Shown: positions 1 to 64,000 of the stretch, piece by piece | Numbering within the stretch: position 1 is the stretch's first letter | Layout of the letters: each line of letters starts with the position of its first letter | From: Candidatus Kaiserbacteria bacterium | Lineage (GTDB): Bacteria > Patescibacteriota > Minisyncoccia > Phycocordibacterales > UBA2100 | Assembly (NCBI GenBank): GCA_016186765.1 | Contig: JACPLD010000003.1 | Span: forward strand, 6,121-70,120 | DNA length: 64,000 nucleotides | Reading direction: 5' to 3' | The notes under the pieces: model-generated | The model's input: only the letters and a program-made list of their open reading frames with translations | Told to the model about the DNA's origin: nothing | The model's database searches: none | Program-made: the position numbers and the translations under genes

Positions 1-199
1 GATGCCCCAGAGCATATGCTTGATGTGCTGCTCGCGGTTCGCCCCCTTGTCGAGATCGAGCAAAAATTGCACGAGACCGAAGACAAAGAGAAAAAATCCG
101 GCAGCAATGACGAGAAGTATTGCCGGATCGATGACGTAGGTGACGAAATTCTCGAGAAGTTGTGCACCGCTCATGTGGGATCAGCGGGCGGGATCAAAT

Positions 200-556
200 T
201 TAGTATGTCCTTCCCGGATTTACAACAATGCCCTTCGGAATGACTGGGTCGGTCGAGGTGACCTTGAGCGTGCTCTGTAGCAAGCGGATGATACCCCAAA
301 TACTGACCATGACAAAAATCGCGATGACACCCCAGAACATGATCTTAAGACCCTCACTTGCGTTCTCATGGTCCATGCTCATGAGGTACTTGATAAGACC
401 CCAGAAGAAGACAACGATTGCAAGGGTGATAAAGAGTCCGATGACGCCGTTTAAGAGCGTGCTCGCAAGCACGAGCACGTTAGTCAAGGTCTGTGCGCTC
501 GCAAGCGACGGCAGAAGGAGCGCAAGGAGAGCTACAGCGCGGCTAATTCCTTTCAT
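200..556 (-). CDS. small secreted protein with a signal peptide and two hydrophobic helices carrying conserved FWG...SIWGII(R/H)LLQ motifs; paralog 1 of 3; candidate VirB2/TrbC-like pilin
   Basis: N-terminal signal peptide (LALLLPSLASAQ), two TM helices, and motifs shared with the ORFs at 1072-1494 and 1521-1874. Size of about 118 aa. Confidence 0.4.
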   Translation of the reverse strand: MKGISRAVALLALLLPSLASAQTLTNVLVLASTLLNGVIGLFITLAIVVFFWGLIKYLMSMDHENASEGLKIMFWGVIAIFVMVSIWGIIRLLQSTLKVTSTDPVIPKGIVVNPGRTY

Positions 557-658
557 AGGTATGGCGATGCACAGATAAGTAACTAAGTACTCTCATGCTA
601 TCGGGCCCCCTGAAAAACACAATCGGCCGCGCGTCAATCGTGTGGATAACGTCCTCGC

Positions 659-1075
659 TCACTCGCGCTCTCGAGGCGAAGCTGGAGGCTTCTTTTTCGA
701 GGTCGCTATGAGGCGTATGATGAAAAAGGCCACAACAGCTATGATGAGAAAGGCGATGATCGGCAGCGCTACGCTGCCGTGGTGCTGAATCGCATTGACG
801 ATCGAAAGCACGACAATGAGGACAAAGAGCATTACAATCGCCCACTCAAGCACCCGTATCGCGGCGTCGCGGTACGAAGGCCATGTGTTAAAACGTGCGA
901 CGTATATCGAAAACCCCGCCACGAAAATGAGAACGATACCCGTCAGGACGAGACCTACGACGATATGGAAAAAGCCAACTACCTGCGGCAGCGTGAGTGC
1001 GTCCACATTTCCCGGTGCGAGAAAGAGTGTCGCGACTGTGCATGTACCGACAATAACTCTACGTTCACCGTTCAT
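659..1075 (-). CDS. hypothetical integral membrane protein (about 4 TM) lying between the paralogous small secreted proteins
   Basis: Four hydrophobic segments and a K-rich C-terminal tail; no recognisable motif. Confidence 0.3.
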   Translation of the reverse strand: MNGERRVIVGTCTVATLFLAPGNVDALTLPQVVGFFHIVVGLVLTGIVLIFVAGFSIYVARFNTWPSYRDAAIRVLEWAIVMLFVLIVVLSIVNAIQHHGSVALPIIAFLIIAVVAFFIIRLIATSKKKPPASPRERE

Positions 1076-1494
1076 ATCTCGAGCCGGCCGACCGAACAGT
1101 TGCCGAAGTTGTCGCAGAGCGTTGCCGACTCGCCTGCGCCCGGAGTAAACTGCGAATCGCCACCGAAGAGTGTGTTTTGCAGAAGGTGAATGATGCCCCA
1201 GATCGAAGCCATCACAAAAAGTACGACGAGGCCCCAGAAAAAGAACGATTTCCTCTTCTCTGCACCCTTTTCATCTCCGAAGTGCGGAATGTTCGTCGCC
1301 ATCCCCCAGAAGTACACGACGAGCCCGAAGATAATGAGCGTGAACGTGGCAGTATCGAGGATCTCGACGACGTCATAGGCGAGCTCTTGAAATGTATTCG
1401 GCGCGGCGAGCGCCACGGAAGGAAGAAGAAGTATCGCGTATGGAGTATAGAGTATGGAGGAAAAGATTGTTTTCAGAGTCCTGCAACCCCCCAT
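1072..1494 (-). CDS. small secreted two-helix protein, paralog 2 (pilin-like); likely start at MGGCRTLK (ATG at 1494) rather than the ORF-track start at 1575
   Basis: Shares ...VYFWGM...FFFWGLVVLFVMASIWGIIHLLQNTL with paralog 1. A signal-peptide-like N-terminus follows the internal Met. Confidence 0.4.
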   Translation of the reverse strand: MGGCRTLKTIFSSILYTPYAILLLPSVALAAPNTFQELAYDVVEILDTATFTLIIFGLVVYFWGMATNIPHFGDEKGAEKRKSFFFWGLVVLFVMASIWGIIHLLQNTLFGGDSQFTPGAGESATLCDNFGNCSVGRLEI

Positions 1495-1520
1495 ACGCGA
1501 TACTCCATACTCCATACTCA

Positions 1521-1874
1521 CTATCTGCCGGTGAGCTGCGACACGGTGCCGGCAATCAGAGTTGCAATGATCCACGCCCCAAGTATGAGAAGTGCGCCAA
1601 TGATGACGTAGAAAAAATTGAGCTTCGCTTTCTGAAGTTTTTCCTGATTTCCCTGCGCAGTGATGAAGTAAAAACCGGAGACCACGAGAAAGAGCGTAAC
1701 GATGGGAAGCGCTATCATCGCGAGCGCTTTTAAGGCGCCGGCGATAAAAAGTGGTATGGTATCGAAATTGAGAGGATTTTTGAGCCCCACACCTTGCGCG
1801 AACGCCGTAGATGCGAAGGAAAGAACCGTGAGGAGAGTCAAGATCGCGATTCGGTAGGCCTTTCGTGTATGCAT
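1521..1874 (-). CDS. small secreted or membrane protein, paralog 3 of the pilin-like cluster (more divergent); start probably MHTRKAYRIAIL at 1874, right after the stop of the upstream gene
   Basis: Signal peptide (LSFASTAFAQ) plus two hydrophobic helices. It sits in tandem with paralogs 1 and 2 and its architecture resembles theirs. Confidence 0.3.
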   Translation of the reverse strand: MHTRKAYRIAILTLLTVLSFASTAFAQGVGLKNPLNFDTIPLFIAGALKALAMIALPIVTLFLVVSGFYFITAQGNQEKLQKAKLNFFYVIIGALLILGAWIIATLIAGTVSQLTGR

Positions 1875-1875
1875 A

Positions 1876-3177
1876 CTATTCCCCCATCGCTTGCGCGAGC
1901 TCCTGATTCGCGCGGCCAACTGCCTCCGAAAGACGCGAGGAGCCCGTTGTCACGCTCTCAATCATACCGCGGAACACGCCATCCGTCTTTTCCGGATCGG
2001 GATCCACCCACGAGCGTGCGATGAGAGCTTCTCCCTCGAAGAGCACGTTCTCGCCCTTCAGGCTCTCCGCGATGACGTCGCGTCTTGCCGAAGGGATACC
2101 CACCGCAACCGAAAGTGCGCGCGCAACAGAAGTGTCGGCAATAAGAGCCGCGACCGTCATGGCGCCCTCTGGATTGCGGCTCGTCCGCGAAACCGAAAGC
2201 GCGTAGACATGCGCAGCGTTCGTGGAGCGCGTAGCCGTCTTCCCTTGCGGAACCGCGGCGCCTGCGAAATTGAGGTTCGGGTTCATGCGCGCAAGCAGCG
2301 TCGATTCTGATGCATAGCCGAGGTAGAGCGCGAGATCGCCTGCGGCAAACTCAGCCCGAGAGCTCGGGAGCGATCGATTCCACGAGTAGTGGACTTTGGA
2401 GGGATCGGCAAATTCCGTATAAAAACGAAGCGCGGATTCTGCAGCCTGCGAGGGCGAACCCGCGACGCGAAGCGTGAGCGCGGGGACAAGGCGACCCGTG
2501 CCATCTTCCTGCGTAATAGTGCCCCCAGCCTGCTGTATAAGAAGAGTGATGATGTCCTTTGCGTGATTCACATTCGCGAATTCACCCAGCGATATCGCAG
2601 ATAGAACAATGCCACCGGAGTCGTCTCTCTTCGTGACCTTCTGCGCAAATTCAGGTACGTCCTCCCAGTACTGCGGGGGCTTCGCAAACCCTGCGGAAGC
2701 CAAGATGTCTCGGTTCCAGTAAAAAATCAGGGGATCGACAAAAAGTGGAATGCCGAGCACTCCTTCCTCCGAAAGATAGGGGTTTGCTGCCTCGAGGAAC
2801 GTATCCTTGAACTTCGTTTCGGAAAGGAATGTGTAGGGAACAGGTATGACCTTACCCTTGTCGCGCATGGCGTAATCTTGCCGCAGAAGAAAGAGATCGG
2901 GTCCCGTGCCGTTTGCGAGCGCTTCGGTGAGATCAGCCTCGTAGGTAGCCGGATCTCTTTGAACGTAGGTGACTTGCGAGAGCCTACCGTCGTTCTCGGA
3001 CGCTTGTCGTAAGACAACCGCAAATGCGTTTGGCTCGAGCGTACCCCATATCGTCATCGGCCCGATAGAATTGCGCCCACCTGAACCAACGACAAGCGCG
3101 AAAATGAGTATGCCAGAGATCGCAAGAGCTCCGAATGCGGAGAGCAGGATGATCTGAAAAACCGACAGATTCTTCAT
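1876..3177 (-). CDS. extracellular solute-binding protein (ABC-type, family 1-like) with an N-terminal membrane anchor
   Basis: N-terminal TM segment followed by a periplasmic-binding-protein-like sequence of about 400 aa. No permease or ATPase gene is adjacent. Confidence 0.45.
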   Translation of the reverse strand: MKNLSVFQIILLSAFGALAISGILIFALVVGSGGRNSIGPMTIWGTLEPNAFAVVLRQASENDGRLSQVTYVQRDPATYEADLTEALANGTGPDLFLLRQDYAMRDKGKVIPVPYTFLSETKFKDTFLEAANPYLSEEGVLGIPLFVDPLIFYWNRDILASAGFAKPPQYWEDVPEFAQKVTKRDDSGGIVLSAISLGEFANVNHAKDIITLLIQQAGGTITQEDGTGRLVPALTLRVAGSPSQAAESALRFYTEFADPSKVHYSWNRSLPSSRAEFAAGDLALYLGYASESTLLARMNPNLNFAGAAVPQGKTATRSTNAAHVYALSVSRTSRNPEGAMTVAALIADTSVARALSVAVGIPSARRDVIAESLKGENVLFEGEALIARSWVDPDPEKTDGVFRGMIESVTTGSSRLSEAVGRANQELAQAMGE

Positions 3178-3782
3178 ATCGCAGCGTACGGCACAGGCCC
3201 CAATACTAATCCATAGTGGTGCGCGCCCGCCGGAAACTCTCGGATAAGTTCCAAGCTACTCCTGCGCGCAAGGTCGAGAGCCATTTCCCTGCTGACTACA
3301 TCTTCCTTGCGCGGACCGAACGAACCTGCCTCGTTGGAACGCGAAGCGTTTTCTTCGGGGTTACTCCAGTCGACGATCGCGACTGTGCCGGTCGATTTGA
3401 TAATACGTCGCGCTTCGCGCAAAACTGGCAGCTTGTCGGGCACTTGAAAGAGAAGATTCGATATGAGCACAAGATCGATCGAGCTATCGGCAAGCTTGGA
3501 GGCGCGCGGAACCTCAAGATCTGCCCAGATAACCTCGACATTTTTGTAGCCGCGACGCACCGCTTCGTTGTGAATGCGCCGTAAGAGATCACGCTGCACG
3601 TCGATGGCATAGACCGCGCCGCTGCCTCCCAGTCGCTCGGCGATCGCGAGCACGTACGCACCACTTCCCGCACCAAAATCCGCAACGCGCATGCCACTCT
3701 GGATCCCCAGTGCGCCAACATTCTTCTTTGGGTGCGCAAAGCCTTCCGTATTCAACGGAGCATGATGTGCAGTCTGCTGCAT
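3174..3782 (-). CDS. class I SAM-dependent methyltransferase
   Basis: Motif I VADFGAGSGAY. Its stop overlaps the downstream gene start by 4 nt. Confidence 0.6.
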   Translation of the reverse strand: MQQTAHHAPLNTEGFAHPKKNVGALGIQSGMRVADFGAGSGAYVLAIAERLGGSGAVYAIDVQRDLLRRIHNEAVRRGYKNVEVIWADLEVPRASKLADSSIDLVLISNLLFQVPDKLPVLREARRIIKSTGTVAIVDWSNPEENASRSNEAGSFGPRKEDVVSREMALDLARRSSLELIREFPAGAHHYGLVLGPVPYAAI

Positions 3783-3827
3783 CCTATACAGTATATATGG
3801 ACTCCGAGCGACAATCCTTAGTTTTCC

Positions 3828-6314
3828 TCAACTCGCTGCTTCAGCTGTCTCAAACACAACGAACGAAGCAACACTATCTCCTTCTCGCAATTTCATGACT
3901 CTGACTCCTTGAGTTGCGCGGGAGAGGGTCGGGATCTCGTCGAGACCAGTGCGGATGGTTTGTGATTTCTTTGACATCGCGACGAGCTCACCTCCACCGA
4001 GAACGACCGCGGCACCCACGAGCTGCTTTGTCTTCGGCGTGATAGACATCGTCTTGATACCGCTTCCGCCCCTGCCTTGCACCTTGTACTCATCGAGCTT
4101 CGTCTTCTTGCCATAGCCGGTCGAAGAAACAACGAGCAATTCTCCTTTTGCGCCTTTCGGCACGACGCCCGTGCCGACGATCATATCTCCCCTTCCAAGC
4201 TTCATGCCGCGCACACCAGCGGCTTGCCGCCCCATCTCGCGCACTGCTCTTTCGTCAAACCGGATCGACTGCCCTTTCCCGGTCACCAAGACTACCGAAT
4301 CACTCTTGCGCACGAAGGCCGCGGATATGAGGGCATCACCCTTATCCAAATTGATCGCTATCAATCCAGAGCGGCGTACCTCGTGGAACTTATTCGCCAC
4401 GACTTTCTTGACGGTACCGTTGCGAGTCGCCATCAAAAGCGCAAGCCCTTCCACAGCCTTCTTTTCTTTCGGCATAGCGAGGATCGAAGTGATGCTTTCT
4501 CCCTGCTCGAGCGAGATGAAATTCATAATCGACTTACCCTTAGTCGCGCGTTTTCCCTCCGGCAGCTCGTACATCTTGAGTTGATACACCTTCCCACGAT
4601 CGGAGAAAAAGAGAAGGTCGGAGTGCGCGGAGGAGGTGAGAAACTCAGTCACGAAGTCTTCTTCTTTCGTGTCGAGATCGACGACGCCGATACCTCCGCG
4701 CTTCTGGCGCCGGTACTCTACCGGGTTCGTGCGTTTGATGTAGCCGCCCTGCGTGAGGACGACGACATAGTCCTCGTCTGCGACGAGATCCTCCGCAGAG
4801 AGAAGCTTCGCGGGGCGCTTCACGATCTTCGTGCGCCGCTCATCGCCATATTTTTCGATCACCTCGCGAATCTCCTTTTTGATAAGTTCGAGGAGTTTCC
4901 TCTCGCTCTTAAGGAGCGCCGCAAGCTCCTCAATCAGCGCTTGCACTTGCTTCAGCTCGTCCTCGATCTTTTTTCTCTCCAGACCGGCAAGCTTTTGGAG
5001 CTTCATGTCAAGAATCGCGTTTGTCTGCCGCTCAGAGAATTTGAATGTCTTTATCAACTCCGCGCGTGCGTCCTCCACGTCCTTGCTCTTCTTGATGAGT
5101 TTGATGATCTCGTCGATGTGGTCAAGCGCCTTCTTGAGACCAAGCAAGATGTGCTCGCGCTCCTCAGCCTTTTCCAGATCAAATTTCGTTCGCTTTGTAA
5201 CAACTTCTCTGCGAAAGGCGATAAAGTATTCGAGGAGCGCTTTGAGAGGAAGCGTCTGCGGCACGCCATCGACGAGCGCGACGATGTTGTAGTGGAATGT
5301 TTCCTCAAGCTGCGTGTGCTTGTAGAGGTAATTGAGAACAGTCTGCGCATTCGCATTGTTCTTCAGTTCAATCACCACGCGAATGTCTTTCGTCGACTCG
5401 TCGCGGATATCCCGGATCCCTTCCAACTTTTTCTCGTGCACGAGATCGGCAATCTTCGTCAGAAGATCGGCCTTATTCACGCGGAACGGTATCGATGTGA
5501 TAACGATCTGGTAATCGCCTTTCTTTCCTTCAACGATCTCCGCATCTCCGCGCACGACGACAGGACCGCGGCCAGTCGCATAGGCATGCGCGATGTCTTT
5601 TTGGTTGAAGGCGATACAACCGGTCGGAAAATCAGGTCCTTGGACGAATGAAAGCAGCTCCTCCGTCGTCGCCTCTGGATTTTCGATGAGATGCATGGCA
5701 GCCTCGCACACTTCGCGCAGGTTGTGCGGCGGAATGTTCGAGGCCATGCCGACTGCGATCCCCAGTGTACCGTTCAGAAGGAGATTCGGGATCGCCGCAG
5801 GTAACACTCCCGGCTCCTGCTTCGTGTTGTCGTAGTTGGGGCGGAACTCGACGGTCTCCTTCTCGATATCACGGAGCATTTCTGACGCGAGACGCGACAT
5901 TTTGGCTTCGGTATAGCGATATGCTGCGGGCGCGTCGCCGTCGATTGAACCGAAATTTCCCTGGCCCACGATAAGCGGGTAGCGCATCGTAAAATCCTGC
6001 GCCATCTTCACCATCGCGTCGTACACGGCCGCATCGCCGTGCGGATGGTATTTACCGATCACGTCGCCTACCACGGTTGCAGACTTTCTAGTCTTCGCGG
6101 AAACCGTGAGTCCGGCTTCCTGCATCGCGTACAAAATCCGTCGATGCACCGGCTTTAGCCCATCGCGCACGTCGGGAAGCGCGCGCGCGGTAATCACCGA
6201 CATCGCGTAGTCGAGATAGCTCTCCCGCATCTCGGTCGAGATGTCCCGCAAAACGACGCCGCGCGCGCTTCCCGGTGCGGGAGCATGAGCAGATGTGTTC
6301 TTCTCGCGTGCCAT
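3828..6314 (-). CDS. gyrA: DNA gyrase subunit A
   Basis: Contains [18 protein letters not shown] and AAYRYTE (active-site Tyr region); 828 aa with C-terminal beta-pinwheel repeats. Confidence 0.95.
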
Positions 6315-6379
6315 GACCTGTTAATTCTAGCAAAAAATAAGGCTTTTAGCTATATTTTCCTGCAAAGCTCAACGACCCC

Positions 6380-6736
6380 CTACTCGGTCGTTTCGTAGCC
6401 ACCGAAGGGTGGTGGTTCGCCTGAGACATCATCGTAGGTGGGCAGAGGTTGGTACTGCGATGAAGACTCTTTGCGCGCCTCCAGCAAGGCATCGACGTCG
6501 TTGAACGATTCCATCAGCTTTTCTTGTGCATCACGCACGTTGGAGAAATTGAACTCGTCCTGCGCGCCGCCGCCGAGCTGCTGAAGCTGCTCGCCACGCT
6601 GGATCTTTTTGAAAAAGAGCAACGTCCAGCCAATAAGTAGTATCAGCACCACCGCAATCGCGATACCACCAGCAATCGCCTTCTTCTCGTCCTTCGGCTT
6701 GTCCTTCAAATTGTCGACAGCTTTTTGTATCACCAT
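6380..6736 (-). CDS. hypothetical single-pass membrane protein
   Basis: One TM helix (IAGGIAIAVVLILLIGWTLLFF); no known motif. Confidence 0.3.
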   Translation of the reverse strand: MVIQKAVDNLKDKPKDEKKAIAGGIAIAVVLILLIGWTLLFFKKIQRGEQLQQLGGGAQDEFNFSNVRDAQEKLMESFNDVDALLEARKESSSQYQPLPTYDDVSGEPPPFGGYETTE

Positions 6737-6760
6737 GGCGTTTTCCCTATCGGCTATACT

Positions 6761-7378
6761 CTAGTGGCTAAGAACTACCACTTCACTTTCTTTGCCAACG
6801 ATGTCGCGCGGCTTCAAGGTAAGTTTCTCGACAGGCTTCACGTCTTCGCCTGCCTCTTTCAAAAATTGCTTGAGTGTTTTGTCATCGTATAAAACGGGAA
6901 TCACGATCTTTGCCTCGATTTTCACCGCAAACTTTTGTGCTTCTGCGGGCGAGAGCGCGCCGCTTCCGCCGATAGGAACGATGAGAACATCCGGCGCATC
7001 CATCTCCAAAACTTCAGACGGGAGATCGAGGTCTCCGAGCGCGCCCAAGTACATGATAGAAAGTCCATCGAAGTGAACCGAGTACACGGTATTCGTGTGG
7101 GCTTCGCCTCCATATTTCGAGCCAGAAGGAAAACCGGTCGCCGTGATGTCCTTCACTTCGTATTCACCTGGCCCTGAAATCACAAACGGTTGTTTTTCGC
7201 CGCGTCCCGCTTCCTCCGCGCCGTTCATGTCGGGATGATCGAGCGGGATGAACGCGACGTCAGCACCGAAATTTGTCGGTTTGAAGTCTTTGGATTTCTT
7301 AGACACTGGTCCGAACACGAGAGCGGTTTCTCCAGCACTCGCGCGAATACACGCGCCCCCGTGGAACGTCAGAATCAT
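6761..7378 (-). CDS. MBL-fold metal-dependent hydrolase; probable start at MILTFHGG (ATG at 7378), so the ORF-track start at 7558 is an over-extension
   Basis: N-terminal ILTFHGGAC and a beta-lactamase-fold pattern (D..H..D.G.L...). Length of about 205 aa is typical for the UPF0173-like family. Confidence 0.55.
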   Translation of the reverse strand: MILTFHGGACIRASAGETALVFGPVSKKSKDFKPTNFGADVAFIPLDHPDMNGAEEAGRGEKQPFVISGPGEYEVKDITATGFPSGSKYGGEAHTNTVYSVHFDGLSIMYLGALGDLDLPSEVLEMDAPDVLIVPIGGSGALSPAEAQKFAVKIEAKIVIPVLYDDKTLKQFLKEAGEDVKPVEKLTLKPRDIVGKESEVVVLSH

Positions 7379-7767
7379 GCGTATGCAGTATACCGTAACT
7401 ATCCACTCGCAGCACCTTGCGCGTTCGCGCTTAAGATGTAGTGTGTCGAGGTTCGGGACTTCCAAGAATCTCCCGAGCATGGTCCTCATTCGAGAGGAGG
7501 CGAACGTGAACTTGTTCGTGTTCATCGCCCCAGCGGACTGGACGCTGTAAGGCAACAAATCCTCGGAACGAAGGGTCGAGGAGGGCCGCGGCTCACACGC
7601 TGCTGCCCTCCTTCTCTTTTCAAGAGCTTCAATAGTTTGCGCTCCTCACGCTCTTCCTATATATTGTATGTCCCCATTGGGGGATTATTTATTAGTAACG
7701 CGTTCGGTAAAACTTCCCTGCTGACTGTCTTGGGTAGCGTAGGCAGGATAGTCCGAGCACAAAGAAC

Positions 7768-8922
7768 ATGGGTGCAATAGCAACTGAAGATACCAGGCTT
7801 AAAGGAGCAGAAGACAGCGATGCCGACGTGCCCGCCGAAGCGGGAGCGGAGGCAGGAACCTCGGCGAAGGAGGGGCCGATGGCGGAGCTTTTGAATTCCG
7901 TTGGAAAGCCGCCTTTTGTCGACGATGTGGTCGAAGGTCCCGTCGTCGCGGTCGGTCGCGCGCGCGTATTCGTCGACCTTCACCCCTTCGGGACTGGCAT
8001 CATATACGGCCGCGAATACCTTTCTGCGCGTGAAGCCTTGAAGAACGTCAACATCGGCGACACCATCACGGCAAAAGTGATGGGCACTGACAACGAGGAA
8101 GGGTACATCGAGCTTAGCTTGCGCGAGGCTAGACAAGCCCTCATTTGGAACGAAGCCGAAATCGCGATGCAAAAGAAGATTTCCTTCGAGCTTCCTGTCA
8201 CAGAGGCAAATAAAGGTGGACTTATCATTCAGTGGAACGGTTTGCAGGGATTCCTGCCGGCCTCGCAGCTTTCGCCTGCGCACTACCCACGCGTGCCGGA
8301 TGGTGACAAAGACAGGATTTTCGCCGAGCTCAAAAAGCTTGTCGGTACGAAACTTGAGGTGATGATCATTACGGCTTCTCCAAAAGAGAACAAACTCATC
8401 TTCGCGGAGAAAGGCGCAGGCGGAAGCGAGCGCGCGTCGCTCGTGGAAAAGTACCGCGTAGGCGATTGTTTAGAAGGCACCGTGACCGGCGCGACGGAAT
8501 TCGGCGTCTTCGTGAAGCTCGAGGAGGGACTCGAAGGTCTCGTACACATTTCCGAAATGGATTGGGCGCTCGTCGAGAATCCGAAGACACGCTATCGTGT
8601 AGGAGAGGTGGTGAAAGTGAAGGTGATCGAGATCAAGGATGATAAAGTCTCTCTTTCCATCAAGGCCTTGACCGAAGATCCCTGGAAGGCGGCCGCGGTA
8701 AAGTATCACAAAGACGAGAAGGTGGATGCTGTCATCATCAAGTACAACAAGCATGGTGCGCTCGCATCGATAGAGGAAGGTGTTGCGGGCCTCGTGCACA
8801 TTTCCGAGTTCGCCAACGAAGAAGACCTACGCTCTCGCCTCGAGCTTGGCAAGGTCTATCCGTTCACCATCACGTTTTTCGAACCAAAGGATCGTCGAAT
8901 GACTCTCAAACCGGCGGGCTAA
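7768..8922 (+). CDS. rpsA: 30S ribosomal protein S1 (short form, 4 S1 domains)
   Basis: Repeated S1 domains (G..V.G.V.....G.FV.L..G..GL.HISE...). A long 5' leader of about 150 nt precedes it. Confidence 0.8.
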   Translation: MGAIATEDTRLKGAEDSDADVPAEAGAEAGTSAKEGPMAELLNSVGKPPFVDDVVEGPVVAVGRARVFVDLHPFGTGIIYGREYLSAREALKNVNIGDTITAKVMGTDNEEGYIELSLREARQALIWNEAEIAMQKKISFELPVTEANKGGLIIQWNGLQGFLPASQLSPAHYPRVPDGDKDRIFAELKKLVGTKLEVMIITASPKENKLIFAEKGAGGSERASLVEKYRVGDCLEGTVTGATEFGVFVKLEEGLEGLVHISEMDWALVENPKTRYRVGEVVKVKVIEIKDDKVSLSIKALTEDPWKAAAVKYHKDEKVDAVIIKYNKHGALASIEEGVAGLVHISEFANEEDLRSRLELGKVYPFTITFFEPKDRRMTLKPAG

Positions 8923-8939
8923 TCGCGGTCTCAAGATTG

Positions 8940-9715
8940 TTTTTCCACACCCTTGTGTGTCAAGGTGACACCTTGACGCAAGGTTGCCGTATTATCCTGA
9001 GAATGAACAGAGCCCCTTTCGGAAGCGGCGAATGGTATCACTGCTTTGCACGAGGCATCGACAAACGGAGGACATTCGTTGACCGTTCCGACTACAATCG
9101 TTTTTTAGGGCTCCTCTACTTGTGCAACAATACCTCCACTATCCACAGAAGTAATCTCCGTTCCCCGACACTCTTTAACTTACTTTCGATGAATCGCGGG
9201 AAACCCCTCGTCGGAATCGGAGCTTTCTGTCTGATGCCGAACCACTTTCATCTTTTACTGAAAGAAATTACAGATGGCGGTATTTCAGCCTTTATGCAGA
9301 AGCTTGGTACTTCATATGCAATGTACTTCAACATGAGGCGCAACCGTGCCGGAAATCTGTTCACAAAGCCGTTTCGGTCACGGCACATCAGTGATGACCG
9401 ATACCTTCAGCAAGTTCTGCAGTACATTCACTGCAATCCAGCAGAGCTCTTCGAGCCCGGATGGAAAGATGGACGAGTTAAAGACTTATACATACTTCAG
9501 AAGAAACTGCTCATATATCCATATTCAAGTTTTGGCGCTTTCACTGACACAAGCAATGTTCTGGGAAAAATCCTTGACTCGTCGATCTTCGAAATTGAAA
9601 CTCAATTCTCGCCCGGCAAAATGCTCAAGGAAGCTCTCGAATACTATCGCGATGTCAAGGTGACACCTTGACGCACCCTCCTTGACGCACCCTTGACGCA
9701 CGGAGAATCATCTCC
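8940..9715 (+). mobile_element. IS200/IS605-family-like minimal element: tnpA (Y1 HUH transposase) flanked by identical palindromic hairpins in direct orientation
   Basis: The palindrome TCAAGGTGACACCTTGA occurs at 8960-8976 and again at 9655-9671. CCTTGACGCA is repeated three times at 9666-9700. Confidence 0.6.
9003..9671 (+). CDS. tnpA: HUH Y1 transposase, IS200-like / RAYT-like (TnpA)
   Basis: HuH motif NHFHLLL and conserved YIHCNP Tyr region; paralogous to the ORF at 37581-38243. Probable start MNRAPFG at 9003. Confidence 0.65.
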   Translation: MNRAPFGSGEWYHCFARGIDKRRTFVDRSDYNRFLGLLYLCNNTSTIHRSNLRSPTLFNLLSMNRGKPLVGIGAFCLMPNHFHLLLKEITDGGISAFMQKLGTSYAMYFNMRRNRAGNLFTKPFRSRHISDDRYLQQVLQYIHCNPAELFEPGWKDGRVKDLYILQKKLLIYPYSSFGAFTDTSNVLGKILDSSIFEIETQFSPGKMLKEALEYYRDVKVTP

Positions 9716-9942
9716 ATTTGCGGAATGTTAGCGTCGCTTCTGAATCTATATCGTTCATCTGTGAAGCATTTGCCTGTATCAACAAAACCGAGCTTCGCAT
9801 AAAACGCAATTGCATTCTCGTTGAATGTCGCGACGTTCACGATCGTGTCTTTCGACAAATCAAGAAACTTCAGCGCTGCCGCCCAGAAAAACTTCCCGAC
9901 TCCCCTATTCTGGTACTCCGGCAGAACATAATTCGAATCCAT
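9655..9942 (-). pseudogene. GNAT-family N-acetyltransferase fragment (C-terminal half only), abutting the IS right end
   Basis: Acetyl-CoA motif QNRGVGK and the beta4-alpha3 region are present; the N-terminal roughly 70 aa are absent. The C-terminal tail runs into the IS hairpin repeats. Confidence 0.45.
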
Positions 9943-9952
9943 GCATTAATTA

Positions 9953-10543
9953 TTAGTTGAACTGATTCATTGCGCGTTCGCGACCTTCGCGCACGATAGT
10001 TTCGAGTGCATGCGAGACGCGTTTGAAAACAGGCTTCAGTGTGGCAATCTCGTGCGCACGGAACTTTGTGAGTATAAAATTGTTGACGACTTTTTTGCCT
10101 TCCGGCTTCCGCAGAGTGCCCGCAGCCGTTGAAGGAGAGACCCCAATGCGCACGCGAGTAAACTTTTGCGTCTTCAGCGCGCGTATGACCGACTCGAGTC
10201 CCTTGTGTCCGCCGCTTCCCCTGTCGAACGAGAGCTTTATCTTCCCCAAAGGGAGGTCCAAATCGTCGTGGACGACGATCATGCGCTCCACCGCCCTCTG
10301 ATTTTTGACGAAACGTGCAACCGTAGCGCCCGATTTGTTCATAAACGTGTCGGGGAGCACTAAGGCAACCGCGGTTTTTCCTACCATACCGCCTCCGGTG
10401 GTCGCCTTTTTTGCATAATCTCGCTTGAAACCGTTCAGATGCATGGTTTTTCCAAAAAATTCGACTGCCATGCGGCCACAGTTGTGCCGCGTCGAGTCAT
10501 ATTCCTCTCCCGGATTTCCCAAACCGACGATAATCCAAGCCAT
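9953..10543 (-). CDS. pth: peptidyl-tRNA hydrolase
   Basis: Contains GLGNPG, TRHNCG and the HNG region. Confidence 0.9.
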   Translation of the reverse strand: MAWIIVGLGNPGEEYDSTRHNCGRMAVEFFGKTMHLNGFKRDYAKKATTGGGMVGKTAVALVLPDTFMNKSGATVARFVKNQRAVERMIVVHDDLDLPLGKIKLSFDRGSGGHKGLESVIRALKTQKFTRVRIGVSPSTAAGTLRKPEGKKVVNNFILTKFRAHEIATLKPVFKRVSHALETIVREGRERAMNQFN

Positions 10544-10778
10544 GAGGCGCTATTCTAGCAGATTTTCTAAACAATCACCCACAAAAGCATGTCGACGAGG
10601 CGCGGTGTGGTCTTTGGAGTCTTCGCGCAGGCCGTCCGGTCTCTCCTTTCGGAGAGGCCCAGCTAATGAGAGCAATTTTTCAGCAGAAAAATATGCGACT
10701 CCAAAGATCGTATCGTGCCAAGGAGACATGCAACACCACAAACGCTTTGTGTCAATCCGCGCATGAGAGTAGAATGCC

Positions 10779-11378
10779 GTGATGAAACATCCCGTGATGG
10801 AGGGAAACGCATCACAGGAACATCAAAATACGAATCCGCGAGGCTCACTCCTCGGCTACACGGTCGTCGTGCTCGGCTTAGCACTCTTCATTCGCTTCTT
10901 CATCGCTGCTCCGTACGTCGTTTCCGGTGCCTCGATGGATCCGAGCTTCGACGACTGGCACTATCTCATCATTGACCGCATTTCATACGACATCGGAGCG
11001 CCACAGCGAGGCGACGTAGTCGTCTTCAACCTCCCACAAGAGGGTGGTCGCTCACTCATCAAGCGTATCATCGGCTTGCCTCACGAGACTGTCGTCCTCG
11101 ATGGGCAAAAGGTAACTATTTTCAACGACGAACACCCGGATGGATCCACGCTCGAAGAGCTCTACCTCGATCCAAAGAACCTCGAGGGCAGGAACGAAAT
11201 GCGAATTGAGCTCGGCGAGGACGAATATTTCGTACTCGGCGACAATCGACGTGTCTCGGCCGATTCACGCCTGTGGGGAACGCTCGCGCGCGAGAACATT
11301 GTCGGACGCGCGTTCGTCCGTCTCTACCCATTCGATCAGATTTCTCTCTTGCCCGGAGAAGCGCGATACGAAGAGTAG
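10779..11378 (+). CDS. lepB: signal peptidase I
   Basis: SGASMDP (catalytic Ser box), GLPHETV and GDNRRVSADSR. Confidence 0.85.
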   Translation: MMKHPVMEGNASQEHQNTNPRGSLLGYTVVVLGLALFIRFFIAAPYVVSGASMDPSFDDWHYLIIDRISYDIGAPQRGDVVVFNLPQEGGRSLIKRIIGLPHETVVLDGQKVTIFNDEHPDGSTLEELYLDPKNLEGRNEMRIELGEDEYFVLGDNRRVSADSRLWGTLARENIVGRAFVRLYPFDQISLLPGEARYEE

Positions 11379-11426
11379 CTTGCAGGTGGCAGGCGTCAGG
11401 TTTCAGAAAAAAATTCATGACTCAAG

Positions 11427-11462
11427 AAAACCTAATCCTTAAAACCTAATCCTTAAAACCTA
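11427..11462 (+). repeat. tandem 14-nt direct repeat (AAAACCTAATCCTT x2.5) immediately upstream of the HisRS-like gene
   Basis: Repeat visible directly in the sequence; the ATG of the downstream gene is at 11468. Confidence 0.7.
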
Positions 11463-11467
11463 TTTAT

Positions 11468-12658
11468 ATGATGCGTCTGAAGGATACGCGGTATCAGAAT
11501 ACGGCGTCGTTCTTAAATTCCGCCATCGCGATCGCAGAGTACTTCGGATTCATTCCGTTCGAAGAAGCGGCCCGCAGAGATCTGGCGCAGATCCGGGAAA
11601 TCCGCCGGCGCGCGCGCGGAAGCGAACGCGAGATCTCCTTCGCCCGCAAGGAAGAGCGAGTACTCGCAGTCGCCGCGCGACGTCTCTCGATCCTTGCTCA
11701 CGCACCCCCTGAATCGCTGCTCCTGTGGCGTGTCGGGAGTGACGCCAAAGCAGCCATGCCCACTGCCTCACTCGAGCTGCATATCATCGGGACGCAATCG
11801 GCGATCGCGGAGGCGCTTCTCATCGTGATAGCAAATGCGATCGCGCGCGAAGCGGGACTTCCCGAGCGCGTACTCTCGATCAACAACATCGGCTCTCCTG
11901 AATCGTCGGGGCGCTTCGTCCGCGACGTCGCGAGTTTCTTGCGCAAGCACATCGAATCGATCTCCGTAACACTGCGTCCTCGCGCCGCGACCGACCCGCT
12001 CGGAGCCCTCGTCGCACTTATCGAGCGCGGCCACCCCGCGATCCCGCGCTCGCCACAAGCGATGGAATATCTCACCGAAGAGGAGCGCCGCCGGTTTTGG
12101 GAGCTTCTTGAATACATCGAGGCACTCGGACTCTCCTACGAGCTCTCGCCCACGGTTTTAGGGAGCAGGGATTGTTGGGCGCATACTCTCTTTCAGATAT
12201 CGGTGATCGATGCGGCAAGTGGTTCACGCATACCTGTTGCCTTCGGCGGCCGCTACGACCCGCTCGCCTCGCGATTTGCCGCCGCCGCGCTTCCCGCCGT
12301 AATGATATCGATTACCTGCGAGCTGCGAGGCAAGACACGCGTGAAGCGCGAGCACCCACTTCCTCCAAGCATCTACTTCGCGCATTTGGGGGCAGAGGCT
12401 CGCCGCCGTGCGCTTCCTATACTCGAGAATTTGCGTGAGGCTGGCATCCCCGTGAGCCATGGCCTCTACCACGAACGTATCGGTGAACAAATGGCAGCGG
12501 CACGAAGGCTAGCCTCTCCCTACATCCTCATCATGGGACACAAAGAGGCCGTCGAGGGAACGATCCTCGTGCGAGAGGCTGCAACGAACTCACAGGATGC
12601 GATCCCACTCCAAGAACTGACCGGCTATTTGAAGCGCAGGAGATTTGTCTCCGCATGA
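11468..12658 (+). CDS. histidyl-tRNA synthetase-like protein (class II aaRS fold, HisZ/HisRS-like) lacking a recognisable motif 2
   Basis: HisRS-like N-terminus (YFGFIPFEE), ELHIIG...AEALLIV (cf. HisRS fDiiG...DAEvi), motif-3-like FGGRYD, and a C-terminal anticodon-binding-like domain. No arginine-rich motif 2 is seen. Confidence 0.45.
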   Translation: MMRLKDTRYQNTASFLNSAIAIAEYFGFIPFEEAARRDLAQIREIRRRARGSEREISFARKEERVLAVAARRLSILAHAPPESLLLWRVGSDAKAAMPTASLELHIIGTQSAIAEALLIVIANAIAREAGLPERVLSINNIGSPESSGRFVRDVASFLRKHIESISVTLRPRAATDPLGALVALIERGHPAIPRSPQAMEYLTEEERRRFWELLEYIEALGLSYELSPTVLGSRDCWAHTLFQISVIDAASGSRIPVAFGGRYDPLASRFAAAALPAVMISITCELRGKTRVKREHPLPPSIYFAHLGAEARRRALPILENLREAGIPVSHGLYHERIGEQMAAARRLASPYILIMGHKEAVEGTILVREAATNSQDAIPLQELTGYLKRRRFVSA

Positions 12659-12725
12659 GCTCCCTTTTTCATTCCCACAACGTGAGTTGCTGGATAGCTA
12701 TATGTTGTGCTAGAGTAGCGACCAC

Positions 12726-13025
12726 ATGTCGGTAAACACAGAGGTCCAGAAGAGCGGAAACGAGACTGCGCTTTCCGTCATTCGGAAGTTCAGCCGCCGC
12801 GTGCAAGGCACCGGCCTGATCAAAACAGTCCGCAATCGACGCTACTTTGCACGCGACACCTCGAAGATCGTGAAGAAGAAGCGCGCACTGAAGCTCCTGA
12901 AGCGCCGTGCTGAATACAAGCAGCTCGTTAAAGAGGGGAAGATCATCGAGGCGCCCGCGAGGCGCGGCAGCCCCGTGCGAGAGCAAACACCGCGGCTCGG
13001 CGAAGGAACTCCGATCGCACGATAG
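12726..13025 (+). CDS. rpsU: 30S ribosomal protein S21 (with a C-terminal extension)
   Basis: ALSVIRKFSRR...RNRRYFARDT...KKKRALK matches the S21 pattern ALRRFKR...RRREFYEKP. Confidence 0.55.
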   Translation: MSVNTEVQKSGNETALSVIRKFSRRVQGTGLIKTVRNRRYFARDTSKIVKKKRALKLLKRRAEYKQLVKEGKIIEAPARRGSPVREQTPRLGEGTPIAR

Positions 13026-13029
13026 ATCG

Positions 13030-13413
13030 ATGCGAGGAAAAAAGCTCGAAATCAAAACAGTGATCCGCGGCAAACTGCCGCAGATTCCCTTTCAAAGGAT
13101 CGCGAACGAGATTCTTCCAGGGCGCTACGAACTTTCCCTTGTGATATGCGGGGATGTACTTGCAAGGAGAATAAATCGGCAACACCGAAAGAGATCCTAC
13201 GCTGCCAACGTGCTCTCATTCCCGCTCGAAAAGAACGAGGGCGAAATTTTTTTGAATATGGAAGCGGCACGACGGGAGGCCAAACAGTATGGCGTCTCTC
13301 TTCGAGCCCGCCTTATGCTCCTCTTCGTACATGCATGTTTGCATCTCAAGGGCATGCAACATGGCACGAAAATGGAGAGGGCGGAGAAGAAGGTGCTCAT
13401 GAGATTCTCATAG
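13030..13413 (+). CDS. ybeY: endoribonuclease YbeY (rRNA maturation factor)
   Basis: Metal-binding motif HACLHLKGMQH (H..LHL.G.DH). Start MRGKKLEIK is 5 nt after the rpsU stop, so the ORF-track 5' extension is rejected. Confidence 0.75.
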   Translation: MRGKKLEIKTVIRGKLPQIPFQRIANEILPGRYELSLVICGDVLARRINRQHRKRSYAANVLSFPLEKNEGEIFLNMEAARREAKQYGVSLRARLMLLFVHACLHLKGMQHGTKMERAEKKVLMRFS

Positions 13414-13473
13414 CCGTTCGATGTCCCCCTCATTTTGACTTTTGCCCTTCTCCTTTTGCCTTACAATGAGGCA

Positions 13474-14643
13474 ATGCGGAAAGTCTATACAGGAATTGAT
13501 GTCGGTACCTACCACGTCAAAGTCGTAATCGCTGCCGCCGGAGAATCGCCTGAGCTTCCGATGCAGATACTCGGTACTGGCACCTCAAACTCAAAGGGCA
13601 TGCGCCACGGCTACATCGTCGACACGAGAGAGGCTACCAAAAGCATCCGCGAGGCGCTCCACCGCGCCGCAAGCCTTGCAAAGGTGCGTGTGCGGCGAGC
13701 GCGAGTCGCCTTGGGCGGCGTTGGCCTCGAAGAGACCAGAGGCTCTGCCGACGTGACACTCACACCATCCGGCGGCATCGTCACGGACCGCGAGATCGAG
13801 CGCGTCCTCCGAGAAAGCGAGAAGCGCGCATCCGGAAAACTCGTAAATCGCACGATCCTTCACACTATTCCGCTCGAGTTCCGCGTCGACGGCACAAAGG
13901 TGTTTGGAAAGCCACAGGGCCTCCAGGGCACGAAACTTTCAGTCGATACGATGCTCGTTACCATACTGACGCATCACCACGACGATCTCATCGAAGCAGT
14001 TGAGAACGCCGGCGTGGAAGTCGAGGGTGTGATGGCGGCACCCTTGGCCGCCTCGCTCGTAACACTCACGAAAGCCCAAAAGACCGCGGGTGTCGTGCTT
14101 GCTAACGTGGGCTCTGAAACGCTCTCCATCGCCGTTTTCGAGAATGACGTCCCCGTTTCCATTAAGGTATTTTCCATCGGCTCTTCCGACATCACGAACA
14201 CGATTGCGCTTTCGCTGCGGATCACGCTGCCTGAAGCGGAGCAAATGAAGCGCGGCGCCGTGACGGGCAGCGACGTGCCGCCGAAGCAGATGCTCACTAT
14301 CGTTTCGACACGCCTGAAAGACATGTTCGCGCTCGTAAACGCGCATCTCAAGGAGATCGGGCGCCTACGCCTGCTTCCGGCCGGCGTTGTCATCACCGGC
14401 GGTGGCTCGGGACTCTCCGGCATCTCGGATGTCGCGCGCGCGATATTGAAACTGCCCTCGCAAGTCTCGCAGATTGGTTACTTGCCGCGCTCCTCGTCAG
14501 TGGATGCAACGTGGGCCGTCGCGTATGGCCTCTGCCGTTGGGCGTACGCGGAAGAAGTAGCAGGAAGCGGTCACACGCTCGGAGAGATTGTCGGAAACGC
14601 GTGGGACTCGGTAAAGCAAGCCATCCGCTCGCTGCTTCCTTAA
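13474..14643 (+). CDS. ftsA: cell division protein FtsA
   Basis: Actin-like ATPase with GIDVGT, VITGGGS and the FtsA architecture, immediately upstream of ftsZ. Confidence 0.85.
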   Translation: MRKVYTGIDVGTYHVKVVIAAAGESPELPMQILGTGTSNSKGMRHGYIVDTREATKSIREALHRAASLAKVRVRRARVALGGVGLEETRGSADVTLTPSGGIVTDREIERVLRESEKRASGKLVNRTILHTIPLEFRVDGTKVFGKPQGLQGTKLSVDTMLVTILTHHHDDLIEAVENAGVEVEGVMAAPLAASLVTLTKAQKTAGVVLANVGSETLSIAVFENDVPVSIKVFSIGSSDITNTIALSLRITLPEAEQMKRGAVTGSDVPPKQMLTIVSTRLKDMFALVNAHLKEIGRLRLLPAGVVITGGGSGLSGISDVARAILKLPSQVSQIGYLPRSSSVDATWAVAYGLCRWAYAEEVAGSGHTLGEIVGNAWDSVKQAIRSLLP

Positions 14644-14721
14644 ACCGACATAGGGCGAGATAACAGACACTCACGTGTGTCAAGTTTGCCCTTTTTCCGG
14701 AAGTGATACTATTGCCCCAAT

Positions 14722-15897
14722 ATGTCCAAGCAGGTGAAGCCCGACGTGGAGTCGTTCGCAAGAATTCGGGTGGTGGGAGTCGGGGGTTCGGGCGGCAACG
14801 CAGTAAATCACATGGTCGCCTCCCACGTGCAGGGCGTCGATTTTATCGCCGTGAATACCGACGGCCAGGACCTTCACAAGAACAAGGCAAAGCGGAAGAT
14901 CCACATTGGAAAAGCGCTCACGCGCGGTCTAGGCACCGGCATGAATGCCGATCTCGGGAAACAGGCCGCCGATGAGACACGCGAAGACATCCAAGATGCG
15001 CTCAAAGGCTCCGACATGGTGTTCGTCACCTGCGGCATGGGCGGTGGCACCGGCACCGGCGGCGCGCCCGTCGTTGCAAAAATCGCACGCGAAATGGGCG
15101 CGCTTACGGTGGGTGTCGTCACAAAACCCTTCGGCTTCGAGGGCGCGCAGCGTGCGCGTCTCGCCGATCAGGGCATTGCAGAGCTTCGCAAGGCCGTCGA
15201 CGCAGTTATCGTTATCCCGAACGACAAGCTTCTTTCGATCGTCACACGCGAAACGGGCATCAAGAACGCCTTCGCAATGTGCGATGACATTTTGAAGCAG
15301 GCCGTTGAGGGCATCTCCGACATCATCACGCAAACGGGCATCATCAACGTCGACTTCGCAGACGTCCGCGCCGTCATGCAAAACGCAGGAAGCGCGCTCA
15401 TGGGCATCGGTACGGGTATCGGCGAGAAACGCGCCGAGCTCGCCGCGCGCGCGGCAATCAACTCTCCCCTCTTGGACGTTTCGATCCATGGCGCGAAGGG
15501 TGTCCTCTTTTCGATCGCAGGCGGAGAAGATTTGGGCATGCTCGAGGTACAGGATGCTGCGAATGTTATTACCGAGGCGATCGATCCAGACGCGAAGGTT
15601 ATCTTCGGCGCGGTTACCGACCCGTCGCTCAAGAAAGGTGCGGTACGCGTGACCGTAATTGCAACTGGCTTTCCCGAAGCGGTAGGCCCTCGCGCATCGC
15701 TCTTTGGCGGTAGAGAGCGCTTCACACCCAAGAAAGAGACTGACGTACCGCCGGCGACAATGCGCGAACGAGAAGAAAAGAAATCTGAAAGATCTACGCA
15801 CGCAGAAAAACCAAAAGCAAAAGAACCGGTGCGTGTTGCCGCTGAAGATGAGGACGAAGGATGGGGAGGACTGCCTTCCTTCTTGCGAAGGAAGTAG
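14722..15897 (+). CDS. ftsZ: cell division GTPase FtsZ
   Basis: GVGGSGGNAVNHM, the tubulin signature GGGTGTG and a C-terminal tail. Confidence 0.95.
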   Translation: MSKQVKPDVESFARIRVVGVGGSGGNAVNHMVASHVQGVDFIAVNTDGQDLHKNKAKRKIHIGKALTRGLGTGMNADLGKQAADETREDIQDALKGSDMVFVTCGMGGGTGTGGAPVVAKIAREMGALTVGVVTKPFGFEGAQRARLADQGIAELRKAVDAVIVIPNDKLLSIVTRETGIKNAFAMCDDILKQAVEGISDIITQTGIINVDFADVRAVMQNAGSALMGIGTGIGEKRAELAARAAINSPLLDVSIHGAKGVLFSIAGGEDLGMLEVQDAANVITEAIDPDAKVIFGAVTDPSLKKGAVRVTVIATGFPEAVGPRASLFGGRERFTPKKETDVPPATMREREEKKSERSTHAEKPKAKEPVRVAAEDEDEGWGGLPSFLRRK

Positions 15898-15967
15898 CAA
15901 ACAGAGAACAGTGAACAGAGAACAGAAAATTCTGTGATATCCTACTGTTCACTGTTTTCTGTTCACT
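15898..15967 (+). terminator. long near-perfect inverted repeat (arms of about 20 bp built from ACAGAGAACAG units) between ftsZ and trxB; putative terminator or hairpin
   Basis: AACAGAGAACAGTGAACAGAGAACAG ... CTGTTCACTGTTTTCTGTTCAC. Confidence 0.5.
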
Positions 15968-16909
15968 ATGTATGACTTGATTATTGTCGGTGGTGGTCCT
16001 GCTGGAGTTGCCGCAGCTGTCTACGCTGCGCGCAAACGCTTGAAAACATTGCTCGTTGTCGATGAGTGGGGCGGGCAGAGCAATGTCTCTCTCGACGTGC
16101 AGAACTGGATTGGAACGAAATCTATAACGGGGACAGATCTCGCCAAGAAATTCCGCGAGCACATCGAGGCGTACAAGGACAACTACATCGAAATCCTCTC
16201 GTCGGCGCGCGCCACTGCGCTTGATGTAACCGACGGTGTTGTACAAGTCAGACTTGCACAAGGAAAAAAAGAAACAACAGCTGAGTCAAGAGCACTCCTG
16301 ATTGCAAGTGGCGCGCGCCGGCGTACGCTCACTATTCCTGGTGCAAAAGAATTTGATCAGAAGGGTCTCACCTACTGCGCTTCCTGCGACGGCCCGTTGT
16401 TCGCAGACAAAGATGTCGTCGTGATAGGCGGAGGCAATGCCGGCTTCGAAACTGCTTTGCAGCTCCTCGCGTACTGTAAGAGCGTTACGCTCTTACATCG
16501 CGACGGCGTGTTCAAAGCCGACGAAGTCACCATAGCTGCTGCGATAGCGCACAAAAATATGCGCGCGCTTTTGAATGCCGAGCCGATGGAAATCGTCGGC
16601 GAAACGTTCGTGACTGGTCTGAAGTGGAAGGACACAAAAACTGGTAAAGAGGAGATGCTTCCGGTCGAAGGAATTTTCGTAGAGATCGGTCTCCTGCCGA
16701 ATACCGAATGGATCGGGGACAAACTAGAAAAGAATGCGATTGGGCAGATCAAGGTTGATCACAAATCGCAACGCACCTCGCACCCGCGTGTGTGGGCGGC
16801 CGGCGACGTAACCGATGGCCTGTACCACCAAAACAACATCGCTGCCGGCGACGCCGTCAAAGCCCTCGAGGATATCTACATGACCTTGCGCCGCGCTAAG
16901 AATGATTGA
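15968..16909 (+). CDS. trxB: thioredoxin-disulfide reductase
   Basis: FAD motif IIVGGGPAG, redox CASCDG, NAD(P) motif VIGGGNAG; 313 aa. Confidence 0.85.
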   Translation: MYDLIIVGGGPAGVAAAVYAARKRLKTLLVVDEWGGQSNVSLDVQNWIGTKSITGTDLAKKFREHIEAYKDNYIEILSSARATALDVTDGVVQVRLAQGKKETTAESRALLIASGARRRTLTIPGAKEFDQKGLTYCASCDGPLFADKDVVVIGGGNAGFETALQLLAYCKSVTLLHRDGVFKADEVTIAAAIAHKNMRALLNAEPMEIVGETFVTGLKWKDTKTGKEEMLPVEGIFVEIGLLPNTEWIGDKLEKNAIGQIKVDHKSQRTSHPRVWAAGDVTDGLYHQNNIAAGDAVKALEDIYMTLRRAKND

Positions 16910-16924
16910 AAAGGGAAAGCGCGA

Positions 16925-16952
16925 ATAAATGCTCCGCGCTTTATCGCTCTAG
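16925..16952. terminator. hairpin (GAAAGCGCG/CGCGCTTT) between convergent trxB and purH; likely bidirectional terminator
   Basis: 8-9 bp GC stem with an 11-nt loop; flanked by A/T. Confidence 0.5.
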
Positions 16953-17929
16953 TGTCTGAAATGTCGCACTCCCGTAAAGACCATGGCCATGCCGAACTTG
17001 TCGGCGGCGTCGATCGAGTCTTGGTCTTTCTGCGATCCACCAGGCTCTATGATAGCGGTCGCCCCCGCCTGATGCGCAGTCTCGACGACATCCGGGAACG
17101 GGAAAAAGGCGTCAGATGCCAGTACCGAACCTTCTAGAGATAGTTTCGCGTTGTTCGCCTTGTGCCATGCGATGTACGCTGATTCGATACGGCTCATCTG
17201 CCCTGCTCCAATGCCGACCGTTGCACCGTCTTTCGCGTAGACGATAGCGTTCGACTTCACGTGCTTGCAGACGGTAAATGCGAACTCAAGATCTTTCATT
17301 TCCTTCTCCGTCGGCGCGCGCTTCGTAACGACGCGCGGTTCGTCTTCAAAAACAGTATTGTCACGGCTCTGCACGAGAACGCCGCCTGCAATCGTACGCA
17401 GCGTGAATGACGAGGCTTTCGGATCGGGCATGGAGCTCGTCAAGAGAACGCGGATGTTCGGCTTCGTCGCAAGAATTTTCAAGGCGGCATCGTCGGCAGA
17501 GGGTGCAATAACGACTTCAAGAAATATCTTCACAAGCTCCTCGGCGACCTTAGCGTCGATCTCACGATTGACTGCGACGATGCCGCCGAATGTAGAAATA
17601 GGATCGCACACAAGCGCCTTTTGGTACGCCTCAAGCGGTGAGGTACCTAGCGCGACGCCGCAGGGATTTGTATGCTTCACGATAACGGCGGCAGGCTCGG
17701 AAAATTCAGCGACACACTCGAAGGCCGCATCGGCATCGAGAAGGTTGTTGTACGAAAGCTCCTTGCCCTGCACCTTTCGTGCGTTTGCAGCACCGGGGCG
17801 CTCGGGATCGAGCAGATTTTTGTAGAGCGCCGCGCTCTGGTGTGGATTTTCGCCGTAGCGAAGGGCTTCTTTGCGTTCGAGCCTAAGCTGCAGTTCCTTC
17901 GGGAGCTCCGGCTTTTCGCTCATCGCCAT
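16949..17929 (-). CDS. purH: AICAR transformylase domain protein (PurH C-terminal domain only; no IMP cyclohydrolase/MGS domain)
   Basis: Hallmark LRYGENPHQ and an AICARFT fold of about 320 aa. The N-terminal roughly 200-aa IMPCH domain is absent. Confidence 0.75.
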
Positions 17930-18269
17930 AGCTTATCATGGCTAAACCTAAAGCCACTGCCGAAAGCGCGACATCGCGGAAGAGCACCTGAAAGTTGCCT
18001 GGGTTGAATACGACAATCGCAAGCAGCATCCCTGCCGCCAGCAGAGATGGCCAGAATATCCGCCATCCCGAAAGGAGCCAGAGCGCGATCACCACCTCCA
18101 CAAAACCAAAAGCATGCAGAAGAACGAGGTCGGGAACGTAGCCCTTCGCGAACGCGGGAAAGTAGCCAATCCAGCTGTACGGATCGACGATGGCATTGAG
18201 TGGAGGATAGAGGAAGGCAAACGCGATACCTGCGCGAAGTAAAAGATGTGCGACTTTCTCCGCATTCAT
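17883..18269 (-). CDS. DoxX-like small membrane protein
   Basis: Four hydrophobic helices in about 128 aa. Confidence 0.3.
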
Positions 18270-18316
18270 GCTACTTGTGGTGAGCTTGCTTGTGGTGAGT
18301 TCGTCGAATCATCGAA

Positions 18317-18865
18317 CTATTCAACAACAACAACGACTTTCCCGAATTTTTGCGCGTTCAGATGGTCGTGGTAGTTCCACGTGCCTACTTTCTGGAAGGT
18401 AAAGCTGTAGTCGCCGGTGCTTCCCGCACACTGATCGAATGCTGCTCCCGTAGCATCAGGGCAGTGCTCTTCACGCGACGTGCCGGCATATACCACGTGC
18501 GAAGGGTGCTGTGCCGAGGCGATCCACATCTGCCCACCGCTTGAATTCGTCCACGTCACGGTACCTCCTTTTTTGATGGTCACTTCCGAAGGACTAAATC
18601 CGCTCGCTGAATAGGTGACAGTCGCGCTCATCGGAGCGGTCGGCGTTGCTTGCCCTGAGCTTGTCGCCCCTCGAATCCCTCGGGGCGACCCTGAGTCCGT
18701 CGAACGGGTCGAAGGGACTGGAGTCGGTGTCGGAGTCGGTTCAGGCGATGGCGAGGAAGGTGTTGGCGTTGGTGTTACCCCTGCGCTTGGGGTGCTACTC
18801 TGCCAAAACAGATAGCCTCCCCCGAGAATAATGACGATAGCGAGAGCCCAAAGAAAATTTTTCAT
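18317..18865 (-). CDS. secreted or membrane-anchored cupredoxin-like domain protein with a Pro/Thr-rich linker
   Basis: N-terminal TM segment, TPTPTPSSPSPEPTPTPTP linker, and a C-terminal beta-rich domain (TVTWTNSSGG...YSFTF.KVGTWNYHDHLN) resembling the cupredoxin_1 fold. Confidence 0.35.
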   Translation of the reverse strand: MKNFLWALAIVIILGGGYLFWQSSTPSAGVTPTPTPSSPSPEPTPTPTPVPSTRSTDSGSPRGIRGATSSGQATPTAPMSATVTYSASGFSPSEVTIKKGGTVTWTNSSGGQMWIASAQHPSHVVYAGTSREEHCPDATGAAFDQCAGSTGDYSFTFQKVGTWNYHDHLNAQKFGKVVVVVE

Positions 18866-18898
18866 AGGTAGTAATAAAACTTATAAGACACACAGTAT

Positions 18899-18935
18899 AC
18901 CCCATGAGATGGCGGCTTCGCCTATCTCACGGGGT
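18899..18935. repeat. copy 1 of a 37-nt palindromic intergenic element (CCCCATGAGATGGCGGCTTCGCCTATCTCACGGGG)
   Basis: Near-identical copy at 48277-48314. Both lie immediately 3' of a minus-strand gene (pyrE and trmD respectively). Confidence 0.6.
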
Positions 18936-18949
18936 ATATCACGACCGTG

Positions 18950-19585
18950 TTAAGCCCTCTTTTTACGCATAAATTCATATCCGTGGCCGATGTCAGTATT
19001 CACCGGGATACCTCTCTCGCAGAGCTCGCATTCCGACTCTTCCCACGATTCGAGGTGCAGATCCACGAGTGACTGAAACTCTCCGGGATTTCCGACTTGC
19101 TCTTTTGTGACTTCACCCCGATTCACAATCGCGATCGCGCCAATGACATTCCCTCCTGCCGCGCGTACCGTCTCAACGACTTTCTTTATCGAGCCGCCCG
19201 TCGTCGTGAGATCCTCGACGACCAACGCGCGTTTTCCCCTAACGATCTGATCGTACCCCCGCTTGAGAGTGAACCCACCCTGTCCATCCTTGTCGGCATA
19301 CGCGCCATAGACTTCTTCGCCCCGCATCTCCGTAAGGTGGTACGCTACCCACTGCGAAAGTATCGCCGCCCCGACCGCGGGACCGACAACGACCTCGATG
19401 CCTTTCTTTGCAAATCGCTCAGCCATCGTCTTGCAAAGGAGCGACGTGTCGCGCGTGTAGGGGTAGAGGGCATCTTTGTTGACGTAGGAGTCGCTGTGCC
19501 TTCCTGAAGTAAAGACGAAATGTCCACTTCGAAATGCACCGACCTTTTGAAGCAAATCCAAAACTTCAGATTCCGTCATAGACAT
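18950..19585 (-). CDS. pyrE: orotate phosphoribosyltransferase
   Basis: PRPP motif ALVVEDLTTTGGS and an OPRT N-terminal region. Start MSMTESEV at 19585 sits 5 nt after the pyrF stop. Confidence 0.8.
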   Translation of the reverse strand: MSMTESEVLDLLQKVGAFRSGHFVFTSGRHSDSYVNKDALYPYTRDTSLLCKTMAERFAKKGIEVVVGPAVGAAILSQWVAYHLTEMRGEEVYGAYADKDGQGGFTLKRGYDQIVRGKRALVVEDLTTTGGSIKKVVETVRAAGGNVIGAIAIVNRGEVTKEQVGNPGEFQSLVDLHLESWEESECELCERGIPVNTDIGHGYEFMRKKRA

Positions 19586-19589
19586 TCCA

Positions 19590-20420
19590 TTATAGCGATT
19601 CACGGATCTTGCTATCGAGCTCCCGCGCTCGCGCACCCGCAATCTCTGCAAAATCTTCGCCCTTCGATGCAAAAATAACTGAGCGTGACGCGTTTACGAT
19701 GAGGCCGCGGCGTCGACTGTCCAATCCCCTCTGTACCGTTTTTTCGAGATCTCCATTCTGGGCACCGACGCCCGCAACAAGGATCGGCATATCACCAACG
19801 ATGCTCCGGACTTCTCCGAGCTCTTCAGGATACGTCGCACCGACCATGAGAGAGCAGTTTCCCTTTGCGTTCCATCGCTCCGCAGCGGAGCGTGCCACGT
19901 ATTTGTAGAGCTGCTCTCCGCCATCCACCGAGAGATTTTGCATTTCCTTCGCGCCCGGATTCGAGGTATGACAGAGAACAATGATGCCTCTCTCTTCACG
20001 ATCAAAAAAAGGCTTGAGAGGTTCCGCGCCAAGGTAGGGATGGACGGTGATCGCGTCCGCTCGAAGATGCTCGAAGGCGGAAATCGCGTACTGCTCGTTC
20101 GTCGAGAGTATGTCGCCACGCTTCGCGTCGAGAATCACGGGAATGTCGGGGGCCACATCGAGAATGTACGCGATCGTCTCCCGCAGGGCAGCGTAGCCCT
20201 CCTCACCCCGCGCTTCGTAAAACGCGGGATTCGGCTTGTAGGCGCAAACCACCGTTTTCGTGGCATCGATAATGGCTCGATTGAACGCAACCATTGTTGT
20301 GCGGGTGTCTTCCTTTTGTGCCGCCTCGGGGATTTTCACCAAGTCGCTATCGAGACCAACGCACAAAAATTTCCCTTCGTCCCATTTTGTCTCCAAAAGC
20401 TCCCGAAAATCCCGCGCCAT
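19590..20420 (-). CDS. pyrF: orotidine 5'-phosphate decarboxylase (type 2)
   Basis: LCVGLD, DAKRGDI (D.K..D) and a length of about 276 aa. Confidence 0.8.
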   Translation of the reverse strand: MARDFRELLETKWDEGKFLCVGLDSDLVKIPEAAQKEDTRTTMVAFNRAIIDATKTVVCAYKPNPAFYEARGEEGYAALRETIAYILDVAPDIPVILDAKRGDILSTNEQYAISAFEHLRADAITVHPYLGAEPLKPFFDREERGIIVLCHTSNPGAKEMQNLSVDGGEQLYKYVARSAAERWNAKGNCSLMVGATYPEELGEVRSIVGDMPILVAGVGAQNGDLEKTVQRGLDSRRRGLIVNASRSVIFASKGEDFAEIAGARARELDSKIRESL

Positions 20421-20494
20421 TGGGCTCTATCCTACCACAGCCTTCGCCGAAAAAGGAAAGCTGGGGACACGAAGCACGCTATAATAGTTCCACA

Positions 20495-21103
20495 ATGAAG
20501 CATACTCTCTATGCGCACGCGCGTCGCTACCTTGCTCGAAGGAAGCCGGGAGAGCGACACATTCTTACCGACGTCGTGTTCATCCTAATGAGCGTTCTCA
20601 TCGCGGTCATTCTCGCGAGCACGCATGCTATTACTCGATTCATTACTGCGACAAGTGGGCTCGAACTTCTAGGCACGTTCGTTGCGGGAATGTTCTTCAC
20701 ATCCATTTTTACGACCGCGCCGGCGATGGCGACCTTGGGAGAGATCGCGCTCTCGCAGTCGGTGTATGTGACGGCGTTTGTAGGCGCCATAGGCTCGGTA
20801 CTTGGAGATCTTCTGATTTTTAAATTTGTGAGAGACAGAGTAGCAGCCGACATCCTCGAGCTGCTTCAAGAAGAAGGAATACTCCGCAGAGCGAGGAAGA
20901 TCTTCAAATTCAAACACTTTCGATGGTTCACGCTCCTTGCCGGCGTGCTTCTCATAGCCTCTCCGCTGCCGGATGAGCTCGGCATCACCCTCCTTGGCTT
21001 CTCGCACGTGAACGCGCGCTACTTCGTTATGCTCTCGTACGTCTTCAACTTCCTCGGCATTCTCGGTATCGGCTTTACCGCACGCGCGATCGCTGGTATT
21101 TAG
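20495..21103 (+). CDS. hypothetical integral membrane protein (4-5 TM); start MKHTLYAH at 20495
   Basis: Multiple TM helices. The ORF-track 5' extension overlaps pyrF on the opposite strand and is rejected. Confidence 0.35.
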   Translation: MKHTLYAHARRYLARRKPGERHILTDVVFILMSVLIAVILASTHAITRFITATSGLELLGTFVAGMFFTSIFTTAPAMATLGEIALSQSVYVTAFVGAIGSVLGDLLIFKFVRDRVAADILELLQEEGILRRARKIFKFKHFRWFTLLAGVLLIASPLPDELGITLLGFSHVNARYFVMLSYVFNFLGILGIGFTARAIAGI

Positions 21104-21732
21104 ACCTTGAGCTTGTTGTGGTTCGTCGCTCGAATCTCTTTGCCGAGGATTTTCCCGCTGCCGTCTACATCGTAGATGTACACTTCGCCCGTGCCAAATT
21201 CGAGGTCGCTGACACCCTCTTCACCCAACCCCTCCAAATATTTCACGAGGGCCCGAAAGTTATTACCGTGCCCGATCGCAAGCACATTCTCCCCGCGCTT
21301 TAGCTCGGGAAGCACGTGCTCTTTATAGTACGGCACGACCCGATCATGCACGTCTTTCATCGTCTCGCCCTCGGGAATAGGATGATCCCAGCGGCGCCGG
21401 ATTTTTCTGAATTCTTCCTCACCCACCTCCTCTTTCACTTGCCATTTGTTCTTCCCCGTGTAAATACCGTAACTTCGCTCCTTGAGCGCGCCATGCACAC
21501 GCGGCTTGAGTCTTTCAAGCTCGAGAATGCCTTTCATTTCCTCAAAAGTTTCTTGCGCACGCTTCAGAGTAGAAACATGAACGTGGTCGATCTTCAAACC
21601 TTTGATCGACTCCGCCGCGCGGCGCGCCTCTTCAATGCCCTCTTCAATAAGACCGATGTCGGTCCAGCCAGTCCATTTGCCCAGTTTGTTCCATTCGGAT
21701 TTGCCGTGACGGACGAGGATCAGTTTTGCCAT
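21100..21732 (-). CDS. gpmA: 2,3-bisphosphoglycerate-dependent phosphoglycerate mutase / histidine phosphatase family
   Basis: LVRHGKSEWN catalytic His motif and a later ...HGN... (second catalytic His). Confidence 0.8.
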   Translation of the reverse strand: MAKLILVRHGKSEWNKLGKWTGWTDIGLIEEGIEEARRAAESIKGLKIDHVHVSTLKRAQETFEEMKGILELERLKPRVHGALKERSYGIYTGKNKWQVKEEVGEEEFRKIRRRWDHPIPEGETMKDVHDRVVPYYKEHVLPELKRGENVLAIGHGNNFRALVKYLEGLGEEGVSDLEFGTGEVYIYDVDGSGKILGKEIRATNHNKLKV

Positions 21733-21744
21733 CGCGGGAGTATA

Positions 21745-22551
21745 TCAAATCACGAACCATCCACGTTCACTCCCAACCTTGGAGAGCTCATTGGTACGAT
21801 CTACGACCACTTTGATCTCCGCTGTTTCAAGCATCGGCAGGTCGCTCATACTGTCGCCTACAGCAAGAAGAGGCGCATGCTCGGAGTCGATGTACTTCTG
21901 CACGCATGCCACCTTACCTTCGAACATGGATAACGGCTCTTCAAGCACCGACGTAAACACGCCGCTTTGCACAACGCTCCTCATGCCGATAAGACCTGCC
22001 TCGATCCCGAAGTGTTGCATCGCCGCGCGCACCGCAGGCTCCGGCGTCGCGCTTATCACCCACACAGAAACTCCCTTTGACTTCAAGAAGTCTGCGATTG
22101 CGAGTACTTCACGGCGCAGTGCAAGGCCGCGCTCAATGTGGAATCCATAGAGCACTTTGGAGCCGATCCGCCTTCCCTCCTCCGTTATAGCAGCGAGTGT
22201 GAGAGCTTCCACTTCTCCGGGAGTAAAGCCAGAGAACATCCTCGCGATGAGTACGTATGCCGCCTTGAGCCGCCCGTTTTTGAGCAACGAGTAGTAGGTG
22301 CTAAACACGCGCTCATGGTAGTCGGAAGAAGGATTTTCTTTGCCAAGAAGCGCTCGATCGCGCAAAAGCTCATGGCCGCAGAGGTACGCAAACGTAGCTT
22401 CACAGACATCGTTCACGATGCACGTGTTGTCGAAGTCGAAAACTGCAAAAGGGGTCTCCCCGGTCTCTCGCAGTCTCCGCGCAACTGCATCTCGAATCCG
22501 GGCAAGATCATCCATGGGGGAACTCCCATGGAAACACGACCCACGCGCCAA
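21745..22551 (-). CDS. HAD-superfamily hydrolase (HAD-IB / phosphoserine phosphatase-like)
   Basis: Motif I FDFDNT and later GDS.SD-type motifs. Confidence 0.55.
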   Translation of the reverse strand: MARGSCFHGSSPMDDLARIRDAVARRLRETGETPFAVFDFDNTCIVNDVCEATFAYLCGHELLRDRALLGKENPSSDYHERVFSTYYSLLKNGRLKAAYVLIARMFSGFTPGEVEALTLAAITEEGRRIGSKVLYGFHIERGLALRREVLAIADFLKSKGVSVWVISATPEPAVRAAMQHFGIEAGLIGMRSVVQSGVFTSVLEEPLSMFEGKVACVQKYIDSEHAPLLAVGDSMSDLPMLETAEIKVVVDRTNELSKVGSERGWFVI

Positions 22552-22966
22552 CTTCGAGCACGTAGAAGTCGGGCGTAAAGACGCGGTCCTTTTTCTTGAG
22601 GACGAGGGTCGCCGCTCTCACCTCGGCAGCACCGTAGTCGCGCTTGAGAATATGCGAAACATGCCGGAGTGTGTGACCCCCATCTACGATTTCGTCCACG
22701 AGGAGAACCTTCTTTCCGCGCAGGTCAACCTTCGGGAGTGCCGTCACTCGGAGCTTCCCTTTGCGCCTTCTCCCATACGAGCGAACCGAGATCGTCGCGA
22801 CATCTTTCGTGCCTAACTCGCCGGCAAGGAGCGCGAGCGGCACGAGCCCGCCAACGGTAACGCCAACAATGCAGTCCGGGCGAAACTTTCGCGCGCGTAC
22901 CTTGCGCGCCAAAAGCTTCGCGAGCTCTTGGACTCTTCTCCACGAAACTCTGGTTGTTTTTTGCAT
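22508..22966 (-). CDS. gpt: xanthine-guanine phosphoribosyltransferase-like PRTase
   Basis: PRPP motif VLLVDEIVDGGHTL and Gpt-like GGLVPLALLAGELG; about 153 aa from MQKTTRV. The ORF-track extension to 23026 would overlap tRNA-Ser. Confidence 0.6.
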   Translation of the reverse strand: MQKTTRVSWRRVQELAKLLARKVRARKFRPDCIVGVTVGGLVPLALLAGELGTKDVATISVRSYGRRRKGKLRVTALPKVDLRGKKVLLVDEIVDGGHTLRHVSHILKRDYGAAEVRAATLVLKKKDRVFTPDFYVLEVGAWVVFPWEFPHG

Positions 22967-22986
22967 GTTACGGTTTTTGGACACTG

Positions 22987-23071
22987 CGGAGGAGGTGAGA
23001 TTCGAACTCACGATGCCTTTCGGCATGGCGGTTTTCGAAACCGCTGGAATAAACCACTATCCGACTCCTCC
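22987..23071 (-). tRNA. tRNA-Ser (anticodon CGA), class II with a long variable arm
   Basis: Hand-folded: acceptor GGAGGAG/CTCCTCC, anticodon stem GCGGT/ACCGC, loop TTCGAAA, variable hairpin ATGCC-GAAA-GGCAT, T-arm GTGAG-TTCGAAT-CTCAC. No encoded CCA. Confidence 0.8.
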
Positions 23072-23188
23072 GTTCGGACAAGCATCGCTTGTCCGCGACT
23101 TCGATAAAGGGAAGCCGCAAACGATCAAACCAGACGACAAAATATCACATTTTATTACTGAGACATAATGCGTTATCATTGCGACGCG

Positions 23189-23260
23189 GCCCTATCGTCT
23201 AACGGTTAGGACGGCTTTCTTTCAAGAAGCAAATCGGGGTTCGACTCCCCGTAGGGTCAT
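23189..23260 (+). tRNA. tRNA-Glu (anticodon TTC)
   Basis: Close to E. coli tRNA-Glu: acceptor GGCCCTA/TAGGGTC, D-arm TCGTCTAACGGTTAGGAC, anticodon loop CTTTCAA, T-loop GGGGTTCGACTCCCC. Confidence 0.85.
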
Positions 23261-23278
23261 CGCATCAAACGCAATCTT

Positions 23279-23530
23279 ATGACCAAAAAAGGGGTCGCCG
23301 GTGGTGTGGTACATAAAGTGCCGGAGGATTTGCGAAAGGCCCTAATTCAGACGCCTGCGGCGCGAGCAGCGTGGGAAGATATTACGCCACTCGCGCGCAA
23401 TGAGTGGATCTGCTGGGTCATCTCCGCTAAGAAAGCGCGGACGCGAAGCCACCGGATCGAGAGGACGCGTACGGAGCTTATAGAAGGAACGCGCAGGCCT
23501 TGTTGTTGGGCCGGCTGTATTCATCGTTGA
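23279..23530 (+). CDS. YdeI/OmpD-associated (OmdA) family small protein
   Basis: Pattern AARAAWEDITPLARNEWICWVISAKKARTRSHRIERTRTELIEG is typical of the family. Confidence 0.5.
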   Translation: MTKKGVAGGVVHKVPEDLRKALIQTPAARAAWEDITPLARNEWICWVISAKKARTRSHRIERTRTELIEGTRRPCCWAGCIHR

Positions 23531-23539
23531 AATAGAATT

Positions 23540-23755
23540 GTGGCGGTCCAAACCCCAAGTAATAAAATCAATATGGAAACTAAAGATAGCAAAATGGATG
23601 ATGAGAATGGCAACTGCAAACAATGTGGGCATCCCTTTGACCCGCATCAAATCATTGCAAATCCCAAAGATTTAGCAGCGGGTGGGATAATGAAGTGCCC
23701 TGTAGATGGGTGTCCTTGTTTCAATACGATCAGTTTTGATTTTAAGAAAGAATGA
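23540..23755 (+). CDS. small Cys-rich (zinc-ribbon-like) protein in the low-GC islet
   Basis: C..C...(18)...C....C.C arrangement (NCKQCGHP ... MKCPVDGCPCF). Local GC is about 40% against about 58% elsewhere in the window. Confidence 0.35.
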   Translation: MAVQTPSNKINMETKDSKMDDENGNCKQCGHPFDPHQIIANPKDLAAGGIMKCPVDGCPCFNTISFDFKKE

Positions 23756-23864
23756 TTTTAGTTCCAACATCGTTCCAGACATCCAGCCAGTTTGAGAAAG
23801 CTCGAGGGGGCGCTGCAGGCAATTTGTTGCTATACAAATTTAATGGATACGATACTATAAAAGT

Positions 23865-24143
23865 ATGAGAAATCCATTTAGGAAAAAGAGTCCAGAGGAA
23901 GAATTTGTAGATTCTTTTCTGAAGGGCATGACAGAGACTATGGGTGATAATCAAGAAGCAAAAGATATGTATGCTCTGATTAAATCGCGTCGAGATTCTG
24001 GCGACTATATAGCTGTCCAAGAGCTTGCGAATAATTTTGTTCAAGCTGCAGGAGCATTGCATCGGGCGGAAAAAGACAGAAAACTTATGGAGGAATTAGG
24101 TTTAGATGAAGATGCTAACATTAAAGAAGAAGGCTCTCGATAG
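23865..24143 (+). CDS. small acidic helical hypothetical protein in the low-GC islet
   Basis: ORF with AT-rich codon usage distinct from its neighbours; no recognisable motif. Confidence 0.3.
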   Translation: MRNPFRKKSPEEEFVDSFLKGMTETMGDNQEAKDMYALIKSRRDSGDYIAVQELANNFVQAAGALHRAEKDRKLMEELGLDEDANIKEEGSR

Positions 24144-24477
24144 ACTTGGAAACACGATTAGTCATAGAAGACTGATTACGTGGGCTCTCGTCGTAGCGCT
24201 CATACTACTGATACCCTTGGTTTTGACGCTCCTTAACCCGAATGCGCGAGTATACGGAGGTGAAGGAGGGGATTGGGATTGGGCACCTGGCGGCTTCGTT
24301 GTCATGGGCCTACTCCTCTTCTGCACGGGTCTCGCCATTGACTTCGCGGTGAGAAAGATTACTCACCCGATATTTCGAATGTTCGCCGTCGCCGCTATCG
24401 TACTCACGCTTCTCGCCATTTGGGTGGAGCTCGCTGTCGACGGGGTGAGCCAGATGATAACGGCACTTGTTGGTTGA
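24106..24477 (+). CDS. hypothetical membrane protein (3 TM)
   Basis: Hydrophobic helices; GC returns to the window average here. Confidence 0.3.
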   Translation: MKMLTLKKKALDRLGNTISHRRLITWALVVALILLIPLVLTLLNPNARVYGGEGGDWDWAPGGFVVMGLLLFCTGLAIDFAVRKITHPIFRMFAVAAIVLTLLAIWVELAVDGVSQMITALVG

Positions 24478-24554
24478 ATTCTTGTCGTATCGGGTTTGCT
24501 CTTCCGCTGCGCCGCCATTTCAAATTCCTAAGGCAGTTTGGGTCATAGCGTATA

Positions 24555-24866
24555 ATGCTCTGCGTGACTCTCAATCCGCTCTACAATGCCCTTCTCGCAG
24601 CCGGCTACATTGTGCTCGTCGCGACTGTCATGAATCTCGCCCACCAGGTGGACGTTCCTGAAAACGGTATTCTCATTCCCATCACGGTGCTCTCCCTCTT
24701 CGTTCTGTCGGCCGCAGTAATGGCGTATCTCTTTGTCTTTCAGCCAGCCCAACTCTACCTTGATGGCAAGAAAACAGAGGCGGTGAATTTGTTTTTGAAA
24801 ACCGTCGGCTTCTTTGCAGGAATAACCGTCATCCTATTAGGAATACTTTTTTGGACTGCCGTCTGA
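24555..24866 (+). CDS. hypothetical membrane protein (3 TM)
   Basis: Three hydrophobic helices in about 103 aa. Confidence 0.3.
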   Translation: MLCVTLNPLYNALLAAGYIVLVATVMNLAHQVDVPENGILIPITVLSLFVLSAAVMAYLFVFQPAQLYLDGKKTEAVNLFLKTVGFFAGITVILLGILFWTAV

Positions 24867-24869
24867 AGT

Positions 24870-25445
24870 TTATTGTGCGGAGAAGACGTCGCCGGCGACA
24901 CTGCCGTCACCACCCGTGACCAGGATGTCTTTGTGGAGGTCGAACTCCCCATCGCCATCGTCAACGTAGATCAAAACTTGATAGCGCTCTCCCGCTGTCG
25001 TTGCCCGAAGAAGCGGGACCTCAATGTCAGCGTGCGTACCCGGCTCGAAGCGCCCAGCGCCGAGCGTGCGGCCATCAGCGTCGCGCACCGCGATCCAGCC
25101 CATCTGTGCAAGCGTAGCGGATTTCACCTTCACACTCATGCCAGCCAGCTGGTCGGTCACGTCAACCGATTCTCTGCTTCCCGCAATCGTCGGCGTCTCC
25201 TCCGAAAGCGGCCCGAATACCGATGTCGGATTTACCGGGGAACTTTCGCTCGTTCTGCCCGCGACCTCTTCTTCAACATCCTCGGTCTCAGAGAGAGACA
25301 CTGAGCCATCGTACGCATTGCGAGCAATGAGCCACCAGCCACCGATGAAGATGAGCGCGAGGATAATGGCCGCGATGATGCGATTCGAGGTGTCGTTTAG
25401 GTCGATACCGGGCTTTTGAGGCATAGCTATCTCGTACAGCCCCAC
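24870..25445 (-). CDS. membrane-anchored hypothetical protein with an acidic extracellular region
   Basis: N-terminal TM (IIAAIILALIFIGGWWLI), an acidic linker, and a C-terminal beta-rich domain. Confidence 0.3.
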   Translation of the reverse strand: MGLYEIAMPQKPGIDLNDTSNRIIAAIILALIFIGGWWLIARNAYDGSVSLSETEDVEEEVAGRTSESSPVNPTSVFGPLSEETPTIAGSRESVDVTDQLAGMSVKVKSATLAQMGWIAVRDADGRTLGAGRFEPGTHADIEVPLLRATTAGERYQVLIYVDDGDGEFDLHKDILVTGGDGSVAGDVFSAQ

Positions 25446-25467
25446 TATAGGTGGAGCGTGAAGTCTG

Positions 25468-26127
25468 TCAAAGGCCTTCCCGTTCGCGCGGCATCCATCC
25501 TAAAACGTCATAGATATCGCTTGCAGGTATTGCCCCCTCGCGCAAGATAACGACGTCCTGTCCTCGTACGCCGACAACGGTGGAAGGCAGAGAGGGTGGA
25601 AGCTCTCCTGCGTCGATCACGAGATCGATTTGCTTAGCCGATTCACCTAGCTGCGTGAGAATTTTCTGCACACTTCGCTCCGATACTTCCCCGCTCACAT
25701 TTGCGCTCGTTGTCGTGTACGGTTTGCCAAACTCCCGCGCGAGCGCGATACAGAAATCATTTTTTGAGACTCGAACGCCTATCGTGCCAACCCCACGAGC
25801 GATCCCCATATCGACTCCCTGCTTCCTCTTGAGAACGAGCGTGAGCGGCCCCGGGAAAAACTCTTTCGCAAGAAGACGCGCACTGTCGTTCACATCGGCA
25901 TACTTCCCCGCCATCGCAAGATCGGCAACGATGCAGTGAATCGGTTTTCCTTCCTCCCTTCCTTTGATATTCCGTACTTTTGCAACAGCTTCATCCGAAA
26001 GTGCATCAGCACCAAGTCCATAGAGCGTGTCCGTGGGATAGAGAACGACGCCGCGCGCGCGCAAAACTTCTGCTGCGCGAAGTGTAGAAGTCTCTATTCC
26101 GACGTCCGAAAGCTGAATCACCTCCAT
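25468..26127 (-). CDS. tsaC: L-threonylcarbamoyladenylate synthase (YrdC/Sua5 family)
   Basis: Signature YPTDTLYGLGADA. Start MEVIQLSD gives about 220 aa. Confidence 0.8.
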   Translation of the reverse strand: MEVIQLSDVGIETSTLRAAEVLRARGVVLYPTDTLYGLGADALSDEAVAKVRNIKGREEGKPIHCIVADLAMAGKYADVNDSARLLAKEFFPGPLTLVLKRKQGVDMGIARGVGTIGVRVSKNDFCIALAREFGKPYTTTSANVSGEVSERSVQKILTQLGESAKQIDLVIDAGELPPSLPSTVVGVRGQDVVILREGAIPASDIYDVLGWMPREREGL

Positions 26128-26174
26128 TGGTTGAATACTAAAAGAAAAAACGCTATCCTGCGACCTGCCTGCCG

Positions 26175-26194
26175 CCTGCCTGCCGGTAGGCAGG
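26175..26194. repeat. GC-rich palindromic repeat (CCTGCCTGCCGGTAGGCAGG), REP-like family copy A
   Basis: Related palindromes at 49422-49441 and 60978-60998, all intergenic. Confidence 0.55.
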
Positions 26195-26209
26195 GTAGGC
26201 AAGGGTGCT

Positions 26210-26283
26210 GCACGCGTAGCTCAGTTGGTTAGAGCGTGTCTTTGACGTAGACAAGGCCCCAGGTTCGAATCCTGGCGCGTGCA
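26210..26283 (+). tRNA. tRNA-Val (anticodon GAC)
   Basis: Acceptor GCACGCG/CGCGTGC, D-arm GCTCAGTTGGTTAGAGC, anticodon arm TGTCT-TTGACGT-AGACA, T-arm CCAGGTTCGAATCCTGG. Confidence 0.85.
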
Positions 26284-26294
26284 CAAAAGAAGAA

Positions 26295-27071
26295 CTACAC
26301 CTCTTTCTTTTCGAGCTTCGCCATGAGCTCGCGCGCCTCTTGAGGAAATCCTTTCTGTGCGATTTGCGTGCCGCTATACTGCACATCAGCTGTAACATCT
26401 TTTCCGATCCAATCTGGTAAAAAACTGTCATCCGCACGACTGCAAAACAAGGTCTCGTCAGCTTTAGAGTGGAACTCGATTTCTATCCTGACTACCCTCT
26501 CCATCCCCTCTCCGTGATGCACGTCGTAATGAATCTCTACGCTATTCCCATTTGGTAATGTGAGGGGGATATAGTAACGGGTCTTTGCGATCGCGTTCCA
26601 AACTCGAGCATCCCACAAACGATTGAATTCCTCTGTTCTCGGATCATCCTCCGAGAATTTGAGTTGGTATTCGTCTTTTCCCAATTCGCCACCGTCAATC
26701 TTTTTCTTAATCGCGACGCGTAACAACCGACCTTCAGCAGGGTGATCGGTGCGACGCAAGCGGAACGTTCTGTCCGCACCACCTGCCATGTGTGCGAGGA
26801 CGTATGCTTGCTCAATTCCCCGCATGTGCCCGTGCGAAAGAGCCATGCACTCATCCTCACTTAGAAGACGTTTCGGAAGAAATCTGCGTTCGACCTCTGC
26901 TTCCCTCTCTACACCCTCGTCACGGTGGTATACCGCATCGAGAAGAGGTGAATCTTTAATGTAGAGCTTCCGTTCTCTCTCATTCTTGCCTGGGTTTCCT
27001 TCGCGGCGTCCCGTCAGAGATTCCGGCATGCTCCTCATGATACGTGAAAACACTTTCCGGTTGTAGCCCAC
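26295..27071 (-). CDS. CYTH-like (triphosphate tunnel metalloenzyme) domain protein
   Basis: N-terminal EVERRFLPKRL (cf. CYTH EiErKfL) and C-terminal VRIEIEFHS (cf. the ElEiE motif). Confidence 0.35.
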   Translation of the reverse strand: MGYNRKVFSRIMRSMPESLTGRREGNPGKNERERKLYIKDSPLLDAVYHRDEGVEREAEVERRFLPKRLLSEDECMALSHGHMRGIEQAYVLAHMAGGADRTFRLRRTDHPAEGRLLRVAIKKKIDGGELGKDEYQLKFSEDDPRTEEFNRLWDARVWNAIAKTRYYIPLTLPNGNSVEIHYDVHHGEGMERVVRIEIEFHSKADETLFCSRADDSFLPDWIGKDVTADVQYSGTQIAQKGFPQEARELMAKLEKKEV

Positions 27072-27098
27072 CTATTGCATATGCGGTATAACGCTCTC

Positions 27099-28133
27099 AT
27101 GCATATACTCGGCATAGAAACTTCTGCAGATGACACGGGTGTTGCGCTCATCGAGGCCGAAGGAGAGGGGCAAGGTTTTCGGTTCAAGATGCTAGGTAAC
27201 GAGGTTTCATCGCAGGACATTCATAAAGCGTACGGCGGTATTTTCCCCACGATGGCAAAGCGCGAGCATATAAAAAACCTGCCTGCCCTCTTCGATCGAA
27301 TATTAGGGGTTTACGAAACCACTAATATCGATGCTGTCGCTGTCACCGTCGGCCCAGGTCTTGAGCCGTGTTTATGGACCGGCATTACTTTCGCGCAAGA
27401 GCTTTCGGAAAAGTGGAGTGTCCCCATCGTTCCGGTCAACCATATGGAAGGGCACATCCTTATTTCGATGACGGAAAAGGGAAGGCTCGCGAAGTTCGAC
27501 TTCCCTGCACTCGCGCTCCTCATCTCCGGCGGACACACCGAGCTCGTCTTGATGAAAACGTTCGGGCAATACGCATATATCGGTCGCACGCGGGACGACG
27601 CTGTGGGCGAAGCCTTCGACAAAGTCGCACGGCTCTTGGGCCTCTCCTACCCGGGCGGCCCCGAGATTTCCCGCCTCGCGCTCGCAGCTCGAAGCTCGAG
27701 GCTCAAAGCTGACTTCACGCTCCCCCGTCCGATGATACACAGTGACAATTACGACTTCTCATTCGCAGGTCTGAAGACCGCCGTCGAGCGTTATGTGCAA
27801 GCGCATGAACTCCATTCGCTCGACAGAGAAAAGATCGCACGTGAATTCGAAGATGCGGTGACAGATGTGCTCGTCTACAAGACGCTCCACGCCGTCGAAG
27901 AATTTGGTGTGAGCACAGTCATTATGGGTGGCGGCGTCTCCGCCAACAAACATATCAGGAGTGAACTGTCCTCAAAGCTCGAAGCTATGGGCTCGAAGCT
28001 ATTGGTGTGTCCGCCCGAATATTCGACCGACAATGGTCTCATGATCGCGCTTGCAGGATACTTCCACGCGCTGAAAAAAGATTTCATCGATCCTCAAAAT
28101 CTGAAGGCAAACGGGAATCTGAAATTGTGCTAA
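27099..28133 (+). CDS. tsaD: tRNA N6-adenosine threonylcarbamoyltransferase
   Basis: ILGIETSADDTGVAL, HMEGH (metal-binding) and GGGVSAN; Kae1/YgjD family. Confidence 0.85.
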   Translation: MHILGIETSADDTGVALIEAEGEGQGFRFKMLGNEVSSQDIHKAYGGIFPTMAKREHIKNLPALFDRILGVYETTNIDAVAVTVGPGLEPCLWTGITFAQELSEKWSVPIVPVNHMEGHILISMTEKGRLAKFDFPALALLISGGHTELVLMKTFGQYAYIGRTRDDAVGEAFDKVARLLGLSYPGGPEISRLALAARSSRLKADFTLPRPMIHSDNYDFSFAGLKTAVERYVQAHELHSLDREKIAREFEDAVTDVLVYKTLHAVEEFGVSTVIMGGGVSANKHIRSELSSKLEAMGSKLLVCPPEYSTDNGLMIALAGYFHALKKDFIDPQNLKANGNLKLC

Positions 28134-28142
28134 TGTAGCCAA

Positions 28143-30419
28143 ATGGAGCCCTCAAAGGCGCCCGAGATATTCCTCAAACCGTACGACCCTGCCATGCAGG
28201 AGCCTCGCGTATTGGCGTTGTGGGAGAAGGGCGGCTACGGGAATCCCGATGTATGCGTTGAGAAGGGGGTAACGAAAACGGACGCTCCAAGCTATTCTAT
28301 CGTTCTCCCTCCACCAAATGTTACGGGGACGCTCCATATGGGACACGCAGCAATGCTCGCGATTCAGGACATTCTGATTCGCTACCACCGCATGAAAGGA
28401 CTGAGAACGCTGTGGCTCCCCGGCACCGACCATGCTGCTATCGCGACGCAATCGGTTGTCGAAAAAGAATTGCAGAAAAAGGAAAAGAAAACTCGGCATG
28501 ATCTCGGCCGTGAGGAATTTCTGAAGCGAGTGGAGGATTTTGCGCAAATGAGCCACGATACTATCGTCGGTCAGATCAAGGCGATGGGGGCATCGGTGGA
28601 TTGGAGCCGCGAAGCGTACACGCTCGATGAGACGCGCAGCCGCGCTGTGCAGGAAGCATTCAAGCGGATGTACGATGCTGGCCTTATTTACCGAGGCAAT
28701 CGCATCGTGAATTGGGATCCCAAAGGACAGACGACAGTTTCTGACGATGAGGTCACCTACGAAGAAACAACAGGGGTGCTCTATACATTCCGCTACAGCA
28801 AGGATTTTCCGGTCGCAATAGCAACGACGCGACCGGAGACAAAAGTCGGTGATACGGCTGTTGCCGTTCATCCTAATGACAAACGGTACAAAGAATTCAT
28901 TGGGCAAAAATTTGACGTGGAGTTTGCAGGCGCAAAACTCGCACTGAAGATTATTGCTGACACTGCCGTCGATCCCGAATTCGGCACAGGCGCTGTCGGT
29001 GTCACGCCCGCGCATAGCTTTACCGATTGGGAGATCGCACAGCGACATGAGCTTCCTCTCGTGCAAGTGATCGACGAGCATGCTCGGATGACAGAGGCCG
29101 CAGGCGAGCTCGTCGCGGGCAAAAAAGCGAGTGAGGCACGCGAACGTATTGTGTCGTGGCTAAAGGAAAACGATCTCCTCGATAAAGAAGAGCAGACGCC
29201 GATGAATATCGCGAAGGCCGATCGCTCCGGTGGCACGATCGAGCCACTGCCCAAGCTCCAGTGGTGGGTAGCTGTCGACAAGGAAGTGCAATTCCCCAAT
29301 GGGAAGACTATGACTCTTAAGGAATGGATGAAAGACGTGGTCTCGTCGGGGCAGATCAAAATCGTTCCCGAGCGCTTCGAAAAGATTTACTACAACTGGA
29401 TAGACAACCTGCGCCCCTGGTGCATCTCACGGCAGATCTGGTATGGACACCGCATACCTGTTTGGTACCACGAGCCAAAGTGCATTCCGATCCCGGGTCG
29501 TGAGAGCGACATCGAGAAATGTATTCCCATTATCGTCTCAGCCGAGAGACCCGAATGTAAGTTCTGCGCTGCGCAATATCACCAAGACCTCGATACGCTC
29601 GACACATGGTTTTCATCGGGGCTTTGGACTTTCTCGACGCTTGGGTGGCCTGAAAAGACAAGGGATCTTGAGATGTATCATCCGACGGACGTGCTCGAGA
29701 CTGGGTATGACATCCTCTTTTTCTGGGTCGCGCGGATGATACTCATGACAGGATTTTTGCTCGCGGATATTCCGTTCAGGAACGTCTATTTACACGGCCT
29801 TGTGCGCGACGAGAAAGGACGGAAAATGAGTAAGTCGCTCGGAAACATCATCGATCCTCTGGTGATGATCCAAAAGTATGGGGCTGACGCCGCTCGTCTC
29901 TCGCTCATCATCGGCGCCTCGCCCGGCAACGATGTGAAGCTCTCTGAGCCACGTGTCGCGGGATACAAAAATTTCGCTAATAAGATTTGGAATATTACTC
30001 GCTTCGTTCTTGAGAACTTCGATGTAAATGCATTGAGCGCTAAACTAAACAAAAACGACGAAGTGCTACTAGAGGAAGCAAAGAATATTGCACGAGAGGT
30101 CACAAAAAATATTGAAGAATTCAGGCTCGATTTAGCTGCTAACTCTATCTACCACTTCGTCTGGGACCGATTTGCAGCGGAGATTATTGAAGAATCTAAG
30201 CCAATTTTTAAAGCGGACGACGGCAGCCCTTCGAGTCCCTCAGGGCAAGCAGCCGCCTCTCGCCGCTATACCCTATACTCCATACTCTATGCTTCCCTGA
30301 AGCTCCTCCATCCCTTCATGCCCTTTGTGACCGAGGCGATATGGCGGGAGCTTCCACAGAAAGAAGCCGAACTCCTCATGGTCGCGCGATGGCCGCAGTA
30401 CAATAGTAGGAATGTCTGA
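28143..30419 (+). CDS. valS: valyl-tRNA synthetase (compact, lacking the long C-terminal coiled-coil)
   Basis: PPPNVTGTLHMGHA (HIGH) and KMSKSLGN; 758 aa. Confidence 0.85.
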   Translation: MEPSKAPEIFLKPYDPAMQEPRVLALWEKGGYGNPDVCVEKGVTKTDAPSYSIVLPPPNVTGTLHMGHAAMLAIQDILIRYHRMKGLRTLWLPGTDHAAIATQSVVEKELQKKEKKTRHDLGREEFLKRVEDFAQMSHDTIVGQIKAMGASVDWSREAYTLDETRSRAVQEAFKRMYDAGLIYRGNRIVNWDPKGQTTVSDDEVTYEETTGVLYTFRYSKDFPVAIATTRPETKVGDTAVAVHPNDKRYKEFIGQKFDVEFAGAKLALKIIADTAVDPEFGTGAVGVTPAHSFTDWEIAQRHELPLVQVIDEHARMTEAAGELVAGKKASEARERIVSWLKENDLLDKEEQTPMNIAKADRSGGTIEPLPKLQWWVAVDKEVQFPNGKTMTLKEWMKDVVSSGQIKIVPERFEKIYYNWIDNLRPWCISRQIWYGHRIPVWYHEPKCIPIPGRESDIEKCIPIIVSAERPECKFCAAQYHQDLDTLDTWFSSGLWTFSTLGWPEKTRDLEMYHPTDVLETGYDILFFWVARMILMTGFLLADIPFRNVYLHGLVRDEKGRKMSKSLGNIIDPLVMIQKYGADAARLSLIIGASPGNDVKLSEPRVAGYKNFANKIWNITRFVLENFDVNALSAKLNKNDEVLLEEAKNIAREVTKNIEEFRLDLAANSIYHFVWDRFAAEIIEESKPIFKADDGSPSSPSGQAAASRRYTLYSILYASLKLLHPFMPFVTEAIWRELPQKEAELLMVARWPQYNSRNV

Positions 30420-30972
30420 AGAAAGGATACCGGTGTCGTCTCAAAGGCTCAGCGAGGGTGACATTTTAAAGATCCTCTCGGAAGAAGGCGTACATATCGA
30501 ATCGCCCCCGATAGCCGAGTACACTCGCGGAGAGATCGAGCATGACGGCCTTGAAGGGCTTGATGAGCACGCTGTCCGTTTTCTCGACTCCGTCGAGGGA
30601 GTGTGCGAATCCTACCTCTCGGGCCCACTCATTCGCGACTCGTTCGCGACTCACCCGGAGCGCAGAGCATGGCGCAACGAGATTGAGACTAAGTATGGTC
30701 GTGCCGTAACCGACGTTCTGAATAGAAACAGACTGAGGCTGAACAATATTGGAGCACTGCATTCCTACTTTACGCACATTGGCATGATCCTCGGTACGAG
30801 AAGGGATCGTACACCGAAAATGAACGCTATTCTGGAGGTTTCTAAGCTCACCCCCGATATCTCACGCTACGATGACATGAGCGTTGCGGAAAAGGCTGCC
30901 GTCGTATCACAATTCGATGAGATAGCAAAAAAATACCTACGAATCGTGCATAACGACGAGACACATGAATGA
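30412..30972 (+). CDS. hypothetical protein
   Basis: 186-aa ORF overlapping the valS stop by 8 nt; no recognisable motif. Confidence 0.3.
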   Translation: MSEERIPVSSQRLSEGDILKILSEEGVHIESPPIAEYTRGEIEHDGLEGLDEHAVRFLDSVEGVCESYLSGPLIRDSFATHPERRAWRNEIETKYGRAVTDVLNRNRLRLNNIGALHSYFTHIGMILGTRRDRTPKMNAILEVSKLTPDISRYDDMSVAEKAAVVSQFDEIAKKYLRIVHNDETHE

Positions 30973-31675
30973 AGTCGCTCCATTCCTCGGTGCAATCGCG
31001 GGAGGGATGTTCCCCGCCCTCGCGTGGCTGTGGTTTTGGCAGCGGGAGGATGCGCCGCATCCAGAACCACGAAAGCTCATCGCACTCGCCTTTTTTGCCG
31101 GCATGGTCACGGTCGCTATCGTCATTCCAATTCAGAAGCTCGCCGCCACCTTTCTCATATCACAAACCGCTATTTTTATCGCCTGGTCGGCAATCGAAGA
31201 AGTGATGAAGTACTTCGCCGCGCGCATCACGGTCTTATGGCGCCGCGACGACGACGAACCGATCGACCCCGTGATCTATATGGTCACGGTTGCCTTAGGC
31301 TTCGCAGCCCTCGAAAACACGCTCTTCCTCCTCTCGCCGCTTTCGGGAGAGACCTTCGTTCAAACGATACTCACTGGAAATCTCCGCTTTGTCGGAGCTA
31401 CCCTCCTCCACGTGCTCTCATCAGCCGTGATCGGTGTTGCTCTCGCGCTCTCGTTCTACAAGCCGAAACGCGTAAAGCGTCTCTACGCGCTCATGGGAGT
31501 TATCCTCGCCGTCGCTTTGCACTCACTCTTCAATCTTCTTATACTCAATACGGCGGAAGAACACATCCTGCGCACGTTCGGGCTCGTATGGCTTGGGCTC
31601 GTTGTACTTCTCGCCGTGCTAGAATACGTAAAAAGGATCCATCCTATGATCAAACGTAAATTCGCAAGATTATAA
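30965..31675 (+). CDS. PrsW-family intramembrane metalloprotease
   Basis: Motifs AIEEVMKY (EExxK), GFAALEN (FxxxEN) and LLHVLSSAVIG (HxxxS..G) within a multi-TM protein. Confidence 0.55.
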   Translation: MNEVAPFLGAIAGGMFPALAWLWFWQREDAPHPEPRKLIALAFFAGMVTVAIVIPIQKLAATFLISQTAIFIAWSAIEEVMKYFAARITVLWRRDDDEPIDPVIYMVTVALGFAALENTLFLLSPLSGETFVQTILTGNLRFVGATLLHVLSSAVIGVALALSFYKPKRVKRLYALMGVILAVALHSLFNLLILNTAEEHILRTFGLVWLGLVVLLAVLEYVKRIHPMIKRKFARL

Positions 31676-31679
31676 AACC

Positions 31680-32162
31680 ATGGCCAAAGGCTTTCTCTCA
31701 AAACTCACCGGCGGGGGCGACGACTACGACAACTTTTTTGACGATCCGAAAGCCACGCGCGCTGTTTTTGAGGGAGAAGGCGGAGAACGCCACGCACATC
31801 TTGTCCCGCGCGAGCCAGGGGAGGACGAACCGGCGGGAGAACTCGCAGTCGACGTCTACCAAACACCCGATGCGATTGTGGTGAAGGCACTCATCGCGGG
31901 AGTGCACCCCAATTCCATTGATATTTCGCTGACGCGCGAGATGCTTACGATCTCGGGGAGCCGCGAAGACGAGCGCGAAGTGGACGAAGAGCACTACTTT
32001 CAGCGTGAGCTCTACTGGGGTTCGTTTTCGCGCACGATCCTCCTTCCAGAAGAGGTCGACGTCGACATGGCAGAAGCTTCCGAGCGCCACGGCGTACTCA
32101 TGATCCGCCTTCCAAAAATCAACAAAAAGCGGCAAACGAAGTTGAAGGTGCGCAGCCGATAG
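31680..32162 (+). CDS. Hsp20/alpha-crystallin family small heat shock protein
   Basis: Alpha-crystallin domain (VDVYQTPDAIVVKALIAGV...FSRTILLPEEVD...HGVLMIRLPK). Confidence 0.8.
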   Translation: MAKGFLSKLTGGGDDYDNFFDDPKATRAVFEGEGGERHAHLVPREPGEDEPAGELAVDVYQTPDAIVVKALIAGVHPNSIDISLTREMLTISGSREDEREVDEEHYFQRELYWGSFSRTILLPEEVDVDMAEASERHGVLMIRLPKINKKRQTKLKVRSR

Positions 32163-32179
32163 GATATACTCCACCGATC

Positions 32180-32896
32180 ATGCCCGACACGCAGAGCGCC
32201 CTTCAAAAGTATTTGGTCCCAATCGCAATCGTGGTTGCGGGCGCTCTTATCGCGGGGGCAGTGTACTTCTCAAACAGCGGAGGCTCCGGCGCGCCCGATG
32301 ACGGACTTCCGACAGTCAACGTCGAGGACGTCAACATTCAGGCGGACGATCCCGTGCTTGGTGAGGAGAATGCGCCAGTCACGCTTGCGTATTGGTTCGA
32401 CTATCAATGCCCATTCTGCAAGGCCCTCGACGTCGGCGGCGTTCCCCAGATTCCTATCGATCCGTCTCTGCCTACTCTCATCAAAGAGTACGTCGAGACA
32501 GGCAAGCTCAAGATCGTTTTCAAAGACTACGCCTTCCTCGGCGAAGACTCTCTCACGGCCGCGCTGTATAAGCACGCGATATGGGAACTCTACCCCGACA
32601 AATTCTACGAATGGCATGAAGCAATGTTTACGGCGCAGGACGAGGAGAACGGCGGGTTCGGTGATGAAGATTCCATCCTCGACCTCATTCGTACAATTCC
32701 TGGACTCGACGCAAATGCGCTCAAGGCCAAGGTCTCGGAGAAACGCGATGAGTATCTTGCTCTCATCGAGGAAGACCGCGCTGAGGGCGCTTCCTTCGGC
32801 GTCCAAGGAACGCCGGCCGTGATCACAGGCACGACCCTCATCCCAGGAGCCGACGATTTACGTACGTTCAAAGCCGCAATCGAAGCACAACTTTAA
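32180..32896 (+). CDS. DsbA-family thiol:disulfide oxidoreductase, membrane-anchored
   Basis: N-terminal TM, CPFC active site and GVQGTPA. Confidence 0.8.
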   Translation: MPDTQSALQKYLVPIAIVVAGALIAGAVYFSNSGGSGAPDDGLPTVNVEDVNIQADDPVLGEENAPVTLAYWFDYQCPFCKALDVGGVPQIPIDPSLPTLIKEYVETGKLKIVFKDYAFLGEDSLTAALYKHAIWELYPDKFYEWHEAMFTAQDEENGGFGDEDSILDLIRTIPGLDANALKAKVSEKRDEYLALIEEDRAEGASFGVQGTPAVITGTTLIPGADDLRTFKAAIEAQL

Positions 32897-33717
32897 TCGC
32901 TCGTAAGTCCAAGGCGGTAGAGATTGAACGAATCGTCTCCTTCGAACATATCGGAAGGGTTCGGGAGATACGTGCGAGGGCGGGATATCTCCGCTGTCGC
33001 ATCCGTAATGAGCCGATGGAAAAGCGCGAAATCTTCCTTGCACTCCGCATACTCGATGACGTAGCGGCGTACTTGTGATGAGCCGTCGCTATTCTTTCTT
33101 TTTTTGCATTCGTAGAGAATGAAGCGGTGCACTGGTTTTTTATACAGCTCGCGGACAACGTAGTAGTTGAAAATCGCCTGGATCACAAAGAGGGGCTTCT
33201 CTTTGCGGAGCATGCTGAACGCATCGACGAACTTATGATCGACAATATCGATAGCTTGACGGTCGCGCTTCGAGCGGACGACGAGGTCGGACACTGCCTT
33301 CAAGGGGAGCGGCAAGCCTTCGACCTCTGCGGTCCCCTTCACTTCAACGCCCAGGACGTTGTGACGAGGCGGCCGCTCGAGATAGAAAGAAACTGCCTGC
33401 AGATACTCCCGCTCCATCAGCTGCCGCTTGAGTTTCTTCGCACGAGCCGAGCGGGCCTTGCCGAAATGTATCTCAAAATCGGATACGTTGCGAAGGTATT
33501 CCAGCCCAAGCTGTATGGCGCCGTCCTTGCCGATCCCCCCATAGAAATTCTGCAGCGCCACGTGAGCAGCGCGGCCGACAACAGACGATGGCGAAGCTGG
33601 AATATCATACACCCCCTCAACATAGCGCTTATACCACGCAAGGGGGTTGCGCAGGAACGTGACGAGCGAGGAATGACTCCAATGCTTGATGGGAAGTGGT
33701 GAATGTGCGTTCGACAT
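32893..33717 (-). CDS. PD-(D/E)XK nuclease superfamily protein (RecB-like nuclease domain, no Cys cluster)
   Basis: N-terminal HWSHSSLVTFLRNPLAWYKRY (PDDEXK_1-like), then ...AVSDLVV... and IVDHKF (D...D.K). Confidence 0.45.
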   Translation of the reverse strand: MSNAHSPLPIKHWSHSSLVTFLRNPLAWYKRYVEGVYDIPASPSSVVGRAAHVALQNFYGGIGKDGAIQLGLEYLRNVSDFEIHFGKARSARAKKLKRQLMEREYLQAVSFYLERPPRHNVLGVEVKGTAEVEGLPLPLKAVSDLVVRSKRDRQAIDIVDHKFVDAFSMLRKEKPLFVIQAIFNYYVVRELYKKPVHRFILYECKKRKNSDGSSQVRRYVIEYAECKEDFALFHRLITDATAEISRPRTYLPNPSDMFEGDDSFNLYRLGLTSD

Positions 33718-33934
33718 ACCAGCGAGTATACCCCGTTAGACAAAGCGAGCGAGCTCTGAACTTTTTACAAAAAAGAACGCCAGTGGTACAAAGCCCGCTA
33801 GCGTGCCGAATTCGGCGAAGTTGACAACCCTTAGAGAAGCTTAACGACCCATCCCGGATTCGCTCGAAGTTCGAGCATCGCCGGTCGGACCATTCCCTTA
33901 AACGTAAAACCCCCGAGCCTTTGGTCACGTTTGG

Positions 33935-33963
33935 TTGACAAAGGTATAGAAACCATACATAAT
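33935..33963 (+). promoter_or_regulatory. sigma70-like promoter TTGACA-17nt-CATAAT upstream of the ORF at 33984
   Basis: Consensus -35 with 17-nt spacer and a near-consensus -10, about 20 nt before the ATG. Confidence 0.4.
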
Positions 33964-33983
33964 GATGACCGGATCAAATACAG

Positions 33984-34352
33984 GTGGAGGACACAATGGC
34001 GAAAATGACACACCATAAGATCTGGGCAATCGTTGGAGCACTATTCGGCCTTGCTATCGGTACCCCCCTTCTCTACATTGTGCTTGACGGATTCGGTAGC
34101 GCGCATGGATGGTGGCAGGCAGGTCCAGCCGGGCAAGCGCTTGCGGACTACATGGACCAGATCCTCAACGGCATGCTCCGGTCCGTCGGAAAGTTGTTCG
34201 AACTGACCGGACTGTCGGAAGACAATGCGAAAACGGGCGCGGCAATCACACTGCTTATCTTGTCCCTCCTAATCTTGGCCTTGCTGATGCAGAGTTGGAG
34301 TGCCAAGATCAAACGGGACATCGCTCGTTTACGAGACTTTTTCTCCGAATAG
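33984..34352 (+). CDS. hypothetical small membrane protein (2 TM)
   Basis: Two hydrophobic helices in about 122 aa. Confidence 0.35.
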   Translation: MEDTMAKMTHHKIWAIVGALFGLAIGTPLLYIVLDGFGSAHGWWQAGPAGQALADYMDQILNGMLRSVGKLFELTGLSEDNAKTGAAITLLILSLLILALLMQSWSAKIKRDIARLRDFFSE

Positions 34353-34416
34353 CTGCTGCCACACGGTGCATACATCATGCGGCTCGATCTTTGCGTCGAG
34401 CCGCATTCTCTTTTAT

Positions 34417-35679
34417 TTAGTAACTCCGGAGCTGCTTTGCTCTTTCATGAAATCTTATGCGCTCCAAGGCTTTTGCTTCGATTTGGCGGATGCGCTCGCG
34501 CGTGACACCGAACTCGCGACCCACTTCTTCGAGCGTGTAGCAAATGCCGTCGCCCGAGAGGCCGTTGCGCATTTCCAAGATCTTTCGCTCTTTAGGCGAG
34601 AGCTCGTCGAGGATTTCCATCATCTGCTCCGAGAGGATACGACGCGACGCATCTTGATCAGGTGCCGCGATCGCGTCGTCTGCAATGAAGCTCCCCAAGG
34701 TCGAGCGCTCGTCATCATCTTCGCCCACCGGCGATTCAAGCGAGACGGTATCCTGATTTATCTTCTGGATCGTATAAATTTTGTCTACCTCAATTCCCAT
34801 CTCGGCAGCAATTTCTTCCGGCAGCGGGTCGCGTCCCAGATGTTGGCTCAATTCGCGGACTTTTTGCTTATACTTCGCGATGGTTTCAACCATGTGCACG
34901 GGTATACGGATCGTGCGCGACTGATCGGCAAGTGCGCGTGTGATCGCCTGCCTAATCCACCACGTCGCGTAGGTTGAGAATTTGTAGCCCTTCGTGTGGT
35001 CAAATTTGTCGACAGCCTTGAAGAGACCGAGGTTCCCCTCCTGAATGAGGTCGAGGAGCGTGAGATCGGGCGAGCGATTCACGTATTTCTTTGCGATGGA
35101 AACGACCAAGCGAAGGTTGGAGCGTGCGAGGATCGAGCGAGCCTCTTCATCACTCTCAAGGATGCGCTTCGCAAGTTCTTTCTCCTGCTCGCCGGTGAGG
35201 AGAGGATACTGGCCTATCTCGCGCAAATACATTTGCACCGAGTCGTAGCTCGAATCAGCGCGACGGTGCTGGAGTTTCTTGCTCGCGAGCACGGAATCCG
35301 CCGAAGTATCCTCAAGCATGCCGCCGCCCTCCAAGACGTCGATGCCCGCCGTGCCAAATCGCTCATACATCTCATCGAGAAGGACAACATTATTCTCGAT
35401 GGTGGGAAATTCACGCAGAATTTCATCGTACGTGATGTAGCCGCGCTCCTTGCCAAGCCTGATCAGCGCTTCGACTTTCGCATTCACTTTTTGCGCAGCT
35501 TTGCCACTCAAAGTCTTCGCAGTGATCAGCTTACCCCGCTTTTCTTTGCGCGAGATTTTTCTCGTGCCTGCCTTCGGCTTCGCGCGCCTCAACGCCGCGG
35601 TGCGCTTGCCGGCCTTACCGCTTTTTAGAGTGCGTCGCGCCTTCGTTTTCTTTTTCATTGTTCTTTTGCCTTTTGTCAT
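34417..35679 (-). CDS. rpoD: RNA polymerase sigma factor RpoD (sigma-70) with a Lys-rich N-terminal extension
   Basis: Region 2 ([31 protein letters not shown]) and region 4 ([23 protein letters not shown]). Confidence 0.9.
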
Positions 35680-35793
35680 AGATTTATGCAGCGTGCAGAA
35701 ATTCCTCCCCTTCCCCTTGAGGGAGACAACGCCTATGAATAAGCCTCCCGCATGTATTCACTGTGAAGACGCGAGGAGACTAAGTGGCTTACT

Positions 35794-37521
35794 CTACATC
35801 ACTTCGTGGAGCCTCGCAATTCGCCTTGTCAACACGTTACACACAGACATATGCACAGCCGTCTCCTCCTCGTCGCCGCGGTTTTCAGCCTCTTTGAGGG
35901 CACGCGTCGCCTCCATAAGCTGCCGAGAAAGACGCTCTTTGAGAAGCACGTTCAGGAGAGCCCGCGTTTCCGCCTGAAGGGCAGTGCTTCGCCCGTACAT
36001 CCACTCTGCCAAAAATCGTAATCTCTCTTGCTCCTGCTCTGGAAGCGTCCGCAAGCGCTCAAGCGTATCAGCCCCGAGTGCTTCTTCGAGTTCGCGCTCG
36101 TATGTGTCAAGGTCAAGTGAGGGTTTCGGGAGCACCTTTTGCCAGAGGAGTATCGAGTAAGCATTCCCGGCACGATCCACCGCTTCCCCCGCCGCAGAGC
36201 GACCGGCATCACGCGATTCGGTTCGTGGGATAATTTCAGGGGCATGCGGTATTTTTTCGAGTGCTTCGGCAACAGCCTGTATGGAAACGTCGAGGCGCCC
36301 TGCAATCTCACGCAGGTACTGTTCGCGCGCGATCGGACTTTGCACATCGGCCACGTAGGGCAACACAGCGCCCTCAACGTTGCGGCGAAACCAGTCGATT
36401 CCCCTTGAACGCTCTTGTAAAACGTCGAGAAGAAATGTAACGATATCTTTTGCTTCGCGAAGAGAGCGGCTCCACGCCTCTTTCCCTTCTTTCAAAATCA
36501 AATCCGCCGGATCCAATCCCCTTGGGAGCTGTGCGACTTTGACATTAAGTCCATTTTGGAGAGCCGCCCTGGCGGCCCGGCCGGCTGCCTTAATCCCCGC
36601 TTCATCCGGATCGAGTGCAATCACGAGGTTATCGGTGAGACGACGGATAATCAAGGCGTGCTCCCCTGTAAAGGCAGTTCCCGAAACCGCAACGGTATTT
36701 CCCCATCCTGCTTGATGTGAAGCCAAGAGATCCATCTGTCCTTCTACCAAGACGGCGCAATTGTGCTTCCTCATGGGGAGTTTTGCTTTGTCGAGTCCGT
36801 AGAGAATTCGCGATTTGTGAAAGAGCGGCGTCTCGGGACTGTTGAGATACTTAGGTGCTTCAGGCGACGCATCTTCTCCAAAAATGCGACCGGAGAATCC
36901 GACAACTCGCCCCGCGGAATCCGAGATCGGAAACATGATGCGATTGCGGAATTTGTCGTTCACGAGACCGTGTTCCGTCTTCTTGCCCACCCCCGCATCT
37001 AGAATTTCCTTTTCCGAGAATTTCTTTGCCTTCAGATGATCAAAGAGGTCGGTCCAGCCATTTCCCCCAAAGCCGAGCCGGAACACCTTGATGGTCGCGT
37101 TGTTCAGACCGCGCTCGTGCAGGTACTGCTCTACTTCATTATTCAGTCGGGACGCATAGAAAATCGTTGCAACCTCCATGAGCTCGAACAGGCGATCTCG
37201 CTCATCCTTTTCCCGCTTGTCGCTTCGACTGTAGACGAGAGGCACCCCTGCCTTTTCTGCAAGCACTTTGAGTGTCCCCTTGAAATCAAGTCCCTCGATC
37301 TGTTCGACGAACGAGAAGATGTCGCCACCCACGTTGCAGCCGAAGCAGTGGAAGGTGCCGCGCTCGGGCGAGACAAAAAACGACGGCGTCTTCTCCGCAT
37401 GGAAGGGACACCGGGCGCGCAAGGAGGTACCGCTCCTCTCGAGCTTCACATACTGGCTTACGACATCAACGATAGACAACCTATCCTTGATCTGCTGCAC
37501 CGTGTCGGACATGCAGCACAT
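35794..37521 (-). CDS. dnaG: DNA primase
   Basis: Zinc ribbon CPFHAEKTPSF...HCFGC, TOPRIM (EGQMDLL) and a C-terminal helicase-interaction region. Confidence 0.9.
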   Translation of the reverse strand: MCCMSDTVQQIKDRLSIVDVVSQYVKLERSGTSLRARCPFHAEKTPSFFVSPERGTFHCFGCNVGGDIFSFVEQIEGLDFKGTLKVLAEKAGVPLVYSRSDKREKDERDRLFELMEVATIFYASRLNNEVEQYLHERGLNNATIKVFRLGFGGNGWTDLFDHLKAKKFSEKEILDAGVGKKTEHGLVNDKFRNRIMFPISDSAGRVVGFSGRIFGEDASPEAPKYLNSPETPLFHKSRILYGLDKAKLPMRKHNCAVLVEGQMDLLASHQAGWGNTVAVSGTAFTGEHALIIRRLTDNLVIALDPDEAGIKAAGRAARAALQNGLNVKVAQLPRGLDPADLILKEGKEAWSRSLREAKDIVTFLLDVLQERSRGIDWFRRNVEGAVLPYVADVQSPIAREQYLREIAGRLDVSIQAVAEALEKIPHAPEIIPRTESRDAGRSAAGEAVDRAGNAYSILLWQKVLPKPSLDLDTYERELEEALGADTLERLRTLPEQEQERLRFLAEWMYGRSTALQAETRALLNVLLKERLSRQLMEATRALKEAENRGDEEETAVHMSVCNVLTRRIARLHEVM

Positions 37522-37529
37522 TATGCCCT

Positions 37530-38280
37530 TTTACTCCTACATATTAGTGGTTTCGTAAACCACTAATATATACTGGCGATATGGAACTCTACCACGTCCT
37601 AAATAGAGGTGTAGAAAAAAGACTAATTTTTCTAGACGAAGCAGATCGGGCTCGCTTTGTCCACGACCTTTGGGAATTCAACGATACAGAAGATGCGAAA
37701 AATGTATGGTACCGAGTCTCCCAAAATAAGGGTTTACGAAACCACTATATTGAAAAGGAAAGGATTGTAGATCTTCATGGGTGGTGTCTGATGGGGAATC
37801 ACTATCACTTGCTTATATCAGAAAAGCATGACGGAGGGCTTACGAAATTCATTCGTCGGCTCAACGTCGGATACGCCAACTACTTTAACGAACGCTATAG
37901 GCGCCAGGGTACTCTTTTCCAGGGTCGCACGAGGAAAGTTCTAATCAGCACCGACGCGCACTTCTTGCACATACTGAACTACATCCATTGCAACCCGCTC
38001 GATTTCTTAAAAAACGCAGCAGATTGGAGAGAGCACAAGATTGGTAGCGCGGCTTATGCGCTGCGCTATCTCTCTAACTATAGATGGAGCAGCTACCTCG
38101 ATTACTCGGGAGTCCGGAATTTCCCTTCGGTATTGACTACAGAGCTGTTTTCCGATGTTTTCAAGGACTACAAAAAGGAAATTTCTTCTTTTCTGCTTAC
38201 AAACGAAACAAAAAGGCTGAACGGTTATCAACTCGAATATTAGTGGTTTACGAAACCATTAATATCTGTCGGAAAAAGAG
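37530..38280 (+). mobile_element. second IS200/IS605-family-like minimal element (tnpA flanked by palindromic hairpins ATATTAGTGGTTT-NNN-AAACCACTAATAT)
   Basis: Perfect 13-bp-stem palindrome at 37541-37569 and a 1-mismatch copy at 38237-38265 (contains the tnpA stop codon). A partial third copy (GGTTTACGAAACCACTATAT) lies inside the ORF at 37731-37750. Confidence 0.6.
37581..38243 (+). CDS. tnpA: HUH Y1 transposase, IS200-like / RAYT-like (TnpA), divergent paralog of the ORF at 9003-9671
   Basis: HuH motif NHYHLLI and YIHCNP; shares LNRG...R.iF.D..DR..F with the first copy. Confidence 0.65.
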   Translation: MELYHVLNRGVEKRLIFLDEADRARFVHDLWEFNDTEDAKNVWYRVSQNKGLRNHYIEKERIVDLHGWCLMGNHYHLLISEKHDGGLTKFIRRLNVGYANYFNERYRRQGTLFQGRTRKVLISTDAHFLHILNYIHCNPLDFLKNAADWREHKIGSAAYALRYLSNYRWSSYLDYSGVRNFPSVLTTELFSDVFKDYKKEISSFLLTNETKRLNGYQLEY

Positions 38281-38297
38281 AAGGGTAGGTTGCACGC

Positions 38298-38963
38298 CTA
38301 CCCTTCTTCGAGAACGATGTGACCATCGAGGCCGACGAAGCGAAGTTCAATGCCCTCGTGACTAAACGGAACATCCTCATAAGGCTCATCCCACCAGGAC
38401 TTTGGCCGCGCCGTATCGTCATGCTTAGGTTGCTTGCGATTAACTCCTTCCTGTTTGCGACGATATGCGCGCGCTTCGTACTCGAAGAGCGCCTTGCGTA
38501 ATAACTCGGCTTTGTCGAATTCGAATGATAGGGAACGCTCATGGCCGAGATACTCCGCATGCTCGATGAGTGCCCGTAAAACTTCCTGCGTTTGTAGGCC
38601 GGCCCATTCTTTTTCGTAGCGGATTGCACCGCCTGATCGCTTCACGAATATAAGGCGTTGTTTCCACAGCCAAGGCCCCTCGACATCGAACTGATAGATA
38701 TGCCCCGGATCGAGAACTTGAAATGCAGACGGGGCGGACTCTCCAAGCGCCATGCGCAACCACTCTTCGGCGTTCGCTGTCTCTCTACAGGGCAAGATGT
38801 CGTAGAGATATCGTGTCCTGTCGACAAGCGCGCCTATCAAATCGACGTTTCTGAGACCGGGATGGACATTTTCGCTGTACGGATCAGCAAGAAGAAGCGT
38901 CTGTACGCCGCCACCGAGCTGATCGAGCTCATAGACATGTCCGGGATCAATGATTCGCATCAC
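38298..38963 (-). CDS. hypothetical protein with an internal duplicated DPGH(V/I)Y(E/Q)(L/F)D motif
   Basis: IIDPGHVYELDQLGGG near the N-terminus and QVLDPGHIYQFDVEGP mid-protein; no other recognisable motif. Confidence 0.3.
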   Translation of the reverse strand: MMRIIDPGHVYELDQLGGGVQTLLLADPYSENVHPGLRNVDLIGALVDRTRYLYDILPCRETANAEEWLRMALGESAPSAFQVLDPGHIYQFDVEGPWLWKQRLIFVKRSGGAIRYEKEWAGLQTQEVLRALIEHAEYLGHERSLSFEFDKAELLRKALFEYEARAYRRKQEGVNRKQPKHDDTARPKSWWDEPYEDVPFSHEGIELRFVGLDGHIVLEEG

Positions 38964-39152
38964 TCACCTCCTCCGAGCCAACGCTCGGGTTGTGTGCTTC
39001 TCCAAGAGATTTCTAGCACGGCTCCACTTACTGCTCAACTCTCTCGCGCTCTCCTCCAGGTAGCTCAAGCAGCTCTTGCGAGGCGAGCTCGGCTTCCTTG
39101 TGCTCTACCGTCTACCGAAATCAATTGACTTTTGAAGCACATGCCGTAGCGT

Positions 39153-39845
39153 TTGCGGATGGAACAACAGATGCCCGCATGCATTGGCATAATGCTCGAT
39201 GGAAATAGACGGTGGGCAAAAAAGAATGGCCTGCCGAAACTCGAAGGACACCGACGGGGTTATGAACGAGCCCTCGAATGTGCACGCTGGGTGCGCGACC
39301 GAGGCATCAAACACCTTGCGTACTTTGTCTTCTCAACGGAGAACTGGAACCGCGAGGCTGACGAGGTTGCGTATCTCATGAAGCTTGTAGAGCACATGGT
39401 CAGTAAGAATGGTGCGCTTCCGCGTCTTTCAGAAGAAGGTATCCGTCTCCGCTTTATCGGGAAGCGTGAGATGCTTGCCGAATCCACGCAAGATGCGATG
39501 CTCACGGCAGAGAAGCAAAGTGCCCAAAATACACAGATGACGCTGTGGGTGGGTATCTCCTATGGCGGTCGAGCGGAGATACTTGAAGCGGCAAAACGTA
39601 TCGCGAAAACGGGCGAAGAGGTAACCGAAGAGTCTTTCCGAAAACATTTCTGGAGTGCGGAGATGCCGGATCCGGATATCATCATACGGACAGGAAACGT
39701 ACAGCGGCTGTCGAACTTCCTGCTCTGGCAAGCGGCGTACAGCGAACTTTTTTTCATCGATACGCTCTGGCCGGATTTCTCTGAAGAAATGCTGGACCGG
39801 ATACTTGCTGAATACAACAAGCGCGAGCGGCGCATGGGCAGGTGA
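39153..39845 (+). CDS. uppS: undecaprenyl diphosphate synthase (isoprenyl transferase)
   Basis: IMLDGNRRWA, FSTENWNR and IIRTGNVQRLSNFLLWQ. Confidence 0.9.
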   Translation: MRMEQQMPACIGIMLDGNRRWAKKNGLPKLEGHRRGYERALECARWVRDRGIKHLAYFVFSTENWNREADEVAYLMKLVEHMVSKNGALPRLSEEGIRLRFIGKREMLAESTQDAMLTAEKQSAQNTQMTLWVGISYGGRAEILEAAKRIAKTGEEVTEESFRKHFWSAEMPDPDIIIRTGNVQRLSNFLLWQAAYSELFFIDTLWPDFSEEMLDRILAEYNKRERRMGR

Positions 39846-39923
39846 AAAGAGGAGGGGCGGCACGGAGGAAAGAAAGATGATACAATCGCGGTTCGTTCTT
39901 TCGTTTTTTGAGGAGGGTCGCAC

Positions 39924-40397
39924 ATGAAGCGAAACCGTCGCGCCCTCCGCAGAGGAGTGGCGCTAATCGTCGTCAATCCTAACGGTGAGGTTTTGGTTCT
40001 GAAGGAACTTGAAGCAAAGCCTGACCTTGAAAAATACGTGGGGATTTACTCGATTCCCATGGAGACCGTTGAGAAAGGTGAGAGCGAGCAGGAAGCGCTC
40101 GCCCGTCTCATCACCGAAGAGCTGGGCGGTCTGTCGGTGGAAATCGAGTCTAAGAAGCGCGGCTTTTACTGGATCGCGCAAGACGCCCGAGCTTCACTCT
40201 ACGTTGGGCAGACTGATACAAGAGATCTACGCTGCCCCAGCAAGTCGGGCGAGGTCGACGGACAGCGGTGGGAATCCCCGCGAGAGGCTCTCAAGCTCTG
40301 GATCCGGCGGGGAGTGCGAGAAATGCTCCACGATTACCTCGCCGGGCGGCGAGGAGTGACATGCAGTCACTGCCGTTCCGTGGCTCCCAAGAGTTAG
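39924..40397 (+). CDS. NUDIX hydrolase
   Basis: Nudix box GESEQEALARLITEELG. Confidence 0.7.
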   Translation: MKRNRRALRRGVALIVVNPNGEVLVLKELEAKPDLEKYVGIYSIPMETVEKGESEQEALARLITEELGGLSVEIESKKRGFYWIAQDARASLYVGQTDTRDLRCPSKSGEVDGQRWESPREALKLWIRRGVREMLHDYLAGRRGVTCSHCRSVAPKS

Positions 40398-40433
40398 CGC
40401 GCGTGTCGGACAATCGGCTCGCGCGCGCTTTTT
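40396..40433 (+). terminator. Rho-independent terminator after the Nudix gene (stem AGCGCGCG/CGCGCGCT followed by a T7 run)
   Basis: GC stem followed directly by TTTTTTT. Confidence 0.6.
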
Positions 40434-41231
40434 TTAAAGCACGACTGTCGAACCGGGAGATTTGCCTTGCAAGGCATCCGCGAGCAAACCCGGTTTCTTC
40501 GCGTTAAAAATCACTACTTCACAACCTCGGAGCGGGAGGAGCGCGCGAAGTTTACCTCTCATTGCGCCGGTAACGTCACGGGTATGACTCGCGGCACGCA
40601 ATGTCATGCCACGCAGTGCGCTGCGGCGTATCCGCGGAAGCGGACGCTCGCCGCGGCGCGGAGGAAAATGCTCGTACACGCCGTCAACATCCGTGGCAAA
40701 GAGAATTCTCTTCGCCCGAAAATGCGCCGCGAGCGCCGCGGCGAGCGCATCGGCCGAAGCGATCGCGCTCCGGCGACCACCCAAAACGACGTCTCCACCA
40801 AGAAGCGGCACACCGCCGTGCGCAAGAATGGTTTCAACAAGGGCGTGGCCCCCAAAAACCACCTTTCCTTTTACTTGCCGCACAAGCGAACTTGTTTGCA
40901 GAGGGACGACGGGGATTCCTGCAGTGAGAAGAATATCACTTAGGCGGTTCCCAAGCTCGCGCATGGAAAGAGCGGCATGTCCCACACCGATCAGGATATC
41001 TGGCTCGAGTACTGAATTCCAAAGGCGATACCGATGCGCAAGCGGATGCCCGAAAGAGCCAGCACCATGCAGAAGAATCAGTCGCGCGTGTTTCCGCGTG
41101 GAAGCGGATGCGTGCCAGTGAGAGAGTTCTTCGACCAAACGCGTCACGAGGCGGGTTCGCAGCATTGGCTTGCCGCTCTTCTTCGCGGTAATCACGCTTC
41201 CGCCAAGCTTCACGATGATAAGCTCCGACAT
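40434..41231 (-). CDS. isopentenyl phosphate kinase (amino-acid kinase family)
   Basis: IVKLGGSVIT and LHGAGSFGH (cf. the IPK signature GGGSFGH). Start MSELIIVKLGG at 41231 sits 5 nt after the rpoC stop. Confidence 0.6.
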   Translation of the reverse strand: MSELIIVKLGGSVITAKKSGKPMLRTRLVTRLVEELSHWHASASTRKHARLILLHGAGSFGHPLAHRYRLWNSVLEPDILIGVGHAALSMRELGNRLSDILLTAGIPVVPLQTSSLVRQVKGKVVFGGHALVETILAHGGVPLLGGDVVLGGRRSAIASADALAAALAAHFRAKRILFATDVDGVYEHFPPRRGERPLPRIRRSALRGMTLRAASHTRDVTGAMRGKLRALLPLRGCEVVIFNAKKPGLLADALQGKSPGSTVVL

Positions 41232-41235
41232 TTCA

Positions 41236-44933
<3,698 letters not shown>

Positions 44934-44937
<4 letters not shown>

Positions 44938-47900
44938 ACTCGTCTTCCTTCAAATCGCTCCCCGCCGATAAATTCGACATCAATGCCAAGACCGCGAAGG
45001 TGCCGCACGAGCACGTTGAATGTCGCCGGCGTGTGCGTTTCAGTGATGCGTTTGCCCGAGACGATCGCATCGAACGCCGCCGAGCGGCCGAGAATGTCGT
45101 CGGATTTGTACGTGAGGATCTCACGAAGGGAATGCGCCGCGCCGTAGCCAAGAAACGCCCACACCTCCATTTCCCCGACGCGCTGACCACCGTTTTGCGC
45201 CTTGCCGCCCAAGGGTTGCTGCGTCGTAAGCGAGTAGGGACCGATCGAGCGCATGTGGATCTTGTCCTCGACCATGTGGTGCAGCTTCAGCATGTACATG
45301 GTGCCGACCGCAACCGGCTGGGCGAAGGGCTCGCCGGTGCGACCATCGAAGAGAACTCGCTTGCCGCTTTCGTGAAATCCTGCCTGCTTCAATTCTGCCC
45401 TGATCTCCGCTTCGGTAGCCCCGGCAAATGAAGGTACGACTGCCTGGTAGCCCAAGGTTTCGGCCGCAAGCCCGAGGTGGAGCTCGAGGATCTGCCCGAG
45501 ATTCATACGGGATGGCACGCCTAGCGGGGTGAGGATAATGTCCACGGGATTTCCCTCCTCGTCGAAGGGCATGTCCTCCTCGGGCAGCACGCGCGAAATC
45601 ACGCCTTTGTTGCCGTGGCGTCCGGCGAGTTTGTCGCCGACCGCGATCGTTCGAAGCTGCGCGACTTCAACATGCACGCGCTTAATGACACCGCTTTCGA
45701 GTTGGTCGCCGCTTTCGCGCGAGAATATTTTGATGCCCACCACGCGACCGCGCTTCCCGCCTTCCATGCGCAGAGAAGTGTCCTTCACGTCTTTGGCTTT
45801 CTCCCCGAAGATCGCGTGCAAGAGCCGCTCCTCGGGCGTGAGCTGCGTTTCTCCCTTCGGCGTCACCTTTCCCACCAAAATATCGCCCGGGCGCACCTCG
45901 GCGCCGATGCGGATGATACCGTCCTCGTCAAGGTTGCGTAGCTTGAATTCCGAGACGTTCGGGATGTCATGCGTCGTCACCTCAGGCCCGAGCTTGGTGT
46001 CTCGGACGATGCAGACGAACTCCTCCATGTGGATGGAGGAGAAGCGCGCCTCCTTCGCGAGACGCTCGGAAATAACGATTGCATCCTCGAAATTTGCACC
46101 GAACCACGGTAAAAAGGCGACGCGAACGTTCTGCCCTATCGCAAGCTGACCCCCGACAGAAGTAGAGGTGTCGGCAAGAACAGTTCCCTTCTTCACATTG
46201 TCTTCGACGGAAACGAGTGGCCGCTGATGGAACGTCGTGAAGCCATTCGTACGCTGGAAATTGACGAGCGGGTATTCCTTCGTCTTCCCCTCCGCGTTCT
46301 TCACCTTGATGAGCGACGCATCCACGTAGGTCACTTCGCCCGCCTCTTCCACGATCACAAGACGCCCCGAGTCCCGCGCAGCGGAGGCCTCGACGCCGGT
46401 TGTGACCAAAGGAGCTTCCGGCACGACAAGCGGCACTGCCTGCTTCTGCATGTTGGAACCCATCAGAGCGCGGTTTGCGTCATCGTTCTCGACGAACGGG
46501 ATCAAGGACGTAGCGACCGAGAAGAGCTGGTTCGTCGCGACCTCGATCAGATCGACTTCCTCACGCTTGACGATCATCGGTACGCCACCTTTGCGCACAT
46601 CGACGAGCTTCTCCTTGATGTGGCCCTCATCATCACGCGGCGTTGCAGCGTGTGCGATCGCATGACTTTCCTCCTCAAGGGCGTTTATGTAGACGACCTC
46701 CTTCGTCACGCGGCCCTTCTCAACCTTCGCGTAGGGTGTCTCGATAATGCCGAATTGGTTCGGGCGCGCATAGAGCGACATGTGCAACACAAGGCCGATG
46801 TTCTTGCCTTCGGGCGTGTGAATGGGACACACGCGGCCGTAGTGCGAGGAATGCACGTCGCGCACCTCTAAGCCTGCTCGCTCGCTCGTCAAGCCACCGC
46901 GACCGAGCGTCGAGAGCGTTCGCAGGTGCTCGATCTCGTCGAGCGTGTTGTACTGCTGCATAAGCTGCGAGAGCTGATCGGTCGTGAAAAATTCGCGGAC
47001 CGCCGCCTGGAAGGGCCGAGGATTGATGAAGTGCACCGGGAGCGTGGTCGTGGGATCTACCATCGCCATCCGATCTTGAATGTTGCGCTTCATGCGTGAG
47101 AGCCCGACGCGCATACGCTGCTCCAAAAGCTCGCCAACGAAACGAACGCGGCGGAAGCCGAGGTGATCGATGTCGTCCGGCAGCGCTGCAGGATTGTCGT
47201 TGCTCTCGGCAATGTGCGTCACGATGCGTGCGATGTCCTCGGAGTTGAGGGTCGCGCGCTCCAAATCTTTGTGCGAGGTCGGGAGACCAAAGCGACGGTT
47301 GAAGTGGAAGCGGCCGACTTTGGAGAGATCGTAGCGTTCGGCGGAGAGGATCGCCTGCACGTGCTCCCGAGCGCTCTCAGGAGTCGCGATATCGCCGTCT
47401 CGCAGACGCCGGTAGATCTCGACGTATGCCTCCTCGGGCGTGTGCGCCTGGTCGTGCCCAAGTGTCGCTGCAATAGCCTCAGAGGCTGCGCGAGACTTTT
47501 CGAACCTCGCGCGCATCTCTTTTTCGGTCGCAAGTCCGAGCACCCGCAAGAGCGCGGTAACGGGAAAACGCCGCTTGCGATCGATCTTCACATAGATCCC
47601 GCCATCGGGATCCGACTCGAGTTCGATCCACACGCCGCGCGAGGGAATTATTTTTGCCGCAAAGTAGTTCTTCCCTTTGTACGGGACGGTTTCAAAAAAC
47701 ACACCGTAGCTTCGCGCGAGCTGCGGCACGACGATACGCTCAACACCGTTGATAACGAATGAGCCATGAGCCGTCATCCATGGAAAGTCTGCGAGGAAGA
47801 TTTCCTGCTCCTTCTCGGTGCCCGTCGTCTTGTTTTTGAGTCGCACCACGATCGAAAGCGGCGCCTCGTACGTGCGCATCGTTTTCTTCGCGTGATGTTC

Positions 47901-48122
47901 GTTCCAGCGCAGCTCGCCAAAAGCAAATTCCACAAGCTTAAGCTCGAATTTCTTGCCCGAGTGGTCACCGATCGGGAAAAACTCACCGAAGACGCGCTCC
48001 GCACCCCCCTCGATGAACTCGCGGAAGGAGGCGAGCTGTGAATCGACGAGCGACGGCAGCTTCACGAGAGGCTCCCGGAACGCGGAGAAGTATTTCTGCG
48101 GCCGCTGCTTGGTTTTTCTCAT
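44934..48122 (-). CDS. rpoB: DNA-directed RNA polymerase subunit beta
   Basis: Conserved rpoB blocks (GEMEVWAFLGYGAAHSLREILTYKSDD etc.). Probable start MRKTKQRPQKYF at 48122, so the ORF-track start at 48221 is an over-extension. Confidence 0.95.
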
Positions 48123-48276
48123 TGTGCAACAAGCTACCCGTACAGCGCGCTTTCGCGCTGCAGGTATGAACGATATTAAATTTTTATGAAAAACGTTTGC
48201 CGAAGCGCGCCCGCAACTCACTCGAAGCTAACGTGCAAATGTCCGAGGAGTATAAACAAAGGCACCTTTTCCGTCA

Positions 48277-48314
48277 ACCCCATTGAGATGGCGGCTCACG
48301 CCTATCTCACGGGG
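48277..48314. repeat. copy 2 of the 37-nt palindromic intergenic element (CCCCATTGAGATGGCGGCTCACGCCTATCTCACGGGG)
   Basis: Matches 18899-18935 apart from 2-3 substitutions/indels; it abuts the trmD stop codon. Confidence 0.6.
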
Positions 48315-49052
48315 TCAAGAGTCCCGGCGCCTCTTCCACTCGTCGATCTTTGCATGGTGGCCCGAGCGCAAAACCGCCGGAACTTTATATTTCTTGCCCT
48401 TCCAGACAAGCATTTCCGGCCTCGTATAGACCTCGGGGCTCGAAACACGGCTTGCCTCGAGAGATTCGGCTTTTCCCAAGACACCTGGTACAAATCGAGC
48501 AACAGCGTCGATCAGGGTCGCTGCGGGAAGCTCGCCACCGGTGAGTACATAGGGACCCATGGAGACTTTTTTGGCTTTCAGTATTTTCTGCACGCGCGCG
48601 TCTACTCCTTCGTAGTGCCCTGCGATAAGCACAATGTTCCTTTCTCGTGATAATTTCTTTGCGAGTGCCTCGCTAAACTGTTCACCGTCGGTTGAGAAAA
48701 AAATGAATTTTGCCTTTTGCCTTTTGCCTTTTGCCTTCTTGAGAGCGGCTTCCGCCGCTCTCAAGATAGCATCCGGCTCCAAGACCATCCCGGGCCCGCC
48801 GCCGTACGGCCGTCTGTCCACGCGGCCATATGTATCTCGCGTGAAATCTTTTGGATCGTAGAAAGAAATTTTTATCTTTCTCGCATCTCTAGCGCGGCCG
48901 ATGATCGAGCTTTTGAGATATGGCTCGATAGATCCGGGAAAGAGCGTAACAATGTGAAAACGAAGCGGAGCGGAGCCCCTTACCAAGCGGCCCTTTGCCC
49001 GTGACTTGCCACGACCAGATAAGTTCGAACGCTTGGTGCGGGGGTGGAGCAT
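48315..49052 (-). CDS. trmD: tRNA (guanine37-N1)-methyltransferase
   Basis: FHIVTLFPG, DRRPYGGGPGMV and GHYEGVDARV. Confidence 0.9.
   Translation of the reverse strand: MLHPRTKRSNLSGRGKSRAKGRLVRGSAPLRFHIVTLFPGSIEPYLKSSIIGRARDARKIKISFYDPKDFTRDTYGRVDRRPYGGGPGMVLEPDAILRAAEAALKKAKGKRQKAKFIFFSTDGEQFSEALAKKLSRERNIVLIAGHYEGVDARVQKILKAKKVSMGPYVLTGGELPAATLIDAVARFVPGVLGKAESLEASRVSSPEVYTRPEMLVWKGKKYKVPAVLRSGHHAKIDEWKRRRDS
48706..48733. repeat. perfect (TTTTGCC)x4 heptanucleotide tandem repeat inside the trmD coding sequence
   Basis: Visible directly in the sequence; it encodes KAKGKRQKAKF on the minus strand. Confidence 0.9.
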
Positions 49053-49363
49053 TACTCGCTCTTGAGAGAATCAATGACGTCATCCACTGATCGATCTGGC
49101 GCAAACATGCGTTCACTGCCCTCAGGCTCTTCGATCTTGAGGTTTACGCGCGCATCGTTTTTCATGCCGACGACCCGGAGGATCGTACGAATCGCCTTCG
49201 CGGTCTGCCCCGAGCGGCCGATGACCTTGCCCATGTCGTCCTTGTGCACGCTAAGCGTGAGCAAGACGCCCATCTCATCCACAGTGCGGTTAATTTTCAC
49301 GTCGTCCGGATTGTCGACCAATGCCTTCACAACGTACTCCAGAAATTGCTGATCTCTTTCCAT
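49052..49363 (-). CDS. KH-domain RNA-binding protein (YlqC/UPF0109-like)
   Basis: LEYVVKALVDNPDDVKI...MGKVIGRSGQTAKAIRTIL (KH GxxG). Start MERDQQF at 49363. Confidence 0.7.
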   Translation of the reverse strand: MERDQQFLEYVVKALVDNPDDVKINRTVDEMGVLLTLSVHKDDMGKVIGRSGQTAKAIRTILRVVGMKNDARVNLKIEEPEGSERMFAPDRSVDDVIDSLKSE

Positions 49364-49421
49364 GCAACTAGTGCAGTTAGTGGTTAGTAGTCTGTAGTAA
49401 TATGACCGTCGGACAGTATAC

Positions 49422-49441
49422 CCTGCCTGGCGGCAGGCAGG
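49422..49441. repeat. GC-rich palindromic repeat (CCTGCCTGGCGGCAGGCAGG), REP-like family copy B
   Basis: An 8-bp stem CCTGCCTG/CAGGCAGG located between rpsP and the KH-protein gene. Confidence 0.55.
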
Positions 49442-49445
49442 CAAA

Positions 49446-49898
49446 TTACTCGTTTTTTGCCTCGCCAGAGCCTTGAGGGGGTTCTGCAGGTGCAGCTTCC
49501 TCTACGTTCGCTTCAGCCGCAGCTTTCACTTCTGCGTCGTGTGCAGCCTTCGTTTCTGCCTTCGCTTCCTGCTCAGCAGCCTTCTTTGCTTCTTCCGCCT
49601 TTGCCTCCGCCGCTGCCTCGGCGGGAGCTTTGTATGCCGGAAGAACGTTTATCTTTTTAGCATCCAAAATACCCAAGCTAACGAGAGCATTGTGAACGGT
49701 CGCAGAAGGCTTCGCGCCGACGGACATCCAATACTTGACTCGCTCAGCGTTCATAGTGCGCTCCTTGGTTTTCGGGTTGTAGGTGCCAAGCTTTTCGATG
49801 AAGTTACCGGTCTTTGGGCTTTCGGTGTGCTCCGTCACGATAATGCGAAACGTCGGCATGTTCGTTCTGCCGGTTCGCTGCATCCTGATTTTCAACAT
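49446..49898 (-). CDS. rpsP: 30S ribosomal protein S16 with a C-terminal Ala/Glu/Lys-rich extension
   Basis: MLKIRMQRTGRTNMPTFRIIV... matches the S16 N-terminus. Confidence 0.9.
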   Translation of the reverse strand: MLKIRMQRTGRTNMPTFRIIVTEHTESPKTGNFIEKLGTYNPKTKERTMNAERVKYWMSVGAKPSATVHNALVSLGILDAKKINVLPAYKAPAEAAAEAKAEEAKKAAEQEAKAETKAAHDAEVKAAAEANVEEAAPAEPPQGSGEAKNE

Positions 49899-49984
49899 AA
49901 CCGCGACACTGTACCAGCAAGCATCACTGCGGTCAATTGCGCTTTCAAACCTGTTTGATTGAATGGAAATAGGAAGGGAAGGAG

Positions 49985-50251
49985 GTGAGTAGAGTGAACC
50001 CGGTACCGAAGAATAAAGCGTACAAGGTGATAGTCACAGGCAGCTTCGACTACGAAACGTACCTGCGAATATCCGGATTGCTCAGGGAGTTTGGAAGTGT
50101 GCAAAGCGCATTTTTCGACGCCAAGAGCAAGAAGCTAGACGCTGCGGCAACATTCATGGTCTCGACCATGCATGACGCCGATGACATGCGGGTTCTGCTC
50201 GAGCAGAACCCAGGAGTCCACCGTGTCCTCGTGGAGGCAAACCATGCCTGA
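49985..50251 (+). CDS. hypothetical small protein
   Basis: 88-aa ORF in an otherwise gene-free gap; no motif. Confidence 0.25.
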   Translation: MSRVNPVPKNKAYKVIVTGSFDYETYLRISGLLREFGSVQSAFFDAKSKKLDAAATFMVSTMHDADDMRVLLEQNPGVHRVLVEANHA

Positions 50252-50323
50252 AATTTTGCCACAGAAGGCCAGTACCTCGTTTCTTCCCCAGAAACACCTG
50301 GCCTTCTTCACTACATACTCGAG

Positions 50324-52540
50324 CTATTTTACAACTTTTTCAGCTTCCTCAAGTTTTACAGACAACAACTTCGACACTCCATCCTGCCCCATCGTGACGC
50401 CATAGAGCTCGCCTGCAACTGTCATAGTGGCGCGGTTGTGGGTAATGACGATAAGCTGAGATTTTGCCGCGAGTTCGCGAATCATGTCGGCGTAGCGTTT
50501 ACTGTTCGCTTCATCGAGCGCTGCGTCGGTTTCATCGAGAACAAGGAACGGCGGGGGATTCACCTGCGTCATGGAAAAGATAAGGGCGATCGAGGTAAGC
50601 GCCCGTTCGCCGCCAGAGAGCACTTCGAGTCCCTTTATCTTTTTTCTCGGTAGAGAGACAGATATGGTGAGTCCAGCATACAATTCTTCTTCTTCCTGGA
50701 ATTCTTCCTCCTCCCCCACCTCTTCGAGTTCTTTTCGAAATACTCGTCTCGGCTCTTCGATGCGCAAGCGAGCTTCCCCACCGCCGAAAAGTTTGACGAA
50801 GAACCCTTTGAGCGCCTCATTGATGCCCTCGAGTCCCTCGCGGAAGCGCACATCGATTGTCTTTTCGAGCTCTGCAATGATGTCTTTCAGCGATGCGGCA
50901 GACTTCTCTAAATCAACGAGCTCGTGCGCAAGAAATTCGTCGCGCTCCTTCATCTGTTTGAACTCTCTTACTATCTGCTCGCCGCTTCCTACTCCCGACT
51001 CTTCTATCTTGATCTTTAAACGCTCTATCTCTCGCCGTCGCTTCTCCTGCGCACCACGGTCTTCGGAAAGAGCACCAGCAGGGATGCTACCACTCTCCCA
51101 CGCTCGGACAGAGGCGCCGACGAGTACCACTCCCTCGCGCACTTCGTCATCGAAACGCTGACGAGAGACCGCAACATTTGCCCGCGCGGTCTGCACACCC
51201 GAGAGCTTCCCCTGCACCTCGCGCACCGAAACCTCGAGCTCCACGAGGTCGCGCTCGGCCGCGAAGCTCTCCTCACGCGTCTTTGCGATATTCCTTCGCA
51301 AATTCTCAAGCTCCTCTGCAAGCGCGCCTTCCTCCTTCTGCACGCGCTCAAGGGATCGGGAAAGCGTTTCCACCTGCTCCTGCACCTCTTGGTTCGTGAC
51401 CGGCGCTCCTCCTGAAAGCCCCTCGATGAACGACTTGATCCGCCTATTTGCGTCTTTAATGAGATTCATCAGATTAGGCAGGTCATCCATCCTCTCACCA
51501 TCGGACAGCAGCGCCATGAGGTCTCTTGCAAATTGGCGGACGTGCGGCACTGGCACGATTGCCTCCACCGTCACCACATTCGCTTCAAGCGCGCCTTCCG
51601 CCCTCCCGAGCTCGCGAGCAAGCCGTTCGCTCTCGCGGTGCGCCTCCGAAAGTTTGCTCTCCCTCTCTGCAAGTTTTTTCTGCAGTTCTGCGAGCGTACC
51701 GTCTCCTGCACCCTTGCTTGCAGAACGCGCGCGCGAAACGGATTCCGAGAGCTTCCTAAGCTCGGAAGCAAGAGTCTGCTCGATCTCCCGCAGGTGGACG
51801 TCCTCCTGTGTAATCCACGCATTCTCCCTAGCGAGGTAGTCGTTCAGCTTCTCTGCGAGCATCTCCTTCATTTCCCGCACCCTTTCGATTTTCTCCACCT
51901 GCTGCCGCAAAAAATTGAGATGCGGCGCAAGCTCTCTGCGGAGCGATTTAGTTTTATCGATATTGACGGCTGTTTCCTCGAGCTTCCGCTCACTCTCAAC
52001 CTTCTTGTGCTGGTAGAGCTTCAAGCCGAGCGCATCCTCCACCATCTCACGGCGCTCTCTCGGAGAGGCGTTCAAAATCCGATCGGCCTCGCCTTGCGAA
52101 ATGATCTGGTAGCCGCTTCCACCGATGTTTGCACCGGCAAGAAGCCGAATCACATCCTTCAGGCGTACTTGCGTGCCGTTCAGAACGTACTCGTTTTGCC
52201 CATCGCGGTGCACGACACGCTCGATCGCGACTTCGACAAAGTCGATGTCTAAAAGCCGCTTCATGTTGTCGAAGACGACCTTTACCGACGCGCGATTCAT
52301 GCGTGAAAGAGAAGGTGAGCCACCCCATATTAGATCTTCGCCCCTCTTGCTACGCAAACTCTTCATCGACTGCTCTCCAAGCACAAAACGAAATGCCTCC
52401 GCAACGTTCGATTTCCCCGAACCATTGGGACCTACGACGGCGACGATCGGCGAGCCAAATACAAGCTCTGTCTTTTTGCCGAAGGATTTAAATCCTGAAA
52501 GTTCTATCGATTTCAGATACATTGGCTTTAATTGTATCAA
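50324..52540 (-). CDS. smc: SMC-family chromosome segregation ATPase (short, about 738 aa)
   Basis: N-terminal Walker A GPNGSGKSN. C-terminal signature LSGGERALTSIALIF and Walker B LVLDETDAALDE. Long coiled-coil in between. Confidence 0.7.
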   Translation of the reverse strand: MIQLKPMYLKSIELSGFKSFGKKTELVFGSPIVAVVGPNGSGKSNVAEAFRFVLGEQSMKSLRSKRGEDLIWGGSPSLSRMNRASVKVVFDNMKRLLDIDFVEVAIERVVHRDGQNEYVLNGTQVRLKDVIRLLAGANIGGSGYQIISQGEADRILNASPRERREMVEDALGLKLYQHKKVESERKLEETAVNIDKTKSLRRELAPHLNFLRQQVEKIERVREMKEMLAEKLNDYLARENAWITQEDVHLREIEQTLASELRKLSESVSRARSASKGAGDGTLAELQKKLAERESKLSEAHRESERLARELGRAEGALEANVVTVEAIVPVPHVRQFARDLMALLSDGERMDDLPNLMNLIKDANRRIKSFIEGLSGGAPVTNQEVQEQVETLSRSLERVQKEEGALAEELENLRRNIAKTREESFAAERDLVELEVSVREVQGKLSGVQTARANVAVSRQRFDDEVREGVVLVGASVRAWESGSIPAGALSEDRGAQEKRRREIERLKIKIEESGVGSGEQIVREFKQMKERDEFLAHELVDLEKSAASLKDIIAELEKTIDVRFREGLEGINEALKGFFVKLFGGGEARLRIEEPRRVFRKELEEVGEEEEFQEEEELYAGLTISVSLPRKKIKGLEVLSGGERALTSIALIFSMTQVNPPPFLVLDETDAALDEANSKRYADMIRELAAKSQLIVITHNRATMTVAGELYGVTMGQDGVSKLLSVKLEEAEKVVK

Positions 52541-52555
52541 AAAGTTCGAGTCTCA

Positions 52556-52594
52556 GGCTTCAAGCCTGAGACTCGGTTTTCTGTCTCCGCGCAA
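52556..52594 (-). terminator. Rho-independent terminator on the minus strand (perfect 13-bp stem GAGTCTCAGGCTT/AAGCCTGAGACTC followed by a T-run)
   Basis: Perfect palindrome; on the minus strand the hairpin is followed by CTTTTTG. Confidence 0.6.
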
Positions 52595-52608
52595 GAGACG
52601 AAGTGGGC

Positions 52609-52827
52609 TCAGCCGCCGAGGGCGGCTGCGACAATGCCCGAGGCGCGTTCAGCACAGGCGCCAAGAACAACGATCAAACCGGCCGCAACGATCACGACTG
52701 CGATCACATAGCCGGGCGTGTGCTCGACCTTGAGGGCCTCGGAGAACTTCTTCAAGGCCTCGTAGTCTTTGACTGGACTGATGTCCGCATAATCACGGCG
52801 CTTCTTCATCGCCCTCCTCCTTAGCAA
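52609..52827 (-). CDS. hypothetical small membrane protein
   Basis: 72 aa with one C-terminal TM helix. Confidence 0.25.
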   Translation of the reverse strand: MLRRRAMKKRRDYADISPVKDYEALKKFSEALKVEHTPGYVIAVVIVAAGLIVVLGACAERASGIVAAALGG

Positions 52828-52865
52828 AAACGGGACTACCCGCTAGCCCCACTTGTAGATTGCCA

Positions 52866-53573
52866 CTACCAACCCTTAGCTGCAAGAGCTCTCTGTGCAG
52901 CACTCTGTTCAGCTTCCTGCTTGCTTCTCCCCTCGCCTGTGGCGACACGCTCGGCTCCGATGTATGCACCGACCACGAAACGTTTGTCGTGGTCGGGGCC
53001 GGACTGATCCAAGAGTTCATACTTCGGGGTGATGCCCAAAAGGTCCTGCGAGGCCTCCTGCAAACGGCTCTTCGCATCCTGCCAGAGACGCTTTGCGACG
53101 ACCTCGTCGGCCTTGTGGAATACCTGGTCTGCGATAAATCGCTGTGCGGTCGGATACCCGCCGTCAAGGTAGAGTGCGCCTATCAATGCCTCAAACGCAT
53201 TTGCGAGGATTATCTGTCGCGCGCGACCCGTGTCGCGCGCCTCGCCACGGGAGAGAAGGAGGTACTCGTTCATGCCGAGCTTCGTCGCAGCATCAGAAAT
53301 GCTCTGCGTATTCACAAGCGCGGCGCGATACGCCGTGAGGTCGCCCTCCGGCTTATCCGGATACTTTGCGTATAGAAATTCAGTCACCGCGAGTTCAAGA
53401 ACAGCGTCACCCAAGAATTCCAGCCGCTCATTGTGATCGCGCCCGAGCTCGCGGTTCTCGTTGAGATACGAGCGGTGCGTGAACGCCTGCTCCAGTAAGC
53501 GTTGGTTTCTGAAATGATGCCCGATTTTCTTTTCAAATTGAGTGAAATCCATATTCGATAAGCCATTAGCCAC
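52866..53573 (-). CDS. rnc: ribonuclease III
   Basis: RNase III signature ERLEFLGDAVLELAV and a C-terminal dsRBD. Confidence 0.9.
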   Translation of the reverse strand: MANGLSNMDFTQFEKKIGHHFRNQRLLEQAFTHRSYLNENRELGRDHNERLEFLGDAVLELAVTEFLYAKYPDKPEGDLTAYRAALVNTQSISDAATKLGMNEYLLLSRGEARDTGRARQIILANAFEALIGALYLDGGYPTAQRFIADQVFHKADEVVAKRLWQDAKSRLQEASQDLLGITPKYELLDQSGPDHDKRFVVGAYIGAERVATGEGRSKQEAEQSAAQRALAAKGW

Positions 53574-53630
53574 TAGGGTTTAGGGATGAAAAAAACATGA
53601 TGCATTGTACAAGTGGCTATACCCTATTGG

Positions 53631-54542
53631 CTAATTACCTTTCTTGGCGAGGGCATTTATCGCAGGAATGATGATCTTCAAGGTGTCGTCATAAAAGTTC
53701 AAATCTCCGACCGTGGAGAGCGGAAACCACTGCGCATCATCCAAACCGCCAGATGGACCGAGCTTCAGCTCCGTAAACGGCGACTCCGCTAGAAAGTACG
53801 TAACACGTTTCCGCTTCTTGCCACCTTCGACCTTCGAATCGTTCGCAACATACTCGTTGACGCCGAGCTCCTCCTTGATCGTGATATCGAGTCCCATTTC
53901 CTCTTTTATTTCACGCACGGCACCCGCACGGATGTCTTCACCCTCCTCTATCTTGCCCTTAGAAATCGTCCAATGGCCGAAAATGTCGTGCACGAATGCG
54001 AGATACGTCTCACCCTTGTTCTTCGCGTATACGACGGCTCCCGCGAGGTGTTCGGTCGGCATCTTTGCGGGTTTGTCTCCCTCTTTCTTGCGCGTGCCGC
54101 CCTCGTTCTTCCCCGGCTCGCCGAGCTCTATGTAGACAGCGCCCAATACGCCGTTCACAAAGCGTCCCGAGGAAGCGGAGCCGAACGTCTTTGCGAGCTC
54201 GATAGCCTCATTGATTGCTACTTTTGCGGGCACCTGCGTGCGGTCGGCAAAAAGAAGTTCCGCAAGGCCGAGGCGAAGGACATTGCGGTCGATCGCTGCA
54301 ATCTTCTCAAGCGGCCACTCAGGTGCAGCGCGCACGATCACCTCGTCGATTTCTTTTTGCTTTGCAACCGCCGTCTGCAGGAGCTGTTCCATGAACGGCA
54401 TATCGCTCTCGCGCGCGCCGAATTCTTTCGCATACTCGACAAGACGCGAGCGCGCCTCGTCACCCTCGATTTTGCCGCCCGATTGATCGCGCTCGAAAAG
54501 CACTTGGAGCACTACACAGCGAGCTAGGTGTCGGTTGGCCAT
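53631..54542 (-). CDS. nusB: NusB antitermination domain fused to a C-terminal NUDIX hydrolase domain
   Basis: N-terminal roughly 140 aa match NusB (AAIDRNVLRLGLAELLF...PAKVAINEAIELAK..GS..SGRFVNGVLG). The C-terminal half carries the Nudix box GKIEEGEDIRAGAVREIKEEMGL. Confidence 0.6.
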   Translation of the reverse strand: MANRHLARCVVLQVLFERDQSGGKIEGDEARSRLVEYAKEFGARESDMPFMEQLLQTAVAKQKEIDEVIVRAAPEWPLEKIAAIDRNVLRLGLAELLFADRTQVPAKVAINEAIELAKTFGSASSGRFVNGVLGAVYIELGEPGKNEGGTRKKEGDKPAKMPTEHLAGAVVYAKNKGETYLAFVHDIFGHWTISKGKIEEGEDIRAGAVREIKEEMGLDITIKEELGVNEYVANDSKVEGGKKRKRVTYFLAESPFTELKLGPSGGLDDAQWFPLSTVGDLNFYDDTLKIIIPAINALAKKGN

Positions 54543-54596
54543 ATCAGCTCGAAAGATCAGACGAACGAAAGAGCCAGTGATTTCAAGTCCAAAAGA

Positions 54597-54869
54597 TTAT
54601 GACTGGGCGGTTTCCTTTTCCTTATCCTCAGTAATCTGTCCGGATTCGCGGAGTGCTTTTTCACGACGCGTATCACGTCGGGCCTGCCGTTTCGCGCGCG
54701 CGACAATGTCGATGACGATGCGACCGTTGTATTTTCCACAGGATGGGCACGCGCGATGCGGAAGGCGCGCTGCGCCGCACTCGCATTTCACTGTATGGAC
54801 ACCCTCAAGCGCATGATGGCTCCGTCGCTTCGCGGTTTCCGACCTGTTCCGGCGCATTCGCACTACCAT
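54597..54869 (-). CDS. rpmF: 50S ribosomal protein L32
   Basis: RRSHHAL...C.CG...LPHRACPSCGKYNGR. Confidence 0.75.
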   Translation of the reverse strand: MVVRMRRNRSETAKRRSHHALEGVHTVKCECGAARLPHRACPSCGKYNGRIVIDIVARAKRQARRDTRREKALRESGQITEDKEKETAQS

Positions 54870-54892
54870 AGTCTCGCGATTATACAGAAATT

Positions 54893-55486
54893 TCAGCGAA
54901 CAGCAAACTTCTGACTGTACGTCATTCGGTGGATTTCGCAGAGACCAAATCGTCGGATAGCCTCGCGATGGCTTCTCGTTCCATATCCTTTATGCTGTTC
55001 GAAGCCATAGCTCGGGAATTTTTTTGCAAACCTCGTCATGAGCCTATCGCGGGTAACTTTGGCTGCTATTGCCGCAAGCGATATGATTGGAAGCACATCG
55101 TCTCCCCCAACGATCGTTTGTTGATTTTTGAACTCATCCGGTGCCGAGAGGAGGCCGTCGAGAAAGACGTTCGAACGAGAAGGATCGGCACGAAGCATCT
55201 GAAGCGCGCGCTCGATAGCGAATTGCACCGCCATAGTGATCCCCTTCTCGTCTATCATCGAGTGCGGCGCGAACGCGACAGAGAATTTCAAGATTCCTTC
55301 GCGCTGCATTTGTTGCATCAGTCGAAAATATCGCTCGCGCGCGGGCTTTGACATGAGCTTCGAGTCGCGCACCCCTCCAACGAGCGACCAATCAAACCCG
55401 CTCTTCACCATCGCCGCACCGACGGCGACTGGTCCCGCCAGGGGCGCTCGTCCTGCTTCGTCAATGCCGATGAGATACCGCATCAC
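54893..55486 (-). CDS. rnhB: ribonuclease HII
   Basis: LIGIDEAGRAPLAGPV and the DDSK region. Confidence 0.85.
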   Translation of the reverse strand: MMRYLIGIDEAGRAPLAGPVAVGAAMVKSGFDWSLVGGVRDSKLMSKPARERYFRLMQQMQREGILKFSVAFAPHSMIDEKGITMAVQFAIERALQMLRADPSRSNVFLDGLLSAPDEFKNQQTIVGGDDVLPIISLAAIAAKVTRDRLMTRFAKKFPSYGFEQHKGYGTRSHREAIRRFGLCEIHRMTYSQKFAVR

Positions 55487-55550
55487 GTCACATCATAGCA
55501 GAAGGGACCGAACGACGTCGGTCCCTCTGTAAGTCTCGCGAAGTGAGCCG

Positions 55551-55814
55551 TCATACCGGGAGATCAAACTCAATCTCCTCGACGTACCCCTCTTCCGAGA
55601 TGACAGCAACGTAGAACTGGCTCACGCTCAGCGTCACGCCGCCATTTAGCGGCGCGAAGTTGTGGCGCTCAATGACCTGCTCAAGTTCCGCGTCATCCGC
55701 GCCAGCTGCGAGGCGTTCTCGCAGCTCAGCCTCTAGTACTCCAGCCTTTGCTTGACGAGCATTATGCAGCTCGTCGCGCAATAGCGATGTCGCTTCAGCC
55801 ATAGGACTCTCCAT
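55551..55814 (-). CDS. hypothetical small protein
   Basis: 87-aa ORF upstream of rnhB; no motif. Confidence 0.25.
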   Translation of the reverse strand: MESPMAEATSLLRDELHNARQAKAGVLEAELRERLAAGADDAELEQVIERHNFAPLNGGVTLSVSQFYVAVISEEGYVEEIEFDLPV

Positions 55815-55935
55815 TGTCGGATTTCGGCCCCGACTTTACCGCCGCGCGCAGGGCACGGGCAATCTGCTAGAGCTCAATATATCACGCAGCGAAGCCTCAA
55901 ACAACGGAAAAAAACGCGAGTGATATACTTCGTGT

Positions 55936-58900
55936 ATGTCGCGTGATTTTGTCCACCTACACACACATTCGCACTACTCGCTGCTTGAGGCACTGCCAAA
56001 AATTCCCGAGCTCGTTGCTGCAGCGGCGAAAGACGGGCAGAAAGCGCTCGCGCTTACCGACAACGGGAACCTCTACGGTGCAATAGAGTTTTACAAAGAG
56101 TGCAATGAAAACAGCATCAAGCCCATCATCGGCGTTGACTTCCACGTAGCCCCGCGCTCACGCGCACAAAAGGAGCATCGCGTGGACGACCAAACTTCGC
56201 GCCTTGTGCTTCTCGCGAAGAATGAAACGGGATACCGCAATCTCATTCAACTGGTCTCGAAAGCGCATCTCGAAGGCTTCTACTACCGCCCTCGCATCGA
56301 CCGCGAGCTTATCGAGAAGTTCCGGGAGGGCCTCATCGCGATTCTTCCCAGCTACGGTGGCGAGCATGCGCATGCGATCCGCCACGGCTCTGCAGCGTAT
56401 GCCGAAGAAATCATGCACTGGTTCAATATGCTCTTTGGAGAAGATTGCTACGCGGAGATAACGCGCCATCCGGAGATCGTAGAGCACGAAGAGCAGATGC
56501 AAGATATCGTCGCGCGTGCGAAAGCGGTAGGAGTCCCGCTCGTTGCAGCGCACGATGTCTACTACCTTTTGCCCGAAGACTTGCTCGCATGCGATCTTGT
56601 CAACAAAATCCGGACGGGCGGGGCACTCAACCGCGATGCAGAAACCACGCTGCGCAACTTTTCTTTTATTCCCCGCGCGCGCGCGGCGGAGCTGTTCGCC
56701 GATCTGCCCGATGCGCTCGAAAATACTCTGAAGATCGCAGAAGCGTGCGGCCTGCGACTAACCTTGGGAAAAGCCATCCTTCCACACTTCCCCATTGCAG
56801 AGCATTCGACGCACAACGAGGAATTGAGAGCGCTCGCAGAGAGCGGAATCCCCTTGAGAGAACTCTCCGACACCCCGGAGTTGCGAGCTCGACTCGAGTA
56901 TGAGCTCGATATCATCGGCAAGAAGGGCTATGCGTCTTACTTCCTGATCGTCGCGGATCTCCTCCGACACGCGCGGGAACGCGGCATCTACACCAACACG
57001 CGCGGCTCCGCCGCTGGCTCCCTTGTTTCCTACCTCTGCGGCATCACGACGGTTGATCCAATCAAATTCCAAATGCCGTTCGAGCGCTTTCTCAATCCCG
57101 AGCGGCCTTCCGCGCCCGACATTGATATGGACATCGCCGACGACCGCCGCGACGAATTGATTGAGTATGTGCGTCACAAGTACGGAGAAGATAGAGTGGC
57201 ACAGATTGGCACCTTTGGCACGATGATGGCACGCGCTGCTGTGCGCGATGTCGCGCGGGCACTCGGCCACCCCTACGGATTGGGCGACACGATCGCGAAG
57301 CTCATCCCTTTCGGCAAACAGGGCTTCCCCGTTTCTATCAAGAGCGCGCTCGAGAGCACGCCAGAGCTCGCGCAAATCTATAAGAGCGATGCCGCGAGCC
57401 GTGAGATCCTCGATCTCGCGCAAAAGGTCGAGGGCAACGCGCGACACGTCGGCGTGCACGCAGCGGGAGTCGTTATCGCGCCCTCACCGGTCACCGACTT
57501 CTCGCCTATCCAGCTCGATCCCAAAGGCGGAAAAACGATCACGCAGTACGATATGTACTCGATAACCGATGAATATGGGGGAGTCGGACTCCTCAAATTT
57601 GACCTTCTCGGACTCACCAACCTCTCCGTCCTCTCAGACGCCGTGAATCGCGTCCGCGAGCGCCTTGGCATTGAGATTGATCTCGATCGCCTCCCCCTCG
57701 ATGATGAGAAAACATACGCGATGCTTTCAAGCGGGCAGACGCATGGCGTTTTCCAGCTTTCAGGCGGCGGTATGACGAGCTACCTCACAAACCTTGAGCC
57801 CTCGACCATCCACGATATCAACGCGATGGTCGCCCTCTACCGCCCAGGCCCGATAGCCTTCATCCCCGCGTACATCGAACGCAAAAAGAACCCGAAACTC
57901 ATCCGCTACCTTGATCCGCGCATGGAGCCGATCCTCAAAAATTCATACGGCGTCATCGTCTACCAAGACGATGTCTTGGAGATCGCAATAAAGCTTGCGG
58001 GCTACAGCTGGCTCGAAGCTGATAAATTCCGCAAGGCGATGGGGAAAAAGATCCCCGCAGAAATGCGCGCGCAAAAGGAAAAGTTCACGAGCGGCTGCGT
58101 GAAGCACGGGATGAAGAAGGATGTGGCGCAAAGACTATGGGAGCAGATCGAAACCTTCGCAGCGTATGGCTTCAATAAGGCGCATGCTGCAAGTTATGGC
58201 AATCTCGCCTACAAAACGGCATACATGAAGGCGAATTTTCCGGTGCACTACATGGCGGCACTTCTCACGGCAGACGCGGGCGACGTGGATAAGACCGCAG
58301 AGACGGTGCAAGAGTGTAAACGAATGGGGATCTCGGTCTTGCCTCCATCGGTCAACGAGAGTCGAGGCGACTTTACGGTCATAGGTGACACAAGTATTCG
58401 TTTCGGTCTCTATTCCATAAAAAACTTCGGCCGCGGCGTCGCCAACTCCATCGTTGCCGCCCGCCTTCGCTCCGCCGAAGCTCGCAAGAGCGAAGGCGAG
58501 CTTCCCGGAGCTTCGGCGAGGCAAGCACGCGAAGGTCCGTTCAAGGACATCGCCGACTTCCTTTCCCGTGTCCCCGACAAGAACCTCAACAAGAAACAGC
58601 TCGAGTCGCTCGTCCAATCAGGCGCGCTCGACGAGCTCGGAGAGCGCGGTGCGCTCCTCTCAAACATCGACCTCCTTTTGAATTACCATCGCGAGCACAT
58701 GAAGGCCCCCTCGGACCAGGGATCGCTCTTCTCCTCGGCTTCGCTTGGGGTACGTGGTGCGCTGCCACTCAAACTACTCGCTGGAAAACAAGCGACGCTC
58801 GAAGAGCGGCTCGCATGGGAAAAAGAGCTGCTCGGCCTCTATGTTTCAGGTCATCCCCTAGACAAGTACAAGGCGAAGTTTGCTAACCCCAAGAAAACCA

Positions 58901-59172
58901 TCAGGCACGCTAAGGAGCATTTGCGCGGCGTAGAGACGGTCATCGCAGGATTCGTCGAGACTAGCCGCGTCAACATGACAAAGAATGGCGAGCGAATGGG
59001 CTTTCTGAAGATAGCAGATTTCTCTGATGCGATCGAAGTGGTCGCATTTCCTCGCACGTTCAAGGAGTATGAATCTCTCATGGCACCAGGCACATGCATT
59101 GTGATCAAAGGAAAAATCTCGGAGAGAAATGGCGAGCCAAGTTTCGTGGTTGAGCGCGCGAAAGCGCTCTAA
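55936..59172 (+). CDS. dnaE: DNA polymerase III alpha subunit
   Basis: PHP domain FVHLHTHSHYSLLEA, polymerase core, and a C-terminal OB fold. Confidence 0.95.
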   Translation: MSRDFVHLHTHSHYSLLEALPKIPELVAAAAKDGQKALALTDNGNLYGAIEFYKECNENSIKPIIGVDFHVAPRSRAQKEHRVDDQTSRLVLLAKNETGYRNLIQLVSKAHLEGFYYRPRIDRELIEKFREGLIAILPSYGGEHAHAIRHGSAAYAEEIMHWFNMLFGEDCYAEITRHPEIVEHEEQMQDIVARAKAVGVPLVAAHDVYYLLPEDLLACDLVNKIRTGGALNRDAETTLRNFSFIPRARAAELFADLPDALENTLKIAEACGLRLTLGKAILPHFPIAEHSTHNEELRALAESGIPLRELSDTPELRARLEYELDIIGKKGYASYFLIVADLLRHARERGIYTNTRGSAAGSLVSYLCGITTVDPIKFQMPFERFLNPERPSAPDIDMDIADDRRDELIEYVRHKYGEDRVAQIGTFGTMMARAAVRDVARALGHPYGLGDTIAKLIPFGKQGFPVSIKSALESTPELAQIYKSDAASREILDLAQKVEGNARHVGVHAAGVVIAPSPVTDFSPIQLDPKGGKTITQYDMYSITDEYGGVGLLKFDLLGLTNLSVLSDAVNRVRERLGIEIDLDRLPLDDEKTYAMLSSGQTHGVFQLSGGGMTSYLTNLEPSTIHDINAMVALYRPGPIAFIPAYIERKKNPKLIRYLDPRMEPILKNSYGVIVYQDDVLEIAIKLAGYSWLEADKFRKAMGKKIPAEMRAQKEKFTSGCVKHGMKKDVAQRLWEQIETFAAYGFNKAHAASYGNLAYKTAYMKANFPVHYMAALLTADAGDVDKTAETVQECKRMGISVLPPSVNESRGDFTVIGDTSIRFGLYSIKNFGRGVANSIVAARLRSAEARKSEGELPGASARQAREGPFKDIADFLSRVPDKNLNKKQLESLVQSGALDELGERGALLSNIDLLLNYHREHMKAPSDQGSLFSSASLGVRGALPLKLLAGKQATLEERLAWEKELLGLYVSGHPLDKYKAKFANPKKTIRHAKEHLRGVETVIAGFVETSRVNMTKNGERMGFLKIADFSDAIEVVAFPRTFKEYESLMAPGTCIVIKGKISERNGEPSFVVERAKAL

Positions 59173-59225
59173 ATTTGACGCCCGGCTGTTTTTAGGTTAG
59201 AAAAAAGACCGCTGGTTCCCAATCA

Positions 59226-59600
59226 ATGCAAAGGAGACAACGGATGCCACAAACTAGAGCGTCGATTCTCAAAGGCTGCGGCAAGGCTGTCCGGTCGGTT
59301 TACGCCAACGGAAAAGTATCCGAAGCCGACCGAAACAACCTCGAACGAGGCCACCAACTCCTGTTCGGCCTGATCAGAAACTTGGCGAGCGAGACGCCGA
59401 AGTATCGACTTCAAATCGAACGCGCGCTACAAGATGTGCATCCGCGGACCGATTATTGCATTGCGATGTTGATCCGCGACATCGCCGACGTTTGTGTCAC
59501 CCTGAACCGACTTCGAGCGGGTGGCGGCCGCTCAGTCGAATCGAAGGTGGTTGATGCTTCTGCACTCTGCATCCACCTCGGCTACGAGTTTAGGGCTTGA
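59226..59600 (+). CDS. hypothetical protein
   Basis: 124-aa ORF preceded by an AAGGAGA ribosome-binding site. Confidence 0.3.
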   Translation: MQRRQRMPQTRASILKGCGKAVRSVYANGKVSEADRNNLERGHQLLFGLIRNLASETPKYRLQIERALQDVHPRTDYCIAMLIRDIADVCVTLNRLRAGGGRSVESKVVDASALCIHLGYEFRA

Positions 59601-59683
59601 ATTGTCGGCCTCGCGCAAACGAAGGCGGCGAGCGTTTCGCTCTCGCCTTCGTTTTTTTGGAAAACTTGCTACTATCCACTGTT

Positions 59684-64000: not shown

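Follow-up and report, generated by a model that had tools for sequence, protein, structure and literature searches.

Tandem genes for small secreted two-helix proteins on a contig of Candidatus Kaiserbacteria (CPR/Patescibacteria) raise the question of whether their products are pilins of a type IV secretion system (T4SS), as had been predicted from the DNA alone, and whether the members of such an array are specialised subunits or alternative variants. VirB2-like pilin arrays in Patescibacteria have already been published (Wang 2023; Quinonero-Coronel 2025; PMC10633639, PMC12102498); an array is defined as at least two pilin genes, in tandem or with one non-pilin gene between them, with low mutual identity, and the mean identity within such arrays is 25% in a survey of 441 of them (PMC12102498). 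Patescibacteria depend on host bacteria, and a T4SS with its pilin array was essential in the one species tested; in S. epibionticum ML1 the pilin array lies inside the essential T4SS cluster SEML1_0006-0019. We analysed a window of 64 kb (the whole stretch of DNA examined) together with the corresponding loci of related genomes.

Gene arrangement and family membership

The original prediction described a cluster of three paralogs. The three minus-strand genes are real (A, C and D; Table 1), but the gene crossing the window edge (E) and the interleaved gene (B) are both family members, and the set therefore comprises five paralogs. The complete E reading frame was read in L001:5557-5865. A solute-binding protein (SBP) and a methyltransferase are encoded directly upstream, as had been described. 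The methyltransferase and SBP genes overlap by 4 nt, the SBP stop is 1 nt from the D start, C and B overlap by 4 nt (ATGA at the B start) and A and E are 25 nt apart, a tight spacing that is consistent with co-transcription. C has an alternative in-frame ATG at 1515, 5 nt past the D stop, which may be its true start; the C start of most relatives lies 1-6 nt past the D stop. Contiguous and of low mutual identity, D, C, B, A and E form an array in the published sense.

Table 1. Features of the locus, in window coordinates.
Feature	Position	Strand	Remarks
E, fifth pilin-like paralog	1..174	-	First 58 codons inside the window; full length 102 aa
A, pilin-like protein	200..556	-	118 aa
B-A spacer, possible internal promoter of A and E	557..658	-	
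B, pilin-like hairpin with third TM helix	659..1075	-	
C, pilin-like paralog	1072..1494	-	140 aa (147 aa if the start is at 1515)
D, TrbC/VirB2-like pilin	1521..1874	-	117 aa
SBP, membrane-anchored, carbohydrate-type	1876..3177	-	433 aa
Methyltransferase, class I SAM-dependent	3174..3782	-	202 aa

Profile searches placed D (34.0 bits) and A (27.3 bits) above the gathering cut-off of PF18895 (T4SS_pilin, 26.6 bits), a family typical of Patescibacteria and the one of reduced-genome bacteria to which the original prediction had tentatively alluded. E (21.3 bits, E = 2.8e-4) and B (15.4 bits, E = 0.02) fell below this cut-off, and C had no Pfam match of its own. For the TrbC/VirB2 family PF04956 (cut-off 27.9 bits), D scored just below the cut-off (25.7 bits, E = 1.3e-5), while A, B, C and E gave no match. 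All 56 D orthologs (of which P0126 carries the NCBI name 'pilin') matched PF18895 and 48/56 matched PF04956 (E ≤ 1e-3; best PF04956 value 1.7e-10); 51 of the 54 A orthologs matched PF18895 (E ≤ 1e-3). The proposal that these are VirB2/TrbC-like T4SS pilin candidates is thus supported by the PF18895 matches of D and A and by the near-threshold PF04956 score of D, and D is likely homologous to TrbC/VirB2 pilins on the strength of these profiles. None of the refuting outcomes named with the prediction was seen. The best NCBIfam match of both D (24.8 bits, 1.3e-5) and A (22.7 bits, 5.8e-5) was NF045849, the Mbov_0395/MMCAP2_0565 pilin-like protein of Mycoplasma integrative and conjugative elements (ICE), and 47/56 D orthologs matched it at E ≤ 1e-3 (best 3.4e-9). 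The scores stay well short of the 40-bit equivalog cut-off and no ICE context is present here, so that NF045849 is a related family and not one to which D and A belong. Mbov_0395-type proteins are pilin-like and come from conjugative elements of wall-less monoderms, a match that fits the MPF-FATA ancestry reported for the Patescibacterial T4SS.

Relationships within the set were also evident from direct comparison. Blastp connected A with C (E = 3e-15; 46% identity over a 56-aa core), E with A (1e-14; 32% identity), E with C (3e-10) and B with A (2e-4). In hhalign comparisons every pair among A, B, C and E reached 95-99.9% save B-E (26.8%), with 99.9% for C-A and A-E, 98.6% for B-A and 95% for C-B; B gave 99.4% against the short variants of the third slot, and an HMM of B orthologs matched A at 3e-16. 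D had no significant pairwise blastp match to the other paralogs, so its earlier description as the more divergent copy holds; hhalign of D with A directly gave 26%, and the common Pfam family is the only link between D and the other four. No solved pilin emerged when profiles of the D and A orthologs were searched against all PDB sequences; the only matches, to designed or ion channels, were rejected as chance. Foldseek against the PDB likewise gave no significant match (best E = 1.6), the helical hairpin being a low-information fold, and D had no tblastn match among 72,556 plasmids.

The five proteins share the PF18895-type architecture of a signal peptide and a two-helix hairpin, except that E has no signal peptide and its N-terminus aligns to the mature N-terminus of A. 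By hydropathy, A, C and D each have a basic N-terminus and a hydrophobic h-region followed by two long hydrophobic helices, with small residues at -3/-1 (LASA/QT in A, VALA/AP in C, AFA/QG in D; the slash marks the site). A heuristic reading of hydropathy and alignments gives D, C, B and A a putative signal peptide with a conserved AxA site, in line with the signal peptides first predicted. The FWG and SIWGII-type motifs said to be common to A and C were found in both (FFWG and MFWGVIAIFVMVSIWGIIRLLQSTL in A; YFWG and FFWGLVVLFVMASIWGIIHLLQNTL in C), and they are kept in the homologs of about 70 related species, a test that had been set beforehand. AlphaFold2 modelling, suggested with the original prediction, yielded two-helix hairpins for D (helices 37-72 and 77-114; pLDDT 85-96 as 10-residue block means across residues 41-110) and A (helices 21-59 and 66-96; mean pLDDT 72.5). 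The mature part of D is about 91 aa long, with two helices of about 36 residues each joined by the basic loop AQGNQEKLQKAK, and A ends in a conserved, predicted extracellular tail, KVTSTDPVIPKGI. B had been taken for a 4-TM protein; it is better read as a signal peptide (NVDA/LT) with three TM helices, namely a pilin hairpin and a third TM helix, followed by the basic cytoplasmic tail KKKPPASPRERE, and shares homology with A, C and E. In 11/56 species the B slot holds an A-like protein of 68-128 aa, too short for the full B architecture. C has, after its signal peptide, the hairpin and a variable C-terminal tail, whose cysteine pair (CDNFGNC) is absent from the conserved columns of its orthologs and was therefore dropped as a feature. 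Elsewhere in the family, many members carry N-terminal extracellular domains of 150-300 aa, and single-chain proteins with 6-8 tandem pilin hairpins occur; a homolog search with an 8-repeat poly-pilin returned only itself.

Conservation of the operon and its B-A spacer

The order gyrA, methyltransferase, SBP, D, C, B, A, E hardly varies among 72 related genomes at species level: 56 loci have a clean five-gene D-C-B-A-E set after gyrA, methyltransferase and SBP, and the remaining loci that reach the operon have a near-identical order. E orthologs take this last place in each of the 56 five-gene operons, from which the ortholog alignments were drawn, and in nearly all other loci reaching that far. 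Each slot forms a 1:1 ortholog group conserved roughly like the SBP, with median identities to the window proteins of 59% (D), 49% (C), 38% (B), 68% (A, the best conserved of the five) and 53% (E), compared with 55% for the SBP, 58% for the methyltransferase and 83% for GyrA, whose identity among the compared species reaches down to 65%. The number of pilin genes per locus ranges from 4 to 6 only, and the operon is chromosomal, set amid housekeeping genes with deep synteny. Because orthology is fixed at 1:1 and the order is constant, these comparisons argue for specialised subunits and not for interchangeable variants.

The upstream neighbours are part of this conserved block. The methyltransferase (Methyltransf_31, 2.9e-19; Ubie_methyltran, 1e-13) is its first gene after gyrA and keeps this place in relatives. 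The SBP, which immediately precedes D in 72 related loci, has SBP_bac_1 (3.9e-19) and SBP_bac_8 (5.4e-17) domains, and among solved structures it comes closest to sugar-binding proteins (4r9f, 2e-8; 1eu8, 3e-6). ABC permease and ATPase genes (BPD_transp, ABC_tran) were found neither in the operon nor within 10 kb in the closed relative, and the SBP is thus not encoded together with a cognate permease and ATPase.

The spacer between B and A contains a -35-like TTGTGT (617-622), a 16-nt gap and a -10-like TAGCAT (595-600), together with GTACTT (585-590) and the DnaA-box-like TTATCCACA (641-649), the only exact copy in the 64-kb window. With up to one mismatch, TTATCCACA occurs upstream of the A start in 51/56 species (27 exact), at a distance of 89-141 nt (45/51 at 89-102 nt), compared with a background frequency of 2.4 per 10 kb. 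These elements are supported by column conservation among relatives, and the spacer may serve A and E as an internal promoter. Generic scans for consensus promoters and terminators gave chance-level results and missed this conserved stretch, and Rfam had no match in 1-4000.

The secretion ATPase and known pilin systems

The original prediction had reported no T4SS ATPase in the window, and this was borne out: VirB4, VirD4, VirB6 and VirB3 were all absent from the 64 kb, and none was found within 10 kb in 80 relatives, the closed genome CP066682.1 included. The adjoining virB3/virB4 genes or equivalents by which a T4SS cluster is recognised are thus missing here. Among related draft genomes bearing the operon, VirB4 was scored positive in 9/14 and negative in 5/14 (Table S1 of PMC12102498), the negative ones being incomplete drafts; since about 80% of Patescibacteria genomes have VirB4, 9/14 does not discriminate. 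In the literature, about 40% of assemblies are reported to have Patescibacterial VirB2-like pilins that lie apart from virB4. In L037 and L064, two further PF18895-like genes at a distance of about 8 kb were considered as a possible T4SS locus and rejected, since they stand alone after clpB; in one case a PemK toxin gene comes next. The array in L089, likewise unlinked to VirB4, has genes for a pilin-PKD fusion and a PKD-repeat protein after it.

Compared with the described Patescibacterial arrays (S. epibionticum ML1, the TM7x 'Sec secreted array', PMC12102498), the Kaiserbacteria array shares the phylum, the PF18895/PF04956 families, divergent tandem pilin-like genes that are sometimes split by a gene missed by HMMs, and a within-array identity of about 25-50%. 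It differs in lying outside a T4SS cluster, with VirB4 missing from the surrounding 10 kb in about 80 genomes, in consisting of five fixed ortholog groups in constant order, and in being joined to an SBP and a methyltransferase beside gyrA. D resembles the TrbC/VirB2 pilins (Agrobacterium VirB2, RP4 TrbC, F TraA) in its signal peptide, hairpin and short basic loop; unlike them, it scores below the PF04956 cut-off, gave no significant match to a solved pilin by sequence or Foldseek and has no adjacent virB3/virB4, and its host is reported as monoderm. Type II secretion systems and type IV pili use sets of major and minor (pseudo)pilins that have distinct conserved roles and are encoded together, and the fixed set of about five small paralogous subunits recalls these sets. 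The analogy is one of logic only: type IV pilins have an N-terminal helix and a globular head and are processed by a prepilin peptidase, whereas the Kaiserbacteria hairpins are of unrelated fold and family.

Probable specialised subunits and the alternatives

We consider it probable that the locus is an operon of five diverged pilin-like proteins of the VirB2/TrbC superfamily, specialised as subunits and assembled by a T4SS whose genes lie elsewhere in the genome. Sec would export D, C, B and A, which would be cleaved behind their AxA sites; E would be inserted without a signal peptide, and all five would sit in the membrane as helical hairpins with both termini outside (N-out/C-out). A VirB4-type ATPase with VirB3/VirB6-like partners would then extract and stack the subunits into a short pilus or an envelope-spanning conduit aimed at a host cell; such action in trans is supported by the literature, with its roughly 40% of assemblies that have unlinked pilins and the essential array of S. 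epibionticum, and by the nine VirB4-positive relatives. The five subunits would be non-redundant, with D or A as the major one and the others minor or initiating, and B, which has an additional anchor helix and a cytoplasmic tail, may remain in the membrane as the base. The SBP may be a sugar-recognising partner or adhesin rather than a component of an ABC importer, an idea supported by the PKD neighbours of the L089 array and by the extracellular domains of other family members. A and E may be under their own conserved promoter-like region with its DnaA-box-like site.

An explanation that does away with the T4SS would have the five hairpins assemble in the membrane into a fixed hetero-oligomer that cooperates with the orphan SBP, for example an uptake pore or an envelope module, with neither pilus nor VirB4. 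It would account for an operon that is never near virB4 and is kept in a deeply syntenic housekeeping setting, for an SBP without an ABC permease or ATPase as neighbour, for the extra anchor helix of B and for the VirB4-negative scores, and proteins of 6-8 hairpins in a single chain, which would be polytopic membrane proteins, also speak for it. We nevertheless regard it as unlikely, because D is probably homologous to TrbC/VirB2 pilins, the sole experimentally studied Patescibacterial array sits in an essential T4SS cluster, and the VirB4-negative genomes are incomplete drafts whose proportion is uninformative against the base rate; in addition, we know of no SBP-dependent transporters using such hairpin subunits. 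A bolder version, which we think distinctly improbable, unites the five hairpins and the SBP in one stoichiometric surface device, with a canonical T4SS absent or loosely involved and A and E expressed via the DnaA-box promoter. If it were true, a carbohydrate-recognising partner would accompany a heteromeric VirB2-like conduit, the promoter would couple contact with the host, or uptake, to the replication cycle, and the poly-pilins of 6-8 hairpins would represent a covalently joined form of this device.

Tandem amplification of interchangeable pilins for antigenic or host-range variation is the reading offered for Patescibacterial arrays, as variation for host adaptation, and for Bartonella and Anaplasma. 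High divergence among the paralogs (A-C 46%, A-E 32%, D unalignable), similar to the reported 25% mean, would fit it, as would inter-helix loops and C-terminal tails that differ from one paralog to the next. The data here instead favour specialised subunits, and we give interchangeable variants only a slender chance: the slots are 1:1 and in fixed order in about 70 species, the ortholog groups are judged to be conserved as well as, or better than, the flanking SBP and methyltransferase, the architectures are distinct (an extra TM helix in B, no signal peptide in E) and the copy number is narrowly confined. Another reading takes the proteins for small secreted toxins, holin-like peptides or bacteriocins with their immunity proteins, all unrelated to secretion machinery. 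In its favour are the clustering and small size of the genes, the hydrophobic helices and signal peptides of their products, and a weak, chance-level match of A to KwaA (E = 0.0076), but it is hardly credible in view of the pilin-family HMM matches, the deep vertical conservation in a housekeeping context, the absence of processing or export genes nearby and the lack of PADLOC or PHROG family support, which also led us to reject a defence or phage identity.

Specialised pilin-like subunits, the reading we prefer, do not make the locus a new kind of system. The array type itself was already known; the fixed orthology, the linkage to an SBP and the conserved spacer upstream of A are modest additions to it. 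The locus provides a comparative case, a VirB4-unlinked array of five fixed orthologs and not of variable copies, in which the SBP and the DnaA-box-like site offer handles for experiments. Collectively, it sharpens the question of whether Patescibacterial pilin arrays encode alternative variants or the specialised subunits of a single structure.

Organization and conservation of the gene block

From gyrA to A, the left end of the window forms a minus-strand run of genes with near-nil spacing, in which a methyltransferase (MTase) and a carbohydrate-type solute-binding protein (SBP) precede the small hydrophobic proteins D, C, B and A. The original prediction had proposed A, C and D as three paralogous VirB2/TrbC-like pilins, and these genes were confirmed as described, including their quoted motifs. 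The fifth small gene, E, was recovered from identical short contigs of other samples that reach beyond the window edge, where a convergent class IV aminotransferase gene comes next, and the locus tags of C and E both lie on one 99 kb contig.

Features of the window, with junctions to the next gene and Pfam results for the five small proteins (cut-offs: PF18895, 26.6 bits; PF04956, 27.9 bits)
Feature	Position	Strand	Locus tag	Junction to next gene	PF18895 (T4SS_pilin)	PF04956 (TrbC/VirB2)
gyrA	3828-6314	minus
Class I SAM methyltransferase (MTase)	3174-3782	minus		overlap 4 nt
SBP_bac_1 solute-binding protein, N-terminal membrane anchor (SBP)	1876-3177	minus		gap 1 nt
D, 117 aa	1521-1874	minus		gap 26 nt; 5 nt if C begins at in-frame ATG 1515	34.0 bits	25.7 bits, E=1.3e-5
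C, 140 aa	1072-1494	minus	HYW60_02505	overlap 4 nt	no match	no match
B, 138 aa	659-1075	minus		gap 102 nt	E=0.02	no match
A, 118 aa	200-556	minus		gap 25 nt	27.3 bits	no match
E, 102 aa	starts at 174, continues past left edge	minus	HYW60_02490		E=2.8e-4	no match
D-C heptamer repeats	1492-1520	minus
TTATCCACA	641-649	minus
TTATCCACA and promoter-like elements	585-649	minus
Y1 transposase-domain protein, 220 aa	37581-38243	plus
NusB-NUDIX ORF, 303 aa	53631-54542	minus
DnaA-box matches, one mismatch	54622, 54732, 58284
Signal- or anchor-bearing protein, 476 aa	61022-62452	minus

A one-genome-per-species scan yielded 80 loci, and homologs bear NCBI names from Candidatus Kaiserbacteria. The order gyrA, MTase, SBP, D, C, B, A, E was found in every locus extending far enough, with a clean five-gene array in 56 loci and 4-6 small genes in the remainder. 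Median identity to the window was 59% for D, 49% for C, 38% for B, 68% for A and 53% for E, compared with 55% for SBP, 58% for MTase and 83% for GyrA (lowest GyrA identity among relatives, 65%). This fixed order, together with the identity figures, indicates that each slot is a 1:1 ortholog group about as constrained as the neighbouring genes. This block is also carried by the closed Kaiserbacteria chromosome CP066682.1, where it is flanked by housekeeping genes such as those for IF-2, RbfA, ClpB and S1.

At the D-C junction, heptamer repeats (GAGTATG GAGTATG GAGTATC GCGTATG) run across the spacer and cover both possible C start codons (ATG 1515 or 1494). In the majority of relatives the C start lies 1-6 nt past the D stop codon; a comparable repeat was found in the closest relative only (L010), the C ATG lying at that distance in the other species, and the repeats are a local expansion. 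The conserved B-A spacer holds the sole exact copy of TTATCCACA in the 64 kb window, and this 9-mer matches the DnaA-box consensus of E. coli. In 51 of 56 related species it (≤1 mismatch) precedes A by 89-141 nt, a distance of 89-102 nt in 45 of those 51, and is followed downstream by a -35-like TTGTGT, a 16-nt gap, a -10-like TAGCAT and a conserved GTACTT. The spacer looks like an internal, possibly DnaA-controlled, candidate promoter for A and E.

Family membership of the five proteins

All five proteins very probably belong to the Patescibacteria-type T4SS pilin family. The predicted pilin identity was borne out by D and A, which both score above the PF18895 cut-off, and this family picture is firm across orthologs: PF18895 matched 56/56 D orthologs and 51/54 A-type orthologs, and the TrbC/VirB2 model matched 48/56 D orthologs (best, 1.7e-10). 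Within NCBIfam, D and A share one closest relative, the "Mbov_0395 family pilin-like conjugal transfer protein" of Mycoplasma ICEs, whose model was matched by 47/56 D orthologs, every score being under its cut-off. At E≤1e-3, an exhaustive profile search from D returned 12,374 cluster representatives, indicating that its family is very large.

The proposed cluster of three paralogs held as to the paralogy of A and C, which are similar far above chance (blastp 3e-15), but not as to number. E is paralogous to A (blastp 1e-14) and to C (blastp 3e-10). The interleaved gene B, taken previously for a 4-TM outsider, does lie where it was placed, but its product is a family member, better read as a signal peptide (…NVDA/LT) followed by the same hairpin of two helices as in the others, to which a third TM helix and a cytoplasmic tail of basic character are added. 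B matched A by blastp (2e-4), an HMM built from B orthologs matched A at 3e-16, profile-profile comparison of ortholog alignments gave 98.6% for B-A and 95% for C-B, and in 11/56 related species a shorter protein, closer to A than to B, occupies the B slot. Together with the paralogy of E, this makes the cluster five family members rather than three plus an outsider; no sixth was found in the remainder of the 64 kb window. By hhalign, every pair among A, C, E and B reached 95-99.9% except B-E (26.8%), and D-A only 26%. D is indeed the more divergent copy, its pairwise similarity to the others not being significant, and it appears joined to the A/C/B/E subfamily mainly via the shared Pfam model.

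The AlphaFold2 model of D (121 homologs) comprises a signal-peptide helix and two ~36-residue helices (37-72 and 77-114), where residues 41-110 reach a pLDDT of 85-96 (10-residue block means), and that of A resembles it at lower confidence. Neither sequence profiles nor Foldseek linked D or A to solved pilins. The predicted fold is compatible with the pilin reading and uninformative.

Related proteins and other features of the window

Outside the window, several "poly-pilins" (P0241 at L089:9925-12387, P0252, P0260, P0274 and P0354) are family members in the form of single polypeptides of 500-820 aa, built of 6-8 tandem VirB2-like hairpins. P0241 has 8 repeats, is identical in three independent assemblies (JGI, ENA, Logan), and is followed in L089 by another pilin, then a pilin-PKD fusion, then a PKD-repeat surface protein of 718 aa; this array is unrelated to the window operon and VirB4-unlinked, no VirB4 being found within 10 kb of P0241. 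Many other family members, of 250-416 aa (P0278, P0294, P0300 and P0304 among them), carry a large N-terminal domain, presumably extracellular given a signal peptide and low hydrophobicity, and then one C-terminal pilin hairpin, as though the pilin were displaying cargo or adhesin domains. In two relatives, a cysteine-rich PF18895-like gene (L037:11889-12326 and L064:18985-19467; 145-160 aa, CDVPGGCQSICD…GPWNKIC) lies directly after clpB, ~8 kb from the operon, followed in L064 by a PemK/MazF toxin gene; these were rejected as part of a T4SS locus, being solitary genes.

Within the window, one of the few non-housekeeping genes encodes a protein of 476 aa that begins with a hydrophobic signal or anchor and for which no Pfam match was found. 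In the 303-aa ORF, NusB (residues 7-136) is apparently fused to a NUDIX hydrolase domain (186-278). An IS200-like Y1 transposase domain (E=7e-7) marks the 220-aa protein, whose gene lies beside dnaG amid housekeeping genes and may be of a domesticated or solitary TnpA/REP-associated type. Along the window, cumulative GC skew declines steadily to a minimum at ~58-60 kb, past which it rises. No dnaA gene was seen here, and a strand switch related to replication is possible, though unsupported.

Secretion machinery and proposed role

As originally predicted, the window encodes no T4SS ATPase, its larger ORFs all being housekeeping (GyrA, RpoB/C, DnaE, SMC, DnaG, sigma-70, FtsA/Z, tRNA synthetases and others), and a VirB4-like protein was absent within 10 kb of the operon from all 80 loci. 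Among 14 related operon-bearing genomes, all drafts, VirB4 was scored positive in 9 and negative in 5 (Table S1, PMC12102498), which is about the phylum-wide rate, so that a partner machine is neither proved nor disproved. Searching 3,035 Patescibacteria genomes, Kaiserbacteria among them, with PF04956 and PF18895, Quinonero-Coronel et al. (2025) found VirB2-like pilins in 1,948 VirB4-bearing assemblies, with virB4 nearby in just 1,135. In S. epibionticum, the T4SS cluster is essential and includes a series of predicted pilins (Wang et al. 2023), and a 2025 review lists six VirB2-like pilins there, conserved in structure and divergent in sequence. These published arrays make the five-gene cluster a member of a described class.

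Beyond the family assignment, we infer a mechanism that we hold to be somewhat more probable than its rivals together. D, C, B and A would undergo Sec export and then cleavage, and E direct insertion, all five adopting N-out/C-out hairpins with the basic loop of D (AQGNQEKLQKAK) toward the cytoplasm. Extraction of the five, and their stacking into a short pilus or a conduit through the wall, would fall to a VirB4-type machine encoded elsewhere; one or two would serve as major subunits, the rest as minor or basal ones. A membrane complex independent of T4SS, acting with SBP, seems unlikely. That the five are interchangeable variants is more doubtful still, since divergence between the paralogs fits this idea but conservation of the orthologs does not. 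Toxin, holin or defence readings found no support.

For the pilus or conduit, we argue that the five are specialised subunits of one structure, since their orthology and order are fixed and their architectures differ (B has an additional anchor helix plus a cytoplasmic tail, E lacks a signal peptide, and A ends in a conserved extracellular tail). SBP, which has no transporter partner, would be translationally coupled to D and, being of sugar type, is a candidate for a partner that recognises carbohydrates or for an adhesin; the L089 array with its PKD proteins lends some support to such a role.

Follow-up and report, generated by a model that had tools for sequence, protein, structure and literature searches.

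A palindrome-bracketed, RAYT-like Y1 gene between S1 and pth in a Candidatus Kaiserbacteria genome: a probable REPtron/TIRtron-type module

The block of DNA that separates the genes S1 and pth in a Candidatus Kaiserbacteria genome is best read as a REPtron/TIRtron-type module and not as a classical insertion sequence, a reading to which a probability of roughly 0.7 was assigned. At its center would be a leaderless class-2 (RAYT-like) Y1 HUH gene, bracketed by two identical palindromes that are most probably recognised by its own enzyme, with a dead GNAT acetyltransferase fragment just outside the right palindrome copy. The whole stretch of DNA that was analysed, 64 kb in length, is called the window here, and its features at this junction are the following.

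8925..9953, no strand: low-GC block of 1,029 nt that fills the space from the S1 stop to the pth stop and is missing in the three nearest relatives
8956..8980, + strand: left cognate palindrome, TGTGTCAAGG-TGACA-CCTTGACGCA, with a 10-bp stem that includes one G.T pair (exact repeat part, 8958-8980)
8990..8995, + strand: -10-like hexamer TATTAT, 7 nt 5′ of the ATG
9003..9671, + strand: gene for a 222-aa class-2 (RAYT-like) Y1 HUH nuclease, assigned from Pfam Y1_Tnp, motifs and an AF2 model
9653..9675, + strand: right cognate palindrome, same sequence as the left copy, in direct orientation
9680..9700, + strand: the 3′ arm CCTTGACGCA twice more, at 9680-9689 and 9691-9700, in the stretch that separates the right palindrome from the GNAT remnant
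9701..9942, - strand: dead remnant (3′ part) of a GNAT acetyltransferase gene, matched by the C-terminal halves of Pfam and NCBIfam profiles only

The Y1 gene and the repeats at its ends

The 222-aa ORF contains the motifs NHFHLLL and YIHCNP, and the catalytic set is present, with H81/H83 as the HUH pair, Y141 as the catalytic tyrosine and N145, all of which are invariant in the family. The first-pass annotation had taken the product for a Y1 HUH transposase-like protein, and this was confirmed by a Pfam Y1_Tnp match (32 bits, cut-off 23) together with an AF2 model (pLDDT 91), which Foldseek placed closest to 4er8_A, the TnpA-REP structure (E 4.8e-6, TM 0.68); on the profile match and the predicted fold, the protein is a Y1 HUH enzyme. 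The TnpA folds of IS608, ISDra2 and IS200 were matched at E ~2e-3, below 4ER8. A sequence-only profile search of the PDB also ranked TnpA-REP first, but weakly (E ~0.04), which made the fold search necessary.

What did not stand was the description of the locus as a typical IS200/IS605 element. In the classification of Quentin et al. (2018, PMC6006769, Table 1), TnpAY1 class 2, subclass 2.1, is defined by NH[YF]H, FQ/W[EQ], Y[IV]HLNP, an SS tail and a length of ~238 aa, whereas the TnpA-IS200 signature consists of DH[VI]H, Y---Q and ~150 aa. The NHFH and YIHCNP motifs, the C-terminal SS tail motif YPYSSF and the length of 222 aa fit the subclass 2.1 set as far as a comparison of motifs, and not of subclass profiles, can tell, and the TnpA-IS200 signature was not found in the protein. 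The sole NCBIfam match was the REP-associated model REP_Tyr_transpos, and no IS200 transposase model was matched in that search. The status of a canonical RAYT should nevertheless be tempered, since the REP_Tyr_transpos score of 42 bits lies under the cut-off of 80 and since the GT[AG]G tetranucleotide is absent from the 5′ foot of the palindromes, where the feet read (A)TGTCAAGG, ACTGTCAAGG and similar.

The palindrome TCAAGGTGACACCTTGA was found on the + strand at 8960-8976 and 9655-9671, in the direct orientation that had been reported, and the shared sequence proved to be longer, an exact direct repeat of 23 nt, TGTCAAGGTGACACCTTGACGCA, at 8958-8980 and 9653-9675 with a spacing of 695 nt. 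This repeat holds a 19-nt palindrome with a central A, by which the two copies can be seen to be in direct orientation. The center of the left copy, which is predicted to fold as a DNA hairpin, lies 35 nt 5′ of the Y1 ATG, while the right copy encodes the last five codons of the gene, VKVTP, and its TGA stop (9669-9671). Three extra repeats had been noted at the right end; the repeats are real, but only two copies of CCTTGACGCA lie beyond the hairpin, the one at 9666-9675 being the 3′ arm of the right hairpin itself, as the one at 8971-8980 is that of the left. The two additional copies bear the lineage-specific GACGCA foot that is common to both palindromes. No third site for TCAAGGTGACACCTTGA with up to three mismatches was found within the 64-kb window (0.12 expected), no palindrome copy lies inside the ORF of this first element, and a scan of 8700-10100 against Rfam gave no match.

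The -10-like hexamer 7 nt before the ATG and the lack of any Shine-Dalgarno sequence upstream suggest that the Y1 mRNA is probably leaderless. A consensus promoter and terminator scan was of no use for the region upstream of the ORF, and the column counts across the family were more informative on the promoter: a TAtAaT hexamer is conserved at -12..-7 over 86 family loci, and an SD-like motif occurs in only 6 of them. The 3′ arm of the palindrome (TTGACA/G) was considered as a -35 box and rejected, its spacing to the -10-like hexamer varying from 3 to 14 nt among orthologs.

Subterminal hairpins at both ends, as in IS200/IS605 elements, a compact unit of ~720 bp with its own promoter-like -10, and a direct orientation like that of the left and right ends of IS608 would all suit an autonomous IS200-like element of hairpin, gene and hairpin, still mobile as a whole, which entered the S1|pth junction in this lineage, either because it strongly prefers that site or because of recombination with a carrier relative, and brought the GNAT fragment along as donor DNA. 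Such an element is an unlikely explanation. The IS200 transposase signature is missing from the protein, whose closest match is TnpA-REP; orthologs, unlike IS200/IS605 elements, often have the right hairpin inverted with respect to the left one; and no further copy of the element exists within the 64 kb, where the sole paralog shares 32% identity and is flanked by another palindrome.

The GNAT remnant and the residence of the block at S1|pth

The 95-aa ORF called at 9655-9942 (- strand), which runs past a lost native stop into the repeats, had been interpreted as only the C-terminal half of a GNAT acetyltransferase, and the profile searches agree: it covers positions 66-116 of the 116 of Pfam Acetyltransf_1, and the NCBIfam GNAT profiles are likewise matched in their C-terminal half only. 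Its relatives derive from genes of ~175 aa and terminate at MEMILK, and their upstream DNA encodes the N-terminal half of ~80 residues that is missing here, so that the complete GNAT fold (~150-180 aa including that half) is not attained and the ORF is, by its sequence, a truncated remnant of a full-length gene. The pth ORF (9953-10543, - strand) ends 10 nt from its start, which, as had been pointed out, leaves no room for the missing half. The further proposal that the remnant was due to the insertion has to be abandoned. The truncation is on the N-terminal, pth-proximal side and the Y1 gene adjoins the C-terminal end; the Y1 insertion therefore cannot have removed the missing half. No GNAT gene was found at any of the orthologous S1-Y1-pth loci, and in the GNAT relatives (L210-L213) no Y1 gene or hairpin adjoins the GNAT gene; the source of the fragment was not found.

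The syntenic comparison with relatives that lack the element, suggested in the first-pass annotation, gave a clear picture. In blastn, the window is collinear with L218/L219 at 75-80% identity over 11 kb and the alignment is broken exactly at 8924|9954; S1 and pth abut in the three nearest sampled relatives, from which the whole 1,029-nt block is missing. It follows that gain or loss has affected the block as a whole, and over long time scales. The source genome is nested among these three block-free relatives in a neighbour-joining tree, so that ancestral presence of the block needs two losses; two losses or one regain would thus account for its distribution.

The same gene stands at the orthologous S1-Y1-pth position, in the same orientation, in five further Kaiserbacteria genomes (L086, L088, L214, L215 and L216). 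There the divergence of the Y1 orthologs is about that of the housekeeping genes, the mean pairwise identity being 60% for Y1 and 61% for pth/lepB/hisS. The correlation between pairwise Y1 and housekeeping identities (r = 0.15) carries no information, since all five genomes lie at about the same distance. A shared position in five more distant genomes with host-like divergence argues against a still-mobile IS200-like element, and no recent donor is visible either: a search of 5.8 billion proteins gave no homolog closer than 70% identity, whereas more than 15 relatives of pth reach 80-88%. What the mobile element would explain more readily is the absence from the nearest relatives with clean collinearity to both borders, the occurrence of the more distant homologs (<=59% identity) in other gene contexts, and the base composition. 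The GC content is 0.44-0.47 in the block and 0.52-0.59 in its flanks, the low value is common to the Y1 gene and the GNAT fragment (0.46 in the latter; 0.46 vs 0.55), and no other of the 58 ORFs in the window has a GC3 as low as the two Y1 paralogs.

Two of these observations count against the REPtron/TIRtron-type reading: the absence of the block from the three nearest relatives, and the composition of the Y1 gene, which stands out in GC/GC3 in each of the hosts examined and would not be expected to do so after long vertical residence.

The layout in Patescibacteria and the second paralog

The homologs support the REPtron/TIRtron-type reading, and in them the palindromes recur at the predicted ends: matching repeats were found at both gene ends in 67 of 77 homologous Patescibacteria loci, compared with 1 of 385 shifted controls. 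The typical layout has a cognate palindrome ~35 nt upstream of a leaderless start and a second one at the stop codon, with medians over the 77 loci of -35.5 relative to the ATG and +10.5 relative to the stop. The palindrome sequence varies between loci, yet agrees between the two ends of one locus; the upstream hairpins of all 77 loci are mutually different, and the ends thus co-vary with the gene. A stem top of the form AGG-N3-7-CCT is present at 43 of the 77. At seven loci with close homologs (61-69% identity; the S1|pth junction in six cases, other neighbours in L217) the stem ATGTCAAGG..CCTTGACAT is kept, and compensatory stem changes are present in both palindrome copies. About 30% of the family members have a third cognate copy in frame inside the ORF, at a fixed position (codons 50-65) that precedes the HUH motif. 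The family is represented by more than 2,000 proteins in the databases and occurs in at least 535 genomes at species level.

The window itself contains a second, divergent member with its own palindrome, and each of the two paralogs bears its own type at the gene borders.

27300..27328, + strand: orphan copy of the paralog 2 palindrome, found as a sequence match in frame inside tsaD (27075-28133)
37541..37569, + strand: left palindrome of paralog 2, ATATTAGTGGTTT-CGT-AAACCACTAATAT, a predicted hairpin
37581..38243, + strand: Y1 gene of paralog 2, 220 aa, 32% identical to the first Y1, with motifs NHYH and LFQG
37727..37747, + strand: third copy of the paralog 2 palindrome, inside the ORF ~146 nt after the ATG, a family-wide feature
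38237..38265, + strand: right palindrome of paralog 2, with loop ACG, inverted relative to the left copy and overlapping the TAG stop

Orphan copies exist for the first element as well. Its 19-mer is present in at least 120 metagenome contigs, of which ~18 have an adjacent Y1 gene, and 75% of the copies are intergenic or at gene ends, though ~85% of the DNA is coding. Within the 64 kb of this genome, however, only the two flanking copies of this palindrome were found, which gives no sign of a REP-style proliferation here. Arm duplications were also seen beside orphan hairpins (9 observed, ~3.4 expected), an excess too weak to build on.

These data also bear on whether the palindromes are ordinary transcription signals, namely a terminator for S1 and, behind Y1, either a terminator or an attenuator, unrelated to the enzyme and identical by chance or through local duplication. 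They do stand where such signals are expected, after S1 and between convergent genes, REPs of other bacteria act as terminators and mRNA stabilisers (PMC3733652), and a different strong hairpin is present at the empty site of L218/L219 (the L218 spacer gave no match in an Rfam scan). Neither palindrome has a T-run or was called by the terminator scan, and signals independent of the enzyme would hardly be paralog-specific at both ends of 67 of 77 loci, recur at a fixed place inside the ORF in ~30% of the family, occur as orphans inside genes, or change together between orthologs; this explanation is accordingly considered very improbable.

No Patescibacteria members of the TIRtron group (TnpAY1 subclass 2.1) are described in the papers searched. 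A broader proposal, offered tentatively and at somewhat less than even odds, is that the family forms a Patescibacteria-wide, previously undescribed RAYT-like Y1 branch with a fixed, self-referential layout, in which one hairpin would cover the -35 of a leaderless promoter, an in-frame copy would often lie at codons 50-65 and another, on the stop codon, would dictate a C-terminal K[VA][TS]P, and that the enzyme writes a few hairpins into the genome, some of them in frame within essential genes such as tsaD. If true, genomes of ~1 Mb would here contain a REP/RAYT system reduced to a minimum.

Proposed mechanism and comparison with known systems

By analogy with TnpA-REP and the TnpA proteins of IS608 and ISDra2, the palindrome would fold into a hairpin when the DNA is single-stranded, and the enzyme would bind the stem top and loop with the AGG-N5-CCT core. 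Tyr141 would then cut near the hairpin foot, with the metal held by His81, His83 and Asn145, and the ends could be rejoined, which would let the hairpin be copied elsewhere and maintain the identity of the two copies beside the gene. The left copy lies over the -35 region of the promoter of the gene and the right one over the stop codon, and both would probably also insulate or regulate the gene. For the question of what RAYT enzymes and their palindromes do in the cell, the present family offers a minimal form of the system, with two to four hairpins at fixed positions, in bacteria that have the smallest free-standing genomes. Binding and cleavage specificity, the identity of the two ends and regulation of the gene by its hairpin are tractable with a few oligonucleotides and one protein. 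There is also a consequence for annotation: such genes are labelled “transposase” and resemble IS insertions, whereas at S1|pth the position is shared by five genomes and the divergence is that of the housekeeping neighbours.

With the IS200/IS605 elements (IS200, IS608, ISDra2) the module has in common the HUH/Y1 fold, the hairpins near both ends on one strand, a compact size of ~0.7 kb like that of IS200 and the presence as an indel relative to the nearest relatives. It differs in its protein signature and profile match, in having no tnpB and, within the 64 kb, no multiple near-identical copies, in the occupation of the same locus in five diverged genomes, and in a hairpin orientation that flips between orthologs.

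The REPtrons (E. coli yafM type; Nunvar 2010, PMC2817692; structure 4ER8; class 2 of Quentin 2018, PMC6006769) are similar in their Y1 HUH enzyme with Y---NP, which is the top fold match, and in having one gene for each type of palindrome and, within a genome, several divergent paralogs that each have their own. The gene is likewise flanked by cognate palindromes, its presence between relatives is patchy, and the orphan palindromes are mostly extragenic, with some in frame within genes. In contrast to REPtrons, the protein here is 222 aa long with a ~70-aa helical tail and scores under the NCBIfam RAYT cut-off, no GT[AG]G tag is present in the palindromes, the first palindrome has no copies in the 64 kb other than the two that flank its gene, and the palindromes lie at fixed distances, over the -35 of the leaderless promoter and on the stop codon.

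The TIRtrons, or TIRYTs (Di Nocera 2013, PMC3733652), are equated with TnpAY1 subclass 2.1 (Bertels group 1). Here the likeness extends to the motif set (NH[YF]H, FQ, Y[IV]H.NP and the SS tail), to the length of ~220-240 aa, and to the single repeat pair that brackets the gene at similar distances, with few or no other copies as far as the 64 kb show. TIRs are sometimes self-complementary, sometimes overlap the gene ends and have few or no further genomic copies (PMC3733652), and Quentin et al. reported no REP-like structures beside subclass 2.1 genes (PMC6006769). The repeats of the present family differ in being true hairpins, many with the AGG-N3-7-CCT stem top, and those of the first element in their direct orientation; the GGGGWSAS motif reported for TIRs was not evident in the palindromes recovered. 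In TnpAY1 subclass 2.4, REP copies lie inside the tnpA-REP gene itself, and although the internal copy of the present family precedes the HUH motif and the first element is devoid of one, an in-frame internal palindrome is shared with that subclass by the same ~30% of members, paralog 2 included.

Anatomy of the element and identity of its protein

The first-pass annotation had described an IS200/IS605-like element bracketed by identical hairpins, and the palindrome itself, TCAAGGTGACACCTTGA, was indeed found on both sides of the Y1 gene, as part of a direct repeat of 23 identical nt (8958-8980 and 9653-9675; spacing 695 nt) of which the left and right copies alike fold into a DNA hairpin. No other TCAAGGTGACACCTTGA site was found in the window even at three mismatches (0.12 expected). 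The right palindrome includes the last five codons of the Y1 gene (VKVTP) and its stop codon TGA. Extra repeats of the hairpin's 3′ arm, CCTTGACGCA, are present at the right end as claimed, though their number is two (9680-9689 and 9691-9700) and not three. The features of this module (element 1) and of a second one (paralog 2) are listed below.

8960-8976 and 9655-9671: left and right palindromes of element 1
9003-9671, plus strand: Y1 ORF of 222 aa with motifs NHFH and YIHCNP, between the two palindromes
9655-9942, minus strand: GNAT ORF of 95 aa
9953-10543, minus strand: pth, its end 10 nt from the start of the GNAT ORF
27300-27328: orphan paralog 2 palindrome, in frame within tsaD, encoding RILGVYETTNID
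37541-37569 and 38237-38265: flanking palindromes of paralog 2, inverted, 696 nt apart
37581-38243, plus strand: paralog 2 Y1 gene, 220 aa
37727-37747: internal copy of the paralog 2 palindrome, inside the Y1 ORF

The Y1 protein matches Y1_Tnp in Pfam (32 bits, cut-off 23), and the sole NCBIfam model returned was the REP-associated tyrosine transposase (42 bits, below the cut-off of 80), with no IS200 transposase model. IS200-type transposases are ~150 aa long and carry DH[VI]H and Y---Q, class 2 (RAYT-like) proteins have Y---NP, and subclass 2.1 is defined by NH[YF]H, FQ, Y[IV]H.NP, an SS-motif tail and about 238 aa (Quentin et al. 2018, PMC6006769, Table 1). The window protein (NHFH, YIHCNP, YPYSSF, 222 aa) fits the subclass 2.1 description, as does paralog 2 (NHYH, LFQG), and it fails the defining protein signature of IS200/IS605 transposases. 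An AlphaFold model based on 29 family members was confident (pLDDT 91, pTM 0.89), and its top match among solved structures was 4ER8 (E 4.8e-6, TM 0.68 on the target), the E. coli TnpA-REP in complex with a REP hairpin, followed by the IS608, ISDra2 and IS200 transposases at E ~2e-3. The family alignment shows no variation at H81, H83, Y141 and N145. The window derives from a Candidatus Kaiserbacteria genome, and in Patescibacteria this family is very large: it counts 2,023 database proteins, nearly all of 215-230 aa, and species-representative genomes contribute at least 535 loci.

Palindromes and promoter across the family

At 77 homologous loci the 110-nt region spanning the start was compared with the 150-nt region spanning the stop; counting scores of at least 15, 67 of the loci share a matching repeat versus 1 of 385 position-shifted controls. 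The midpoint of the left copy falls 35.5 nt ahead of the ATG (interquartile range -42 to -29) and that of the right copy 10.5 nt after the stop, with half of the right copies overlapping the stop codon; judged from the loop, the right copy is direct in 33, inverted in 28 and not assignable in 6. The upstream hairpins all differ in sequence (77/77), with a median of 11 paired positions and AGG-N3-7-CCT at the top in 43 of the 77. The palindromes are a family-wide feature that co-varies with the Y1 gene. At seven close-homolog loci (61-69% identical; six at the junction of S1 and pth, and L217 with other neighbours) the stem ATGTCAAGG..CCTTGACAT is retained, the inner stem pairs vary compensatorily (TG..CA, GC..GC, AT..AT), and each stem change occurs in both palindrome copies of a given genome, the right copy being inverted in five genomes and direct in two. 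Many family members end in the peptide K[VA][TS]P, which is the hairpin in translation.

A third cognate copy was seen within the Y1 ORF at 21 of 71 family loci (e.g., L017, L019, L040, L050, L067, L070, L078), a score reached in 4/355 controls, with examples drawn from L006-L085 and from the paralog 2 copy at 37727-37747. Eighteen of the 21 are centred 158-198 nt past the ATG, ahead of the HUH motif, and the remaining three at +454 to +483; element 1 is without one. Paralog 2, 32% identical to the element 1 protein, has a palindrome distinct from that of element 1, with four copies in the window: the two flanks, one in its own ORF and one in tsaD. A 258-aa ORF (26295-27071, minus strand) adjoins tsaD, and its GC3 of 0.53 ranks third from the bottom in the window. 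The whole-window repeat scan also revealed a dense tandem array at 61988-62351, with 9-nt and 30-nt periods and GACATCATA / GTCGTAGTAGCC... units, which is probably a repetitive coding region.

The hexamer TAtAaT occupies columns -12 to -7 across 86 family loci (strong positions 51-58/86) and is preceded by TG at -15/-14 in about half, resulting in an extended -10-like TGnTAtAaT right before the start codon; its window counterpart is TATTAT at 8990-8995. Shine-Dalgarno-like motifs were present at just 6 of the 86 loci, and their scarcity, together with the conserved hexamer before the ATG, makes a leaderless Y1 mRNA probable. The arrangement suggests that the left hairpin lies over the -35 region of the gene.

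Possible long residence at the S1-pth junction, and the GNAT fragment

Y1 proteins 61-69% identical occupy the gap that separates S1 from the convergent pth, in the same orientation, in five other genomes (L086, L088, L214, L215, L216), and homologs of at most 59% identity sit at other locations. Mean identity across five such genomes is 60% for Y1 versus 61% for pth, lepB and hisS, and this host-like divergence at a shared site is evidence for what may be a long residence of Y1. No Y1 homolog in the protein collection exceeds 70% identity; pth, by contrast, has more than 15 relatives there at 80-88%.

In the three closest relatives (pth identity 87, 87 and 80%) S1 and pth are directly convergent, and the site is without Y1, GNAT or a cognate-type hairpin. 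The window aligns with one of them, L218, at 75-80% across 11 kb, with a break exactly between 8924 and 9954, evidence that the block may be gained or lost as a unit. A neighbour-joining tree of S1, pth, lepB and hisS gave (L220,((L218,L219),W)), W being the window, with the Y1-bearing genomes outside; this placement therefore calls for either two losses or a loss combined with a regain at the same site. Where the block is missing, the sites are unlike, with a 144-nt unrelated hairpin in L218 and L219 and overlapping genes in L220, and such differing sites would fit two separate deletions. The spacer (L218 5592-5735; L219) holds a GC-rich long hairpin of 120 nt (RNA mfe -89 kcal/mol), without an Rfam match for that of L218.

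The block forms an island of low GC (0.44-0.47 versus 0.52-0.59 outside), and of the window's 58 ORFs none has a lower GC3 than the Y1 genes of element 1 and paralog 2. The GC offset recurs at all four orthologous loci tested (L086, L088, L215, L216), and Y1 GC3 lies 0.1-0.28 under that of its neighbours in every host examined, although the protein divergence is host-like; this non-host composition is at odds with host-like divergence at a shared site.

The 95-aa ORF, as had been noted, is a truncated GNAT gene, and its match to GNAT profiles is confined to their C-terminal part. Its closest relatives on record are proteins of 83-94 aa, and their upstream DNA, which runs on in frame past a stop codon (TAA in L210 versus TGA in L211-L213), codes for the absent N-terminal half; the GNAT family therefore has ~175 aa, and the recorded relatives are themselves broken. 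Interrupted full-length genes were seen in L210 (3728-4279), L211 (2-514), L212 and L213, with stops at different positions; the same lineage appears to be decaying repeatedly. The window GNAT begins at the equivalent of residue 80, with only pth upstream, and near 9700 its native end, MEMILR, runs straight into the arm repeats. The remnant had been associated with the insertion, yet the half it lost faced pth, and the Y1 gene cannot account for that truncation. The orthologous loci reaching pth (L086, L088, L215, L216) have no GNAT, and their Y1 and pth stops are 6-46 nt apart; the fragment thus represents extra DNA just outside the right hairpin, either donor DNA that arrived with the block or what is left of a GNAT gene that inserted beside the hairpin and then lost its 5′ half. 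Its GC of 0.46 equals that of Y1.

Comparison with REP and related systems

Exact copies of the 19-mer GTCAAGGTGACACCTTGAC occur in at least 120 metagenome contigs. Among the matches listed, a Y1 gene adjoins it in only ~18 contigs, and the 117 distinct copies comprise 77 intergenic, 11 gene-end and 29 within ORFs, against a background of ~85% coding DNA. In these metagenome copies lineage-specific complementary bases usually lengthen the palindrome past the core. Inverted doublets flank some Y1 genes (L145), likewise a feature of REPINs; the element 1 palindrome has no orphan copy within the 64-kb window. In L211 (2712-2760), a large SMC/AAA-type ORF contains a pair of CAAGG-type hairpins whose loops are inverted (TCGAA / TTCGA).

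Canonical REPs have a GTAG tag and a high copy number, whereas the element 1 palindrome is without both in the window; with these two features missing and the IS200/IS605 signature failed, the Y1 module is therefore not filed as a member of either family. A literature search of incomplete coverage found no paper tying RAYT or REP systems to Patescibacteria. The module probably acts like REPtrons and TIRtrons and is best placed beside them (Nunvar 2010; Di Nocera 2013; Quentin 2018).

What the first reader, a model, noticed from the sequence alone, without database searches (positions are those of the whole stretch)
22987..24180. Low-GC islet of small Cys-rich/acidic ORFs inserted next to tRNA-Ser(CGA) and tRNA-Glu(UUC)
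Immediately after the divergently oriented tRNA-Ser and tRNA-Glu lies a YdeI/OmdA-like small protein. A roughly 650-bp stretch at about 40% GC follows (window average about 58%). It encodes a zinc-ribbon-like 71-aa protein (C..C...C....C.C) and a 92-aa acidic helical protein, then two small membrane proteins. tRNA-adjacent position, compositional shift and tiny ORFs of unknown function are typical of recently acquired DNA. Candidates include a phage or integrative remnant, or a toxin/antitoxin or anti-defence pair. No integrase is visible.
Basis: partly seen in the sequence, partly recalled or inferred. Interest (0 to 1): 0.55.

Follow-up and report, generated by a model that had tools for sequence, protein, structure and literature searches.

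The report
Two foreign small genes, low-GC patch
A 0.6-kb patch of AT-rich DNA in a Candidatus Kaiserbacteria genome carries two unrelated, conserved small genes of unknown function that were acquired horizontally between two native genes; this is ordinary small-scale gene gain, not a tRNA-targeted island, a prophage remnant or a toxin-antitoxin pair.

Summary

It encodes a Cys-rich zinc-ribbon-like protein, most likely 60 aa starting at ATG 23573 rather than 71 aa. It also encodes a 92-aa acidic protein predicted as a three-helix bundle. Third-position GC is 0.38 and 0.29, against 0.63 +/- 0.05 for 49 reference ORFs.

Both are real genes. Each has metagenomic homologues with few amino-acid changes and saturated synonymous changes.

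A syntenic relative (L033/L034) has OmdA and the membrane-protein gene in the same order. Between them lies an unrelated, ORF-poor 656 nt of about 50% GC, with neither small gene. This supports recent acquisition.

The tRNA link is not supported. There is no integrase and no repeat of either tRNA 3' end. A native OmdA gene separates the tRNAs from the patch, and the relative shows no tRNA beside OmdA.

The two genes never co-occur elsewhere, so they are not a pair. Neither family was found in phage or plasmid collections.

Homologues of the 92-aa gene sit in eight different neighbourhoods, and DNA similarity stops at the ORF ends. Function remains unknown. The two membrane proteins are native in composition.

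The parts
22986..23071 (-). tRNA-Ser(CGA); native neighbour, not an attachment site
   Evidence: ARAGORN and Rfam tRNA at 52 bits. Its 3' 20-mer occurs only once in the window.
23188..23259 (+). tRNA-Glu(UUC); native neighbour, not an attachment site
   Evidence: ARAGORN and Rfam at 58 bits. Its 3' 20-mer occurs only once in the window.
23279..23530 (+). OmdA/YdeI-type small protein (83 aa); native left flank of the patch
   Evidence: Pfam PF13376 at E 7.6e-19. GC 0.575, GC3 0.583. It is 69% aa / 73% nt identical to the OmdA of relative L033/L034, where it also lies upstream of the membrane-protein gene.
23542..23572 (.). Left junction: similarity to the relative fades here, just before the ATG of the zinc-ribbon gene
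   Evidence: blastn similarity to L033 ends at 23541. A pairwise alignment shows residual matches (AGAATTGTGGCGGTCCAAACCC) to about 23556.
23573..23755 (+). Foreign gene 1: 60-aa Cys/His-rich zinc-ribbon-like protein (the 71-aa reading starts at GTG 23540)
   Evidence: - GC 0.41, GC3 0.377.
- NCBI HYW60_02655 is annotated as 60 aa.
- Homologues are 55-66% identical with invariant C15 C18 H20 H25 C42 C47 C49.
- pN is 0.26-0.32 with saturated synonymous sites.
- A profile search finds 160 clusters, mostly 50-100 aa stand-alone proteins.
- No curated family reaches its threshold.
23756..23864 (.). 109-nt AT-rich spacer between the two foreign genes (contains an unsupported 38-aa ORF)
   Evidence: GC 0.413. 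No similarity to any fetched locus. Folding is no better than shuffles, z -0.86.
23865..24143 (+). Foreign gene 2: 92-aa acidic protein predicted as a three-helix bundle
   Evidence: - GC 0.394, GC3 0.29.
- 14 metagenomic homologues are 56-90% identical.
- pN is 0.12-0.13 against pS 0.73-0.80.
- AlphaFold pLDDT 84, helices 10-25, 30-44 and 48-77.
- Homologues lie in 8 different gene contexts, and DNA similarity is confined to the ORF.
24144..24167 (.). Right junction: similarity to the relative resumes inside the 5' coding region of the membrane-protein gene
   Evidence: blastn similarity to L033 (88% nt) starts at 24168. The pairwise alignment shows matches from about 24148-24154.
24106..24477 (+). 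Native 3-TM membrane protein (123 aa) whose start codon now lies inside the 3' end of foreign gene 2
   Evidence: - GC3 0.573.
- 87% aa identical to P0022 of L033; 57 homologues in all.
- Its N-terminal tail is 12-17 residues longer than in all 11 aligned relatives.
- ATG 24106/24112 overlaps the 92-aa ORF, which ends at 24143.
24555..24866 (+). Second small membrane protein (103 aa); host-like composition, not part of the patch
   Evidence: GC3 0.606. Three hydrophobic segments. No homologue in any fetched locus.
24870..25445 (-). DUF7282 protein; native right-hand neighbour
   Evidence: Pfam PF23951 at E 1.8e-12. A DUF7282 gene is also adjacent to the membrane-protein gene in the more distant relatives L038-L041.

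Best explanation
The low-GC stretch is about 575-600 bp of horizontally acquired DNA (roughly 23573-24147). It replaced the native spacer between an OmdA gene and a small membrane-protein gene in this Candidatus Kaiserbacteria lineage.

**Cargo (shown).** The patch carries two unrelated, independently distributed small genes:
- a 60-aa zinc-ribbon-like protein;
- a 92-aa acidic protein predicted as a three-helix bundle.

Both families are conserved under purifying selection. They occur sporadically in other uncultured genomes in non-syntenic, gene-turnover-prone neighbourhoods. For the 92-aa family these are all low-GC.

**Other points shown.**
- Foreign composition at synonymous sites.
- Absence from a syntenic relative.
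- Junctions that hug the first ATG and the last stop codon.
- The downstream native gene now starts from an ATG inside the foreign DNA.
- No integrase, no att repeat, no phage or plasmid relatives.

**Inferred.**
- Entry was integrase-independent: illegitimate or short-homology recombination of DNA taken up from a low-GC donor, at a local hot spot of gene turnover.
- The tRNAs are bystanders.
- The two genes act independently rather than as a pair.
- Each product is most likely a small binding module rather than an enzyme.
- The zinc ribbon would bind nucleic acid or protein.
- The helical acidic protein would be an adaptor or inhibitor. It may have a conflict-related role (immunity or anti-defence type), given the neighbours of its homologues.
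For: **Composition**
- 39.7% GC against 54.9% for the window, the window minimum.
- GC3 0.29 and 0.38 against 0.626 +/- 0.05.

**Real genes**
- 14 homologues of the 92-aa protein and 4 of the zinc-ribbon protein.
- pN far below saturated pS.
- Invariant Cys/His ligands.
- A confident helical model.

**Absent from the syntenic relative**
- L033/L034 share OmdA (73% nt) and the membrane-protein gene (88% nt).
- The 656 nt between them are unrelated, about 50% GC, ORF-poor, and have no tblastn match to either protein.

**Donor-like composition elsewhere**
- Homologues of the 92-aa gene sit in 33-44% GC contigs with matching gene GC.

**Independent mobility**
- 8 contexts for the 92-aa gene and 2 for the zinc-ribbon gene, never together.
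- In all 28 pairwise comparisons, DNA similarity starts 0-26 nt before the ATG and ends no later than 34 nt past the stop.

**No integrative machinery**
- No att-type repeat.
- Housekeeping neighbours only.
- No hairpin ends.

**Junction and start capture**
-.

**Genuine junctions**
- Identical sequence in independent assemblies.

**Neighbours of homologues**
- GIY-YIG nuclease, PIN, RhuM, PD-Lambda-2_C and cII-like defence hits, an RHS toxin with an Imm26-like gene, and an IS200 transposase.
Against: - Only one syntenic relative was recovered. Loss or replacement in that relative, rather than gain here, is not formally excluded; the composition argues against it.
- No donor with near-identical DNA was found. 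The best is 85% nt (L047), and synonymous sites against most homologues are saturated, so 'recent' rests on the lack of amelioration alone.
- ORF-tight similarity can partly reflect fast decay of non-coding flanks rather than ORF-precise transfer.
- The functional inference is weak. No family, fold or PDB match is informative.
- The contexts of the homologues are heterogeneous, and only a few contain recognisable conflict genes.
- The zinc-ribbon homologue in a 64% GC genome has native composition and an ordinary neighbourhood.
Confidence: 0.72

Rival explanations
1. tRNA-targeted integrative element or prophage remnant. A site-specific recombinase would have inserted an element at tRNA-Ser or tRNA-Glu, and most of it later decayed, leaving two small cargo genes.
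For: - Two tRNA genes lie within 0.3-0.6 kb.
- The composition is foreign.
- Homologues of the 92-aa gene also lie 63-371 nt downstream of a tRNA in two other contexts, L021 and L028.
Against: - No repeat of either tRNA 3' end in 64 kb, and no significant direct repeats flanking the patch.
- No integrase or phage gene within 5 kb.
- OmdA between the tRNA and the patch is native and syntenic with the membrane-protein gene in a relative where no tRNA was found beside OmdA.
- No PHROG hits, and no relatives in IMG/VR, INPHARED or PLSDB.
- Five of the eight contexts of the 92-aa family have no tRNA on the contig.
Confidence: 0.06
2. A two-gene functional module, such as a toxin-antitoxin or defence/anti-defence pair, in which the zinc-ribbon protein and the acidic helical protein work together.
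For: - Two adjacent same-strand small genes, one acidic and one with a possible nucleic-acid-binding zinc ribbon.
- Both are foreign.
Against: - They never co-occur: no zinc-ribbon homologue in any of the 8 contexts of the 92-aa family, and the reverse also holds (tblastn; gene tables).
- A 109-nt spacer separates them, with no overlap.
- No PADLOC, Pfam or NCBIfam TA or defence family.
- GC3 differs between the two genes (0.38 against 0.29).
Confidence: 0.07
3. Native genes whose low GC reflects their amino-acid composition or expression level, with the relative having lost them.
For: - Both proteins are rich in Lys, Asn, Asp and Glu.
- Only one syntenic relative is available.
Against: - GC3, which is largely independent of amino-acid content, lies 5-7 sd below the reference ORFs and below the minimum of all 49.
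- The non-coding spacer is equally AT-rich.
- Homologues sit in low-GC genomes in unrelated contexts.
- The relative has 656 nt of unrelated DNA there, not a deletion scar.
Confidence: 0.08
4. Homing-endonuclease-assisted spread. The small genes would be passengers co-converted next to free-standing nuclease genes near tRNA genes, as with T4 SegB in the T4 tRNA cluster, and the nuclease gene has since been lost here.
For: - In L021-L026 the homologue of the 92-aa gene overlaps by 4 nt the end of an 84-aa GIY-YIG gene that follows tRNA-Ser(gct).
- The sister contig L033/L034 has a GIY-YIG gene 120 nt downstream of the membrane-protein gene, followed by another low-GC gene.
- SegB promotes inheritance of the T4 tRNA region and its flanks (PMC2330249, abstract as listed).
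Against: - No GIY-YIG homologue in the 64-kb window, and no homologue there of the L028 HTH protein once suspected to be a LAGLIDADG enzyme.
- These 81-84-aa GIY-YIG proteins lack a DNA-binding domain, and their homing activity is untested.
- Only 1 of the 8 contexts pairs the gene with GIY-YIG.
- The L028 neighbours gave only helix-turn-helix matches and are not confirmed endonucleases.
Confidence: 0.07

Closest known systems
Phage 'morons' and small chromosomal genomic islets (single-gene or few-gene insertions of deviant composition between two conserved genes)
   Same: - An ORF-sized insertion between two genes that are adjacent in a relative.
- A sharp GC drop.
- No mobility genes of its own.
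- Cargo of unknown, presumably accessory function.
   Different: - It lies in a bacterial (CPR) chromosome among housekeeping genes, not in a prophage.
- No own promoter or terminator could be identified; consensus hits were no more than in shuffles.
- It replaced a spacer of similar length rather than being a pure insertion.
tRNA-linked genomic islands and integrative elements (tyrosine-recombinase islands with an attL/attR repeat of the tRNA 3' end)
   Same: - Proximity to tRNA genes.
- Deviant composition.
- Absence from a relative.
   Different: - No integrase.
- No att repeat.
- Not contiguous with the tRNA.
- Only 0.6 kb long.
Zinc-ribbon small proteins (Pfam Zn_ribbon_8 PF09723; NCBIfam RGCVC family NF038206)
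   Same: - Two Cys knuckles (CxxC and C-x4-C-x-C).
- Size of 50-100 aa.
- Weak profile matches: E 0.028 to Zn_ribbon_8 and E 0.0026 to RGCVC.
   Different: - Scores of 15-18 bits are far below the curated cutoffs of 34-35 bits.
- It has its own signature, DDENGxCKQCGHPFDPH ... GGxxxCPVxxCxC, with two invariant His.
- No significant structural neighbour.
Type II toxin-antitoxin pairs and small anti-defence proteins
   Same: - Small size.
- An acidic helical protein.
- Residence of homologues in variable, conflict-gene-rich neighbourhoods.
   Different: - No conserved partner.
- No family match.
- No experimental or contextual link to a specific defence system.

Membership tests
tRNA-targeting integrative island / prophage remnant | Site-specific recombinase (integrase) gene at one end | tested here: not met
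   ORFs of at least 110 aa across 15-33 kb were listed. Ten of them within about 5 kb of the patch were scanned with Pfam: seven gave housekeeping domains (PyrF, PRTase, PGM-type phosphatase, HAD, Sua5, TsaD, class I tRNA synthetase), three gave no hit, and none was an integrase. The ORFs inside the patch have no recombinase hit.
tRNA-targeting integrative island / prophage remnant | Direct repeat of the tRNA 3' end (attL/attR) bounding the element | tested here: not met
   The 20-mers of both tRNA 3' ends occur once each in 64 kb, even with 3 mismatches allowed. The repeat finder gave only chance-level matches of 10-13 nt.
tRNA-targeting integrative island / prophage remnant | Foreign DNA contiguous with the tRNA gene | tested here: not met
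   The native OmdA gene (23279-23530; host GC; syntenic with the membrane-protein gene in L033/L034) lies between tRNA-Glu and the patch.
tRNA-targeting integrative island / prophage remnant | Phage or mobile-element homologues among the cargo | tested here: not met
   PHROGs best E 0.012-0.013. IMG/VR scans found no relative. tblastn against INPHARED phages and PLSDB plasmids gave no match.
Horizontally acquired genomic islet (generic) | Composition deviating from the host at synonymous sites | tested here: met
   GC3 0.29 and 0.377 against 0.626 +/- 0.05, minimum 0.507.
Horizontally acquired genomic islet (generic) | Absent from the same site in a related genome with conserved flanks | tested here: met
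   L033/L034 have OmdA (73% nt) and the membrane-protein gene (88% nt) flanking 656 nt of unrelated DNA. There is no tblastn hit to either protein. Only one relative was available.
Type II toxin-antitoxin pair | Two adjacent genes co-conserved across genomes | tested here: not met
   No co-occurrence in the 8 contexts of the 92-aa family or the 2 contexts of the zinc-ribbon family.
Type II toxin-antitoxin pair | Match to a known toxin or antitoxin family | tested here: not met
   No match in Pfam, NCBIfam or PADLOC.
OmdA/YdeI (PF13376), for the flanking 83-aa protein | Profile match above Pfam's gathering score | tested here: met
   67.9 bits against a cutoff of 25.6, E 7.6e-19, covering profile positions 3-58 of 60.
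Zinc ribbon fold, for the 60-aa protein | Two conserved Cys knuckles able to bind one Zn | tested here: met
   C15, C18, C42, C47 and C49 (plus H20 and H25) are invariant in 5 sequences and recur in distant family members.
Zinc ribbon fold, for the 60-aa protein | Significant sequence or structure match to a described zinc-ribbon family | tested here: inconclusive
   Zn_ribbon_8 gave 14.9 bits (cutoff 34.4) and RGCVC 17.7 bits (cutoff 35). The model has pLDDT 71. The best Foldseek PDB hits are zinc ribbons (RNA polymerase III subunit C11, ELOF1) but at E above 2.
IS200/IS605-type element with passenger genes | Y1 transposase adjacent and subterminal hairpins at both ends | tested here: not met
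   The nearest Y1_Tnp genes are 14 kb away, at 8937-9671 and 37581-38243. The junction sequences fold no better than shuffles, z from -0.3 to +0.3.

The most novel reading that the evidence does not exclude
The 92-aa family, and perhaps the zinc-ribbon family, may be ORF-sized 'nomad' genes of CPR bacteria that move between genomes as units bounded almost exactly by their start and stop codons. An unrecognised mechanism might drive this, for example co-conversion next to the small GIY-YIG nuclease genes that recur beside tRNA genes. Their products might be a new class of small conflict proteins of the immunity or anti-defence type.
Probability: 0.1. Interest if true: 0.6.

Novelty: new member of a known kind. 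Interest (0 to 1): 0.3.

Why it matters
- It gives a clean, small example of recent horizontal gene gain in a reduced CPR (Kaiserbacteria) genome. It includes a side effect on the neighbouring gene, whose start codon now lies in the foreign DNA.
- It flags two conserved small-protein families that no curated database describes. One of them (the 92-aa family) turns up in eight unrelated neighbourhoods with ORF-tight similarity.
- If these families prove to be conflict genes or selfish genes, the locus would be a handle on gene flow among uncultured ultra-small bacteria.
- As it stands, it is an ordinary accessory islet of unknown function.

Tried and rejected
**Family and model searches**
- Pfam, NCBIfam, PHROGs and PADLOC on all five small proteins. 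Only OmdA was significant.
- A Rfam scan of 22500-25000 found only the two tRNAs.

**Structure**
- Structure prediction plus Foldseek (PDB, BFVD) and a PDB profile search gave no informative neighbour.
- The 92-aa profile hits designed helical repeat proteins (E 7e-6). I read this as idealised-helix composition, not homology.

**Attachment sites, ends and signals**
- The att-site search was negative.
- Hairpin or IS ends at the junctions were not found.
- The promoter and terminator scan gave no more hits than shuffles.

**Collection scans**
- The genome-contig scan with the neighbouring PRTase was meant to find syntenic Kaiserbacteria. Synteny came instead from homologues of the membrane protein.
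- The metagenome-contig scan for the 92-aa family returned only a locus already in hand.
- Cluster look-ups gave no organism names.

**Ideas dropped**
- I suspected by eye that the L028 neighbours were LAGLIDADG endonucleases. Pfam and PHROGs gave only helix-turn-helix matches, so I dropped the claim.
- I tested whether the GC-richer core of the spacer, or the whole patch, retains similarity to the relative's 656-nt gap. It does not exceed the shuffled controls.
Full report
**What is there**

ARAGORN and Rfam place tRNA-Ser(cga) at 22986-23071 (-) and tRNA-Glu(ttc) at 23188-23259 (+). The next ORF, 23279-23530 (+), is a clear OmdA/YdeI-type protein (PF13376, E 7.6e-19). Then the composition drops. 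Region 23531-24160 is 39.7% GC against 54.9% for the 64-kb window. For a 575-nt window this is the minimum of the whole sequence; the lowest value elsewhere is 0.438.

The stretch holds three things:
- a Cys-rich ORF, 71 aa from GTG 23540 or 60 aa from ATG 23573, ending at 23755;
- a 109-nt spacer;
- a 92-aa ORF at 23865-24143.

Two small membrane proteins follow, at 24106-24477 and 24555-24866. After them comes a DUF7282 gene on the other strand.

**Is the composition shift more than amino-acid content?**

Yes. Third-position GC is 0.377 for the Cys-rich ORF and 0.29 for the 92-aa ORF. For 49 long reference ORFs of the window it is 0.626 +/- 0.05, with a minimum of 0.507. OmdA (0.583), the two membrane proteins (0.573 and 0.606) and DUF7282 (0.672) are host-like. 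The foreign segment is therefore narrower than the finding's description. It contains the two soluble small genes and their spacer, not the membrane proteins.

**Are the ORFs genes?**

Yes, both.
- The 92-aa protein is annotated in NCBI as a hypothetical protein of a Candidatus Kaiserbacteria bacterium (HYW60_02660). It has 14 metagenomic homologues at 56-90% identity.
- The Cys-rich protein is annotated as 60 aa (HYW60_02655). It has four homologues at 55-66% identity.
- Against homologues with DNA in hand, non-synonymous differences are 0.12-0.13 (92-aa) and 0.26-0.32 (Cys-rich), while synonymous sites are saturated. That indicates strong purifying selection.
- C15, C18, H20, H25, C42, C47 and C49 of the 60-aa form are invariant.
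- A profile search of 1.84 billion representative proteins finds 160 clusters at E <= 0.001. Nearly all are 50-100-aa stand-alone proteins. A few carry the domain at the C-terminus of 150-214-aa proteins that have no Pfam domain.

The junctions are real. Independent Logan contigs from three different runs carry the identical sequence. L001 spans both junctions and L002 the right one.

**Comparison with a syntenic relative**

Homologues of the 123-aa membrane protein led to contigs L033/L034 from groundwater metagenomes. There the OmdA gene matches window 23274-23541 (73% nt, 69% aa). The membrane-protein gene matches window 24168-24487 (88% nt, 87% aa). The two genes are in the same order and orientation.

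The 656 nt between them are about 50% GC and have no convincing ORF. They show no similarity to the window patch at the DNA or protein level. ARAGORN finds no tRNA next to OmdA in the relative.

More distant relatives (L038-L041) keep the adjacency of the membrane-protein and DUF7282 genes but have other genes upstream. In L033 the membrane gene is followed by a GIY-YIG gene and another low-GC gene. The neighbourhood is thus a local hot spot of gene turnover.

**Boundaries**

- Left: similarity to the relative fades between 23542 and about 23556-23572, just before ATG 23573. This, together with the N-termini of the homologues, favours the 60-aa reading.
- Right: similarity resumes at about 24148-24168, a few bases after the TAG of the 92-aa ORF at 24141-24143.
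- The patch is therefore bounded almost exactly by the first start codon and the last stop codon.
- One consequence: the native membrane-protein gene lost the equivalent of its relative's start. It now begins at ATG 24106 or 24112, inside the 3' end of the 92-aa ORF. Its N-terminal tail is 12-17 residues longer than in any of 11 aligned relatives.

**Where the two genes occur elsewhere**

Homologues of the 92-aa gene were recovered in seven further contexts:
- L021-L026: 40% GC. The order is tRNA-Ser(gct), an 84-aa GIY-YIG gene, then the homologue overlapping it by 4 nt, next to a Na/Ca exchanger gene.
- L028: 63 nt after tRNA-Trp, among genes for helix-turn-helix proteins.
- L027: beside PD-Lambda-2_C and cII-like defence-database hits.
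- L044-L046: 33-37% GC, arrays of small genes including PIN, RhuM and DUF4325.
- L047: 36% GC, after a DUF2806 gene.

Gene GC (about 39-42% where computed, and 36% for the whole L047 contig) fits those contigs and not the window. The best DNA match is 85% (L047). In all 28 pairs of the eight contexts, similarity starts 0-26 nt upstream of the ATG and ends no later than 34 nt past the stop.

Zinc-ribbon homologues lie in two contexts:
- after a 2755-aa RHS/SpvB toxin gene and an Imm26-like gene, and before an IS200 transposase gene (L029; gene GC3 0.28 in a 47% GC contig);
- as a native-looking gene (GC3 0.64) between DUF179 and superoxide dismutase genes in a 61-64% GC genome (L030/L031).

The two families never share a contig. 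They are independent genes, not a pair.

- tRNA integration: neither tRNA 3' end is repeated in the window. No significant direct repeat flanks the patch. No integrase or phage gene lies nearby. OmdA, which is native, separates the tRNA from the patch.
- Phage origin: no PHROG match. No relatives in IMG/VR, INPHARED phages or PLSDB plasmids.
- Toxin-antitoxin or defence pair: no PADLOC, Pfam or NCBIfam match, and no co-occurrence.
- IS200/IS605 cargo: the window has two IS200-like Y1 transposase genes, but they are 14 kb away. The junctions have no hairpins.

**What the proteins may do**

The 92-aa protein is predicted with good confidence (pLDDT 84) as three helices (10-25, 30-44, 48-77) followed by an acidic, poorly ordered tail. 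Its pI is 4.9. The 60-aa protein is modelled at pLDDT 71 as short beta hairpins consistent with a zinc ribbon.

Foldseek against PDB and BFVD and profile searches of PDB sequences give nothing significant. The exception is a compositional match of the helical protein to designed helical repeats.

My best inference, marked as inference, is that both are small binding modules rather than enzymes. The company kept by their homologues makes a conflict-related accessory role more likely than a housekeeping one. That company includes nucleases, PIN, RhuM, defence-system components, a toxin-immunity locus and a transposase. This is guilt by association from heterogeneous contexts and is weak.

**How it most likely arose**

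Shown:
- foreign composition;
- absence from the syntenic relative;
- ORF-tight junctions;
- no recombinase or att site.

Inferred:
- DNA from a low-GC donor, probably another CPR bacterium, was taken up and recombined into the OmdA-to-membrane-gene spacer by illegitimate or short-homology recombination. It replaced a similar length of non-coding DNA.
- The two genes arrived either together from an unsampled donor island or in two events at the same hot spot.
- A nuclease-assisted route (small GIY-YIG genes next to tRNAs, as in L021 and next to the same site in L033) is an appealing parallel to T4 SegB (PMC2330249, abstract as listed). It has little direct support here, because no such gene exists in the window.

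**Verdict**

This is a genuine, recently acquired two-gene islet. Its mechanistic suggestions (tRNA-linked integration, phage remnant, gene pair) are not supported.

The kind of feature is well known. The two protein families are undescribed but of unknown function. The ORF-precise distribution of the 92-aa family and the start-codon capture of the neighbouring gene are the only mildly unusual aspects. Interest is modest.

Noticed in passing
window 22508-23026 (-): For the phosphoribosyltransferase next to tRNA-Ser, the best relatives among GTDB species representatives are archaeal (Bathyarchaeia and Methanocellales, 35-43% aa), and no Kaiserbacteria relative was recovered. This could reflect inter-domain transfer or sparse sampling. 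The longest ORF overlaps tRNA-Ser by 41 nt, so the true start is probably the ATG at 22966.
   Followed up: no
window 8937-9671 (+) and 37581-38243 (+): The next-lowest-GC patches of the window each hold an IS200-like Y1 transposase (RAYT-like) gene. GC3 is 0.52 and 0.51, the lowest among the reference ORFs. Pfam Y1_Tnp matched the second gene; tblastn linked both to the L029 transposase.
   Followed up: partly
L033 2491-3116 (sister contig of the window): Directly downstream of the orthologous membrane-protein gene, the relative carries an 81-aa GIY-YIG gene. A low-GC (39%) 127-aa gene overlaps it by 4 nt. This is a second small low-GC islet in the same neighbourhood of another genome.
   Followed up: partly
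window 24106-24167: The start codon and first 15-20 codons of the native 3-TM membrane protein are encoded by the AT-rich foreign DNA and overlap the 3' end of the 92-aa gene. The N-terminal tail is longer than in all 11 aligned relatives.
   Followed up: yes
window 23342-23650 (-), seen as L001 135-440: The gene caller used for the Logan contigs called an antisense 101-aa ORF in place of the OmdA gene. The same happened with a 172-aa antisense ORF in L034. OmdA on the + strand is the supported reading.
   Followed up: yes
L021 5176-5916; L028 1877-2289: Homologues of the 92-aa gene lie 371 nt and 63 nt downstream of tRNA genes (tRNA-Ser(gct), tRNA-Trp), so 3 of the 8 contexts are tRNA-proximal. 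In L021 the gene overlaps a GIY-YIG gene by 4 nt. The sample is too small to call this enrichment.
   Followed up: partly
L029 145-9966: A zinc-ribbon homologue sits at the end of a polymorphic-toxin locus (a 2755-aa SpvB/RHS protein and an Imm26-like 157-aa protein) and just before an IS200 Y1 transposase gene.
   Followed up: partly
L045 832-1278 and L046 687-1169: In two contexts a homologous membrane-anchored protein (N-terminus MNWLKENWFK, 30% identity) immediately precedes the homologue of the 92-aa gene. This is the only recurrent neighbour seen.
   Followed up: no

Follow-up and report, generated by a model that had tools for sequence, protein, structure and literature searches.

RAYT/REP systems have been studied almost solely in Proteobacteria, where the spread of REPs is still puzzling, and our literature search found no paper describing such a system in bacteria of the candidate phyla radiation. 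E. coli TnpAREP (RayT/YafM; subclass 2.2; 4ER8) is a single domesticated Y1 HUH gene with a Y---NP signature, whose cognate palindromes both flank it and lie elsewhere in the genome. TnpAREP co-evolves with its REP hairpin (PMC8266576), and REPs in frame inside tnpAREP and other genes have already been documented (PMC8266576, PMC6006769 and PMC3733652, cited jointly for this and for TnpAREP-REP co-evolution). The motif classes, together with the motif set of a further group, subclass 2.1 (about 238 aa), are set out in Table 1 of PMC6006769 (Quentin et al. 2018). According to the literature, subclass 2.1 genes (Bertels group 1; TIRYT) lack REP-like hairpins beside them and end instead in long inverted repeats that contain GGGG[AT][CG]A[CG], and their products have C-terminal HTH/Bac_DnaA_C-like domains.

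Here we analyze a Y1 gene in a 64-kb stretch of DNA from Candidatus Kaiserbacteria, the whole of which we call the window (Table 1). In our view it is likely to be a domesticated Y1 HUH gene of the RAYT/TnpAREP kind that has been passed on vertically and forms an atypical REPtron. E. coli TnpAREP, which is also the best structural match to the window protein, shares with it the Y1 HUH type, the Y---NP signature, the status of a single domesticated gene, and cognate palindromes beside the gene and away from it. The two differ as follows: (i) the E. coli protein has 165 aa and the Kaiserbacteria protein 220 aa; (ii) E. coli REPs, of which there are hundreds, have a bulge and a GTAG foot, whereas the Kaiserbacteria hairpins lack GTAG, have perfect 11-13 bp stems and an invariant CGT loop, and are few; and (iii) the E. 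coli gene has no internal hairpin copy, whereas the Kaiserbacteria gene has one. In lacking a GT[AG]G foot, the Kaiserbacteria system resembles subclasses 2.6 and 3, which are termed "atypical".

Other described systems each share part of this arrangement. Subclass 2.1 resembles the Kaiserbacteria protein in a motif-level comparison (NH[YF]H, FQ, Y[IV]HLNP and an SS-containing tail), and also in its length of ~220-240 aa, low copy number and divergent paralogs; the Kaiserbacteria gene, however, has tight 25-29-nt cognate hairpins and lacks GGGG[AT][CG]A[CG] repeats, and its product matched no HTH or DnaA Pfam domain. Subclass 2.4 (Cyanobacteria/Bacteroidetes) likewise has a cognate palindrome in its own ORF, with the frame kept, in a peripheral loop. 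Unlike that palindrome, the Kaiserbacteria internal copy precedes the HuH motif (codons about 43-59), sits at one position in 93% of relatives, and co-varies with both flanking hairpins. IS200/IS605 elements (IS200, IS608, ISDra2) have the same fold, hairpins at both ends of a ~0.7-kb unit, and an ssDNA-hairpin chemistry that is predicted for the Kaiserbacteria enzyme as well; they differ in having Y---Q, a core-only protein of ~150 aa, multiple mobile copies and a tetra- or pentanucleotide target. Finally, intragenic REPs and Rickettsia palindromic elements (RPEs) are also short palindromes in frame in functional genes, among them genes for tRNA synthetase and for replication/repair (PMC3733652). 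RPEs are 100-150 bp long and lengthen the host protein, whereas the Kaiserbacteria hairpins are 25-29 nt long and occupy variable loops with no net change in length.

Table 1. Features of the Y1 locus and related features in the window
Feature	Position	Strand	Description
Sister element "copy 1"	8959-9672	+	Y1 ORF 9003-9671, 32% identical to ORF 37581-38243
Dispersed hairpin copy	27300-27328		28/29 bases; in frame in tsaD (ORF 27075-28133), encodes ILGVYETTNI
5' cognate hairpin	37541-37569		ATATTAGTGGTTT-CGT-AAACCACTAATAT, perfect 13-bp stem
Y1 ORF, 220 aa	37581-38243	+	Predicted HUH/Y1 ssDNA endonuclease/transposase-like protein, class 2 TnpA_Y1, RAYT-like
Internal in-frame hairpin copy	37723-37751	+	Loop ACG 37736-37738; core GGTTTACGAAACC, peptide GLRNH; decayed in window genome
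HuH motif H74-Y75-H76	37800-37808	+	Inside GNHYHLL
Catalytic Tyr motif Y134-I-H-C-N-P139 (YIHCNP)	37980-37997	+	Y---NP signature, class 2 TnpA_Y1
3' cognate hairpin	38237-38265		Inverted copy, loop ACG, 1 mismatch; z -4.8

The Y1 protein and its fold

The first-pass annotation had read the ORF as a second HUH Y1 gene, recognizable by HYHLLI and YIHCNP and about 30% identical to copy 1. The product indeed matches Pfam Y1_Tnp (PF01797) above the gathering score (29.8 bits versus 23; E 7e-7), and its identity to copy 1 is given in Table 1. Its motifs are GNHYHLL, LFQGR, YIH[CL]NP and WSSY, the last of which marks a conserved C-terminal region, and the catalytic core is intact. Among 63 Y1 sequences, N73, H74 and H76 are invariant and Y75 is nearly so; Y134, H136, N138 and P139 are invariant too. 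Because the HuH residues and the catalytic Tyr are invariant in this set, we argue from sequence that catalysis has probably been retained.

A PDB search with the single Y1 sequence returned nothing relevant, and a profile search gave 4ER8 as its best match, a weak one, so a search by fold was needed. With an AF2 model of the protein (pLDDT 84.4, pTM 0.82), Foldseek again ranked 4ER8 (TnpAREP bound to a REP hairpin) first among PDB entries, followed by ISDra2 and IS608 TnpA (4ER8, 2XO6, 2VJV and 2A6M; E 4e-5 to 2e-4, probability 1.00). The protein has 1688 homologs, and those among the matches listed share 58-78% identity with it and mostly have a comparable length. Scored with NCBIfam NF047646 (REP_Tyr_transpos), an equivalog model, the protein reached 43.3 bits, below the cutoff of 80.

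Three hairpin copies that co-vary at the Y1 locus

The perfect 13-bp hairpin reported upstream of the gene is present. It ends 11 nt ahead of the ATG, within the short intergenic region between the divergent dnaG and Y1 genes, and folds as ssDNA at -10.4 kcal/mol (z = -7.5). Orthologs (L007, L020, L022 and L029-L031) have a near-identical hairpin at the corresponding site. Downstream, the first-pass annotation had described a copy with one mismatch that holds the stop codon. Both points stand, with the correction that it is a reverse-complement copy with an ACG rather than a CGT loop; aligned in direct orientation, it has four mismatches to the 5' copy. The stop codon, TAG (38241-38243), lies inside its 5' arm. 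The partial third copy noted inside the ORF was also found. It folds weakly as ssDNA (z = -2.1) and corresponds to codons N49-I57 (NKGLRNHYI), in a disordered surface loop of the AF2 model; residues 41-56 are the only segment of three or more residues in that model with pLDDT below 50. The hairpin pattern occurs at 3 sites in the window, versus 0.00 expected from shuffles. Copy 1 has a hairpin of its own, GTCAAGGTGACACCTTGAC, at 8959-8977 and 9654-9672, the 3' copy overlapping the stop codon; its ORF yielded no internal copy.

We tested the recurrence of the hairpin in 58 non-redundant loci, using the 21-nt core of each 5' hairpin and allowing up to 3 mismatches. Inside the ORF, 54 loci have a further copy of the core (36 perfect); at the 3' end, 56 loci do (40 perfect). 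Non-cognate cores match in 0.2% and 1.2% of comparisons, respectively. The three gene-associated copies (5', internal and 3') thus co-vary across the Y1 family. Of 11 positions in the hairpin arms, 0.25 differ between loci at <10% protein distance, rising to 4.5-5 once that distance exceeds 20%. The apex T-CGT-A is invariant while stems vary widely among loci (consensus A-T-G/T-W-N-S-G-A-Y-N-T-CGT-... from 64 unique 5' hairpins). At each locus, the internal peptide is what the hairpin of that locus encodes (GLRNHY, MTDFVSPS, DIVSQS, FDLVGRT). Constraint at the protein level was rejected as the cause of the internal copy, since these peptides are wholly different between loci and the segment has the low pLDDT described above.

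The TTAC-like target signature suggested earlier for the left ends did not emerge: a position-frequency table of the 64 unique 5' hairpins and their 18-nt flanks showed no conserved GT[AG]G foot, no CGTC, and no TTAC-like, GTAG-like or other asymmetric flank motif. GC-rich palindromes, which had been put forward as possible REP substrates, do exist in the window (CCTGCCYGSCGGYAGGCAGG family; 3 copies, at 26175, 49422 and 60978), but we rejected them as substrates of the enzyme because CCTGCCYGSCGGYAGGCAGG has no sequence resemblance to either Y1 hairpin. The repeats cognate to the enzymes are AT-rich, being the T-CGT-A hairpins themselves. We set aside four GC-rich hairpins whose loops read CGT or ACG (in L040, L060 and L089 and at window position 55704), as they are unrelated to the family, and another GC-rich hairpin, at 38279-38307, resembles a terminator for the neighboring minus-strand gene.

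Hairpin orientation is less stable than hairpin identity. Loops flip between CGT and ACG among close orthologs at all three positions; the flanking pair has an inverted orientation in the window and in L025 and a direct one in L007 and L027, with all combinations found among 66 loci. Hosts are known to invert small hairpin loops and to correct quasipalindromes, and both the loop flips and the perfection of stems could come from host template switching at palindromes, which does not require the enzyme. Carried further, this would make the hairpins passive palindromes, perfected and flipped during host replication and spread by ordinary recombination, with their association to Y1 a relic of former IS ends. 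We consider that account very unlikely. Template switching at one palindrome cannot preserve identity among three separate copies when the stems of different loci have diverged to saturation, and relic ends should decay in an immobile gene, yet perfect cores persist inside the ORF and at the 3' end at the frequencies given above.

Inheritance of the gene beside dnaG

The Y1 gene adjoins dnaG in at least seven Kaiserbacteria lineages, usually lying between dnaG and rpoC. The order dnaG-Y1-rpoC is found in the window, L007, L020, L022, L011/L013 and L025; L012 keeps the rpoC side only, and six further metagenome loci have a dnaG-adjacent Y1 gene. Proteins at the dnaG-adjacent position are 61-76% identical across these lineages (at least seven), and in a comparison across lineages with the neighboring genes, identity was 70-76% for Y1 versus 61-69% for dnaG and 78-92% for rpoC, a level of conservation close to that of these housekeeping genes. 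The exact Y1 protein occurs on 7 contigs, and its context is identical in 7/7. Paralogs have fixed sites elsewhere: a second Y1 ortholog group, of 23 loci, adjoins gap. Within a genome, paralogs have diverged from one another and differ in hairpin type; one 99-kb contig carries three, which are 32-62% identical.

The first-pass annotation had offered two readings of the paired Y1 genes, independent IS200-group elements or domesticated RAYTs. Under the former, the locus would be an autonomous IS200/IS605-type IS of ~725 bp (37541-38265) with left- and right-end hairpins, moving as a unit by peel-and-paste. Its order of hairpin, single tnpA gene and hairpin does give it an IS200-like size and layout, the fold also matches IS608 and ISDra2 TnpA, and the G+C content of the gene is 41-50% versus ~54% in the flanks. 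Yet the same dnaG-adjacent site is kept across lineages whose proteins have diverged as described, all contigs with the exact protein share one context, the window has a single copy, and within-genome paralogs are divergent, with no near-identical copies. The protein has Y---NP rather than Y---Q, its 220 aa include the conserved WSSY region where IS200 TnpA has ~150 aa (PMC6006769), and a conserved target tetranucleotide is absent. An autonomous IS is therefore largely refuted, and we find it scarcely credible. The domesticated RAYT fared better: Y---NP, 4ER8 as best fold match, synteny, divergent paralogs with their own hairpins, and occurrence of the hairpin away from the gene all speak for it.

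Hairpins away from the gene and a proposed mechanism

One dispersed copy lies in the 64 kb of the window, inside tsaD. It was overlooked in the first pass and is the fourth copy in the window. This copy and the 3' copy at the Y1 gene have 34 nt in common, the flanks TCGA...C included. The tsaD site is also occupied in L023, and in L108 with a compensatory stem change, which again counts against passive palindromes; 117 of 120 TsaD homologs have other sequence there. Hairpin A, the type at the window gene, is found in tsaD in two genomes that have a hairpin-A Y1 gene (the window and L022/L023), and further at carA/carB, rpiB/rpe, trpS and gyrA-proximal junctions. Its pattern is rare: across 185,579 species genomes, no more than 15 stretches carry it. 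This low copy number counts against our reading of the locus, as do the missing GT[AG]G foot, the NF047646 score below cutoff and the variable relative orientation of the flanking hairpins.

The wider family behaves similarly. Y1-masked flanks totalling 513 kb contained 17 hairpins of the family type (~1 per 30 kb), where shuffles of a similar sequence set gave <1. About half of these dispersed hairpins are in frame inside genes, their types differ from Y1-associated types by 0-2 mismatches, and presence or absence of a hairpin differs between related genomes. The hairpin is thus not unique to the Y1 locus, and the protein falls inside the Y1 families by Pfam and by fold, so neither observation that the first-pass annotation would have taken against its reading was made. 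In tsaD and in an aaRS gene, the hairpin replaces a loop of equal length and adds none, which counts against simple insertion; for the tsaD copy we rejected simple insertion, as hairpin-less homologs have a loop of the same length.

We also weighed whether the hairpins are mainly cis-regulatory RNA or DNA structures, acting on Y1 mRNA translation or stability or punctuating neighboring genes, with Y1 as a hairpin-binding autoregulator and dissemination independent of its catalysis. The 5' hairpin lies <=24 nt from the start codon in most loci, the 3' hairpin overlaps the stop codon in 22/54 loci, and dispersed copies sit exactly at gene junctions, where they supply stop codons (carA/carB in L014; a small ORF upstream of gyrA in L018). 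A specific binder would also produce three-site co-variation with the protein. This explanation nevertheless seems unlikely to us, given the invariance of HuH and the catalytic Tyr in 63 sequences and the fact that a regulatory logic is not obvious for copies in tsaD, aaRS genes and giant ORFs. Moreover, a scan of the hairpins found no sigma-70-like promoter or terminator signature, and an Rfam scan gave a single weak match, below threshold and unrelated. The outer arm of the window hairpin contains a -10-like TAATAT, which is absent from other hairpin types and so not general.

For a domesticated RAYT, we propose the following mechanism. The protein would recognize the hairpin extruded on single-stranded DNA. 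Its conserved residues would read the invariant T-CGT-A apex and the position-6 G:C pair, and its lineage-specific residues the variable stem positions. By analogy with the TnpAREP proteins of E. coli, S. maltophilia and Marinomonas in vitro, Tyr134 would cut and rejoin DNA beside the hairpin. Such Y1 activity may copy or overwrite hairpins at low frequency. In this way the copies at the gene would stay matched to the enzyme and the dispersed ones would be seeded, while the Y1 gene itself would now be immobile. A more specific version holds that the three hairpins go beyond remnants of transposon ends and are a self-addressed substrate set: the enzyme keeps rewriting the hairpins at its own gene by cutting, copying and overwriting them, its own coding stretch included, and the same patch replacement overwrites equal-length variable loops in essential genes (tsaD, tRNA synthetases). 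We regard this version as unlikely. If true, it would represent a templated, hairpin-guided "patch conversion", distinct from both cut-and-paste and peel-and-paste insertion, and ~60 natural enzyme-hairpin pairs would encode a readable specificity code.

These genomes are <1 Mb in size, yet they retain several domesticated transposase paralogs beside core replication and transcription genes, and they tolerate hairpin repeats inside essential coding sequences. The replacement of loops by hairpins of equal length poses the question of how such repeats get installed. Dozens of vertically inherited Y1 genes, each with three copies of its own hairpin, an invariant apex and a variable stem, form a natural co-variation series. 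With this series the DNA-recognition rules of Y1 HUH enzymes become directly testable, which would be useful for HUH-tag and ssDNA-editing tools.

Protein, chromosomal site and paralogs of the Y1 gene

The RAYT-like Y1 gene encodes a protein that matches the Pfam Y1_Tnp profile above its gathering score and scores 43 bits, under the cutoff of 80, with the NCBI REP-associated tyrosine transposase equivalog model. It carries HYH at residues 74-76 and YIHCNP at 134-139, with key residues invariant among 63 relatives. An AlphaFold model built on the alignment of relatives is confident (pLDDT 84.4, pTM 0.82; residues 41-56 are the sole stretch of at least three residues with pLDDT <50), and its top PDB match is E. 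coli TnpAREP on a REP hairpin (4ER8); the transposases of ISDra2 and IS608 rank next. Profile, motifs and fold uphold the HUH Y1 assignment of the first-pass annotation, and its estimate of about 30% identity to copy 1, the sister Y1 gene in the window, compares with a measured 32%. The wider superfamily comprises 5122 representative clusters (E <=1e-10).

Features of the Y1 locus, its hairpins and other repeats in the window
Feature	Position	Strand	Description
Y1 ORF	37581-38243	+	220 aa
5' hairpin A	37541-37569		ATATTAGTGGTTT-CGT-AAACCACTAATAT; perfect 13-bp stem, 3-nt loop
3' hairpin copy	38237-38265		1 base differs; stop TAG (38241-38243) within 5' arm
Partial internal copy	37723-37751		core GGTTTACGAAACC; peptide GLRNH
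Fourth full copy	27300-27328		within tsaD coding sequence; 28/29 bases
Genes between Y1 and rpoC	38298-41300		221-aa unknown protein without Pfam hit, uppS, NUDIX gene, amino-acid kinase
Copy 1 ORF	9003-9671		sister Y1 gene
Copy 1 hairpin (hairpin B)	8959-8977, 9654-9672		GTCAAGGTGACACCTTGAC
Direct repeats	9664-9700		three of CCTTGACGCAC (half of hairpin B), downstream of copy 1's 3' hairpin
GC-rich palindrome	26175-26194, 49422-49441, 60978-60998		CCTGCCYGSCGGYAGGCAGG; three intergenic copies
Tandem repeats	61988-62351		9-nt and 30-nt units (GACATCATA / GACGTCGTA) inside minus-strand ORF 61022-62452

The exact Y1 protein carries a transposase annotation in a Candidatus Kaiserbacteria bacterium, which belongs to the candidate phyla radiation (CPR), and every contig that bears it shows the same neighbours. 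The gene adjoins dnaG divergently, with rpoD farther out. An ortholog (61-76% protein identity) lies between dnaG and rpoC at loci L007, L020, L022, L011/L013 and L025; at L012 the rpoC side alone is visible, and 6 more metagenome loci have a dnaG-adjacent Y1 gene. In the window alone, four genes separate Y1 from rpoC, which it abuts in the other Kaiserbacteria examined. Across the dnaG-rpoC genomes, identity is 70-76% for Y1, comparable to that of DnaG (61-69%) and RpoC (78-92%): Y1 evolves as housekeeping genes do. A second Y1 group adjoins gap at 23 loci, another relative adjoins gatC, and a third paralog (P0069; 230 aa, ~60% identical) is presumably on the same 99-kb contig, since the length recorded for its longest contig agrees (99,014 bp), and lies outside the window. 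The annotation had weighed an independent IS200-group element against a domesticated RAYT. The shared site, housekeeping-like divergence and old, divergent paralogs are what a domesticated gene would show and an insertion sequence would not.

On some contigs two Y1 paralogs lie <10 kb apart (L063 1347-2012, L088 2425-3084). The second Y1 gene of L063, of the copy-1-like family, has a hairpin on each side (5' and 3'; GGCAAGGT-TCG-ACCTTGCC) and no internal copy.

A cognate hairpin triple at most loci

The 5' hairpin A, whose perfect stem we confirmed in the sequence, ends 11 nt before the Y1 ATG. Its 3' counterpart has the single mismatch and internal stop codon described earlier, but its orientation needed correction: it is the reverse complement (loop ACG, not CGT), and the flanking pair is thus inverted in the Kaiserbacteria window. 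The partial third copy was located within the ORF, and a full copy in tsaD had been missed. The hairpin pattern occurs at 3 sites in the window versus 0 in 100 shuffles. As single-stranded DNA, the 5' hairpin folds at -10.4 kcal/mol (z -7.5) and the 3' hairpin at -8.1 kcal/mol (z -4.8); the internal copy folds weakly in this genome (z -2.1).

Relatives carry hairpins of their own. The dnaG-site ortholog L025 (61% identity) is flanked by ATGACGGACTT-CGT-AAGTCCGTCAT, with a third copy inside the ORF encoding MTDFVSPS; the hairpins of two gap-site genes, L026 (ATGATTGACAT...) and L027 (ATGTTCGACCT...), encode DIVSQS and FDLVGRT. We retrieved 80 metagenome loci together with their aligned proteins, and in 58 non-redundant loci searched for the 21-nt core of the locus's own 5' hairpin (<=3 mismatches). 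The cognate core was found internally (codons 35-68) in 54/58 loci, 36 perfect, and at the 3' end in 56/58, 40 perfect. Cores of other loci, used as a control, matched in 0.2% (internal) and 1.2% (3' end) of cases, with 7.4-7.9 mean mismatches. All relatives are metagenome contigs, and hairpin calls depend on the threshold (>=8-9 pairs, <=1 mismatch).

The 64 unique hairpins give the consensus A-T-G/T-W-N-S-G-A-Y-N-T-CGT-A-N-R-T-C-S-N-W-C/A-A-T. The loop reads CGT or ACG in 60/66 5' hairpins; in the 64 unique hairpins, which were selected for such a loop, T:A always closes the stem and position 6 is G:C in 60. Beside these 64, neither a GTAG-like nor a TTAC-like flank shows conservation, the latter being the target-site signature that the annotation had proposed to look for. 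Most 5' hairpins end <=24 nt from the start codon, 22/54 3' hairpins overlap the stop codon, and at each of the three positions the loop occurs in both orientations, close orthologs included.

Stem differences (of 11 positions) rise with protein distance, from 0.25 at <10% to 1.3 at 10-20%, and then saturate at 4.5-5 beyond 20% (Mantel rho 0.17, reached by 5/2000 permutations). That the three copies of a locus remain alike despite this divergence between loci is concerted evolution. Because the internal copy codes for a disordered loop whose peptide has no relation from one locus to the next, the constraint acts on nucleic acid, not protein.

Hairpins away from Y1 genes

Across 185,579 species genomes scanned, hairpin A was found in 15 stretches only, some outside Y1 loci. 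It lies in tsaD of L023, at the codon position seen in the window (that genome also has a hairpin-A Y1 gene, L022); at the carA stop/carB start junction, supplying ...IKGLRNH-stop; at the rpiB/rpe junction; at the close of a small ORF that precedes gyrA, supplying TAT-TAG; and where trpS meets the synthetase gene that follows. We counted 17 family-type hairpins (~1 per 30 kb) in 513 kb of non-redundant, Y1-masked sequence, against <1 in shuffles of a similar sequence set. Their types differ from Y1-associated types by 0-2 mismatches, and about half lie in frame within large ORFs: an aaRS gene, the gene of a giant protein and three others of 1005, 459 and 422 aa.

Several arrangements were also observed. 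L096 9371-14904 (1.03-Mb contig Ga0209864_1000001) holds five ATGGTCGACTT-CGT-AAGTCGACCAT copies in 5.5 kb near a Y1 gene whose own hairpin departs from theirs in a single stem pair (GGCCGAC); ORFs of 459 and 422 aa contain two of the five. Tandem or inverted dimers resembling REPIN pairs occur at L015 6246-6297, L068 1-55, L089 86-129 and L073 3585-3696, the dimer at the L015 rpiB/rpe junction being two different variants side by side. One giant ORF of L027 (>1900 aa) contains two types in frame (7584-7608, 8109-8133), one cognate to the adjacent Y1 gene and the other identical to the L053/L057 Y1-associated type. The GC-rich intergenic palindromes put forward as Y1 substrates are present in the window, but bear no relation to the Y1 hairpins; they may be terminators or form a small repeat family of their own. 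The tandem repeats inside ORF 61022-62452 make its encoded protein repetitive.

The hairpin peptide is found in 3/120 TsaD homologs: the window, P0123 (78% identity) and P0151 (64%). The hairpin encoding the last, ATAGTAGGGGTTT-ACG-AAACCACTACTAT (L108 1782-1806), has G:C in place of a T:A pair of the window copy, a compensatory substitution that preserves pairing while altering two amino acids (L to V, N to T). Homologs equally close to the window have unrelated linkers, some of exactly equal length; an aaRS gene has a hairpin in L007 and an unrelated segment, one residue off in length, in the window ortholog. Equal length is not what the simple insertion of 25-29 nt would predict. The outer arms of the tsaD hairpin fall on ancestral I-L-G ... 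N-I-D codons. Its origin may be patch conversion with microhomology as the primer, or an old insertion since decayed in most lineages.

A probable atypical REPtron in a CPR bacterium

TnpA_Y1 proteins have been sorted into classes by Quentin et al. 2018 (PMC6006769). Judged by motifs only, the Y1 protein would fit subclass 2.1 (Bertels group 1, 'TIRYT'), sharing NHYH, FQ, YIH[CL]NP, an SS tail and a length of ~220 aa. That subclass is reported to have HTH tails and long terminal inverted repeats and no REP-like hairpins (PMC6006769), whereas in Kaiserbacteria Y1 we see tight hairpins and neither of the other two features. Earlier work documents REPs that lie within synthetase and repair genes or overlap the ends of RAYT genes (PMC3733652), and three proteobacterial REPtrons show cognate co-evolution with in vitro cleavage and strand transfer (PMC8266576). 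By analogy, the Y1 protein may bind its hairpin and cleave there through Tyr134, and the enzyme would drive hairpin copying or homogenisation. We found no paper on RAYT/REP-type systems in CPR bacteria.

We read the Y1 locus as a domesticated HUH gene of the Y1 type, RAYT-like, that with its hairpins probably forms an atypical REPtron. What is new in this case is the CPR host, the association of a subclass-2.1-like protein with tight hairpins, the near-universal co-varying hairpin triple with its in-frame copy, the lack of a GTAG tag beside the invariant CGT apex, and the small number of hairpin copies, many of them intragenic.
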